Positions 1 through 64,000 of a stretch of DNA of 64,000 nucleotides are shown one piece after another (position 1 is the stretch's first letter; every line of letters starts with the position of its first letter). The DNA comes from the human T2T-CHM13v2.0 reference genome, Homo sapiens. The notes under the pieces were generated by a model, which searched no databases, had not been told where the DNA came from, and saw only the letters and a program-made list of their open reading frames with translations. Location: the NCBI RefSeq assembly GCF_009914755.1, contig NC_060935.1; one strand, written 5' to 3'. Made by a program: the position numbers and the translations under genes.

Positions 1-386
<386 letters not shown>

Positions 387-2761
387 AGTTAACTATTACT
401 AATATATCTTCTGTTCTGTGAAAGAGGTAAGACTGAACAACTTATTTAACTTCTCTGAGGTGATCTTTAAAATGGGTTTAAAACACCTACACAGGATTGT
501 TTGCTCATTCCTTCATTCAGCAGTCATTCATACCAATCAATGTCAACTGTGTTGTATACACAAAGACATTCATATATGATACAATCTTTGCCCTTGATTA
601 GCAGACAGACAGTGAGATGAGATGTCTCAAGAATTTGATACGGGACCTGGAACAGAGCCAGTGCTTGAGAAATCTTAGTTGCCTTCCCCTTATTCATGGA
701 ATGGGTAAGGCACAGCTCTGAGAACAACCATCCTCATATCCTAGGTTTCTTCACTTCACCCAAAGAGACCATTTATCCTTCAGTAGAAATAATCCCAGAA
801 CACTTCCTCCAGATTCAAAGAAAACACCATGCCAAGGGATTTGGCAGATAAAGGAGGAGATAAAGGCTTTCCACATTTCTATGAATGAATGCAATGCTTT
901 GTCTTTAAGGAAAATACAGCAAGAGGCCTCAATGTTTCCTCTTAAGCCCCAGTTTGCATGGCAACCAGACATTCCACACACTTTGATCATAAAACGGAAG
1001 CATCAACTCAAATGTGAAAAGACACTTAGCAACTTAAAATCTATTATAGTTTCATAAATTGGAGTCTTTGAATATTCCCAACTATTAACATTTTTCAGAG
1101 ATTTAAGTCTTAAATAAACTTAAAGCAATTCAAGAGCTTCACATAATGGTACATCTCACTGGTCTATAATAAAGGTATCTGAAGAATCACAAAATTTACT
1201 TTTCTAGAAATGGCAACTGCTTAATGATTGTATTGCAAGGCAATTTACCCACAGCCTCCTGGAAAATTGATTTTCCTCTCTCTGTCTTTTCATTTGTAAG
1301 CACAAGGGCATAAAGAGCCAAATATTTGCCACCTTGAAACTATATACTTTCCATTATTTTCTGTCTATAAAAACTATAAAATACATTGCGGACCTTCCAG
1401 CTCTTCTGCGAGATTTCTCAGATATTTTCAATGTAAGACAAAGACTAAAACAAATCCAAAAAGATGCATATTTGTTTTCTCTAGGCTATGAAGTATAACC
1501 CAACTGATTCCGTTCTTCAAACTTGAAATTGTGTACTTGACTAAGAAAAAAACAAAAAACAATTCACCAACTGCATTTGCCAAGCCTCATGGTTTATAGA
1601 GCTGTGGGGAGTCAGGAAGATGAGCCCAGCAAGACACAGGACATCTAGTGATAAGAGAGGTGAATAAAGAGAAGAAAAACAATCATTTTCTACAAAGTAG
1701 AAATTGAAACGCCTGCAAATCACATATGTACATGACAATCTAAATATGACCATACACAGAAACTCAGATTTCCAAGAATTTTTCCTGGTATGCTTCTTGG
1801 CAAAAATGAATCATAGGAGAAATCTTTTTTTTTTTTAACCAAAAAACAATCCCTTGTTCATTTAACAAATACCTACTGAGTGCCTATCATGTACCCAGAA
1901 CTGTGGTTATAGGTGTAAGACTGACAGACACAGTCTCTACTGGTCTAGGAGCTTACAGCCGCCCAGTGGGGAACACATGAGTCAGCAGGCATCTCTGGAA
2001 TAGTGTGGCAAGTGACATGATGGAGGTAACCCAAAAGCTATGAGAGAGAGTACCTGGAAGGACACCTAACCCAGATTTGGGCTTCCTTGGATATAGATAT
2101 CTTCAAATTGAGGTCTAGAAAATAACAAGTTAGCTAAAGGAAGATACTACATGTTTTGAGGATGACGGGGGAGGTCCCATGTGAAATGGAACAGCATGTA
2201 CAAAAGCCTGGAGCAACAGTGATCATAGAGAGTTCAAAGTATTGAAGATAGTTCCGTTTAGCTGGACTTTCCCACACTAGGAAGGATAGGATTGTGGATA
2301 CAATTCTAATGCTGCCACCAACACTGGCTTACATCCTTGGAAAGTGAAGGGGAGAGATGGGGGGAGGACACAGCCACACTGAGAGTCATGCTTTGGGCAG
2401 CCTTGCCTGCAGGGGGCCACTGAACCATACGTATTATACCCATGTAAAATTGTCCCAGTCTAAAAGAACATATGTAGGGGTGTTTCAAGGTCCTTTGAGA
2501 GGAGCTACTGATAAGTTTGCACCTATTCAAATACTTATCTTTTTAAGCATACTAGGTTGGCAGGAGGGGCATCCACTGAAAATTGGACTGTGAGGAAAGA
2601 GCATGGCCTGTGGAGTCAGAAACACTGAGTTCTACCCCAGGTTCAGGCCCTGTGGGTTGTCACACCTGACACATCCCATTCACTCACTCACTCATTCATG
2701 TGTTCAAATATTGAGAGGCCCTTCTATGTACCATAAACTGGCAGGAGCAGGTGACAGAAGG

Positions 2762-3134
2762 TGATATGGTTCGGCTGTGTCCCCACCCAAAATCTCATCT
2801 TGAATTATAATCCCCATAATCCCTATGTGTCAAAGGCAGGGCCAGGTGGAGGTAATTAGATCATGGGAGTGGTTTCACCCATGCTGTTCTCATGGTAGTG
2901 AGTCTCACAAGACCTGATGGTTTTATACGCGTCTGGCATTTCCCTTGCTTGCACTCACTTGGTCCTGAAACCCTATGAAGAAGATGCCTGCTTCTCCTTT
3001 GCTTTCCACCATGATTGTAAGTTTCCTGAGGCTTCCCCAGCCATGCGGAATTGTGAGTCAATTAAACCTCTTTCCTTTATAAATTACCCAGTCTCAGGTA
3101 TTTCTTCATAGCAGTGTGAGAACAGACTAATACA
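2762..3134 (+). mobile_element. THE1 (MaLR) solo LTR
   Basis: TGATATGGTT..GCTGTGTCCCCACCC start, ATTAAA poly(A) signal, ...CTAATACA end; 5-bp TSD GAAGG. Confidence 0.92.
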
Positions 3135-3139
3135 GAAGG

Positions 3140-4130
3140 ATAAAGCAAAGTCCTCACTCTTAAGGAACTCAAGAGTCTAAGGAGGGAGGGGCAAGCAAAT
3201 ATGCAGAAGATTGCATCACCCTGTATTAAATACGATGCTGAAAAGAAGCATTGAATGCCATGAGAGTCCACAGAGGAAGGGGCAAAAGCAGGCTGTCTTG
3301 TGATGAAGGTGCCTGAGCAGAGCCCGAGATGATGAGCAGCCTGGCGGAGAAGCAGGGAAAGGTCATCCCCAGCAGATGGAGCTGCAGATGAAAAGGAACA
3401 GAGCAGTGGTGGCTCATTCAGAGAGCAGGGAGTAGCTCAGTGTGGCTGGCCTGAAGGGTGAGGATGGGATGGGGGGTGAGAAGTTTCTGTTGTAACCCAT
3501 GTCAGATGATGAAGAGCCTCGAATGACCATGTTAAAGTATTTGCATGAGGTGGCAGAGGAAGAGGGGTCCAGGATAGCTCCAGGCAGGGTGACTGGAGGG
3601 AAGGGGTGCCATTAGCCAGCATAGAAAAGCAGATTGAATGAGGAGCTAAAACAGGTAAGTGTAAGGTGCCTGTGAGAAATTCAAGTGCAATACCATTGGA
3701 AGTATGTAGATATGTAATTCTACAGGTCGGGACTGTATAGAGATTTAAGAGTACCCACATATAGATGATCACTAAAGCCATGTTGGGGGTGAGATTGCCC
3801 AGAGAGAGAGTGTGTACCGTAAGAAGAGAAGAGGTCCAACCAAGAACAGAGCCCCAGAAAGCACTTAAAGGGCAGAAGGCGGAAATGGAACCTATCAAAG
3901 GGACCAACAAGGAACTAGTTGAGACGCAGGAGGAAAGTCCTGAGAATCAAGAAGACATGACTTTCAAGAAGGCCAGGGGGATTGAGTACTTTGGTCAAAG
4001 GCAGCTGAAGGGTCAGGTAGGATACAGATGGACCTTACCCACTGGATTGGATAATTTAGAAGTTGCTGCTGAATATGGCCAGAGTGGATTCCAGGGAACG
4101 GTGGTGGAGCCAGGCAGCAGGGAGGGATAA
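3140..4130 (-). mobile_element. Degenerate L2 fragments (similar pieces at about 1850-2270)
   Basis: Typical L2 motifs (ATTTAACAAATACCTACTGAGTGCC, GGAGCTTACAG, GTTGGGGGTGAGATTGCCCAGAGAGAG); highly diverged. Confidence 0.55.
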
Positions 4131-4237
4131 TGAGCATAAGGAGACACAGAGGAGCCACCATGAACATACACAGGTTTTATACAAAACATGGCTAGGAAGA
4201 AAAGACAGTTTGGTAGCTGACGTGGAACTTAGGGTCA

Positions 4238-4646
<409 letters not shown>

Positions 4647-5009
4647 TTAATAATGCTCTCTGATATACCCAGCAGCAGCCTGGTTTGAATGTGACAATGT
4701 GACATAAGTGTAATGGTGAGCAAGGGAGCCATCAGCCCGAGAAGGAAAATATGGAGAGTAAAGACATTTGTTCTTTCTCCCCTGTCTGTAATTTTCAGTT
4801 AATTCCTTGTCCATAGAACACTGGTGTTTTGCTCTCTGTTCTCCCCTTCCTTGGACTCTCTTCAACAGTTGATGAGCTTCACATTCATTTCCCTTGTGGT
4901 GATTAGACCTAAAAAGTGGCCTTCTTCAAGTGGCAATGAGAGGCCCCAGCATTAACGCTCTGAAATATCACGGAAATTATCAGAAAATGAAGAGGCTCTG
5001 GTTGGAAAA

Positions 5010-5325
5010 TCTGGGAGTGAGGAAGAAAACTGAGAGAGGAAAGGCAGGGAGGGGAGGGGTGGGAGAAAAGGCTGAGAGGAGAGGTCACTATAAACTAAAA
5101 GGAGGAAGAATAGAGGAGGGAAGGAAAAGAAAGAGGGGATAGGAAGGAAGAGAGGAGAAGGGAGGGAGGGAGAGGAGAGAGAGAAGGGAAGAGATGGGAA
5201 GAAGGATGGGGAGAGGGAGAAAGGAGAGGTCACCTTAAGTTGGAGAGAAAAGGATAGGTGAGCACATGATAAAGGAGAAGAGAGAGAGGAAAGGAAGGAA
5301 GGCAGGAGAAAGGGAGAGATGGGAT
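5010..5325. repeat. GA-rich polypurine low-complexity tract
   Basis: About 300 bp almost entirely G/A (GGAGAGGAAGG...). Confidence 0.85.
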
Positions 5326-5535
5326 AGGTCAGGTTAAACTAGGGAGGTGTCTGAATTAGTATTCCAGGAAGAGATGCTGGGTGGATTGAAAATGTATCAA
5401 GAACAATTGCATATTGTAAAACTGCATACAAACCTCAGTTACGAGCTATTACACTCAGCAGCAGGAAAGAAGAGAGGCAGAAAAGAGAGATGGGATACGT
5501 CAGGTTAAACTAGAGAAGGGTCTGAGTTAAAACTA

Positions 5536-5885
<350 letters not shown>

Positions 5886-6429
5886 TTATTCTACTCGGGT
5901 ATTTCTCCTCATTGCAGACAACAAATTGCAGAGTATGCACTCTGGGCCAGGGACTGTGTTTGACCCTGTGACTATTACTGTCTTTCTGGAGCTGCTTACA
6001 GAAGAGGCAATGTCGAGCCTGTCTGCAGGCATTCATTTCCAAGGGCAGGAGGTATGTGCAATGACTGCAGCAGCATAAGCTCCAAGAGACATCTCACCAG
6101 CCCATGACGGCCATACAAGCTTCCCTGACAGGAAGCCTTCAGTTCTGAGAGCTGAGGGGTATGTATCCCTAGACACAGAGGCTGGGCTATGACAGAACAG
6201 CCCTGGAAGTGGGGCCCCTGCAAGCGGCAGGACAATGACAGGCCGTCAGGCCTCAGGAGTGCCCAGAGCATCAATGAGAGCAAGTACAACAGATTAAGAT
6301 CTAAAAGTAAATAAAAACCACATTTAAAAGGGCTGGTGTGCCATGTTAAGGACCTGGGACTTACCTTAAGGTCTAGAAAGGTTTTAAACATGGGAGCATC
6401 ATAATTGTCTTTACATTTTTAAAAGATCA

Positions 6430-7190
6430 TTCTGAAAAACAAAGACTGCAAACAAATGTTGAACCCTAGTTAATGATATGCATGTTTGAATTACTTAGGA
6501 AGACATCAGTTTACTGATATCTGCAATTTACTTTGAAATACATAAAAAATAATAAGACTGATACCTGAATAGAGAGAAGGATGGTTGGCTAAATATATAA
6601 TAAAGAAAATATAATAAAATGGTAATGGTGAAATCTAAGTGGTGGGCATATGAGAGAGAGTTCACTATAAAATTATCTCAACTTTATGTTTGAAAACTTT
6701 CATAATTAAAATACTGATAAAAGAAACGAAATAATTATATGAAAAATATACCTGCATTCTTATGTTTATTACAGCACTATTCACAATAGTAAAGATTTGG
6801 AATCAACCTAAGTGTTCATTAACAGATGAATGGATAAAGTAAATGTGGTAAAATATATACAATGATACACTATTCATCCATATAAAAGAATGAAATCGTA
6901 TCTTTTGCAGTAACATGGATGGAACTGAAGCCACTATCTTAAGTAAAACAACTCAAACAAAAAGTCAAATACTGCATTTTCTCACTTAAAAGTGGAAGCT
7001 AAATAATGTGTACACATGGATATAGAGCATGGAATAATAGATGTTGGAGACTCAGAAGGGCGGGAGGGGGTGAGGTATAAGAAATTACATAATGAGTACA
7101 ATGTACAAAGCACAGACTTCACCACTGTGCAATATATCCATGTAACCAAACTGCACTTATACCCTTAAATTTATACAAATTTAAAAAAAT
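6430..7190 (+). mobile_element. Old L1 3' fragments (L1M/L1MA-like)
   Basis: ORF2 C-terminal and 3'UTR motifs (GCACTATTCACAATAG, TGGAATCAACCTAAGTG, AACATGGATGGAACTG, ATATCCATGTAAC). Confidence 0.75.
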
Positions 7191-10100
7191 TCTGAGAAAT
7201 TAGATCATTATGGCTGCTACTTGATTAAAGCTCTGGAAAAGGGTGGGAGAGCTAGTTAGGAGGTTGTTGCAGTAACTGAGGCAAGAGCCAATCATGGTCC
7301 AGACAGTAAGTAAGGGATGTGAATTCAAGAGATATTTAGAAAGTTAAATCAACAGCTTCGGCGATTGGATAGACATAGAGTGAAGAATAAATTAATATCC
7401 CTATTTACCTCCCTAGACAGAAACCAATTAAGAGTTTACATGAGGATGGTCAATCAGGTTTGGGGTGAGAAGAATTCATGAGACCCAGTAAGAACTCTGA
7501 ATCACTGAAGTCCCCTTCGGCTGGCCTCTGACATCAGATTCTCACCAGGAGACTCCTGGCTCTAGCTCTTCACTTTCGTAGTCTGTTCTCAAATTCAGTG
7601 GGGGAGTGACCTCAGGATGGGAGAGGGGAAGGAAGTCATCACTGCCCAGCATCTCCAGTGGCCCCAAACCAGAGCCAAGGCTGGGTTGCTTCACCTACTG
7701 CCCTGCCCTCCTTGTCCTCCCTCAGAGCCCGCTGAAGGCTGCTGTACCTCTTCTTTTGGAAACGCAAGTGTTGGTTTTGTTGTGTGTGTGTGTGTTTTAG
7801 AATAAAAATTGTCTTGAATCAGCCACTTCAAATTGCTTCATCTACAGTCAGCTTTGATTTATCTGCTTTCAGTCAGAAAACAGATTGCTATGGAAGGCTC
7901 AGTCACAATAAGGCAAAAATGAGCTTTGCTCAAGGGTCTCAAGCTGCATCTCCCGAGAGCAGATGCTGGCCGGCCTGATGGTTCTCTGAAAGGCAGCCTC
8001 ACTCACTGGGTAATTCCTTCCTCCCTCCCTCCCTCCCTCCCTCCACCTGCATATGCGCTGGCTGCAATTTTAGCTCATTTCCTACAGCTTTGTCCTGGAG
8101 ACTGTTATCAAGCAAGCCGCCCTTCGTCCTTCTTCACACCCTATGAAGGACAGTTGTCAGAGGACCTATTTCCATTTCAATAATTACTCTTGTGATTCAT
8201 GTCTGGATTCTCGGCTCTGGCACCTCCACAGCCATTTTAAACTGAACCTTAAACCCCAAATCTCTTACCTTATCAATGCTTGGAGCTTCCTGAATATTCA
8301 TGAGGAACTGAACAGAACATGAGAGCCTGCTTCTCCCTCTGTCAGGCTATAGAGATGCTATTACCATTTGGTATCTGACCCTAAGGAGGAGACTCCAGGC
8401 TCTGCTTAACGTGGGGACATGGGAGACTGGGTTGATAACTGTCACTGTTCTAGAATAAAGCCAACACACGCCTCCCAATACATGCACAACCTCATTATGG
8501 CATTTAACGTTAAAAAAAAAAAAAAAAAGCAGACCTCACTTGAGACCCAGGCACCCAGGCAGTATCTACTCTTTTAGTCCCGGAGGTTTCTCCCTCACCT
8601 GGTCCTTAAGCATTAGATAGGGACTCGAGAATACCTGAAATTATATCCCAGCTCTGCTACTCACCGCTGAGCCTCAGTTCCCCACAGCTAAAACAAGGAG
8701 GGTGTTCATATTGGAGGTCTTTTTGAGACCTCAGATCCTGTAGACAGTACCAGGCCAGTGCCTGGCTCCTTGTTTGTGCTCAGCATTCAGTGGCTGTGAT
8801 TACCCAGGTGTGGAGAATGTCATTTTCCAACATTAGTGTATGCTTTACACATCAATTGTAGCTGAACACCACAGAATGTATTTTATTCCATTAAAAAAAC
8901 GCTTTTAGTGTTTTGTTTTCATTTCCTTTGTATCAATAAAACTTCAGTGATTTCAGCTACTTCTCTTTCAGAGAGAGAAAGAGAGGACATATTATAAAAA
9001 CAAAGAAATATGCTCCTTTTCCAGCATTTTTATCATCTTTGGGACTCTCCCAAGAATCCTATCCAAGTTTCCAGTCTCTCCTTAGCTGAAAAGGATAGTC
9101 TTGCAAATATGATCACTGCTGAGAACACTTGTAGAATATTTCACAGGACAACGATTCCTGTATGCTAAGGGAGGCTGCTTGGCGGGTTATGGAGGGACTT
9201 TCTTTGTTTTGTTTGCTTTGGCTTTGTTTGTATGTTTAAATTCTTGGGTCCCCAAGGCCACACTTCATCTCTGCATCCTGTGTCCTCGGTCTGTGCTCCA
9301 GCAGGGACCATAGTTCCTGTGGGCTGTGCGAGGACACTGTCAGAAAAGCCACCAGGTGACTGAGCTGATGCTTGGCTAACAGTGAAGGGGCAGGTAGAGC
9401 TACGGAACACAACATAGGAGGGGCGTGTGGAGAGAGGATAAAAGAATAAAATTTAAAACCATTAAGACTTCCTCTATCCCAGGCACAATGCCAAGGTTTT
9501 TGTTCATGAACTTTCTCTTTATTTTTCCAATCCCATAATAAAAACTTCCTTTACAGAGAGAGAAACTGACAGAGAATTTGAGTCATTTTCTCCAGGGCAG
9601 CCAGCTAGTAAGTAGCAGAGCTGACAGCCGAACCCGGTAACTTATTGTAGAGCCCCGGATCTTGCCTACGATGGGGTCTGTTTCTCTGAGGAAGCAAACT
9701 TCCTCGGAACCCACAGGCCTGCAGAGCTGGGTGAGACAGATGCTGTTTAATGAGAGCCACGTGGAGTTCTCCTCCTGCACCTGGACCTAGTAGAAATCAG
9801 ACTGGGTAATAAATGGGCGGGACATGGAACTCCCCTCAGCCTCATAGTCTCAGGGGGAGGAGGGAGCAGGAGCACCTGAAGGCTCCTGCCTTGAAAGTGA
9901 GTATGAAGAGAGTGCTGGAAGGGGCAGCATCTTTCCTCCTTTTACCTAACAGATCTGATTCTTTAAAAATATTCAAGGCCATGGCTGAGCTTGAAACTGG
10001 TCGTCTGGAGAGAGAACAGCCTTAGATTTGGACTTGAGGTTGGGCTCTGAAGAGGGGGGCTGGGCTCTTCTTCCCCAGGATGTTTGAGGCTCTTAGACCA

Positions 10101-10635
10101 GGGTAGGCTAGAAGTTTCCAGTTTCACCATGATGGGTCCAGGTCAGGCTCCTGCCAGACCTGGGGGGCTGGGGGAGCCATGGGCTCCTGGGCTATGAAGG
10201 TGAGGGGCCCTGTGTCCTAAGAGGTTGGGTGCTTGAGGCCTGGGGCCCCTCTGCCTTTTGCTTTGTTTTGTCTCTCTTTCCACTACCTCTCATTACCACT
10301 ACTACCCAGAACAGAGTTGGAAATAGGAAGGGCCCTCCTCCTCATTCCTGTGATGGGGATCAGGCTTTGGATGTAGAAGGCTCCTCCTATCTGACTCATG
10401 CCTCGGCATGCCCCTGGCTCTGCAGGGCCAGCAAGGCCTCCAGCACTGTGTCAGGCCTCCAAGGATTATTCTACCTGCCCTGACATTCTGTGATGCTGCC
10501 TCCAAAAGAAGGTCCTAGGAGCAGCCAGAGTGTTGCAATTATTTGAGGGAGATTGAAGCCCATCCCCCTTTCCCAGTGCCTGCTATGATGAAGGGGGTGG
10601 AGTGGGGTGTCATTTCCATCAAGTGTGCAGCATGG

Positions 10636-10650
10636 GTCTCTCTGTAGCAG
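10636..10650 (+). promoter_or_regulatory. Splice acceptor (TAGCAG, NAGNAG type) just upstream of the JUNO ATG, implying an upstream non-coding exon
   Basis: GTCTCTCTGTAGCAG|GCCATG. Confidence 0.6.
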
Positions 10651-10653
10651 GCC

Positions 10654-10791
10654 ATGGCATGCTGGTGGCCGCTCCTGCTAGAGCTGTGGACAGTCATGCC
10701 CACCTGGGCTGGGGACGAGCTGCTCAACATCTGCATGAATGCCAAACACCACAAGAGAGTGCCCAGCCCAGAAGACAAGCTCTATGAGGAG
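10654..10791 (+). CDS. IZUMO1R: IZUMO1R/JUNO coding exon 1 (signal peptide, aa 1-46)
   Basis: GCCATGG Kozak context; translates MACWWPLLLELWTVMPTWAGDELLNICMNAKHHKRVPSPEDKLYEE, the human JUNO N-terminus; ends at GAG|GTACAG donor, phase 0. Confidence 0.97.
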
Positions 10792-11409
10792 GTACAGAGG
10801 CCAGACCTGGGTATGGGATGGGGAAGATCAGGGAAGGGACACAAATGCCAAGATGGTCTCCGAACCTCATCAACCCTGATCATTTGGTTCCTGGGGTTAG
10901 GAGTTAAGCAAAGGCAACTAGATGGAAAGAGACTATGCCTTTTTGAGACCATAAGAGCCAAGCGATTCAAAGTTCCCATTTCTGAGCTGCTCTAGCCACT
11001 GGGAAAGCAGGGACCGCTGGTGATCCCAGAGATCCATTGTTGACTCGGCACAGATGAAAACAAGCCTTCCTGCCAACAGGTCCTGGGGCAACATATGACT
11101 TATGTGACCCCTCCCCAAGCTCCTAAAGGCAATTTCCAGGGATATGGGAGGAAGAACACAGCTGGCATTTGGCCTATGAGACCCTCCCACCCAATGCAAC
11201 CCCAGATTCCCCTGGGTCTCTCTGGGGCTCTTCTACCTGCTTTGCCCTAAAAGGCTTCTGCTGCCTCTCAGGAGCTGAGAGCCCAGAAGTTGTGTTTCTA
11301 GAGGACTGTAGCAGCCTGTGGCAGGGGGTCATTGTGCAGGTGCCTCTGCCCTTTGGGTAAATATTGAGAGATTATCAGGGTTCCTCTTATGTAGGGGCTT
11401 ACTAGCTAA

Positions 11410-12328
<919 letters not shown>

Positions 12329-12440
12329 TGACAAGGCCTTGGTCGGGAAGAGGCCCCTTGGTGGTCCCCACAAGGGTGCAGGTGCAAAGGCTAGCAATGA
12401 GGGAGTAGGAGGTAAGCTGTCCCTCCTCCATCCCCTGCAG

Positions 12441-12709
12441 GGAAGAACCGCTGCCCCAAAGGGGCCCAGTGCCTCCCTTTCTCCCATTACTTCCCCACCC
12501 CAGCTGACCTGTGTGAGAAGACTTGGAGCAATTCCTTCAAAGCCAGCCCTGAGCGACGGAACAGTGGGCGGTGTCTCCAGAAGTGGTTTGAGCCTGCTCA
12601 GGGCAACCCCAATGTGGCCGTGGCCCGCCTCTTCGCCAGCTCTGCCCCATCCTGGGAACTGTCCTACACCATCATGGTCTGCTCCCTGTTCCTGCCGTTC
12701 CTTTCCTGA
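12441..12709 (+). CDS. IZUMO1R: IZUMO1R/JUNO coding exon 4 (C-terminal GPI-anchor signal, TGA stop)
   Basis: CTGCAG| acceptor; (G)KNRCPKGAQCLPFSHYFPTPADLCEKTW...GNPNVAVARLFASSAPSWELSYTIMVCSLFLPFLS*; exon lengths 138+210+136+269=753 nt = 250 aa plus stop. Confidence 0.97.
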
Positions 12710-12779
12710 GAGCCCTTCTTCTCCCACTCACATTCCTGCATGTCCACCAACTGTGGGTCAGGCCAGGCCATGGCCTACC

Positions 12780-12885
12780 TCCTTCCTCAGGCCCTCCCCT
12801 AAAAGCAGTGGCATGGGCTAGGGACTGCAGTCCCACCCAGTCCCTAGCCCATGCCACTGCTTTTAGGGGAGGGCCTGAGGAAGGA
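12780..12885. repeat. Perfect 48-bp inverted repeat, 10-nt spacer, in IZUMO1R 3'UTR
   Basis: 12780-12827 TCCTTCCTCAGG...GGGCTAGGGACTG is the exact reverse complement of 12838-12885 CAGTCCCTAGCCC...CCTGAGGAAGGA. Confidence 0.98.
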
Positions 12886-13143
12886 AGTGCCCCTGAGGCT
12901 TCAGCGGCTGGTGCCTGCAACCTGCACATTTGGTCCGAGACCCCCTCCACTGCTCTGCTCTATCTTAGCTGGCCTAGGAGGCAGCTGGGGGCTGGAAGTG
13001 CCAAGGTGACTGGCCACCTCCTGCCTTGAGGGATGGGAGCTTTCAAGGGGCTCAAGGACTTTCCCATCCAGTGCACGCCTACCCCTTTCTGTGACAGAGC
13101 TGATGGTGGCAGACCTGGCCTCCCATCCTCCGACGGTGTCTTC

Positions 13144-13149
13144 AATAAA
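13144..13149 (+). terminator. Polyadenylation signal AATAAA of IZUMO1R
   Basis: First AATAAA after the stop codon (about 435 nt downstream), followed by a GT/T-rich stretch (CTTCCTGTGTCTTAGCTTTATGTG). Confidence 0.7.
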
Positions 13150-15993
13150 TCGGCACTCAACCTCTCCTCTGCTTGACTTCCTGTGTCTTAGCTTTATGTG
13201 CAGGGACCCAACATGCACACAGAGGGAGCCAGTTTGCCCACTGCACTGAAGTCTCAAAGTTAGGTTGTTACTTGCCTAACAATTATTAACTTCTTAATAT
13301 CTGCCACACATCCTCACAATAACTCTCTGATGGGAGTACTTTCAATGCCCCTTTTTTTTTCAATAAGTGACACCACACAAAGGACCCAAAGCCAGGGCGA
13401 GAGGGATGGGGCCACCCAGCACATCAGCTCTATTTTGGCTGCCAAAATTGAAGCAGCTACCTCGACTGCCTTCAGGGTTCCCTCTTCCTTTTAACCCATT
13501 CATTTTACCCCCAGAATCACAGCACACTGGTCTAACATTTTGGAAACCCGAGTTCTAATCTGACCTTTTTGCTTTCTATATGACTTTTGGCAACTCCTGT
13601 GATCTTCATTAAGACTGCCTTAATTTCTCTCTCTGCTGAAAGGAATGAGTTAGTTGGATTTAACTTATGAAAAAGAAGTAAGAAAAAGGAAAAAGCTAGC
13701 AACCTTGTTTGCCAGGAGATAGTGTGTGCTTCTCAGATAGCATACTATCTGAGAAGACCTCAAGAATGAAGTATTAGAACTGAACTGGGGATGGGGCCCT
13801 GACCTCGCACCCCAGCTGTAAGTAGACAAGCAGCTGACCTGCCCACCCAGCACTTTCCGGAGCCTGGAGCCGGGCAGCTTCCCAGCAGTAGATGATGCTT
13901 TCCCCACAACCTTTTCTTTGACAAAGAGAAAGTTCTAGCATGGCTGCACTTGATTTGACTGGCTTTTCTAACAACTGTCCATTCTTGCCAGACTCCAGCC
14001 AGCCCTGCTCATTGCTTAAACTCGGCCTCCATTCCTTCTGCACTCGCCTCACAGGCCCATCCACAGAGCAGATCTTGTCTCAGGGGAGGCACTGGAGTCA
14101 CAAAACCTACAAAGAGCGTCCTTCCAAGTGCTGCCCTCGGTGTCTAGAGTAGTAGACAGATGACAGCTGCAGTGGGGACAAAGCTGTTCATAGGAAGTCT
14201 GAAAGAAAGGGGCTGGGTGGGGGTCTCTGAGAAGGCCTCACAAAGGGGTGAGGCTGGAACCCCAAAAAAGGAGAGCAGCTGAGAACAGAAGGGAAGTGCT
14301 AGTCAAAACCCAGTGGAGGCCCCAAAGTATGAGCCAGACAAAGCAGGACCTTCAATTGCTCTTAAATTAATAAATTGTGGCTTAAAAAGTACATATAAAT
14401 GTATCAAAAATCTCTTAAAGAGCTTAAGAAATTTAAAATCTCTTGAAAACTGAGGTGTCTGTGGGTGTGTGGTTGATAATAAAGCTGAGAGGTTAATGCC
14501 CTTTTTAAAGTGTTTTTAAATATAACGAATTGCCAAAAGAAGGTTAAAACTGGAATGGACAAAACAAGAGTAATCTGGAAGCCCTAATAATTTGATACTT
14601 ATTGATCACTTACCATGCACCCAGGATCTCTGGGAAGTACATAATATATGTTAGCTCATTTGATCCTCACAAAAGCCTTATTATCCTTGTTGTATTATAA
14701 TATCATTTTTTACTATTCTCATTTTTCAGATTGGGACATAAATATAAGTAGAAACCAGCTAAGTCTGAACCCACGGTTCCAGCTCACAGGCTTACACTGA
14801 ACAGCCTGATCTGTAGTTGAGTTGAACTGATGTGGATTTGGGAGTGGTGGGAGAGAGGGAGGGATAGCTGGTGGCAAGTCACAGTCAGGAAAGAGACTGA
14901 GTTCTACCCCTTCATGTGATTAGGAGTCATAACCCACAGGTCACACTGACAGTTTAAAAGTAAAAAGGCTTCCAAGTTAACTCACCTGGGGTAGGTCTTG
15001 TGATTCATGGTGACATCCTTTCCTTGAGAAAGAATCTTATTATGAGTTCCCAAATTGTTGACATACTGATTAATGTGTAGCCTACCGACATTGAAAAGGG
15101 TGATTTTTTTTTTTTTTTTTTTTTGAGACAGAGTCCAGAAGACTCCCAACTTTGTTAGTGTGTCTTCCTGGGTCATTATTCACATTTGGCTTCCAATAAA
15201 CCTTTACAAATTATTTCTGCTTCCAATAAACCTTTACAAATTGTTACAAATAGCCTTAATTTTGATCAACAGGAGGAGTGATGGGTTTTAAGCAAAGGAG
15301 TAGAACTGTCAGATTTGCAGTTAGATTGTGTGTTTTAATCAGAGTGATCCATGCACATGGCTCACAAACATCGGCCAAGGGATTTCTAATGCAAAGCAAG
15401 AGAGCAGCTGCCAGCTCACTCATCCATCAGGTTCCTACCCTGGGAGCACCCCTTCTAACCATTTTTGGGTTTAGCTATAAAAAAGTGACAAAATGTGACT
15501 TACCTTTTCTGCCACACATTCAGACTATCTTTTTGCTCTCTGTTCTGTTTGAGTTTCTCAACTTAATCCTCCAATCTTTTTAATTCTGGCAGTTCACTTT
15601 TAATTTCCAAGAGACTTTTTTTTTTCCACAGCCTGCTGTTTTTTGTTTCATGGATGTAATATCTTCTCAAATGTCACTGAAGATCTAATTAGAATGTTTT
15701 TAAGCTTGTTTTGAGTCTCTGAATGACCTGTTTCCTCCAAGGTCAATCTGTTCTGTTTTCTTTATCGTCTCCTACGTGCTGCTCGTTCTCTCTGAGTCTG
15801 GTGGCTTTGGCTGTCTATCTTTGGCTGTCATATTTAAGAATGAGGAGCCGAGTTGATTTTATAGCAAGCTAGTATAGGTTTCCTCCATGGTTTTATATAA
15901 GGATCTTCATTTCAGTGCTGCTATTTGTAACAATTTGTAAAGGTTTACTGGTATGTGAGAAGAGCTTGTTGAGAGAAAGACCTTGCTTCAGAG

Positions 15994-16799
<806 letters not shown>

Positions 16800-17138
16800 A
16801 TCCCAGGGATAAAAATTAGGGAACCTAACAGTTATTAATCAACTCCTGGCTGTTTGGGGCTACTGCAGGGCTGATTGTTTGGCTTTCTGGGCTAATTGCT
16901 AGAGAGACAGTACTGATGTCCTACGAGTCTGACTTGCAAGATAGTAGGATGGCTTCTGGGCTGGTTACTATAGATAATGGGTTAGAGTTCTATTGTTATA
17001 TGTGGTCTGACCATTGTCCATCTCGAGACCAAGTTAGCAGGAGCTATATAGCTATATTGGGGTATGGAGCCTTTGCATGCCAGAATAGGGATGGTTCTCT
17101 CTGGGATGCTAACAACCATATGTGAAATTTCAGCACTA

Positions 17139-17315
<177 letters not shown>

Positions 17316-18818
17316 TCAGCACTATCCAGAATTTAATTTTTTAGAGAAGGTTCTTCTACCCCAGGGGCTAAAGTTGGGTTGCCTGACCACTAGATTTGGG
17401 CAGAGGACACGTGGGCCAGGGGCATGTAGAGACTTTCTTGCTCTGCCCCCAACACCTGCCAACTCTGAGCCCAGATCCTCTCAGAGTTTCTGCGTGATGA
17501 ATCAGCTCCTTCGTCCACTACAGCTGCCACCTCCAATTTCTCTGGCCTCCTTGTTTCCTTTGATGTGCCCTCATGTGCTTTCTGTCTTCTAAATATTTGT
17601 TGAAATCTCTTGTTCACTGATGGTTTCCTTCACATGCTCTTGAAAAAGGAACATGGAAATAATCTTTTTAGTGGAATCCCAGGTATTCATTCCACTCTCT
17701 GTAACCAGAAGCTGTAGATTTATTAAAGACTCAACGGTTGTTTAAACAGTAGATTAGAAGAAAGCCAAATGGAAGACAAGGAGGATAAGGACAATATGTA
17801 GAATGAATGTGCAGGAAAGAAAGAAAATCAGAAGGCAGGTGCTAGAAACCTAATTGTGAGCAACTTTCTAGGAGGCATGAAGCCAAGCCACAGTAGAGGC
17901 AGTGGACACAAGAGGGGCAGATTCAGGAACTATTAGAAGATAGAATCAATAGAAGCTTAGAGCATATTTTTGCATAAAGTGCCACAAAATAGGTATAAGA
18001 CATTAGGGACAGAGAACTATCACAAAGAAACCAACAGCCTTGGATAACTGCACTCTGATGCTTCCATTTATAAGAGGAACTTTCCCCACTTTGGATTGTA
18101 CTAGGTCTTGGTAGCAGGGAGCTACTGGAGGGTGTTCCTTCTCCTGGAGGCAACCCAGTCACTTTTGATGATGTGGGAACATCAAACCCTATTCAAGTCC
18201 TTCCTCAGGGACAATGGGAAGTCCTGGGGGGCAAATGAAAAACAAAACAAAATGGCCCTCTTTTATGCTGCCCTTGCTTTAAGATTCTTTCTGAGTAACT
18301 TTCCTCAGTGAGGTCCCTTACCAAGCGCAGGAGTTGCTGCAGCCTGACAGTCATGCACAGAGATCTTTTTCCTAGACCACCTCTGCTGCCTGATGGAGGA
18401 GCACTGAGCACCCCTGCCATTCCTCTCCCACCCCACCCCTACTGAACTCCTCCACAAAAAGGACTGCTTCCTTAGTTGCTTCCCAATGTCCTGTTGCTTT
18501 GTCTGTTGGAAGACCCAGAAATGAAGATTATTTTGGTGTTCCAGGCTGGTGTTGGAAGCTAAGCTACAAGTGGGAGCTAAGCTACAAGGATACAAAGGCA
18601 TACAAATGATACAATGGACTTTGGAGACTAGGGGGTAAGGAGAAAAGGTCAGATCACTTTCCCCAGCTCCAGCCCTTGAGATAGCTTGAGTGTCCACTCC
18701 CTTCTTGCATCCCCAGGGGACACTTTTCCTGCCAACAACACCAGTCGCCCTTTTTTTGTATTCCCTCCTACTCGGTTTTCCTTACATCCATCCTCAGATT
18801 TACTCTCCCACAGAATCA

Positions 18819-19328
<510 letters not shown>

Positions 19329-19608
19329 TCACTTTCCTAGAAGTGTGGAAGTAGATGAGTTCTCTAAGGAAAATAAAGAGAGAAAAAGGAAAAGCTTGTG
19401 GAGAGTCTCTCTGACTCACCTACAGTCAAGGAAGTGACAGGGAATGGAGCTAGTAAAGACACAGGGATGCAGAAGCCGGGTAGAAAGAGGATGGAAGGGA
19501 GCTGCACCTCTGAGGGGCAATGTCAAATTCGAAGTTGCCCGCTTCATATTAATTAACTCATAATTACTGCGTTCTTACTCTATGCTGGAAAATGCTGGTC
19601 CTGGGAAT

Positions 19609-20497
19609 TGAAAGATTGAATATACAAATGAGCAATGACCAGGCAATGTATAAAGCAGGACTCTGACCCACAACCTGTAACAGCCAGCCCAGGAAGCCAA
19701 CTTACTATCCACAGTATCCATTCCAGGAAGCCAAAGGATAGCCCCTATAACGATTGACCCAAAATGATCAGGAATTGATTAATAACTTCCAGCTTTCCTA
19801 TTTCAGCTCCTGCTTTTAACTTAGGACCAACTGGGGAAAGCTAAATATGCCCCCTCACCAATCACATGGAATGCCCTGCTTCTAGTTAGCTGCTGATATA
19901 GTCTGGACATTTGTCTCCAGCCAAGCAAGTCTCATGTTGAACTGTAATCCCCAATGCTGGAGGTGGAGCCTGGTGGGAGGTGTTTAGAGCATGGAGGCAG
20001 ATCCCTCATGACTTGGTGCTGTCTTCGTGATAATGGATTCTCATGAGATTTGGTCATTTGAAAGTGTGTGGCACCTCTGCCCCTCCACCCACAATTCCCT
20101 TCCTTCTATTTTTGCCACATAATGTGCTTGTTCCCCCTTTGTTTTCTGCCTTGACTGGAAGTTTCCTGAAGCCTCCCCAGAAGTAGATGCTGCAATGCTT
20201 CCTGTACAGCCTGCAGAACTGTGACCCAGTTAAACCTATTATATATATATTTTATATATAAGCCAGTCTCAGGTATTTCTTTATAGCAATGCAAGAACGG
20301 ACTAATACAACTGCCTACAGCTTGCCCCTGCTCACAGCCTTTGATCTGAGCAGATCTGAAGCCTCCTCTTTTATTTACTCTAAAACTTTCCCACTCCCCT
20401 GCTTGCCTTGAGTCTCTGGCAAAATGTAAGTGATGGTGGCTGACTCTCTTGCAAGCTCTGCTTGTTCTCATATGGGTGGTCTCCATTTATTTCCACA
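19609..20497 (+). mobile_element. Old ERV solo LTR interrupted by an MST LTR
   Basis: TGAAAGATTGAATATACAAATG...TTTCCACA; homologous to the 15994-16799 element. Confidence 0.7.
19894..20309 (+). mobile_element. MST (MaLR) solo LTR
   Basis: TGATATAGTCTGGA...GGACTAATACA; TSD GCTGC/ACTGC. Confidence 0.88.
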
Positions 20498-22044
20498 AGA
20501 TAGAATAGCAAAGAAGACAAACATCATTCCTGCCCACAAGGAGCTTATACTATGATAAGAAATACATTAAAAAATATAAGCAGATGGTTAAAATTAAAGG
20601 AACTACAAATAAGATGATTCTTAGGAAAGAAGCATACAAGGACCCAGAGAGAGTTGAAGAAGTGGATAATTTAGATAAGGTGGATATATTAAAGGAATAG
20701 GAAACCATCAGTGAACAAGAGATTTCAACAAATATTTAGAAGACAGGAAGCACATGAGGGCACATCAAAGGAAACAAGGAGGCCAGAGAAATTGGAGGTG
20801 GCAGCTGTAGTGGACGAAGGAGCTGATTCATCACGCAGAAACTCTGAGAGGATCTGGTTTCCTTCACATGCTCTTGATAAAGGAACATGGAAATAAGCCC
20901 AGGTTGGTCCCCTTCCCCCTCCCTTACTCTAGGACTCCAAAATAGCCACAGCAAGGCATTAAATAATAGTTGTTGCTATGGTTTTATTATTAAGTAAGAG
21001 GTATGACACCACCCAGTTCTTAACCCATTTCCTAGCCTAAGGACGTTCAGAGGTAAGATAAAAACATTTGTCTTACACATGACTTAATAACTACACAAAA
21101 AAAACCTTAAAAATTGATGGTGTGTGAAAATAATGAGTACAATAGTAATTTTGGTGAATATTTTCATAGTTTTGATGAGGTGAGTTTTCTAAAGGCAGTA
21201 GCTATAAAGTAAAAGATTAGTATATTTACTAATATTTTTAAAACACAAGAAAGAAAAAGGAAAGGTTTTTTTTAAAACACTCTAAATAAAATTCAAAGAC
21301 AGATAAAAATAGGAAGAAATATTTGCAACATATACATACAGATGTTAATATTTTTAGTACAATAAAAGTTTTTAAAATATAAGCAAAGGATTTGTATAGG
21401 TAATTCACATTTAGAATAAACTTTAAACTCCTGACTAGAACTCTGACCTTAGCTCCTAAGACTTTTGCTCCTACTTACCACTCTCCAGTGACCTGGGATT
21501 TCTTCTCATTCTCAAACAAACTAGGCTCATTTATACCTCAGAACATTTGTACTTGCTTGTTTTCTATTCCTTTGATGCTTTTGCCCATCTCATTGCATAC
21601 CTAGCTCTTTCTCATAATTTGGGTTTTAGTTCAAATATCACATCTTCAGAGAAGCCTTCTGCAATTACTCAAGTCACCATTCCAAGTCATACTCCATGTC
21701 ACCTTGTCTTATTTTTTATAGCTTATATCACCATCGAAAATTGTGTGTATGTGTATCTGCACTGTCTCCCTCACCTCACTCTTAGAAAGCAGGCTCCATG
21801 AGGGGAGAACCTCACCTGTCTTATTTACTGCTGTATCCCCAGTATATGGAACATTTCCTGGCACATAGTAGCGGCTCAACAAATATTTGTTAAATGATTA
21901 AATGAATGAATAAAGAAAAATGAGAAAATATAATCAATAAACATTAACAAAAATTTTGTTTCATGAGTAGTTAAATAAATGCAAATTAAAATAATGAGAA
22001 CCTTTTTAAAACTAATTAGATTGGCAATGATTAAAAAATAGTAT

Positions 22045-24980
<2,936 letters not shown>

Positions 24981-25307
24981 AAATTGGAAATCATCATTCT
25001 CAGTAAACTATCACAAGGACAAAAAACCAAACACCGCCTGTTCTCACTCATAGGTGGGAATTGAACAATGAGAACACATGGACACAGGAAGGGGAACATC
25101 ACACTCTGGGGACTGTTGTGGGTTGGAGGGATGGGGGAGGGATAGCATTAGGAGATATAGCTAATGCTAAATGACGAGTTAATGGGTGCAGCGCACCAGC
25201 ATGGCACATGTATACATATGTAACTAACCTGCACATTGTGCACATGTATCCTAAAACTTAAAGTATAATAATAATTTAAAAAAAAAAGAAAAATTCAAAC
25301 AATACAA
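24981..25307 (+). mobile_element. Second L1 3' end (L1PA3-like) in tandem with the preceding L1
   Basis: Repeats the last ~300 bp of L1 with different diagnostic bases (CAAGGAC, GCATTAGG, CTAAATGACGAGTTAATGGG). Confidence 0.93.
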
Positions 25308-25710
25308 AAAAAATAGTACTGTCTGTTTCTGGGGATGTAAATTGATGGATGCATTATAGAAGGAAAACTGTTCAAATGCATTAAAATATAAAATTGTCAA
25401 ATCTTTTTAGTTCACAATTCTACTTCCATGAAAAATCCTAAGGAAATGTCACTTCTACTTCAGCCTGGAATGATAAATCCATAGATCCAAGAAGCTGAAT
25501 GAATCTCCAGCACAAGAAACATGAAGGTGACATCAAAATAAATCATAATCAAATTGCTCAAAATACGTGATAAAGAGAAAACCTCTAAGCAAAGAGAGAA
25601 AAACATTTGATACATTCAGAGGAGCAAAATTAAGAAGACAGTGGAGCAACATTGTTAAAGTGCTGAAAGAAGAAAACTGTCCACTTATAAATCTATGCCC
25701 AGAAAACATA

Positions 25711-26108
25711 TCTGTTTACAGGCTGCATTGTGTTCCCTCACCCCCCAAACTTCATATGCTGAAATCCTAACCAGCAACTCCTCAGAATGTGACTATATTT
25801 TGACATAAGTCCTTTATGGAAGTAATTAAGGTAAAATAAAGTGATACAGGTGGGCCCTAATCCGATATGATTGGTGTCCTCATATGAAGAGAAGATTAGA
25901 ACACCACACAGACTGAGGGGCAACCCTCTGAGAACATGGTGAGATGATGGCCTTCTTCAAACAACAGAGAGAGGCCTCAGAGGAAACCAAACTTGCCAAA
26001 CCCTGATCTTTGACTTCTGGCCTCCAGAACTATGAAAAAATTAATTTCTGTTGTGTATACCGTCTACTCTGTGGTATTTTGTTATGGCAGCCCTAGAAAC
26101 CTAACACA
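25711..26108 (+). mobile_element. MLT1 (MaLR) LTR
   Basis: CAGAATGTGACTATATTT, GGGCCCTAATCC, GACTTCTGGCCTCCAGAACT, TTGTTATGGCAGCCCTAG..CTAACACA. Confidence 0.85.
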
Positions 26109-26319
26109 ATATCTTTTTTAAATGAAGACAAAGTAAAGACATTTTTAGACATACAAACTCTAAAACATTCATCACCAGCAGACCCAGACAGTAAGAAGTG
26201 TTAAATAGGCAGAATAAAAATAATAGATTGAAATGTAGATCTATGCAAAGGAATGAGGAACACTGGAAAGATGAACTATGTGGGTAGATATCTAAGATTT
26301 TTAAAAATTACTTAAATTT

Positions 26320-26552
<233 letters not shown>

Positions 26553-27284
26553 AGTCAAAGAATGGAAATAGATATACCGTGTTAACACTAACCAAAAGAT
26601 AGTTATATCAGCTATATTAACATCAGACAAAGTACATTTCAGAGCAAAGAGTATTACAAGACAAGGTCATTTCATAATGAAAAAGGGTTTTCATCAGGAG
26701 GGCATAACAATCCTTACCTCTTATATATCAAATAACAGAGCTTCAAAATATGTGAAGCAAAACCTGACAGAACTGAAAGAAATAAAAAGTGTATAATTTT
26801 CGTCAGAGATGTTTATCTTCTATCTCCATAATTGGTATAACAGTTGGTACACAGAAAATCAGGATATATAAGATGAACAACATGGTCGACCAACTTAACC
26901 TAATTGACATTTCTATAATACTCCACTTAAGAATGGAAGACTACATATTCAAGTCATACAGAATATTTACCAATACAGACCATATTCTGGGTCACAAGAC
27001 AGGTCTCGATATATTTACAAAAATTCAAGTCATACCAGATTTATTTTTAGACCATAACAGAATTAAATTAGAAATCAATAAAAAAAACTCTGAAAAATTC
27101 CCAAGTATTTGGAAACTAAACAATGTACTTTTAAATAATTGATCAAAAAAGACATAGAAAAATTAGATATTACTTTATACTGAATGAAAATAAAAACACA
27201 CCATATCAAAAATTCATGAGATACTATAAAAGCAGTATTTACTGGGAAATTCATAACACCAAATGTCTATATTAGAAAAGAAGA

Positions 27285-28032
<748 letters not shown>

Positions 28033-28158
28033 AATGACTTCAGCTTCTACTGTAAGAAATTATATTTTTCAAAAAAGAGCAAATTAAACTCAAAGTAAGA
28101 AAAGAAAGAAAATACTAAGGATTAGAGCGGAGATCAATGACATAGAAAACAGAAAAAC

Positions 28159-28480
<322 letters not shown>

Positions 28481-28967
28481 AAAAATACTCAAGAAAATCA
28501 ATGATTCTTTCATTGCAAATAATGCAGACTTTTTTTCAAGGCTAAGCCTTCCCTGACACTATGAAAGCAAATGCAAATCTTTTTTTATCAATATATATGT
28601 GTAAACCTGTACGTGTATATATGTGCATTTACTCATAATTATGCTTTGCATTCATTTCATTTAACAAAATGTATCATCTTTATTAAAGTAACACTTCAAA
28701 TATATACATATATATTTTTAAACTGAGTCTTTCAGATGATTATAAAATTGATCATTCTCTAGCCAGACTGATCAGAAAAAAAGACACAAATTATTAATAT
28801 TAGGAATGAGAGAGGTAGCATCACTCTAGATTCTACAGATATAAAAATGAACATAAGGGATTATTAAAAACAACCTTGTGTCAATAAATTGCACAATTTA
28901 GATGAAATGGATGAATTATTTGAAAGACATGAATTATCAAAGCTCACTCAAGAAATTATTATTTCAC

Positions 28968-29098
28968 TGGGCATTGTAGCTCATGCCTGTAATCCCAGCA
29001 CTTTGGGAGGCTGAGGTGGGAGGTCACTTGAGGCCAGGAGTTTGAGACCAGCCTGAGCAGCATAGTAGGAACCCCTCTTTCCAAAAAAGTTTTTTAAA
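28968..29098 (+). mobile_element. Free left Alu monomer (FLAM-like)
   Basis: Left monomer only, then A-rich end. Confidence 0.8.
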
Positions 29099-30935
29099 GA
29101 AATAGATTATTTGAATAGCCCTATATCTATTAAAGAAACTAAAGTTGTAGTTAAAACTATTCCACAAAGAAAATACAAGGTCCAAATGGATTCACTGGTG
29201 AATTACAACAAACATTTAAGGAAGAAACTATACCAAGTCTACAAAAACTCTCCTAGAAATTTGAAGAGGAAGGCATACATACCTCCCAACATATTTTTAA
29301 TTTAATAACTTCAATCAGCACCCTTTTACTGACACATAACACACAACATGAATTGTTGCCTAAGGAAAACAGCTCTAAAAGAACACAAGAAAAGTTGAAT
29401 GTGGTGAAGTAGATAGAAGTAGATCCTAGGCAAAGGCCCCTGCCACAAGGAAAGAGAGAGGAAGACTCTTGTAAGGAAGAGCCACTCTTCCTCCAGCTGC
29501 CCCCTACTTCTCAGTGGCAAGAAACATTTTCTATGTTTCACTGAGGTGGTACTAATATTTCCAGAGCACTACACTACTGAAGAAAAGATTGTAGACAAGA
29601 GCAACCTTTCATCCCATATCACATTTTGGTTCCTAGATCCTGAGTGTGCTACAGTTTACCAAGGATCTCCCATGTGCTGAGTTCTGTGCTGGGAATTTCC
29701 AGGTGTAACATTCCTTCTCATCCTTATAACCACCTCTGTTATAGGAAACACCATTCAGTACAATGCACCCTTGCCCAAGCCCCAAGTTTCTTTTGCAGGC
29801 CAGGAGAGTCCAAGAGATGAGATAAGAAAGGACAAACAAACCATCACAAGATTCAGGTCAGATTTACTCATTGACGTAACCCATGTGGCAGGTGCCTCCT
29901 TTTTCTCTCTCACAAATTATGTTTCCAATCACCTACCAGGAAGGGAGAAACAGGCAGAGGGGAGGTAAGGAGTCCATCTTACTACTTCCCCAACTGGGCC
30001 ATCCTTCTAAGGATGTATCCTCACCACTTTGTGGTCTGTAATTAGGTTGTTCCCTCAGCCTGGTGGATGAGCTCTTGTATCACCTCATTCCTGTTTTCTT
30101 ACCTTCCCTTCGTTGGATTTGGATAAAAATTTAAGCTGATCTTTACCACCAAAAGCCACACAGGGTTGAAAAAAAAGTGATAGACTCATCCTTGATGTGC
30201 CTTTCAGTCTTTGAATAATAGAATAAAGCCTTATTGACTGAAGCTTCAAAGACATGCCACTTCCCAACTCTTCCTCTTTTTCTTCTCTTTTCTTCTCATA
30301 ATCCCTCTCTGTAAGACCTCAAATGCCCTGCCTGACCCTCCTTTCAGAAGAATCTATCCCTTATATCTTTGTTGGACATTAGTGTACCATGGTTGTTTGC
30401 ATATGACTGTCCATGGCTTTAATCTAACTTAGTAGAATTGATCTTACCATCCCCTGATTCTGCTAGGAAGTGAGGGCATGGGGAGGGGAGACTTGGGACA
30501 TGGAGTGCTGGAAGGAGAGAATGTGGGGGAATGATAAGTTTTCCACTCTGAGTTGCATTTTTACCCCCCAAGGTATCTGAAATGAAACATATTTTACCAC
30601 CATGAAAATTCATGTATTTCTTCAGACTTTCCTATTCTCAATACAAGCAATTACAAAGTTCAAATTCCTTCTTTTGGCATATTTCTTAGAAAACAGTAAT
30701 CCCCATTTGGATTAATTAAAGGCTCCAGTCAACAAGCAACTAGTCAAAAGACAACTCACAGTGAATGCTAGCATAAGAGGTGGAGAAGGGAGAGGATGAC
30801 TGGTCATTAGCCATCTGGGTTGCTGCTCCTGTTTCTGTAGGAACATCCAGAGCAGTGTGGCCCCCAGCAAGGTTGGTCTTCCTCAGGTGGCCAGCAGGAG
30901 GCAGCAGAACACATGGGAGTTGGGGAAGAGGGTGC

Positions 30936-31375
30936 TGTGGCAATGAAGATCGCTAACATGAGAACAAGCAGAGGCTATTTATTCAGAGGTGGTTATAACA
31001 AGGGGGTCAGCCACCCTCACTTATCCTATGACAGAGGCTCAAGGCAGGCAAAAGAGAGTGGGAAAACTTTATAGTTAAAAAAAAAGTTGGTGGAACAGCT
31101 TTAAGTATGCTCTGATTGTAATTTGTCAGTGTGGGAAGCTTTAGGCAGGATAATTAGAAGTGGAGCACCTTACATGATTAATTTGGGGAGCATTCTATGT
31201 TTGGGCCTCAGTTGGAAGTGAGGGCAAAAAATAAGGAAGCTGGCAGCCATTGACCAAGTCCTCCCCATTCTGTGAAAGTTGCTACAAAGGTTATGGTTTG
31301 GCTTCCCGGCCAGGTTGCTGCAGAGTTCTATTGTAATATACAGTCTGCCATTGTCCACTTATATATTCAGTCCGT
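30936..31375 (-). mobile_element. Old ERV solo LTR, third copy of the 15994/19609 family
   Basis: Shares GAACAAGCA.AGGCTATTT.TTCAGAG, GTCAGCCACC.TCACTT, GAGAGTGGGAAA, CCATTGTCCA.TT.TATATTCAGTC. Confidence 0.68.
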
Positions 31376-31490
31376 TTGTATACTCTGTGCTTCAACATCA
31401 TACTTGGTCTGCCCTTTCTGCAGCTACCCATGGGTGATCAATAGGAGGCTGACTTTGTGTCCTCCCATAGAGGACTCCCATCATCAACTT

Positions 31491-32510
31491 TGTATTAGCT
31501 ATCCATTGCTACGTGTCTTAGTACATTTTGTGCTATTATTACAGAATACATGAGACTAGGTAATTTAAAACAAACAGAAATTTATTGGCTCACACTTTTG
31601 GAGGGTAGCAAATCCAATATCAATGTGCAGACATCTTGCAAGGGTCTTCTTGCTGTGTCATATGATGGCAGGAAGGGAGGAAGAATGAAAGAAAGAATGT
31701 GCGTAAAGGGGGCCAAGCTCTCCCTTTTATAACAAACCCACTCCCACAATAATGGCACTAATCCATTCACTTCACCTTCTTGGCCTAATCACTTTTCATC
31801 AGGTTCCACCTCCCAACACTGTTGAATTGGGAATCAAGTTTCTAACACCTGCTTTTTGGGGGACACATAAGAACCAAAGCACTGTGTAACAAATTACCCC
31901 AAAAGTTAGTGTCTTAAAATATTTATTATCACACATTTTCTATGGCCCAGAAATTCAGGTATGGTTTAGCAGATACTCTGGCTCACGATCTCTAACAAGG
32001 ACACAGTCAAAGTATCATCTGGTTGTGTAGTCATCTTAAAGCTCAACTGGGGAAGGATCCATTTCCAAGCTCACTCACAACTCTGCTGTTCACATGGTTG
32101 TTGGCAGAATTTAGTTTTTTGTGGGCTATTGGACCAAGAGCCTCAGTTCCTCACTGGCTGTTGGCCAGAGGCCACTTTCAATTCCTTTTAACATGTGTTT
32201 CTCCACAGAACAGCTCATAATATAGCAGCTCATTTCATAAGAGTCAGCAAACCAAGAAGAGCCAGGGAAAGAGAATCAAAACAGACTCTGCAATCAAAAC
32301 AGAAATGATAGCCTTTTGGAACCTAGTCTCAGAAAAGACATTGAATCGCTTTTGCCTTATATTCTATTCATTAGAAGCAAAGTATTAGGTCTATCCCAGA
32401 AAGATCAACTCTGGGTGTGGTGGTGGGGGGTGGGACGGGGATTATAGAAGGGAATGAACACCAGGAATGGGGATCATTGGGGGCTGTCTTGAAGGTTGTC
32501 TAATCACAAA
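31491..32510 (-). mobile_element. MLT1 LTR with a nested MST-type LTR (about 31514-31881)
   Basis: TGTATTAG.TATCCATTGCT|...|GTGTAACAAATTACCCCAAAA is split by a TGTCTTAGT...AACCAAAGCA element. Confidence 0.7.
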
Positions 32511-32523
32511 ACTCTGTCAAATA

Positions 32524-33085
32524 GAGGCATAACCTGGAGATATTGTGGCTTTGGTTCCAGACCACCACAATAAAGTGAATATCACAATAAAGTGAGTCAC
32601 ACAAATTTGTTGGCTTACCAGAACACATTAAAGTTTACACTATATTGAGGTCTACTAAGTGAGTGATAGCATTCTGTCTAAAAAAGTGTACATACCTTAA
32701 TTTTAAAATACTTTATAACTAAAAAATGCTGACAATCATCTGAACCTTCAGCAAGTTGTGATCTTTTTGCTGGTGGAGAGTTTTGCCTCAATGTTGAACA
32801 CTTTGCTTTGGATTAGGCTTTGGCTTAAGGGAATGTTGTGGCTGGTTTGATTTTTTTATCCAAGTTATTAACACTTTCTCCATACCAGCAAGAAGGCTGT
32901 TTGGCTTTCTTATCATTCATGCGTTCACTGGAGCAGCACTTTTAATTTCCCTCAAGGACTTTTCCTTTGAATTCACAATTTGGCTAACTGGTGCAAGAAG
33001 CCTAGGTTTCAGCCTATCTCAGCTTTCAACATGCCTTCCTTATTAAGCTATTCATTTCTAGCTTTTGATTTAAAGTGGGAGACAT
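32524..33085 (-). mobile_element. Internally deleted Tigger1 DNA transposon
   Basis: AGGCATA.CCTGGAGATATTGTGG.TTTGGTTCCAGACCACC terminus; CCTTCAGCAAGTTGTGATCTTTTTGCTGGTGGAG transposase-start motif. Confidence 0.85.
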
Positions 33086-35397
<2,312 letters not shown>

Positions 35398-36322
35398 CTA
35401 TAACTTATAAATTATTTACAGACTGCGGGCTGAGTGACCCATACATTTTTGCCACTTCCTGAGTCTTCTGTCTTTTATCTGTAAAACCTGACAGTGAAGA
35501 AGTGAACATTGTGTTGGGTTAATAGAATCTTAAAAGATTTTCTCAGGTGGCCGAACAGAACTTGGGAGAAACAGGACACACAAAGCCTCGAGTCTATCTC
35601 GGAAAAGGAAACTTTTACAAAAGCTGTACAGATCAGGCTCTTTTCATTATGATAATATCTTCTGCAACATTCTACCAATGCCACCCCTCCCCAGTCCCAC
35701 CACTAATACACCTCACATCCTATAATAAAACAAATGGGCAAGCAAGGAGACTTCTGATATTTGGCTGTTTGAGGTGTTTTTCTCCTTTCCACAGTTTTCT
35801 AGAACTCCTTAACATTCCAATAACTTCCTTGCTTCTCTAACCATTTCTGAATTCTTGGCACCTACCATAATATTTTAAATTCAATGAGAAATAATTTTCT
35901 ATCAGGAGAGCCATAAACCACTACAGATAAAAGGAAATACAGAATGTAGCAAAGGCAGGTGATTACATAAACAACATTAAGAGCTGTTTGGCCTTAGGGA
36001 AAATGTGACTCACTTGCTTGGCAAAATCACTTGTTAAAACACAGCGCACAGAGTAGAGGGTAAGCATATTCTTAAAAATTTTGGTTTTCAGGGCAGCACA
36101 AAGCTATTATGTTTGGAAATAGACTTCTGTAAAGATTAACCTTCAGCCTCCACCATTTCAGTAAATATGAATACACACATTATCTTTCTCGGTCCTCTCC
36201 ATAGCCCTTGGGAGGTTAGTATTATTGTCATCCCCATTTTGTGAATGAGGTTACCAGGTCTGGGCTTTGCAGGAGCCAAGGCAGGGAGAGAAGGTGAGAG
36301 GTGAGGCTCCATAGGTAGGTAG

Positions 36323-36654
<332 letters not shown>

Positions 36655-36861
36655 CAAGAAAGAGTTTTAAGCAAGGCATGACAAGTTTGGCTTTGAGTCA
36701 TTTTAATACATGGCATGAGGAGTTAATTGGAGGGGCAAGGCTGGCACATAGAGGCCAGTTTGGAGACCATCGTGTTTTCCAAGGGGAGGCATAGTGGGTA
36801 CAAAATTTAGAGATGCTCATTCTCAGGGTTGTGCAAGTGCCTGCTTAAATTTGTGTCCTTT

Positions 36862-37047
36862 CAGGGGGTGGGGGGCTAGGGGAGGGATAGCATTAGGAGA
36901 AATACCTGATGTAGATGACGAGTTGATGGGTGCAGCAAACCACCATGGTACGTGTATACCTATGTACCAAACCTGCACATTCTGCACATGTATCCCAGAA
37001 CTTAAAGTATAATAAAAAATAAATAAATAAAATAAAATAAAATAAAA
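36862..37047 (+). mobile_element. Short L1PA 3'UTR stub
   Basis: GGGAGGGATAGCATTAGGAGAAATACC...AGAACTTAAAGTATAAT plus A-rich tail; TSD AAATTTG(TG/CA)TCCTT showing CpG decay. Confidence 0.9.
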
Positions 37048-37784
37048 ATTTGCATCCTTGCACCTAACTTGCCTCACCCCAGTTCCAGCTCGCTGAGAAT
37101 ATGAACTGCTGAATTTATAACTGATCGTTTACCTGTCAGCTGAGGTATTCATGCTTATGAAAACCCTCTAGCTGGAGGGGTAATTACTAAAAATGAGACC
37201 CTGTAAAATGCTGCTATACCCAACATACAACAGCATACATAAACACACCTATGAGTATGATAAAAAGAGCTCATTCCTGTGGGTGAGCAAGATGGGGTTG
37301 ACTGCTCAGGATGAGACGCTTGGGAAAGTGTAATGACAATGGAGGAAACAGAGATGCTTTTTCTTCTGATGTGGGAACAAGTTTATCAAGAGAGATGGTG
37401 GCTCCTCAGTGTGGGAGGTAGCACAGTTTTAAGAGCCAAGATCATGCGAAGGAGGATAGTGTTCATCCATGTGCAAGGCAGCCTTAGAAAAGAATGGAGT
37501 TGAAGCTTCTTGATATCCACTCGCGTGCTTCACCAGTGGTCTTCAAACATATTTCCTCGGATGTCCTCTAAACAAACAAATCACCAACCATAACAAAAGC
37601 CTCGAGGATGAGAACAAACGGAGGTGAAGAACGGGAAAAATAAAGCCTCAAGGGCTGTTGTGAAAATTAAGTGAGAAAGTGAATGGAAAGTCCTGTTAGC
37701 ACAATGCCCACAGTTTTTGTTCCCTTGATGTTCATTTCATAATTTCATTTTGAGCTATTTAGGGAATCTGATAGGTGATAATAA

Positions 37785-38000
37785 GAGCTATCATTTGTTG
37801 AATGATTACAAAAGTGTAAGCACTTTACCTGCATTATTTAATCCTTACAATAACCTATTTTACAGATAATGAATTGAGGCTCAGAGAAGTTAATTTAGTT
37901 GCCCAAGGGCACATAGTAGTAAATGGCTTAGATGGATTTAAGGCCCAGTTAGTCTGACCCTAGCAGAGCCATGACATTAACCACTGCATCCTACTGCCTC
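37785..38000 (-). mobile_element. MIR
   Basis: TTTTACAGATAATGAATTGAGGCTCAGAGAAGTTAA..TTGCCCAAGG core. Confidence 0.8.
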
Positions 38001-39249
38001 TCCTGGCTTCAGAGCCACAGGATGAGACAAATACCTGGCAAAGGACCTCCCACTGAGCCCTGTTTCCCAGACAAGCACCTCCAAGGAGAAATTTTTCAGC
38101 CTTCCTGAGGAAACAATTTCATGTCTTGAAGCCTCTCACTGGGACTACTCTGAGAACATCTCTTTGCTGTCAAAACCTAGTTGTTTCTTGCTTTTATTTC
38201 AACTCATTGCAGCTTATTTAGTTGAGCTGGAAAAGCTTGAAATAATACGAAATTAAAATGTTATTTCAAAATACTTATGTCACCATTCTTCATCACAAAC
38301 AGCTCCATCCTTTGGACTCATGGACAACAGTGATTCATTTCTGACTTTCAAGATCATGCCCCAGTTGGTAAAAATAAAATGTATTTTGGGGGTAACAAAA
38401 TAAAATTATTCATTGCCAAGGGACTGAGGCTCAAAAATCATTTTTTCTTGAATAGAATTTATGAAAAAGAAACTAGCTTGCTTTCCTAATGACTGGACAC
38501 CTCTTCTTTGTGCTTTGTTCCGATTGCTGTGCTTTTTTATTCATGCTGAAGTTTGAGGGCAGCTTTACATCCTGCACTGCCTCAGATATGTCTATTTGTA
38601 GCACCACATGGAATGCCAAATATTCACCAAACAACATACACCCAACTTGCATTATTATACCTTCAAAAGAAGAAAAAGCAAGCCGTTGTAAATGACTTAG
38701 CTGGATTTAAGGCCCAGTTAGTCTGACCCTAGCAGACTCACTGCTAGGGTCTCATTGACACAAGACAGCAGATCCTTGACATTTTCAAGAAGCATTCCCA
38801 AGACTGACAAATCCCTCAGAATGACGTATGTGAAAATGTTTATGCTGGAACCTAATTGCCCTCCAAATTACATTTTTATCAAAAGTGACATGTTTCCTAT
38901 ATACAACCTTACAATATAATTAAGTAGTCATTTTTCACTGAAGGTTTAGCTTCCTCTTAATAAGCAAATTGCGGCTGTCTGGGCACTCACTCAAAGTACC
39001 ATAAAGTCCTCTTTTCTCTTTTTAAGTGTATGGATTGGTCCTGTTCACATCAGACACCTGAGCCCTTTCTAACATTCCCCACTTTAAAGTGACTTGAAGT
39101 TTGAATCTCTGGCCAACCACAATGACTTCTTCTTAGAAGTAAATGTAGGAAGCTGCTTTGGTCATTTTTCATGGCGAGTAATCAAAGTAAGTGGTGTAAA
39201 TGTGATAAAACAGAAATGGAAGTTTAAGAAAATTATTTATAATAATACT

Positions 39250-39909
39250 TGTTATAGACTGAATTTCCCCCCCCCCCACAAAAAAAAAATCATGTGTTCA
39301 AGACTTAGCCTGTGGTGCGACTGTATTTGGAGGTAGGGTCTTTGGGGAAGTAATTACGACTAAATGAAATCATAAGGATGGGCCCTAACCTAATCGAACC
39401 AGTGTCCTCACAAAAAGAGGAAGAAATACCAGATTTCTCTCTCTTTCTTTCTCTCCCTCTGCATACACACAGAAGAAAACCCATGTGAGGACACAGCAAG
39501 AAGACAGATATCTACAAGCCAAAAAGAGAGCCCTCACTGGACATCAAGCCTGATGTCACCTTGATCTTGAACTTCCAGCCTCTAGAATTGTGAAAAAGTA
39601 AATTTCTATTGCCAGGGGTGTCCAATCTTTTGGCTTCCCTGGGCCATACTGAAAGGAAAAGAATTGTCTTCGACCACTCATAAAATACACTAACACTAGT
39701 GACAGCTGATATGCTTTTTAAAAATCTCATAATGTTTTAAGAAAGTTTACGAATTTGTGTTGGGCTGCATTCAAAGCCATCCTGGGCTGCATGCAGCCTG
39801 CAGCCCGTGGGTTGGACAAGCTTGTATAAAGCCCTCCAGCCTGTGTTTTTTTGTTTTTTTTTTTTTTGTTTGTTTGTTTTTGCTATGGCAGCTTTAACAG
39901 ACCAATACA
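39250..39909 (+). mobile_element. MLT1 LTR with nested MER30 (39613-39823)
   Basis: MLT1 motifs (GTGACTGTATTTGGA, GAACTTCCAGCCTCTAGAA); MER30 CAGGGGTGTCCAATCTTTTGG...GGGTTGGACAAGCTTG. Confidence 0.85.
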
Positions 39910-40059
39910 ATACCACTGGATATAATTAAAAATGATTATTTAACCAACAAAAGTAGGAACTGGTGAGGGTTTGGAAGCAAAGTCTGGGAGAAGTGAGGAA
40001 GTGGAGCATTGTAAGTGAGGTAATTACTCATGGGTTTTGCTTGTTGTTTTTAAAAGGCT

Positions 40060-40940
40060 TCATTTTTTAAACAGCAGTTTTAGGTATAGATTTCCCATAT
40101 ATCCTCTGCCTGCGCACACACACAGCCTCCCTCATGATCAACATCCCCCACCAGAGTGATACATTTGTTACAACTGATGAACCTAAAGATACATCACTGT
40201 CATCCCAAGTCCACAGTTTACATTGAAGTTCAATCTTGGTGTTGGACATTTGTGTAAACATTGGACATTGGATAAGTCATGTATCCACCATTATAGTATT
40301 ATACATAGTAGTTTTGCTGCTCTAAAAATTCTCTATGCTCATTAATTCATTAATTAATTCATTATTCCCTTCCCCCAGCCCCTGGAAACCACTGATCTTT
40401 TTAAAGTCTTTATAGTTCTGCCTATCTCAGACTGTCATATGGTTGGAATCCTACAGTATGTATGTAGCCTTTTCAGACTGGCTTCTTTCATTTAGTAATA
40501 TGTACTTAAGTTTTCCATCATGTCTTTTCATGGCTTGATAGCTCATTCATTTTAGCACTGAATAATATTACCTCGTTTGGATGTACCACAGTTTGTCTGT
40601 CCATTCACCTACTAAAGGACATTTTGTTTGCTTCTAGATTTTGGCAAGTATAAATAAAGCTTGCCAAAATAAACATTTACATGCAGGATTTTGTGTGGAC
40701 ATAAATTTTCAAAGTTTTTGGGTAAAAACCAAGATGTGCAGTTGCTGAATATTATGATTAGAGTATGTTTAATTTTGTAAGAAACCATCAAACTCTCCTC
40801 CAAAGTGGCTGTACAACTTTTTGCGCCCCCACCAACGATGAATGGGAGCTCCTGTTACTCCACATCCTCATCAGCACTTGGTGTTGTCATTGTTCAGAAT
40901 TTGGGCCACTCTAATAGGTGTGTAGTGGTCTCTCATCATT
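40060..40940 (-). mobile_element. Old L1M 3' end
   Basis: Antisense ORF2 C-terminal/3'UTR motifs (CCAAAGTGGCTGTAC, CCACATCCTCATCAGCACTTGG). Confidence 0.8.
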
Positions 40941-40951
40941 TTTTTTTCTGA

Positions 40952-41252
<301 letters not shown>

Positions 41253-42176
41253 TGAATATGCTTTCATTTATTTAAATTGCAAATTCTCTTGGAATACACA
41301 TCATGTCTGAAATGTGTGCATCTTTTCTGCTTGATTTTCTGTTTATGGTGACACCTAAGTAAGCTTTTAAGTGACTAAGTTGCACACCATGTCTTAAATA
41401 ATTAATACGTAAGAGAAGGTGGATTTTAAAAACTTCTTCAAGGAATACTTATGCAAAGTGAATTATGGGACTTTTGTTAAAGATGCATGATAAGGCAGAT
41501 GCAAGATGCTCTGTGACTACTATAAACAGATAGAAAAGTTCTTTAAAACTAAGAAATGGAAAGGTCCAGATGTCATCAACAAGAAGTAAACTAACATCTA
41601 AATGGGGAGTAGGAATTGATGCGATAACTGCTCATGGTGATATCAGGATTTAATATACATTTTAGACGCTGAATTTATATTGCCTTTATGAATATGGAGG
41701 CTACATTCATGGGTGGGGAAGGGGAAGCTGGAACTCCCTGCCTAAAGGTAGAAGCCTATATATGTGCTATCAGAGTGAATGGTGGAAGGGGGACTACTGG
41801 CATGAGTAATGATATAGAAGCTTCTCATTCATCCTGCACCATGGATGGAAAAATAGAGTTACCCACAAGAAACTGGAAATCGAGGACAGCTCCATGTTTG
41901 GATGTAAGGCCAAATTCACAATAATCACAGGGTATGGAAAGCCTAAGCTGAGAAACAACTTTAAAACTCATAAGAGTGGTAATGGCCAAAAAGCTTGGTC
42001 AGATTCTGTAGTAACAACTAAAAATATGGAAAAAAATATTAAAACAACTGTATGAAGGCCCTGTAGAAATTGAATAGGGGTCCACCCTCAAAATACAGCA
42101 ATTACAATTGGTGTGATTTGGGAATCTGAGACATTCCCCAATATACACGAAACTCAAGGGACAAATTTCAGGGCTT

Positions 42177-42570
42177 CCATAAAAAGGAACAAGATGATGT
42201 CCTTTGCAGGGGTATGGATGGAGCTGGAAGCGGTTATTCTCAGCAAACTAATGCAGGAACAGAAAACCAAACATCGCATATTCTCAGCAAACTAATGCAG
42301 GAACAGAAAACCAAACATCGCATATTCTCACTTATAAGTGGGAGCTGAATGGTGAGAACACATGGACACATGGTGGGGAACAACACACACTGGGGCCTGT
42401 CAGGAGTGGGGTTGGGAGAGGGGGAGCATCAGGAAGAATAGCTAATGGATGCTGGGCTTAATACCTAGGTTATGGGATGATCTGTGCAACAAACCACCAA
42501 GACACACATTTATCTATGTAACAAACCTGCACATCACCCACATGTGCCTCAGAACTTAAGATAAAAGTTG
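42177..42570 (+). mobile_element. L1PA 3' end carrying a perfect 44-bp tandem duplication
   Basis: MSFAGVWMELEAVILSKL ORF2 end and 3'UTR; 42235-42278 equals 42279-42322. Confidence 0.88.
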
Positions 42571-42574
42571 AAGA

Positions 42575-42967
<393 letters not shown>

Positions 42968-44272
42968 CTAAAATATGAATATACACTGGGTCCAAATCCT
43001 GTGCAGACAACTAAAGTGTGCATGTGTTGGAGGCCTCAGAGAGCCCAGCTAAAAAGCGGCAGAAGAAAGCTGAAGAAAGTGGGTAGAGATTTCAGCTGCT
43101 GCCCACCACAAGGGGCATCAAGGTTAACGTCCCGCAAGACCAAAAAAAGAAAAACAAAACTCTTCAGGGAAATATAAAATCTCTCTCTAACATGCCACTA
43201 TAATGTCCAGTAGGCAATCAATGAGAAATCACTAGACATACCAAAAAAACAGATAAATATGACCCTCTACAGGAAAATCAGGCAATGGAAACCAGTCTGG
43301 AGATGACCTAGATGTTGCAATTTGCAGACAAGAAGATTTAAAGCACAACTATTATAATATTTTAATATTTTAAAAGAAAATATATTCAAAATGGAGGAAC
43401 AGATGGAAAATCTCTGCAGAGAAATAGATGTTACTTAAAAAATCACACAAGGGATAGATGGGACTTCTGTAATGATGACATAAGAAGGTCATACAATTCC
43501 TCTTAAAGATAACAATTATAAAAACTGGACAAAATTATTAAAAACAACTATTTGAAGGTACTACAAAAAGTTCCAGTGACTGGCAGGCACTTGTGAAGAG
43601 TTTACTCCTGAATGACCAATAATATATCAGGTAAGAAATGAAAGTTTATGGCTCTTTCTTCTTGGAGCTCCCCAACTTTGCCAAGCTCTGCTGAGGAACT
43701 AACTATGGCAGCCTTGCCATCGGGGAGGGCCACACAGGTTTCAGAGAGGTAGAACAGCTGAAAATTTAAGAGGGAAATTCTGGACATTAGAACTCTACAG
43801 AAAGACTGAGATTTAAAATCTGAATATAAATTTTGCCAAAATCCTTGGCTTACCACTCAAATATGCAAATACAAGGGAGCCTCCAGGGAGCCAGGCTTAA
43901 CAAAGCAGAACCTGGGAGCCAAAAGAACTGAGCACAGAGGTCTGACCACCAAGGCTGCTGAAGCCGCAACAGCCTAACTCTCCCACTGATCACAACTAAA
44001 AACTCTAAACAAAATTCTAAAAGCAACTATTTAAGGACTCTCAAAAGTGAAAAAAAAAAAAAAGCCGATTGTGGAGGTGAGTCAAAACTTGGAGAAGTGA
44101 TACTCTAAGGGGTAGCACTCCCAGGTTTGGGGGTGCTTTTTCCTTTTTTCTCCAGGTTTTGCCCCAGTTGCCAAGCTGCATGGTAGAACAGTAGTGTAGA
44201 TACCTAAAATTTCAATCAAAACTCCATAATTTTGGCCAGAGAAACCTGATAAGGGGCCTCTGTGAGCTGGAG

Positions 44273-44274
<2 letters not shown>

Positions 44275-44307
<33 letters not shown>
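44275..44307. repeat. (GT)n microsatellite
   Basis: About 16 uninterrupted GT units. Confidence 0.95.
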
Positions 44308-44308
<1 letters not shown>

Positions 44309-44354
44309 TTGGGGGGGTGCCCTGAGGACGAGAGAGTCTGGAAAGGGGACTTCT

Positions 44355-44644
<290 letters not shown>

Positions 44645-44679
44645 GAAAGGGGACTTCTTAATTCTGTGTGTGAACCTGC

Positions 44680-45248
44680 TATTGGTGGGCTGGGGAAGGT
44701 TCCCAAATGCTGGTAGGACCTCAACCCCAGCTGATGTCCAGACTCTTGACAGCATGGCAAGAAGGAATTCAAGGATGAGTCAGAAAATAATGAGAGTGTG
44801 GAGATTTACTACAAAGTAAAAAGTACAGGGGAGAGTGGGAGTACTCCAGAGAGATGCACAGTTGGGTTTGAGGTTTCTACCTTTATGGATTTCTTTAAGG
44901 AGTGGAATATTCATGAAGATTCCTGGACAAAGGTGAAGATTTCTTGAACTGTGGTGTCACCCATTTTTATACCAAATGTGAGTGTTCCTGGAACTGTCAT
45001 GATGCTAGTGGTTGTGTGATTTAGTTTGTTAATGAGCATATAATGAGGTCCTAGGAGAAACCTAGGTCAATTCAGTACCATATTGGGTCCAGTTGGTCTT
45101 AGCCAGCTTGGCCCACACCCTGATTTTCAGGATCTTATTGGCCCCTACCTTAGGCAGCTATTTCAACAGTTCCCTTTTTGTTAGTCATCCGAAACCGCTG
45201 CCTGGAATTTTCTATTCTCCTGCCACCACCCTGTATTATTCCTATCTT
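44680..45248 (-). mobile_element. ERV1-class LTR (family not named)
   Basis: GAAGGAATTCAAGGATGAG...TTTAC/TTTAT and GTTAATGAGCATATAATGAG motifs typical of antisense MER4-group LTRs. Confidence 0.5.
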
Positions 45249-45737
45249 GAATCAGCATAGGTCCTGGGCTTACCCCAAGCTTCACATGCGTGGGACAGAC
45301 TCGTAGAAACACGGCAAAGTCATTGAGAACTAAATTAAAAATTTAAACCACTCAGTGGCCAGTCTGAATGGCGCATACGTGAGATAAACCTGAAACAGCA
45401 GAGCAAAGATTTGAAAACTGAACTGAGATTGAAACCACTGGTCAAAATGGAAGAGACAGAACTTGTAGGCTAAACTGAAGTGGATCGATTTCCTGCTAAA
45501 ACGAAAAATCAACATTCTTTACAGAATTATAAGGGGGTTCAAGTCTAAGCAACACAATATTCAAAATGGCTAGGATACAATCCAAAATTATACGACGAAC
45601 AAAGAACCAAGAAAATGTGACAAATTTTCAAGGAAAAATGACAGTCAGGAGATGCCAACCCAGATATTAAAATTATCAGACTTTCAGTAAGCTATTATCA
45701 CTTTGCTTCATGAGATAAAGGTGGTCTCACCTGAAGT

Positions 45738-46548
45738 AAAACACATGAAGAAATGCTCATCATCACTGGCCATCAGAGAAATGCAAATCAAAACCACTAT
45801 GAGATATCATCTCACACCAGTTAGAATGGCAATCATTAAAAAGTCAGGAAACAACAGGTGCTGGAGAGGATGTGGAGAAATAGGAACACTTTTACACTGT
45901 TGTGGAACTGTAAACTAGTTCAACCATTGTGGAAGTCAGTGTGGCGATTCCTCAGGGATCTAGAACTAGAAATACCATTTGACCCAGCCATCCCATTACT
46001 GGGTATATACCCAAAGGACTATAAATCATGCTGCTATAAAGACACATGCACACGTATGTTTATTGCGGCACTATTCACAATAGCAAAGACTTGGAACCAA
46101 CCCAAATGTCCAACAATGATAGACTGGATTAAGAAAATGTGGCACATATACACCATGGAATACTATGCAGCCATAAAAAATGATGAGTTCATGTCCTTTG
46201 TAGGGACATGGATGAAATTGGAAACCATCATTCTCAGTAAACTATCGCAAGAACAAAAAACCAAACACCGCATATTCTCACTCATAGGTGGGAATTGAAC
46301 AATGAGATCACATGGACACAGGAAGGGGAATATCACACTCTGGGGACTGTGGTGGGGTCGGGGGAGGCGGGAGGGATAGCACTGGGAGAGATACCTAATG
46401 CTAGATGACACGTTAGTGGGTGCAGCGCACCAGCATGGCACATGTATACATATGTAACTAACCTGCACAATGTGCACATGTACCCTAAAACTTAGAGTAT
46501 AATAAAAAAAAAAAAAAAAATTAAAAAAAATAAAAAAAAAATAAAAAG
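45738..46548 (+). mobile_element. 5'-truncated L1HS, pre-Ta subfamily
   Basis: 3'UTR GATGAC-ACG-TTAG (pre-Ta ACG), AAAACTTAGAGTATAAT (diagnostic G), GAGATCACATGG, GAATATCACAC; long A-tail. Confidence 0.9.
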
Positions 46549-47094
46549 AAAGAAAACTTGTTAACAGAGGAAAAAAAAAAAACTATGAAAAAAGAAAGGG
46601 AAATTTCAAAAATGAAAAATAAAACGTGAAATAGGATATTCATTGGGTAGGCTAAATAGAATGTTTATGACAGAGTACAAGTTAGTAAACTTAAAAATAG
46701 ATTTTTAAAAAAATTAGAAGAACAAAAAGAAAAACCTTGACAAAAAAATAGAGATGTAGGAACTTACAGGACAACATCGAAAGGTCTAATATACATCTCA
46801 TTGGAGTCTAAAAAGTACAGAAGAAAGAGAACATGACAGAAAAAATATTTGAAGAAAAAATATACCTGAAAACTTCTCAAATTTGGTAAAAAGCATCAAC
46901 ATTCAGGTTAAAGAAGTTCACTGAAATTCAGAGAGAATATATTCAAAGAAAAAAAAAGCCTGGGCATATAATAATGAAATTGCTGAAAACCAAATATTTG
47001 GAAAAAAAATCTTGAAGTAGCTAGAGAAAAACAACAATTCAAATGAATGAAGATTTCTCTTAGAAATCATGGTGGTCAGAACACAGCAGAATAA

Positions 47095-48013
<919 letters not shown>

Positions 48014-50059
48014 TAAAAGACTGTCAACCAAGAATTATGTGCATTCTTCTAAAGTGAATTACTGAATTTAGTATGGTTGCAGGATAAGAATTTTGTGTAC
48101 ACACACACAATGACAAGATTTGTCTCAAGGATGCAAGGTTGTTTCACCATTTTAAAATTAATTAATGTAATTTACCATACTTGTAGAATAAAGAATAAGG
48201 AAACCCACATTATCATCTCAATATATAAGAAAAGATCATTTGATAAAATTCAGCCACCTATTCATTAATACTCTAAGCACTCTAAGAATAGAAGAAAATA
48301 TGTATCTAGAGAAAACCTATGACAGATATCATACATGATAGTGAAAGTCTGAATGCTTTCTACTTAACATCCTAAACAAGGCAAGCGTATCCATGTTCAC
48401 CACTTCTTTACTATTGTACACAAAAACATAATTAGTGCATTAAAACAAGGAAAATATATAAAAGTCATATATATTAGAAAGAAGTAAAACCATTTTTATT
48501 TGCAGATGACATAGTGATGTACATAGAAAATCCTAAGGAATCTACAAAAGAAATCTACTAAAATGAATTACTGAATTTAGCATGGTTGCCGGATAAGAGT
48601 CCAGTATTTTTTTTAAGTTTTCTATATCTTGGATTTACAAGAAGTAATGAGAAGTACCAGAAGCAATAACCTAGCAAATGCCCTTAGGGACTGACAGAGG
48701 AAAGGAACTTTAATGAGACAGTAATTAAAGTGAGAAAAGGAGACTCAGCAAAAAAGGGAGAGAAGAGATTCCAGCTTCCCCTAGAAAATCAAGCATCTGG
48801 CTAATAAAATTCATTTGCATGTGTAAGATCTAAAAATGCATACAGCATTTCTGAGAGACAGAGCTAGATAGCTCTTCCTTTGAAGTGACTATGTCTGGGA
48901 TTATTACCTGTTTTCTACTAAGAGCTAGGTACTCTTCCTTTGAAGTGGCTATTCTGGGTTAACTACCTGTTTCTCTACCTGAAAGCCTCTGATCCCTAGG
49001 ATCTGGGAGTGTTACTTACCTAAGAGGAAAATTGGACTCTAGTTTCAATCTCACTGAGGGACCAATTCTATGGCTATCAGAGTAACATCAAAGTATGAGA
49101 CAGACTTCAAACCATGTCTTCTTTTCCTGAATTCCTCAGCTAAATCAAGGATATAAAAAGGGCTCAGATTTGGAGGAGAAAAATTTTTGAAAAAAAAATT
49201 TGTAGAGAGCTGTTGCCTATTTATCTCCCACCCCCCTGAGAGATGAGATATGTGAGTTTCTATTTTCTTAATTTCAACTAATAAAGGAGTTTCCTTGAGA
49301 TTCTCTGTCCCCTGGAATCCAGGGACACTGTGGACATGTGTCTGGTCCAGGTGCTCATAGGAGGTAGGATAAGGACTGAACCACTGCTTTGGTGGCATAG
49401 CAAAGAGAAGGTTGCCATGCTAGAATTACCTGAATTGCTTCAGTGTGTCTGAGGAAAAAAGAATGCCTGAGTGTTCTCTGTGAACAAGATGTCAGTCACA
49501 TGGAGACAGAGAGTAGAACTGGAGTTACTGGGGGAGAGAATAGACTCTAGCATGCAAATCACAGTGGAATGGATCAGCAGTAAACAAGAGGCCGAGGGCA
49601 GAGTGTTTCCTGGAACACTGATCAAATGTATCCCCTTTGTTTTGAGGATTATGGCAAGAGGTCCTTGGAGAGCCTCTGCAGAGCCACTGAAAACACCCAT
49701 AAAACAAAGTTAGCTTCATCTATCTGCCCAAGCCAGAAAGGATGAAGTCACCCCAGCAAGTTAAGAACTCTTAACTCTCTTCCCTCTCTTTGACTCGCTT
49801 CTCATTGAAGATCCAAACAGGAGCTAAAGAGTTAAAGTTGTGATGAGGGATGTCAGAGTAGATGCCAGTCATACCCCTAATTCCGAGAGTAGGAAACTGC
49901 CACAAATGTTAGGGAAGTGGGGGAAGATTTCACTTTAGATAAAGATTGAAGGACTGACTCTTGTACCTGACATTTTAATTTTTGAAATAAAAATTTGAAA
50001 CAGTTTTTGATGTAAAGTCTATTTATTTAAAAGTAAGCAAAAAAATTGTTGTAGACCTT

Positions 50060-50759
50060 ACAACATGAAAAACATGATAAATGAAAGAAAAAATTAATAA
50101 ATTGGACTTTATTAAAAGTAAAAACTTCTGCTTTGCCAAAGTCACTGCTAAGAGAATAAAAACACAAGTCACAAACTGGGAAAAGTATTTGCAAAACACG
50201 CAACCGATAAAGAACTTTTGTCCAAAGTATACAAAGAACTCTTACAACTCAACAATAAGAAAACAAACAACCCAACTAAAAAGTGGGCAAAAGATATGAA
50301 CATCTCATAAGAAAAAATATGCAGATGGAAAATAAGCATATGAAAAGATGCTCAGCACCATCCATTATTAGGAAAATGTAAATAAAAATAACAATGGAAT
50401 ATATTACATACCTATTAGGATGGCTGAATTCAAAATATTGACCATGCCAATTGATGGTGAGGATGTAGAGTAACAGGAACACTCATTCATTGCTGGTAGG
50501 AATGCAAAATGTAACACCCATTTTGGAAGACAGTTTGACAGTTTCTTACAAAGCTGAACATAGTCTTACCACATGATTCAGCACTTATGCCCCTAGGTAT
50601 CTACCAAACAGATTTGAAAATTTATATTCACACAAAAAATAGCAAGTGAATATTTATAGAAAATTTATTTATAAATGTCAAAAACTGGAAACAATCACTA
50701 TGTCCCTGAATAAAGGTAAATGGATAAACAAACTGTGGTACATTTATACAACAGAATAC
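50060..50759 (+). mobile_element. Old L1M 3' portion, split by the HERV-H and continuing from 60572
   Basis: KINKLDFIK.KNFC ORF2 motif; ...CAACAGAATAC|TATTC... continuity across the HERV-H. Confidence 0.82.
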
Positions 50760-51160
50760 TGTCAGGCCTCTGAGCCCAAGCTAAGCCATCATATCCCCTG
50801 TGACCTGCATGTACACATCCAGATGGCCAGTTCCTGCCTTAACTGATGACATTCCACCACAAAAGAAATGAAAATGGCCTGTTCCTGCCTTAACTGATGG
50901 CATTATCTTGTGAAATTCCTTCTCCTGGCTCATCCTGGCTCAAAAGCTCCCCTACTGAGCACCTTGTGACCCCCATTCCTGCCCGCCAGAGAACAACCCC
51001 CCTTTTTCCTTTACCTACCCAAATCCTATAAAACGGTCCCACCCTATCTCCCTTTGCTGACTCTCTTTTCGGACTCAACCTGCCTGCACCCAGGTGATTA
51101 AAAGCTTTATTGCTCACACAAAGCCTGCTTGGTGGTCTCTTCAAATGGACGTGAGTAAAA
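50760..51160 (+). promoter_or_regulatory. 5' LTR7 (HERV-H promoter)
   Basis: LTR7 sequence with CCTATAAAA TATA box at about 51025 and ATTAAA. Confidence 0.92.
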
Positions 51161-51162
51161 TT

Positions 51163-51180
51163 TGGTGCCATGACTCAGAT
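51163..51180 (+). other. Primer-binding site complementary to tRNA-His
   Basis: TGGTGCCATGACTCAGAT versus canonical TGGTGCCGTGACTCGGAT (two CpG-type changes). Confidence 0.92.
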
Positions 51181-54100
51181 CGGGGGACCTCCCTTGGGAG
51201 ATCAATCCCCTGTCCTCCTGCTCTTTGCTCCATGAGAAAGATCCACCTACGACCTCAGGTCCTCAGACCGACCAGCCCAAGAAACATCTCACCAATTTCA
51301 AATCCGGTAAGTCACCTCTTTTTACTCTCTTCTCCAATCTCCTTCACTATCCCTCAACCTCTTTCTCCTTTCAATCTTGGCACCACACTTCAATCTCTCC
51401 CTTCTCTTAATTTCAATTCCTTTCATTTTCTGGTAGAGACAAAGGAGACACGTTTTATCCATGGACCCAAAACTCCGGCGCCAGTCACAAACTGGGAAGG
51501 CAGCCTTCCCTTGGTGTTTAATCATTGCAGGGATGCCTCTCTGATTATTCACCCTCGTTTCAGAGGTGTCAGACCACGCAGGGACGCCGCCTGCCTTGGT
51601 CCTTCACCCTTAGTGGCAAGTCTGCTTTTCTGGGGGAAAGGCAAGTACCCCAACCCCTTCTCTCCGTGTATCTACCCCTTCTCTGCTTTTCTGGGGGAGG
51701 GACAAGAAACCCCCAACCCCTTCTCCTTCACCCTAAGTGGCAAGTCCCACTTCTCTAGAGGATGGACAAGTACCCCAACCTCATATCTCTGCTCCCCAAT
51801 CCCTCATTTCTGCACCCCTACCTCATGTCTCTGCGCCCTGATCCCTTATTTCTGCACCCTGACCTCATATCTCTGCACCCCAACCCCTTTCCTGCTTTTC
51901 TGGAGGGTAAGAACCCCCAAACCCCTTCCCTCCATATCTCTACTCTCTCTTTTCTCTAGGCTTGCTTCCTTCACTATAGGGAAACTTCCACCCTCCGTTC
52001 CTCCTTCTTCTCCCTTAGCCTGTGTCTCAAAAACTTAAAACCTCTTCAACTCACACCTGACCTAAAACCTAAATGCCTTATTTTCTTCTGCAACACTGCT
52101 TGGCCCCAATGCAAACTTGGCAATGGCTCTGAATGGCCAGAAAACAGCACTTTTGATTTCTCCATCCTACAAGACCTAAATAATTTTTGTCGAAAAATAG
52201 GCAAATGGTCTGAAGTGCCTTATGTCCAGGCATTTTTCACAATTCGTTCCCTCCCTAGTCTCTGTTCCCAATGTGATTCCTCCCGAATCCTCCTTCTTTC
52301 CCTCCCACCTGTCCCCTCAGTCCCAACCCCAAGCATCCATAAGTCTTTCTACTCTTCCTTTTCTACAGACCCATCTGACCTCTCCCCTCCTCCCCAGGCT
52401 GCGCCTCACCAGGCCGAGCTAGGTCCCAATTCTTCCTCAGCCTCTGCTCCTCCACCCTGTAATCTTTTTATCACCTCTCCTCCTCACACCCAATCCAGTT
52501 TACAGTTTCATTCCGTGAGCAGCCCTCCCCCACCTGCCCAGCAATTTCCTCTTAAAAAGGTGGCTGAAGCTAAAGGCATAGTCAAGGTTAATGCTCCTTT
52601 TTCTTTATCAGACCTCTCCCAAATCAGTGAGTGTTTAGGCTCTTTCATCAAATATGAAAAACCCAGCCCAGTTCATGGCTCGTTCGTCAGCAACCCTGAG
52701 ATGCTTTACAGCTCTAGACCCTAAAAGGTCAAAAGGCCGTCTTATTCTCAATATACATTTTATTACCCAATCTGCTCCCAACATTAAATAAAACTCCAAA
52801 AATTAAATTCCATCCCTCAAACCCCACAACAGGACTTAATTAACCTCACCTTCAGGTGTACAATAATAAAATAGAGGCAGCCAAGTAACAACATATTTCT
52901 GAGTTGCAATTCCTTTCCTCCACTGTAAGACAAACCCCAACCAGATCTCCAGCACACAAGAACTCCAAACACCTGAACCGCAGCTGCCAGGAGTTCCTCC
53001 AGAACCTCCTCCCCCAGGAGCTTGCTACAAGTGCCAGAAATCTGGCCACTGGGCCAAGGAATGCCCATAGCCCAGGATTCCTCCTAAGCCATCTCCCATG
53101 TGTGCAGGACCCCACTGAAAATAAGACTGTTCAACTCACCTGGCAGCCGCTTCCAAAGCCCCTCGAACTCTGGCCCAAGGCTCTCTGACTGACTCCTTCC
53201 CAGATCTTCTTGGCTTAGCAGCTGAAGACTGACACTGCCCGATTGCCTCAGAAGCCTACAGGACCATCACAGATGCTCTAAGTAACTCTCACAGTAGAAA
53301 GTAAGTCCATCCCCTTCTTAATCAATACAGAGGCTACTCACTCCACATTACCTTCTTTTCAAGGGCCTGTTTCCCTTGCTTCCATAACTGTTGTGCATAT
53401 TGATGGCCAGGCTTCTAAACCTCTTAAAACTCCCCAATTCTGGTGCCAACTTAGACAATACTCTTTTAAGCATTCCTTTTTAGTTATCCCCACCTGCCCA
53501 GTTCCCTTATTAGGACCAGACACTGTAACTAAATTATCTGCTTCCCTGACTATTCCTAGGCTACAGCCACACCTCATTGCCACCTTTTCCCCCAGTTCAA
53601 AGCCTCCTTCACATCCTCCCCTTGTATCTCCCCACCTTAACCCACAAGTATAAGACACCTCTACTCCCTCCTTAGTGACCGATCATGCACCCCTTACCAT
53701 CCCATTAAAACCTAATCACGCTTACCTCGCTCAATGCCAATATCCCATCCCATAGCACGCTTTAAAAAGATTAAAGCCTGTTATCACTCGCCTGTTACAG
53801 CATGGCCTTTTAAAGCCTATAAATGCTCCTTACCATTCCCCCATTTTACCTGTCCTGAAACCAGACAAGGCTTACAGGTTAGTTCAGGATCTGAGCCTTA
53901 TCAACCAAATTGTTTTGCCTCTCCACCCCATGGTGCCAAACCCATATACTCTCCTATCCTCAGTACCTCCCTTTATAACCCATTATTCTGTTCTAGATCT
54001 AAAACATGCTTTCTTTACTATTCCTTTGCACCCTTCATCCCAGCCTCTCTTCACTTTCACTTAGACTGACCCTGACACCCATTAGGCTCAGCAAATTACC

Positions 54101-56046
54101 TAGGCTGTACTGCCGCAAGGCTTCACAGACAGCCCCTATTACTTCAGTCAAGCCCAAATTTCATCCTCATCTGTTACCTATCTCGGCATAATTCTCATAA
54201 AAACACACGTGCTCTCCCTGCTGATCATGTCCAATTAATCTCCCAAACCTCAATCCCTTACAAAACAACAACTCCTTTCCTTCCTAGGCATGGTTAGTGT
54301 GGTCAGAATTCTTACACAAGAGCCAGGACCGCACCCTGTAGCCTTTCTGTCCAAACAACTTGACCTCACTCTTTTAGCCTAGCCCTCATGTCTGCGTGCA
54401 GCGGCTGCCACTGCTTTAATACTTTTAGAGGCCCTTAAAATCACAAACTGCTCAACTCATTCTCTGCATTTCTCATAACTTTCGAAATCTATTTTCTTTC
54501 TCATACCTGACGCGTATACTTTCTGCTCCCCGGCTCCTTCAGCTGTACTCATTCTTTGTTAAGTCCCACAATTACCATTGTTCCTGGCCCGGACTTCAAT
54601 CCGGCCTCCCACATTATTCCTGATACCACACCTGACCCCCATGACTGTATCTCTCTGATCCATCTGACATTCACCCCATTTCCCCATGTTTCCTTCTTCC
54701 CTATTCCTCGCCCTGATCATGCTTGATTTATTGATGGCAGTTCCACCAGGCCTAATCGCCACACACCAGCAAAGGCAGGCTATGCTATAGTACAAGCCAC
54801 TAGCCCGCCTCTTAGAACCTCTCATTTCCTTTCCATCGTGGAAATCTATCCTCAAGGAAATAACTTCTCAGTGTTCCATCTGCTGTTCTACTACTCCTCA
54901 GGGATTATTCAGGACCCCTCCCTTCCCTACACATCAAGCTCGAGGATTTGCCCCCACCCACGACTGGCAAATTAGCTTTACTCAACAAGCCCCGAGTCAG
55001 ATAACTAAAATACCTCTTAGTCTAGGTAGACAGTTTCACTGGATAGGTAGAGGCCTTTCCTACAGGGTCTGAGAAGGCCACCACAGTCATTTCTTCCCTT
55101 CTATCAGACATAATTCCTCAGTTTAGCGTTCCCACCTCTATACAGTCTGATAACAGACCAGCCTTTATTACTCAAATCAGCCAAGCAGTTTTTCAGGCTC
55201 TTAGTATTCAGTGAAACCTTTATATCCCTTACAGTCCTCCGTCTTCAAGAAAAGTAGAACGGACTAAAGGTCTTTTAAAAACACACCTCACCAAGCTCAG
55301 CCACCAACTTAAAAAGGACGGGACAATACTTTTACCACTTTTCCTTCTCAGAAGTCAGACCTGTCCTCAGAATGCTACAAGGTACAGCCCATTTGAGCTC
55401 CTGTATAGATGCTCCTTTTTATTAGGCCCCAGTCTCATTCCAGACACCAGACCAACTTAGACTGTGCCCCCAAAAAAACTTGTCATCCCTACTATCTTCT
55501 GTCTAGTCATACTCCTATTCACCATTCTCAACTACTCATACATGCCCTGCTCTTGTTTACACTGCCGGTTTACACTGTTTTTCCAAGCCATCACAGCTGA
55601 TATCTCCTGGTGCTATCCCCAAACTGCCACTCTAAACTCTTGAAGTAAATAAATAATCTTTGCTGGCAGGACTATGCTGAATCTCCTTAGGCACTCTCTA
55701 ATCAGATGTCCTCGGTCCTCCCAACTCTTAGACCTTTTATACCTGTTTTTCTCCTTCTCTTATTCCATTTAGTTTTTCAATTCATACAAAACCGTATCCA
55801 GGCCATCACTAATAATTCTAAATGACGAATGTTTCTTCTAACAGTCCCACAATATCACCCCTTACCACAGAATCTTCCTTCAGCTTAATCTCTCCAATTC
55901 TAGGTTCCCACGCCGCCCCTAATCCCGCTCAAAGCAGCCCTGAGAAACATCGCCCATTATCTCTCCATACCACCCCCAAAAATTTTCACCGTCCCAACAC
56001 TTTACCACTATTTCGTTTTATTTTTCTTATTAATATAAGACAGGAA

Positions 56047-56452
56047 TGTCAGGCTTCTGAGCCCAAGTTAAGCCATCATATCCCCTGTGACCTGCATGTA
56101 GACCACCAGATGGCCTATTCCTGCCTTAACTGATGACATTCCACCACAAAAGAAGTGAAAATGGCCTGTTCCTGCCTTAACCGATGACATTGTCTTGTGA
56201 AATTCCTTCTCCTGGCTCATCCTGGCTCAAAAACTCCCCCACTGAGTACCTTGTGACCCCCACTCTGCCCGCCAGAGAACAACTCCCCTTTGACTGTAAT
56301 TTTCCTTTATCTACCCAAATCCTATAAAATGGCCCTACCCTTATCTCCCTTTGCTGACTCTCTCTTTGGACTCAGCCCGCCTGCATCCAGGTGACTAAAA
56401 GCTTTATTGCTCACACAAAGCCTGTGGTCTCTTCACAGGGACACACATGAAA
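56047..56452 (+). mobile_element. Internal (middle) LTR7
   Basis: Preceded by PPT-like AAGACAGGAA; complete LTR ending CATGAAA; no PBS after it. Confidence 0.94.
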
Positions 56453-59400
56453 GTGACTAGCCCTCCCCCACCTGCCCAGCAATTTACTCTTAAAAAGGTG
56501 GCTGAAGCTAAAGGCATAGTCAAGGTTAATGCTCCTTTTTCTTTATCCCAAATCAGATAGCGTTTAGGCTCTTTTTCATCAAATATAAAAAACCCAGCCC
56601 AGTTCATGGCTCGTTTGGCAGCAACCCTGAGACGCTTTACAGCCCTGGACCCTAAAAGGTCAAAAGGCCGTCTTATTCTCAATATACATTTTATTACCCA
56701 ATCTGCTCCCGACATTAAATAAAACTCCAAAAATTAAATTCCAGCCCTCAAACCCCACAACAGGACTTAATTCACCTCACCTTTAAGGTGTACAATAATA
56801 GAGTAGAGGCAGCCAAGTAGCAACATATTTTGGAGTTGCAATTCCTTGCCTCCACTGTGAGACAAACCCCAGCCACGTCTCCAGCACACAAGAACTTCCA
56901 AACGCCTAAACTGCAGTGGCCAGGCATTCCTCCAGAACCGCCTCCCCCAGGAGCTTGCTACAAGTGCCAGAAATCTGGCCACCAGGCCAAGGAATGCCCG
57001 CAGCCCAGGATTCCTCCTAAGCTGTGTCCCATCTGTGTGGGACCCTACTGGAAATCAGACTGTTCAGCTCACCTGGCAGCCACTCCCAGAGCCCCTGGAA
57101 CTCTGGCCCAAGGCTCTCTGACTGACCCCTTCCCAGATGTTCTCGGCTTAGCAGCTGAAGACTGATGCTGTCCGATCACCTTGGAAGCCCAGTAGACCAT
57201 CACAGACACCGAGCTTTAGGTAACTCTCACAGTGGAGGGTAGTCCGTCCCGTTCTTAATCATTATGGAGGATACACACTCCACATTACCTTCTTTTCAAG
57301 GGTCTGTTTCCCTTGCTTCCATAACTGTTGTGGGTACTGACAGGCTTCTAAACCTCTTAAAACTCCCCAACTCTGGTGCCAATTTAGACAATACTCTTTT
57401 AAGAGCTCTTTTTTTAGTTATCCCCACCTGCCCAGTTCCCTTATTAGGCCAAGACACTTTAAATTATCTGCTTCCCTGACTATCCCTGGACTACAGCTAC
57501 ATCTCATTGCCGCCCTTCTTCCCAATCCAAAGCCTCCTTTGCGTCCACCTCTTATATCCCCCCACCTTAATCCACAAGTATAAGATACCTCTACTCCCTC
57601 CTTGGCAACCGATCATGCACCCCTTACCATCTCAGTAAAACCTAATCACCTTTACCCTGCTCAATGCCAATATCCCATCCTGCAGCACTCTTTAAAAAGG
57701 TTAAAGCCTGTTATCACTTGCCTGCTACAGCATGGCCTTTTAAAGCCTATAAACTCTCCTTACAATTCCCCCATTTTACCTGTCCTAGAACCAGACAAGG
57801 CTTACAGGTTAGTTCAGGATCTGAGCCTTATCAACCAAATTGTTTTGCCTATCCACCCCATGGTGCCAAACCCATATACTCTCCTATCCTCAATACCTCC
57901 CTCCACAACCCATTATTCTGTTCTGGATCTCAATCCCTTTGCACCCTTCATCCCAGCCTCTCTTCGCTTTCACTTAGACTGACGCTGACACCCAACAGGC
58001 TCAGCAAATTACCTAGGCTGTACTGCTGCAAGGCTTCACAGACAGCCCCCATTACTTCAGTCAAGCCCAAATTTCATCCTCATCTGTTATCTATCTCGGC
58101 ATAATTCTCATAAAAACACACGTGCTCTCCCTTCTCATCATGTCTGACTAATCTCCCAAACCTCAATCCCTTACAAAACAACAGCTCCTTTCCTTCCTGG
58201 GCATGGTTAGATACTTTCGCCTTTAGATACCTAGTTTTGCCATCCTAACAAAACCATTATATAAACTCACAAAAGGAAACCTAGCTGACCCCATAGATCC
58301 TAAATCCTTTCCCCACTCCTCTTTCCATTCCTTGAAGACAGCTTTAAAGACTGCCCCCACCCTAGCTCTCCCTGACTCATCCCAACCCTTTTCATTACAC
58401 ACAGCCGAAGTGCAGGGCAGTGCAGTCGGAATTCTTACACAAGGACTGGGATTGCATCCTGTAGCCTTTTTGTCCAAACAACTTGACCTTACTATTTTAG
58501 GCTGGCCATCATGTCTCCCTGCAGCGGCTGCTGTCGCTCTAATACTTTTAGAGGCCCTTAAAATCACAAACTATGCTCAACTCACTCTCTACATCTCTCA
58601 TAATTTCCAAAATCTATTTTCTTCCTCACACTGATGCATATACCTTCTGCTCCCCGGCTCCTTCAGCTGTACTCACTCTTTGTTGAGTCTCCCACAATTA
58701 CCATTGTTCCTGGCCCGGACTTCAATCTGGCCTCCCACATTATTCCTGTTACCACACCTGACTCTCATGACTGCATCTCTCTGATCCACCTGATGTTCAT
58801 CCCATTTCCCCACATTTCCTTCTTCCCTGTTTCTCACCCTGATCACACTTGGTTTATTGATGGCAGTTCCACCAGGCCTAATCGCCACACACCAGCAAAG
58901 GCAGGCTATGCTATAGTACAAGCCACTAGCCCGCCTCTTAGAACCTCTCATTTCCTTTCCATCATGGAAATCCATCCTCAAGGAAATAACTTCTCAGTGT
59001 TCCATCTGCTATTCTACTACTCCTCAGGGATTATTCAGGACCCCTCCCTTCCCTACACATCAAGCTCCAGGATTAGCCCCCACCAAGGACTGGCAAATTA
59101 GCTTTACTCAACGTGCCCCAAGTCAGATAACTAAAATACCTCTTAGTGTAGGTAGACACTTTCACTGGATGGGTAGAGGCCTTTCCTGCAGGATCTGAGA
59201 AGGCCACCACAGTCATTTCTTCCCTTCTATCAGACATAATTCCTCAGTTTAGCCTTCCCACCTCTATACAGTCTGATAACAGACCAGCCTTTATTAGTCA
59301 AATCAGCCAAGCAGTTTTTCAGGCTCTTGGTATTCAGTGAAACCTTTATATCCCTTACAGTCCTCAGTCTTCAGGAAAGGTAGAACGGACTAATGGTCTT

Positions 59401-60173
59401 TTAAAAACACACCTCACCAAGCTCAGCCACCAACTTAAAAAGGACTGGACAATACTTTTACCTCTTTCTTTTCTCAGAATTCAGGCCTGTCCTTGGAATG
59501 CTACAGGGTACAGCCCATTTGAGCTCCTGTATGGACACTACTTTTTATTAAGCCACAGTCCCATTGCAGACACCAGACCAACTTAGACTGTGCCCCAAAA
59601 AACTTGTCATCCCTACTATCTTCTGTCTCATCATACTCGTATTCACCATTCTCAACTACTCATACATGCCCTGCTCTTGTTTACACTGCTGGTTTACACT
59701 GTTTCTCCAAGCCATCACAGCTGATATCTCCTGGTGCTATCCCCAAACTGCCACTCTAAACTCTTGAAGTAAATAAATAATCTTTGCTGGCAGGACTATG
59801 CTGAATCTCTTTAGGCACTCTCTAATTAGATGTCCTAGGTCCTCCCAATTCTTAGACCTTTAATACCTGTTTTTCTCCTTCTCTTATTCCATTTAGTTTT
59901 TCAATTCATACAAAACTGTATCCAGGCCATCACCAATAAATCTAAATCACAAATGTTTCTTCTAACAGTCCCACAATATCACCCCTTACCACAAAATCTT
60001 CCTTCAGCTTAATCTCTCCCACTCTAGGTTCCCACGCCGCCCCTAATCCCGCTCAAAGCAGCCCTGAGAAACATCGCCCATTATCTCTCCATACCATCCC
60101 CCATAATTTTCACTGTCCCAACACTTTACCACTATTTCGTTTTATTTTTCTTATTAATATAAGAAGACAGGAA

Positions 60174-60571
60174 TGTCAGGCCTCTGAGCTCAAGCTAAGC
60201 CATCATATCCCCTGTGACCTGCACGTACACATCCAGATGGTTCCTGCCTTAACTGATGACATTCCACCACAAAAGATATGAAAATGGCCTGTTCCTGCCT
60301 TAACTGATGGCATTATCTTGTGAAATTCCTTCTCCTGGCTCATCCTGGCTCAAAAGCTCCCCTACTGAGCACTTTGTGACCCCCATTCCTGCCCGCCAGA
60401 AAACAACCCCCCTTTTTCCTTTACCTACCCAAATCCTATAAAACGGCCCCACCCCTATCTCCCTTCGCTGACTCTCTTTTCAGATTCAGCCTGCCTGCAC
60501 CCAGGTGATTAAAAGCCTTATTGCTCACACAAAGCCTGTTTGGTGGTCTCTTCACACAGACACGCATGAAA
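60174..60571 (+). mobile_element. 3' LTR7
   Basis: PPT AAGAAGACAGGAA, then TGTCAGG...CATGAAA, then the TSD. Confidence 0.95.
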
Positions 60572-61967
60572 AATACTATTCAATAAAAAGAAAAAAAAGG
60601 AATGAGACGTCAACCCACGATGACAGATGAATCTCAAATGCATATTGTTAAGTGAAGGAAGCCAGTTTAACAAAGCTATATACTGTATTATTGTAACTAC
60701 ATAACATTCTGGAAAAGACAAAACTATAGTGATAGTAAATAGATCAGCGGTTGCTAGGGGTTCAGAGTGGAGGAGTAAGGTGAGTGTTGAATAGATAAAG
60801 CACAGGAATATCTTTTAGGGTAGTGAAACTATTTTTGTGATACTATAATTGTGAACATAAGACACTATGCATTTGTCAAAGCCCATGAAGCTTTACAAAA
60901 CAAACGCTAATGTATACAAATTTAAAACATTTTAGGAGGTCAAGAGATCCCTGGATGGATCTCGGGATAGAATGTAGATAGAACAAAAGAATCTAACTGT
61001 ATTATAATTATTTAAAACAATATCACTGAAGGGGATAGATGATAAAGTTGCTGAATTTGGAAATTATAACTTTACAAAAGTAATTTTGGAAATGGAACCT
61101 GTAAGACTAAAGGCAAAAAGAACTGCACATATGCATAGTACTCTAGTTATAAAGTTGTTTCTCACAGGCGTATGCGTTAACAATTCTGCTATTGCTGTAG
61201 ATGTATATTGGAAGTGAACAATTAAGTAAATGGATGGCAGATGATGTGAGCCAGGTTTCTCACTGTCAGAGTGGGAGTTTAGAGGAGGTTAGAATGATCC
61301 ATTGCCAATGGTGTAGAGTTGAAGACGTCAATATGAGCTCATAATTAACTTAATATATATATTGATGGTTACTTATGCATACACAGAATATATACACATA
61401 TATTTCCTTGCTCTACCAGCTGAGAGGTCCTAGAAGTAATGACACCCCAGTAGCAATGTACACATTCAGCACCCAGATCTTGATTTCAAAAGTCATTTTC
61501 CAACAAAAGAAACCAGTCTTCTTGGGGAAATAGCTGATTTTAGGACAAGAGCAGGAAATATACAAGATAAGCCTGGAGCATCCCATAGCTCAAGAAAGTA
61601 CTGAAAAACTCCCCAAAACAAAAAACAAAACCCACATTGATGGAAGCATGTCAACAGATACAGGAGCTAACTAAAGGAGCTCCTCACAGCCAAAACTGGA
61701 ACAAAATTAGCAAAATTAAGTAGTATTGAATTATAACCCACAGATATATATCCACGAATCTATACTGATATAAAAAATGATTGAATAAATAAATGGGAGA
61801 AGAGACAAATCTGCTGTGTAGTAGAATTCCAAATAATTTATGTAGCTACTTCACCTTCAAGAAGGTGGAGCATAACTCCACTCCTTAAGTGTAGGCTGCA
61901 CATAGTGACTTCCTTCCAAAGAGTACAGTATGAAAACTGGAGTTGGTAGGGAGAGTAACTATACAAT

Positions 61968-62536
61968 GTGTGATGGTTAATATTCGGTGTCAGCTTGATT
62001 GAGGGGAGGCTAGATGGCTGGTAAAGTATTATCTCGGGTATGCTTGGGAGAGTGTTTCCAGGGGAGACTGACATTTTAGTCAGTGGACTGGGAAAGGAAG
62101 ACCCATCCTCAATGAGGGTGGGCACCATCCAATCAGCTGCAAGCACAGCTAGAATAAAGCAGGTGGAAAAAGGTGGGATAAGTTTGCTTCCTGAGGCTTC
62201 TGGCTCTCTTTCTTCTTCTTGAGCTGGACACTTGCTTCTGCTCTTCTTAGACATCAGACTCCAGATTTTTCAACCTTTGGACTCTGGGACTTGCACCAGT
62301 GGCTTCCTGGGGTCTCTCTAGCTTTTGGCCACAGACTGAAGGCTGCACTGTCGGCTTTCCTGGGTGTGAGGTTTTCATAATTGGACTGAGCCACTACCAG
62401 CTTCTTTCTTTCCCCATGCAGATGGCGTATCATGGGATTTCATTTTGTAACTGTGTGAGCCAATTCTCCCTAATAAATTCCCTTTTATATATGCATATAT
62501 CCTATAGGTTCTGTCCTTCTGAAGAACTCTAACACA
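61968..62536 (+). mobile_element. MLT2 (ERVL) LTR inside an L1MC-like 3'UTR
   Basis: TGTGATGGTTAATATT..GTGTCAGCTTGATTG start; GTTCTGTCC.TCTG.AGAAC.CT..AACACA end. Confidence 0.85.
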
Positions 62537-63615
62537 TGGTGGAAAAACCTGAGAAACAGTAACTTGGCCAGATTTTAACATCAGTAGTGACAATTCATGT
62601 TTTGATATAATGTGATAAAAATAGCACTTTACTTCTGTGGTCTTTATCCCCCAAAAATCCAAAACCCCACCTAATCATGAGAAAAAAATCACACAAATCT
62701 CAGTTGAAGGACGGTCTTCAAAATGTCTGACCAGTACACCTTCAGACTGTTGAGGTCATCAAAAGCAAGGAGAGGCGGAGAAACTATCACAGCTGAGAGG
62801 AGCTTAAGGATACATGAAGATTGAAATATAATGAAATGAAATGAAATAAAATAAGATAAAATGAAATGTGATGGACTGGAGGGAATCCTGAAACAGGAAA
62901 AGTACCTTAGGTAAAACCTAAGGAAATCTGAATAAAGCATGGACTTTAGTTAATAGTAATGTGTCAGTATTGGTTCAATATTTTGACAAATATGTCATAC
63001 CAATGTTAGATATTTATAATAAGAAAAATTAGATATGGGATATAGGGAACTCTCTGTACTGCCTTTGCAAATTTTCTGTATGTATAAAACTATTTTAAAA
63101 GATAGAAGCTTATTTTTAAAAGTCATATAGTCTGTCCACCTTCATCTAGGTATGGGAAAAGATTACAGAATGAACAAATTTTTAAATTACGATGCAGTCA
63201 AAAAATAAAGCTTGATGAAATCACAAAACAATTCATCTAAAATTCAGGGCCCCTGACAGAGGCAAATGTCAACTTATTCATCATAATACCTGTGCAAACA
63301 TAGCACTTCCACAGTACTTCTATAAAAAACAATTCTTGCCAAATATGAGCTCATAGGCAAAAATTACAAAACACACATGGAAATTCACCTTCATAAATGA
63401 GAGTTAACAGTTACAACAAACTGGAAAATTTGAGGTCAAGAAATCATAGAAAATAGTTCAATCTCTGAAGGACTTAGCAAATGACTTACCTGTTCAAAGA
63501 CATAAAAAGAAGGAATAGCGTTCACAATACAAGGAGAGACTATTAAGAGAAAAAAGCAGACATATTTCAAAAAGGAATATGCAGTCACACTAGGAATATA
63601 AGAAAACAGTCATTT

Positions 63616-63752
63616 GGGCCAGGGACAGTAGCTCACGCCTGTAATCCCAGCACTTTAGGAAGCTGAAGCAGGTAGTGAGTCACTTGAGGCCAGGAGTTAG
63701 AGACCAGCCTGGGCAAAATGGCAAGACCTCATCTTTACAAAAAATACAAAAG
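63616..63752 (+). mobile_element. Alu left arm
   Basis: Left monomer ending at the A-rich linker. Confidence 0.85.
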
Positions 63753-63756
63753 TCAG

Positions 63757-64000
63757 GATTCCCTCCAAGATGGCCAAATAGGAACAGCTCCAGTCTACAG
63801 CTCCCAGCATGAGTGACACAGAAGATGGGTGAATTCTGCATTTCCAACTGAGGTACAAGGTTCATCTCACTGGGACTTGTTGGACAGTGGATGCAGCCCA
63901 CAGAGTGGGAGCTGAAACAGGGTGGGGCATCACCTCACCTGGGAGGCACAAGGGGTCAGGGAATTCCCTTTCCTAGCCAAGGGAAGCCATGACAGACATT
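63757..64000 (+). mobile_element. 5'UTR start of a primate L1 (L1PA), running off the window
   Basis: CCAAGATGGCCAAATAGGAACAGCTCC.GTCTACAGCTCCCAGC including the YY1 site; CpG-depleted. Confidence 0.92.

What the first reader, a model, noticed from the sequence alone, without database searches (positions are those of the whole stretch)
12780..12885. Perfect 48-bp hairpin in the 3'UTR of the egg receptor JUNO
Seen: 70 nt after the stop codon and before the AATAAA, two 48-nt arms are exact reverse complements around a 10-nt loop (CAGTCCCACC), and I do not recognise them as a repeat family. A 14-bp palindrome, GGGACTGCAGTCCC (12821-12834), overlaps the turn, which suggests origin by fold-back template switching. 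Zero mismatches means it is recent or actively homogenised. Known: dsRNA stems of this length can be substrates for ADAR, Staufen, PKR and Drosha/Dicer, and oocyte mRNAs are mainly regulated post-transcriptionally. Inference: it may be a lineage-specific cis-regulator of JUNO mRNA or a source of small RNA; at DNA level it could extrude a cruciform.
Basis: partly seen in the sequence, partly recalled or inferred. Interest (0 to 1): 0.8.

Follow-up and report, generated by a model that had tools for sequence, protein, structure and literature searches.

The report
Perfect template-switch hairpin in JUNO 3'UTR
The messenger RNA tail of the human egg receptor JUNO carries a real, single-copy, flawless 48-base-pair hairpin that is most likely a by-product of DNA-replication template switching in apes, with no evidence yet that it regulates anything.

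Summary
Arms 12780-12827 and 12838-12885 are perfect reverse complements around the 10-nt spacer CAGTCCCACC. They lie 70 nt after the TGA stop and upstream of the only AATAAA, at 13144.

- **Fold strength:** the RNA folds at -122.4 kcal/mol, z = -12.7, with 0 of 200 shuffles as good.
- **Rarity:** it is the only inverted repeat of 18 nt or more in the 64-kb window. It far exceeds anything in 200 kb of flank.
- **Copy number and family:** it is single-copy in the genome and belongs to no Rfam family.
- **Published record:** a great-ape catalogue of template-switch mutations lists an event that maps onto the spacer, with human marked as the ancestral state.

My reading is a template-switch inverted duplication of hominid age. 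It is probably older than the human-chimpanzee or human-gorilla split. Under neutrality it is probably younger than about 30 million years. Its centre has kept mutating.

Function as a double-stranded RNA element (ADAR, Drosha or Staufen substrate) is possible but untested. About 0.9% of such hairpins are annotated as miRNAs. I could not examine primate alignments, oocyte reads or human variation. It is a new member of a known kind, of moderate interest.

The parts
12780..12827 (+). Left arm of the perfect inverted repeat (48 nt, pyrimidine-rich 5' half, no CpG)
   Evidence: Exact reverse complement of 12838-12885. Composition A9 C16 G13 T10, CpG 0.
12828..12837 (+). 10-nt spacer / apical loop CAGTCCCACC. 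Its first 7 nt repeat the first 7 nt of the right arm.
   Evidence: Spacer versus the next 10 nt (CAGTCCCTAG) is 7 of 10 identical, and the direct 7-mer CAGTCCC occurs at 12828 and 12838. Walker et al. event 512 (GRCh38 chr11:94307811-94307826) maps here to within a few nt.
12838..12885 (+). Right arm of the perfect inverted repeat (48 nt)
12777..12888 (+). Extended stem-loop: 51-nt arms at 98%, with one C/A mismatch at 12779/12886
   Evidence: The MFE structures pair this extension.
12821..12834 (.). 14-bp spacerless palindrome GGGACTGCAGTCCC, straddling the end of the left arm and the start of the spacer
   Evidence: self reverse complement = True.
12707..12709 (+). IZUMO1R stop codon TGA, 70 nt before the left arm
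   Evidence: and the hub annotation (coding part ends at 12709).
12710..13165 (+). Annotated 3'UTR of NM_001199206.4, which contains the hairpin
   Evidence: Hub annotation. The whole-UTR fold keeps the stem. No paralogous copy of the UTR exists in the genome.
13144..13149 (+). Only AATAAA poly(A) signal in the 3'UTR, downstream of the hairpin
   Evidence: 1 of 1 PAS-like hexamers found in 12710-13200.

Best explanation
The element is a single-copy inverted duplication made by short-range template switching during DNA replication. The polymerase left its template, copied about 48 nt of the neighbouring sequence in reverse complement, and returned. That left a perfect 48-bp inverted repeat in what is now the JUNO (IZUMO1R) 3'UTR.

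It arose on the primate lineage. It is most likely older than the human-chimpanzee or human-gorilla split and younger than roughly 30 million years.

As is typical for palindromes, the centre is the mutable part. The 10-nt spacer looks like a degenerate tandem copy of the first 10 nt of the right arm. A further template switch at the centre is recorded among great apes.

The element lies upstream of the only poly(A) signal, so it is transcribed with the mRNA. There it should form a very stable 48-51-bp RNA duplex.

The default expectation is that it is a neutral or mildly deleterious mutational by-product, not an evolved regulator.

- **Shown:** existence, perfection, single-copy status, position in the annotated UTR, predicted stability, and a catalogued template-switch event at the centre.
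- **Inferred:** that the arms themselves arose by template switching, their age, that other apes share the arms, and neutrality.
For: **Anatomy**
- The arms are perfect, with a 10-nt spacer.
- Chance is excluded: z -12.7 as RNA and -16.2 as DNA, with 0 of 200 shuffles each.
- It is the only inverted repeat of 18 nt or more in 64 kb.
- The next longest non-low-complexity perfect inverted repeats in 264 kb have arms of 21 and 16 nt.

**Not a transposon or repeat family**
- Only self matches appear in the 3.1-Gb assembly, at E <= 0.001 with a 146-nt query and at E <= 10 with the 725-nt exon.
- In one search the only other hits are 4 FOLR paralogue loci, matching coding positions 22-185 only.

**Published mechanism**
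- Template switching creates perfect stems in one event.
- 53,666 putative events were found in human genic regions since the primate ancestor. Of these, 31,007 formed a new stem and 6,054 were of miRNA size (PMC10710096, Results read).

**Locus-specific record**
- PMC7954356 S2 Data lists event 512 at GRCh38 chr11:94307811-94307826: reverse, ambiguous_placement, human = ancestral, type 1342.
- It also lists event 513 at chr11:94308722-94308736.
- The two events are 910-911 nt apart.
- Window 11800-14800 holds exactly two perfect inverted repeats with arm >=9 and spacer <=20. They are this hairpin and a 12-nt one at 13729-13756, and their centres are 910 nt apart.
- Event 512 therefore sits on the hairpin's spacer.
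- The event's mutation cluster is only 15-16 nt long. That implies the arms align between human and the compared ape or apes.

**Age arithmetic:** P(no substitution in 96 nt) is 0.56 at the chimpanzee split, 0.46 at gorilla, 0.20 at orangutan, 0.05 at macaque and 0.005 at marmoset depth.

**Transcribed position:** there is a single AATAAA, at 13144, downstream of the hairpin.
Against: - I could examine no outgroup sequence. The defining test for a template switch is a parent-child comparison showing one-step replacement by an inverted copy. That test was not done for the arms.
- The catalogue event concerns the centre, not the creation of the arms. Its lineage placement is 'ambiguous'.
- The GRCh38-to-window mapping rests on the spacing of two events plus a recalled hg19/hg38 offset. 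It is good only to a few nucleotides.
- Neutrality is a default, not a result. Arms that stay perfect for 6-9 million years are expected about half the time without selection, so they neither support nor exclude constraint.
- The 7-nt repeat in the spacer and the 14-bp palindrome are unlikely to predate the event by chance (4^-7 per register). The history therefore involved more than one step, and I cannot order the steps.
Confidence: 0.62

Rival explanations
1. The hairpin is a functional double-stranded RNA element in JUNO mRNA. It could be a substrate for ADAR editing, Staufen binding and decay, or Drosha cleavage that destabilises the mRNA. It could also be a nascent miRNA or endo-siRNA source whose products would be perfectly complementary to the opposite arm of the same mRNA. 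Either way it would tune JUNO levels in oocytes or silence the gene in somatic cells.
For: - It lies inside the annotated 3'UTR, upstream of the only poly(A) signal.
- The duplex is extremely stable and survives folding of the whole UTR.
- The duplex holds 19 adenosines, 3 of them in the UAG context. That this context is ADAR-preferred is recalled.
- A CNNC motif lies at 12890, about 13-16 nt past a predicted Drosha 3' cut.
- There are sub-threshold structural matches to perfect-hairpin miRNA families: mir-5444 at 61 bits and mir-4776 at 50 bits.
- Template-switch hairpins are a documented source of new miRNAs, accounting for 18 human genes (PMC10710096 abstract).
Against: - No Rfam family reaches its gathering score (61 against 90, 50 against 97). 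The hits score the same on both strands, which indicates generic structure.
- The stem of 48-51 bp exceeds the roughly 35-bp preference quoted in PMC10710096.
- There is no basal UG and no apical UGU or GUG.
- The base rate is 57 of 6,054 (0.9%) of such hairpins annotated as miRNAs. Template-switch events are also depleted in genes.
- Literature searches found nothing on this element: IZUMO1R + 'RNA editing' gave 0 papers. IZUMO1R + hairpin gave 10 papers, with none of the 9 listed titles about an RNA hairpin in this mRNA. IZUMO1R + microRNA + oocyte gave 9 papers, none about this element by title. The 17-mer from the arm gave 0 papers.
- No expression, editing or small-RNA data could be consulted.
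Confidence: 0.12
2. The inverted repeat is old, of early primate age or older. Its arms are kept identical by recurrent arm-to-arm template switching or gene conversion, that is, by homogenisation of a quasi-palindrome. The perfection would then reflect an ongoing mutational process rather than youth.
For: - Template switching was first proposed as the way near-perfect inverted repeats become perfect (PMC10710096 Results; PMC8604942 abstract in the listing).
- The locus has at least one further recorded template-switch event at its centre among great apes. This shows the palindrome is still active as a switching substrate.
- Zero differences in 96 nt has P of about 0.05 or less beyond macaque depth. 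If the repeat proved to be old, homogenisation would be required.
Against: - Nothing examined here shows the repeat to be old.
- Youth alone explains the perfection with P of about 0.5 at the African-ape depth.
- I had no primate sequences to look for concerted changes in both arms.
Confidence: 0.15
3. It is a fossil of a palindromic mobile element, meaning a MITE-like or MADE1-like element or transposon terminal inverted repeats.
For: Short palindromic elements do give hairpins and miRNA genes in human. This is recalled, for example MADE1 and mir-548.
Against: - It is single-copy: the 146-nt query finds only itself in 3.1 Gb. The 725-nt exon query at E <= 10 finds no other copy of the UTR.
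- It is 61% G+C and not AT-rich.
- The arms are perfect, although human DNA transposons have been inactive for tens of millions of years (recalled).
Confidence: 0.02
4. It is an assembly or sequencing artefact, a fold-back chimera, in T2T-CHM13.
For: None, beyond the general fact that palindromes can be created by library artefacts.
Against: - The GRCh38-based catalogue places two events 910-911 nt apart. That is the same as the T2T spacing between the hairpin centre and the next inverted repeat. GRCh38 therefore cannot lack the 58 nt of spacer plus right arm.
- RefSeq maps exon 5 of NM_001199206.4 as one uninterrupted block, 12441-13165, across it (hub annotation).
Confidence: 0.01

Closest known systems
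Template-switch-mutation (TSM) generated hairpins in primate genomes (Loytynoja & Goldman four-point model; Walker et al. 2021, PMC7954356; Monttinen et al. 2023, PMC10710096)
   Same: It is a perfect inverted copy directly beside its template and a single-copy local event in a transcribed genic region. The centre or loop was later remodelled by a second switch, the two-step pattern described for hsa-mir-4713 and mmu-mir-3086. The locus is itself in the hominid event list, as event 512.
   Different: The copied fragment of about 48 nt lies far in the tail, since the gold-standard median fragment is 12 nt and the maximum 128. The event that created the arms was not demonstrated here. The catalogue filed the site as 'Intergenic' and did not connect it with the JUNO 3'UTR.
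Perfect-palindrome miRNA precursors (Rfam mir-5444 RF03511, mir-4776 RF03889)
   Same: It is a long, nearly mismatch-free stem-loop that scores equally on both strands.
   Different: Scores are far below the gathering thresholds (61 against 90 and 50 against 97), with no shared sequence family. The stem is longer than typical, and small-RNA evidence was not examined. It is not a member.
3'UTR double-stranded RNA from inverted Alu pairs (ADAR hyper-editing, Staufen or PKR ligands); recalled knowledge, not from a call
   Same: It is an intramolecular duplex inside a 3'UTR, long enough (over 30 bp) to be bound by dsRNA-binding proteins.
   Different: It is 48 bp, perfect, single-copy and non-repeat. 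Inverted Alu duplexes are about 300 bp, imperfect and repeat-derived. No editing data were examined.
Drosha-cleaved mRNA hairpins (e.g. DGCR8 mRNA); recalled knowledge
   Same: It is a stem-loop embedded in an mRNA whose cleavage would destabilise the host transcript.
   Different: It has no conservation, no cleavage evidence, and lacks 2 of 3 recalled primary-sequence motifs.
Short DNA palindromes or cruciform-prone inverted repeats with centre-directed revision; reviews PMC7999016 and PMC9180970 seen in listings only
   Same: It has long perfect arms and a short spacer, and mutation is concentrated at the centre.
   Different: It is much shorter than the classic fragile palindromes of hundreds of bp, and it is GC-rich rather than AT-rich. 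No instability data exist for this site.

Membership tests
Template-switch-generated inverted repeat | An inverted copy lies adjacent to (within tens of nt of) its template, at or near 100% identity | tested here: met
   48 of 48 complementary, with a 10-nt spacer.
Template-switch-generated inverted repeat | A parent-child (outgroup) comparison shows that a cluster of differences is explained in one step by a reverse-complement copy | not testable with these tools
   No primate genomes are held: 'It has no relatives here'. The Walker S1 Data alignments were too large to read, and paper reading closed.
Template-switch-generated inverted repeat | The locus is recorded as a significant template-switch event in a systematic scan | tested here: met
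   Event 512, GRCh38 chr11:94307811-94307826, type 1342, human ancestral. It maps to the spacer by the 910-nt spacing check. This concerns the centre, not the creation of the arms.
Template-switch-generated inverted repeat | It is a local, single-copy event rather than a dispersed repeat | tested here: met
   Only self hits in the own assembly.
miRNA precursor (pri-miRNA) | Match to a curated family at or above its gathering score | tested here: not met
   The best hits are mir-5444 at 61 bits (threshold 90) and mir-4776 at 50.3 (threshold 97). 0 of 26 listed matches reach their threshold.
miRNA precursor (pri-miRNA) | Stem of about 35 bp with an unstructured apical loop of 10 nt or more (as quoted in PMC10710096) | tested here: inconclusive
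   The loop is 10 nt, which fits. The stem is 48-51 bp, which is too long. 35-38 bp would remain above a cut 13 bp from the base.
miRNA precursor (pri-miRNA) | Basal UG, apical UGU/GUG and downstream CNNC motifs (definitions recalled) | tested here: inconclusive
   A CNNC is present at 12890. There is no basal UG (CT or TA at the expected place) and no apical UGU or GUG.
miRNA precursor (pri-miRNA) | Defined stacks of about 22-nt reads in small-RNA libraries | not testable with these tools
   No read data are available.
Palindromic mobile element (MITE / MADE1-like) | Multiple dispersed copies in the genome | tested here: not met
   1 locus only.
ADAR / Staufen / PKR dsRNA ligand in a 3'UTR | An intramolecular duplex of roughly 20-30 bp or more within the mature mRNA | tested here: met
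   A 48-51-bp stem is predicted in isolation and in the whole UTR. It lies upstream of the only PAS. This is prediction only.
ADAR / Staufen / PKR dsRNA ligand in a 3'UTR | Observed A-to-I editing or protein cross-linking at the site | not testable with these tools
   No data were available. The search IZUMO1R + 'RNA editing' found 0 papers.

The most novel reading that the evidence does not exclude
The hairpin is a hominid-specific, functional dsRNA switch in JUNO mRNA. Its perfect 48-bp stem is edited by ADAR, or cut by Drosha or Dicer into small RNAs that are perfectly complementary to the other arm of the same transcript. This gives the egg's sperm receptor an ape-specific layer of post-transcriptional control. 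Ape-to-ape differences at the hairpin centre (template-switch event 512) would then change that control between species.
Probability: 0.1. Interest if true: 0.75.

Novelty: new member of a known kind. Interest (0 to 1): 0.38.

Why it matters
JUNO is the only known egg-surface receptor essential for sperm binding, and oocytes rely on stored, post-transcriptionally controlled mRNAs. A 48-bp perfect RNA duplex in its 3'UTR is long enough to engage ADAR, Staufen, PKR or Drosha.

If it acts, it would be a young, ape-lineage modifier of a fertilisation gene. It would also be a clean natural example of template switching creating a regulatory RNA structure inside an mRNA rather than in an intron.

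If it does not act, it is still a useful, well-bounded example of the long tail of template-switch mutations. It would also be a place where palindrome-centre turnover between apes can be read directly.

At the DNA level, such an inverted repeat is a plausible local hotspot for small rearrangements in a fertility gene.

Tried and rejected
**Leads that gave nothing**
- Rfam at a permissive E-value gave only sub-threshold, strand-symmetric matches to perfect-hairpin miRNA families. Family membership is rejected.
- The repeat-family or transposon idea is rejected, because the locus is single-copy.
- The FOLR paralogues cannot serve as an internal outgroup. They match only coding positions 22-185 of the exon, not the UTR.
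- I looked for microhomology or direct repeats in the flanks that would show which arm is the copy. I found only 7-mers: TCAGGCC at 12758/12787, CCTGAGG at 12874/12892 and CAGTCCC at 12828/12838. The first two are not beyond chance and do not decide the direction.

**Literature searches with no relevant result**
- IZUMO1R + UTR: 25 papers, and none of the 20 listed is about this element by title.
- IZUMO1R + RNA editing: 0 papers.
- IZUMO1R + hairpin: 10 papers, none relevant by title.
- IZUMO1R + microRNA + oocyte: 9 papers, none relevant by title.
- A 17-mer of the arm: 0 papers.

**Supplements that were not readable or not useful**
- PMC9435742, on human polymorphic template switches, has PDFs only.
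- PMC5453318 has its data as PDFs.
- The PMC10710096 spreadsheet is listed, but it covers miRNA loci and I did not open it.
- PMC7954356 S1 Data was too large.

- Earlier findings were not open.

Full report
**1. Observation**

The sequence at 12780-12885 is exactly as described. The left arm, 12780-12827, is the perfect reverse complement of the right arm, 12838-12885 (48 nt). The two are separated by the 10-nt spacer CAGTCCCACC.

The pairing can be extended by two more pairs beyond one C/A mismatch. That gives 51-nt arms at 98%, 12777-12827 and 12838-12888.

The TGA stop is at 12707-12709, so exactly 70 nt precede the left arm. The only poly(A)-signal-like hexamer between 12710 and 13200 is AATAAA at 13144, 21 nt before the annotated mRNA end. 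GGGACTGCAGTCCC at 12821-12834 is a true 14-bp palindrome.

**2. More than chance**

| Fold | MFE (kcal/mol) | Shuffle mean +/- sd | z | Shuffles as good |
|---|---|---|---|---|
| 146-nt stretch as RNA | -122.4 | -61.1 +/- 4.8 | -12.7 | 0 of 200 |
| As DNA | -68.2 | -22.2 +/- 2.8 | -16.2 | 0 of 200 |

- The stem is retained when the full 456-nt 3'UTR is folded.
- The repeat finder reports it as the only inverted repeat of 18 nt or more within 200 nt in the whole 64-kb window.
- My own scan covered the window plus 200 kb of flanking chromosome. It found three non-low-complexity perfect inverted repeats with arm >=14 and spacer <=30, with arms of 48 (this one), 21 and 16 nt. Another 14 were (TA)n-like or otherwise low-complexity.

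**3. What it is not**

- It is not a dispersed repeat. A 146-nt query against the window's own 3.1-Gb assembly finds only the locus and its own reverse strand.
- The whole last exon, searched at E <= 10, adds only four FOLR paralogue loci at chr11:72.07-72.15 Mb. They match coding positions 22-185 at 71-76% identity, and none matches the UTR.
- It belongs to no Rfam family. The best hits are mir-5444 (61 bits against a gathering score of 90) and mir-4776 (50 against 97). Both score the same on both strands, which is what a generic perfect hairpin does. 0 of 26 listed matches reach their threshold.

**4. What the literature adds**

Template switching during replication makes perfect inverted copies in one step. 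Monttinen et al. counted 53,666 putative events in human genic regions since the primate ancestor. Of these, 31,007 created a new RNA stem and 6,054 were of miRNA size. Only 57 of the 6,054 (0.9%) are annotated miRNAs. Events are depleted in protein-coding genes (PMC10710096; abstract and the whole Results section read).

Walker et al. scanned human, chimpanzee and gorilla alignments and list 4,017 significant events with GRCh38 coordinates (PMC7954356; passages, sections 8 part 1 and 19, and the header of S2 Data read). Searching their two readable supplements for numbers beginning 9429, 9430, 9431 or 9403, and for the gene names, gave two rows.

| Event | GRCh38 position | Orientation | Set | Human state | Type |
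|---|---|---|---|---|---|
| 512 | chr11:94307811-94307826 | reverse | ambiguous_placement | ancestral | 1342 |
| 513 | chr11:94308722-94308736 | reverse | partially_significant | descendant | not given |

Both events are filed in the 'Intergenic' sheet of S3 Data.

**5. Mapping those rows to the window**

The window is in T2T coordinates, so I needed an independent check. In window 11800-14800 there are exactly two perfect inverted repeats with arm >=9 and spacer <=20. One is the 48-nt hairpin, with its centre near 12832.5. The other is a 12-nt repeat at 13729-13740/13745-13756, with its centre near 13742.5. They are 910 nt apart. The two catalogue events are 911 nt apart start to start and 910 nt end to end.

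A recalled hg19/hg38 offset, which comes from no call, independently put event 512 at 12828/9-12843. I therefore take event 512 to lie on the spacer of this hairpin, to within a few nucleotides, and event 513 on the second inverted repeat.

The same spacing also argues that GRCh38 carries the right arm. The hairpin is therefore not a T2T artefact.

**6. What event 512 implies**

The mutation cluster is only 15-16 nt long. Human and the compared ape or apes therefore differ at the centre, not across the arms. The catalogue's own field says the human allele is the ancestral state.

I infer that the 48-nt arms already existed before at least one of the human-chimpanzee or human-gorilla splits, and that the centre was later rewritten by a second switch in another lineage. 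The same two-step pattern, stem creation followed by loop change, is described for hsa-mir-4713 and mmu-mir-3086.

This inference has limits:
- The placement is 'ambiguous'.
- I could not see the alignment, because S1 Data was too large and paper reading closed.
- The event does not document the creation of the arms.

**7. Internal signs of a multi-step centre**

The spacer CAGTCCCACC shares its first 7 nt with the first 10 nt of the right arm, CAGTCCCTAG (7 of 10 identical). This is what creates the 14-bp palindrome with the end of the left arm. Removing the spacer would leave a spacerless 96-bp palindrome.

A specific 7-nt coincidence has probability 4^-7, so the centre is probably a product of the same process or of a later one. 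That process could be a small duplication or a template switch at the hairpin tip. Long perfect palindromes are known to be revised at their centres (recalled; the reviews were seen only as listings). I could not decide which arm is the copy, because the flank 7-mers are uninformative.

**8. Age**

The arms hold no CpG. I used recalled per-lineage divergences.

| Depth of split | Divergence used | P(no substitution in 96 nt) |
|---|---|---|
| Chimpanzee | 0.6% | 0.56 |
| Gorilla | 0.8% | 0.46 |
| Orangutan | 1.7% | 0.20 |
| Macaque | 3.2% | 0.05 |
| Marmoset | 5.5% | 0.005 |

The values are slightly higher at 0.8 times the rate. Perfection therefore bounds a neutral repeat to roughly 30 million years or less, but it says nothing finer. 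However, 'recent' need not mean human-specific, and the catalogue record points to an age greater than 6-9 million years.

**9. How it most likely works**

- **Shown:** a transcribed, single-copy, perfect inverted duplication with a recorded template switch at its centre.
- **Inferred as most likely (about 0.6):** it is a template-switch by-product with no evolved role. The RNA folds into a 48-51-bp duplex simply because the DNA is a palindrome.
- **Functional rival (about 0.12):** the duplex is long enough for ADAR, Staufen, PKR or Drosha. It has 19 duplex adenosines, 3 of them in UAG, and a CNNC at 12890. Against this, it lacks a basal UG and an apical UGU or GUG, and its stem is longer than the roughly 35-bp pri-miRNA optimum. 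The 0.9% base rate also weighs against it.
- **Homogenisation rival (about 0.15):** the repeat is old and is kept perfect by recurrent arm-to-arm switching.
- **Mobile element (0.02) and assembly artefact (0.01):** both are essentially excluded.

**10. Known or new**

The mechanism and the class are known, and the site is even in a published event list, where it is labelled intergenic. My searches found no paper describing an RNA hairpin in the JUNO 3'UTR (titles and abstract starts only). Subscription journals and supplements are not covered by those searches.

I file it as a new member of a known kind. It is unusual for its length, since the gold-standard copied fragments have a median of 12 nt and a maximum of 128, and for its host gene.

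**11. What is left open**

- Primate alignments.
- Human variation.
- Oocyte RNA, small-RNA and editing data.
- The alignment of event 512.
- Supplements I could not see that may bear on the claims: PDF tables of PMC9435742 and PMC5453318, S1 Data of PMC7954356, and the microinversion catalogue PMC8755829.

Noticed in passing
window 13729-13756: A 12-nt perfect inverted repeat (CTTCTCAGATAG / CTATCTGAGAAG, 4-nt spacer) lies about 565 nt past the IZUMO1R poly(A) end. It coincides with Walker et al. event 513 (GRCh38 chr11:94308722-94308736, partially_significant, human = descendant). This would be a template switch on the human side of the comparison.
   Followed up: partly
window 12766-12775: A 10-bp palindrome, GGCCATGGCC, lies immediately 5' of the left arm. 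It forms a small separate stem (12760-12776) in the RNA folds. The neighbourhood is generally rich in short palindromes.
   Followed up: no
window 12828-12847: The spacer and the first 10 nt of the right arm look like a degenerate 10-nt tandem duplicate (CAGTCCCACC / CAGTCCCTAG, 7 of 10 identical). Without the spacer the element would be a spacerless 96-bp palindrome.
   Followed up: partly
L004-L007 (G000:C11:72.07-72.15 Mb): Four loci match the coding part of IZUMO1R exon 5 (query positions 22-185) at 71-76% identity. They are presumably the FOLR1/2/3 cluster and a pseudogene (names recalled). The 3'UTR has no counterpart there.
   Followed up: no
L015:182-230 (G000:C11:93870182-93870230): This is the longest other non-low-complexity perfect inverted repeat in the 200-kb flank sample: 21-nt arms, 7-nt spacer, AT-rich. 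A 16-nt-arm repeat overlaps it just upstream.
   Followed up: no

What the first reader, a model, noticed from the sequence alone, without database searches (positions are those of the whole stretch)
50755..60576. Three-LTR composite HERV-H inside a single TSD: probable provirus-in-provirus insertion followed by recombination
Seen: LTR-PBS-gag-pol-LTR-(partial gag)-pol-LTR with one AATAC TSD around the whole 9.8 kb. The middle LTR ends at its normal terminus (CATGAAA, 56452) and joins directly to mid-gag (GTGACTAGCCCTCCCCC, equivalent to about 52515), with no PBS or leader. The outer LTRs share U3 states (TGATGGCATTATC; CCCCCTTTTTCC) that differ from the middle LTR (CGATGACATTGTC; TTTGACTGTAATTTTCC). 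The second pol keeps a segment of about 215 bp (around 58210-58425) that is deleted in the first. Inference: these are two different HERV-H genomes, best explained by a second provirus integrating into gag of the first, then homologous deletion of its 5' LTR region. Simple tandem duplication does not fit.
Basis: partly seen in the sequence, partly recalled or inferred. Interest (0 to 1): 0.7.

Follow-up and report, generated by a model that had tools for sequence, protein, structure and literature searches.

The report
Retrovirus relic inserted inside its cousin
A 9.8-kb ancient retrovirus relic on human chromosome 11 is built from two different HERV-H copies and has three end repeats; one copy likely inserted into the other and part was then likely lost by recombination, and a similar fusion with a different joint on chromosome 15 suggests this happened more than once.

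Summary
In detail: LTR–PBS–internal–LTR|mid-gag–pol–LTR inside one AATAC duplication. The middle LTR ends at its exact terminus, with no PBS and no microhomology to gag. The two internal units differ by 7.8% and belong to two lineages. An intact chr3 provirus with outer-type U3 matches unit 2 at 63 of 68 marker sites; a chr14 provirus chosen only for likeness to the middle LTR matches unit 1 at 57 of 68. That rejects simple local duplication and argues against self-integration. The junction occurs once in the genome, so there is no sign the composite was copied. Best model (~0.72): provirus B integrated into gag of resident provirus A, then the duplicated 5' parts recombined out. New here: an independent composite on chr15 (own TSD, different junction, chimeric 5' LTR), and a HERV-H solo LTR nested in a HERV-H leader on chr11:63.4 Mb with its TSD. 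An excess of same-strand self-nesting is only suggestive (2 of 132 other loci, 0.10–0.18 expected; 0 of 56 in the lineage-independent part). The 5' LTR terminus type differs from the 3' one and remains unexplained. A new variant of known nested/three-LTR structures; moderate interest.

The parts
50755..50759 (+). Left target-site duplication (AATAC)
50760..51160 (+). 5' LTR, lineage A in U3 (sister of the 3' LTR); its terminus type differs from the other two LTRs
51163..51180 (+). Primer-binding site, the only one in the element (tRNA-His type by family; not compared with a tRNA here)
   Evidence: family definition in PMC6629862 passages
51161..56046 (+). Internal unit 1 (leader, gag, pro, pol, all broken by stops); lineage B from at least about 52130 on; lacks the 210-bp pol segment after 54295
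52035..52130 (+). Interval where unit 1 switches to the lineage-B haplotype; the latest possible place of the inferred A/B crossover (may instead be an older viral mosaic)
   Evidence: max-chi2 permutation p <0.001 to 0.03 in 6 of 6 reference pairs
56047..56452 (+). Middle LTR, lineage B (inferred 3' LTR of the invading provirus); overlaps RefSeq enhancer 55863-56414 (hub annotation)
56452..56453 (+). Junction of the exact LTR terminus to gag (equivalent to 52515): no PBS, no TT dinucleotide, no microhomology; single copy in the genome
56453..60173 (+). Internal unit 2 (3' gag with zinc knuckle, pro, pol; broken by stops), lineage A end to end
58209..58418 (+). 210-bp pol segment kept in unit 2 and absent from unit 1; an old family-wide polymorphism (kept in 29 of the first 100 listed copies); overlaps an RNase H-like domain match
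60174..60571 (+). 3' LTR, lineage A
60572..60576 (+). Right target-site duplication (AATAC)

Best explanation
The element is two different HERV-H genomes inside one target-site duplication; provirus B likely integrated, same strand, into the gag gene of resident provirus A, and homologous recombination between their duplicated 5' parts likely removed B's 5' LTR and the left copy of B's own TSD. Shown: anatomy, exact-terminus junction, two lineages, unit 2 = A from just after the junction to the end, 3' part of unit 1 plus middle LTR = B, outer U3s = A. Inferred: integrase made the junction, the order A then B, and the deletion, with a crossover between U5 of the 5' LTR and about 52130. The element is a fossil with broken reading frames; any present role would be as LTR enhancers or as a substrate for further LTR recombination (untested).
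For: Junction at the exact, TT-less LTR end with zero microhomology. 42 non-CpG sites where the unit 1 and unit 2 alleles both occur in at least 2 other proviruses. Intact provirus L081 has the outer-LTR U3 states and unit-2 alleles at 63 of 68 sites. The chr14 provirus picked by middle-LTR likeness has unit-1 alleles at 42 of 49 (L079) and 15 of 19 (L024) sites. Unit 2 lacks the B alleles at 52519 and 52548 and B's 9-bp insertion. Independent twin on chr15 (L077): TSD GGCAC, junction at the equivalent of 52744, units 7.4% apart, 5' LTR sharing U3 markers with the 3' LTR but the R-region polyA-signal type with the middle LTR, as a crossover between A's and B's 5' LTRs would give. L082: a HERV-H solo LTR in a HERV-H leader with TSD AAAAC (plus one extra A), the other expected outcome of such nesting. 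In both composites the host has the more complete pol, matching the older class in PMC6629862 passages.
Against: The 5' LTR terminus type differs from the 3' and middle ones; neither an all-A 5' LTR nor an A/B chimera explains it without a further event. The outer LTRs are not each other's nearest neighbours (3.7% apart at non-CpG sites, against 0.3-2.4% for 5 of 5 ordinary pairs, which were chosen for likeness to my queries). The LTR tree is star-like: outer LTRs fall in one weak 5-member clade at 93/85 support. HERV-H is heavily mosaic (PMC8912925 passages; L051 switches from unit-1 to unit-2 alleles near 55.2 kb), so the 52.0-52.1 kb switch may predate integration. L081 was chosen as the best hit to unit 2. 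B's TSD cannot be seen. The chr15 junction has 1-3 bases of ambiguity. At chr3:38.08 Mb a 5' LTR also joins an internal position exactly without a PBS, so such junctions may arise by other routes.
Confidence: 0.72

Rival explanations
1. One reverse-transcription event in a particle holding two RNAs: A's plus-strand strong-stop DNA jumps to B's PBS, runs through B to its U5 end, then jumps end-to-end onto a truncated A strand; the heterodimer integrates once (a truncated form of the Sabot and Schulman template-switch complex).
For: Gives one TSD, sister outer LTRs, a different middle LTR and unit 1 = B in one step; precedent in plants (PMC1950507, whole text).
Against: Predicts identical outer LTRs and a TT kept at the junction. 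The chr11 junction has no TT and the outer termini differ; the chr15 outer LTRs differ in R-region lineage type; the unit 1 leader is not B-like upstream of about 52035.
Confidence: 0.12
2. The nesting happened elsewhere, and a read-through RNA from B's 5' LTR to A's 3' LTR was retrotransposed here.
For: Explains one TSD and A-type U3 in both outer LTRs; R/U5 carry too few lineage markers at chr11 to exclude it.
Against: No second copy of the junction: 1 exact match, none at 1-2 mismatches, 5 at 3 mismatches that I did not inspect one by one; no full-span BLAST hit among 40 scored of 857 candidates. The chr15 outer LTRs differ in R. Long direct repeats are usually deleted during reverse transcription (recalled).
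Confidence: 0.08
3. An autointegration circle (U5 end joined to its own gag) recombined into resident provirus A by a single crossover.
For: Gives the exact-terminus junction with no deletion step; L051 looks like unit 1 upstream and like unit 2 plus outer LTRs downstream of about 55.2 kb.
Against: Predicts the start of unit 2 is lineage B. It is not (52519, 52548, 9-bp indel), and single natural proviruses match each unit end to end.
Confidence: 0.03
4. Local tandem duplication by unequal LTR crossover, then loss of PBS and leader and gene conversion from other copies; or a mis-assembly.
For: Shared-LTR tandems are common in HML-2 (PMC13648407 passages) and plants (PMC11899658 abstract and discussion). 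A few rare alleles are shared by both units (5 sites at 0 of n references, 2 of them CpG-like).
Against: 7.8% divergence with lineage alleles along the whole length, the pre-existing 210-bp polymorphism, a deletion edge exactly at the LTR end at two loci, and all repeats 5-9% apart with an intact TSD.
Confidence: 0.05

Closest known systems
HERV-H (RTVL-H; LTR7/HERVH-int), with RGH2-like (more intact pol) and RTVLH2-like (more pol deletions) subgroups
   Same: LTR, leader, gag and pol match many genomic copies at 85-96%; 5-bp TSD; shared pol deletion polymorphism.
   Different: Three LTRs, two lineages, one PBS.
Nested LTR-retroelement insertions and same-family nesting ('TE nepotism', Levy et al., PMC2836564 passages)
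   Same: A younger element inside an older one of the same family, same strand.
   Different: Here the invader's 5' LTR and left TSD are gone, so the nest looks like a tandem; no HERV-H self-nesting appeared in the passages I saw.
Template-switch three-LTR complexes of Triticeae, rice and maize (Sabot and Schulman 2007, PMC1950507)
   Same: Three LTRs, one TSD, similar outer LTRs, two parent elements.
   Different: Those have two complete cores; here the second core lacks PBS, leader and 5' gag and starts at an integrase-type end, and the chr15 twin has a chimeric 5' LTR.
Shared-LTR tandem arrays (HML-2, PMC13648407; plant tandems, PMC11899658)
   Same: LTR-internal-LTR-internal-LTR order within one site.
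   Different: Those repeat whole units of one provirus; here the units are two lineages and one is 5'-truncated.

Membership tests
HERV-H | LTR and internal sequence homologous to the multi-copy family | tested here: met
85-96% matches to many genomic copies; 1056 PPT-LTR junctions at up to 1 mismatch, 24 for the reversed control.
HERV-H | PBS complementary to tRNA-His | not tested
   PBS-like stretch at 51163-51180 shared with other copies; not compared with a tRNA.
HERV-H | Retroviral gag, pro and pol domains | tested here: met
   4 of 12 natural stop-free stretches hit Pfam: RVP, RVT_1 (below its curated cut-off), zf-CCHC, RT_RNaseH_2.
Nested insertion followed by recombination | Integrase-type end of the invader joined to host sequence | tested here: met
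   Exact terminus, no TT, no microhomology.
Nested insertion followed by recombination | Host lineage resumes right after the junction and matches the outer LTRs | tested here: met
Nested insertion followed by recombination | Invader's own TSD on both sides | not testable with these tools
   The left copy would lie in the deleted part; present in the related solo-LTR case L082.
Nested insertion followed by recombination | A/B crossover 5' of the insertion point | tested here: inconclusive
   Switch at 52035-52130 could be an older mosaic; clear in the chr15 5' LTR.
Template-switch complex (Sabot and Schulman) | Flanking TSD and similar outer LTRs | tested here: met
Template-switch complex (Sabot and Schulman) | Two complete cores | tested here: not met
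   Second core lacks PBS and about 1.35 kb.
Shared-LTR tandem by unequal crossover | Units are each other's closest relatives and complete | tested here: not met
Autointegration circle | Sequence after the junction comes from the same genome as the middle LTR | tested here: not met

The most novel reading that the evidence does not exclude
HERV-H preferentially integrated into the first 1-1.6 kb of its own active proviruses, as a promoter-seeking gammaretrovirus would if HERV-H LTRs were the strongest promoters in the cells where it spread. That left a hidden class of self-nested proviruses, disguised as three-LTR tandems or internal solo LTRs. All three same-strand cases seen here fall within 703 bp of the 5' internal region, and both composites have the more deleted pol as invader and the more complete pol as host.
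Probability: 0.3. Interest if true: 0.7.

Novelty: new variant of a known kind. Interest (0 to 1): 0.47.

Why it matters
It shows that some apparent HERV tandems are fossil virus-in-virus insertions. These give a direct order of activity between HERV-H sublineages and break LTR-pair dating and locus counts. If self-nesting is truly enriched, it records the integration preference of an extinct gammaretrovirus-like family and ties it to HERV-H's own embryonic promoter activity. A three-LTR locus can also collapse to several alleles, so it is a candidate structural polymorphism.

Tried and rejected
LTR maximum-likelihood tree (62 rows, 8 duplicate or doubtful rows dropped): star-like, 4 of 59 inner branches well supported, not decisive. 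Mean distances to 'A-like' and 'B-like' groups were uninformative. No genome-wide census of three-LTR structures was obtained; pattern listings show only the first 100 of 1056 and 100 of 435 matches. Two searches with distant haplotypes (57 loci, 56 new, covering 2-3 kb of the internal region) showed no further same-strand nest. chr3:38.08 Mb first looked like a third composite but has no TSD, sister 5' and middle LTRs and the same junction twice, so it was not counted. chr1:104.64 Mb has a partly deleted shared LTR, and chr11:118.74 Mb is simply 5'-truncated. Full-length reference panels were not obtained: only L081 and the chr15 composite were read whole, so the lineage painting is thin (10-24 references per region, none at 54.1-54.5 kb). 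Literature: 9 searches (listings only) showed no paper on this locus or on HERV-H self-nesting; subscription papers are mostly not held and Jern et al. 2005 was not available. Supplement look-ups found no row for the locus, but I used coordinates from recalled assembly offsets and the Gemmell table row shown had no coordinate column, so this says little.

Full report
1. Observation. The sequence shows AATAC at 50755-50759 and 60572-60576, three LTRs (50760-51160, 56047-56452, 60174-60571), one PBS after the first LTR, and a second internal unit that begins at the equivalent of 52515 directly after the middle LTR's last base. The outer LTRs differ by 5.0%, and each differs from the middle one by 8.9%. 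The internal units differ by 7.8% over 3,494 aligned bases; unit 2 keeps 210 bp (58209-58418) that unit 1 lacks. Of 12 natural stop-free stretches, 4 match retroviral Pfam domains; the frames are broken.

2. The junction. Solo LTRs and 3' LTRs among my loci end at the same base before their TSDs, so the middle LTR is complete to its terminus. The TT that lies between U5 and the PBS is absent, and gag shares no bases with the LTR end. From established retroviral biology (recalled), that is the form of an integrase-processed end. The junction is single-copy: 1 exact match, 0 at 1-2 mismatches, 5 at 3 mismatches that I did not inspect individually, and no other full-span hit among 40 scored of 857 BLAST candidates.

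3. Two genomes. At 42 non-CpG sites both the unit 1 and the unit 2 allele occur in at least two other proviruses (47 partial reference loci). The 210-bp segment is a family-wide polymorphism, kept in 29 of the first 100 listed of 435 motif matches. The intact provirus L081 (chr3:170.2 Mb, picked as best hit to unit 2) has unit-2 alleles at 63 of 68 marker sites and the U3 states of the outer LTRs. A chr14 provirus picked only for likeness to the middle LTR has unit-1 alleles at 42 of 49 (L079) and 15 of 19 (L024) sites. So the outer U3s and unit 2 are lineage A; the middle LTR and the 3' part of unit 1 are lineage B. Unit 2 lacks B's alleles at 52519 and 52548 and B's 9-bp insertion near 52610, so the DNA that received the LTR end was not B itself, against an autointegration circle. 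Counter-evidence: L051 switches from unit-1 to unit-2 alleles near 55.2 kb, the LTR tree is unresolved, and the family is known to be mosaic (PMC8912925, passages).

4. Where the deletion crossed over. Unit 1 takes on a haplotype shared with L018, L036 and the chr15 first unit at 52035-52130 (max-chi2 p from below 0.001 to 0.03 in 6 of 6 reference pairs). Upstream it is closest to L029, L040 and L022; the first two carry unit-2 alleles just past the junction position. This fits a crossover there, but an older viral mosaic is possible, so I bracket the crossover between U5 of the 5' LTR and about 52130. The 5' LTR's terminus type matches L081 and the chr15 LTRs, while the 3' and middle LTRs share the other type. 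Every model needs one more event for that, such as a heteroduplex at reverse transcription or local gene conversion.

5. Independent cases. A search with unit 1 exposed chr15:92.51-92.52 Mb. L077 has three LTRs, its own TSD (GGCAC), a middle LTR joined to gag at the equivalent of 52744 (1-3 bases ambiguous), units 7.4% apart, and again the deleted pol first and the retained pol second. Its 5' LTR shares two U3 markers with its 3' LTR but shares the R-region polyA-signal type with its middle LTR. One round of reverse transcription makes both outer LTRs alike, so this points to recombination after integration. On chr11:63.44 Mb (L082) a HERV-H solo LTR sits, same strand, in a HERV-H leader at the equivalent of 52037-52041, with TSD AAAAC plus one extra A. 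That is the other expected outcome of nesting and shows directly that HERV-H integrated into HERV-H. A fourth candidate on chr3:38.08 Mb is different (no TSD; 5' and middle LTRs 3.1% apart and both joined to leader position 84). I did not count it, but it warns that PBS-less junctions may have other origins.

6. Is self-nesting enriched? Among 133 distinct loci listed (index included), 2 of the 132 others are same-strand nests. Random insertion of an assumed 2,000-3,500 elements predicts 0.10-0.18 (P 0.005-0.015; family size guided by PMC6629862 passages). Both came from the 77 loci found with queries from the composites; the 56 new loci from distant queries gave none, though those queries covered only 2-3 kb. 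Genome-wide, three cases against 0.8-1.5 expected is not significant (P 0.05-0.18). The three insertion points lie within 703 of 4,886 bases (P about 0.06). Two same-strand pairs within 11 kb among 100 listed copies (0.09 expected) and several close neighbours suggest local clustering. MLV's preference for promoters and enhancers through BET proteins (PMC6974304, passages) offers a mechanism by analogy. Levy et al. report same-family nesting for MaLR and a sense bias for ERVL in ERVL, but appear to list HERVH among under-represented inserters (PMC2836564, passages; column meaning inferred). The excess is a lead, not a result.

7. Mechanism and age. Most likely order: A integrates (TSD AATAC); B integrates in A's gag at 52515; recombination between the A and B 5' regions removes B's 5' LTR and left TSD. 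Confidence 0.72. Outer-LTR divergence of about 5% gives roughly 13-26 million years at recalled neutral rates of 1-2 per billion per year, so ape orthologues should be informative. No ape genome was available.

8. Known and new. Nested LTR elements, shared-LTR tandems (PMC13648407, passages; PMC11899658, abstract and discussion) and template-switch three-LTR complexes (PMC1950507, whole text) are described. HERV-H LTR recombination alleles are described too (PMC6298018, passages and supplement search; PMC12350158, passages). This structure fails the defining tests for tandems and for complete-core template-switch complexes, and meets those for a nest that lost its 5' part. Nine literature searches (listings) showed no account of this locus or of HERV-H self-nesting; subscription papers and bioRxiv supplements were not visible. 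Verdict: real, a new variant of a known kind, interest 0.47; up to 0.7 if self-targeting holds (probability 0.3).

Noticed in passing
L077:162-9790 (G000:C15:92514761-92524389): Second three-LTR HERV-H composite, TSD GGCAC, junction at the equivalent of window 52744, chimeric 5' LTR; its two units share haplotypes with the matching chr11 units over 52.9-54.2 kb (25 of 31 and 26 of 32 sites).
   Followed up: yes
L082:195-610 (G000:C11:63443044-63443459): HERV-H solo LTR nested same strand in a HERV-H leader, TSD AAAAC plus one extra A.
   Followed up: yes
L074:979-1893 (G000:C12:29147088-29148002): Two HERV-H LTRs in inverted orientation: LTR, PBS and about 100 bp of leader joined to an inverted LTR with a 9-base PBS stub, with GGTAT on both sides, so both integrated ends appear to be U3 ends; flanks look like L1 (recalled).
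   Followed up: partly
L088, L090, L091 (G000:C3:38074200-38088000, minus strand): Three-LTR element of another LTR subtype: 5' and middle LTRs are sisters and both join leader position about 84 with no PBS; 3' LTR 9-10% apart; no TSD; an SVA-like insert (recalled) in the first unit. Unexplained.
   Followed up: partly
L084, L087 (G000:C1:104639504 and 104644959): Two PPT-LTR junctions 5,455 bp apart; the shared LTR is cut after about 140 bases and joined to the leader.
   Followed up: partly
L085 (C13:47275751-47276152); C3:170214269-170215056; L062:227-627; C1:54780224 and 54790896; C23:136569507-136580607: HERV-H elements unusually close to other HERV-H elements (113 bp to 11 kb), suggesting local clustering of insertions.
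   Followed up: partly
window 51144; L031, L074, L077:162-575: A C-to-A change near the U5 end was seen in 4 LTRs, all of them 5' LTRs, and in no 3' or solo LTR among the roughly 60 compared.
   Followed up: no
window 55863-56414: The RefSeq enhancer given in the hub annotation overlaps the middle LTR rather than an outer one.
   Followed up: no
G000:C11:94648635-94654346 (L026, L033): An ordinary HERV-H provirus about 290 kb away has LTRs among the best matches to the middle LTR, but its internal region is only 89% identical to unit 1, so it is not an obvious donor.
   Followed up: partly
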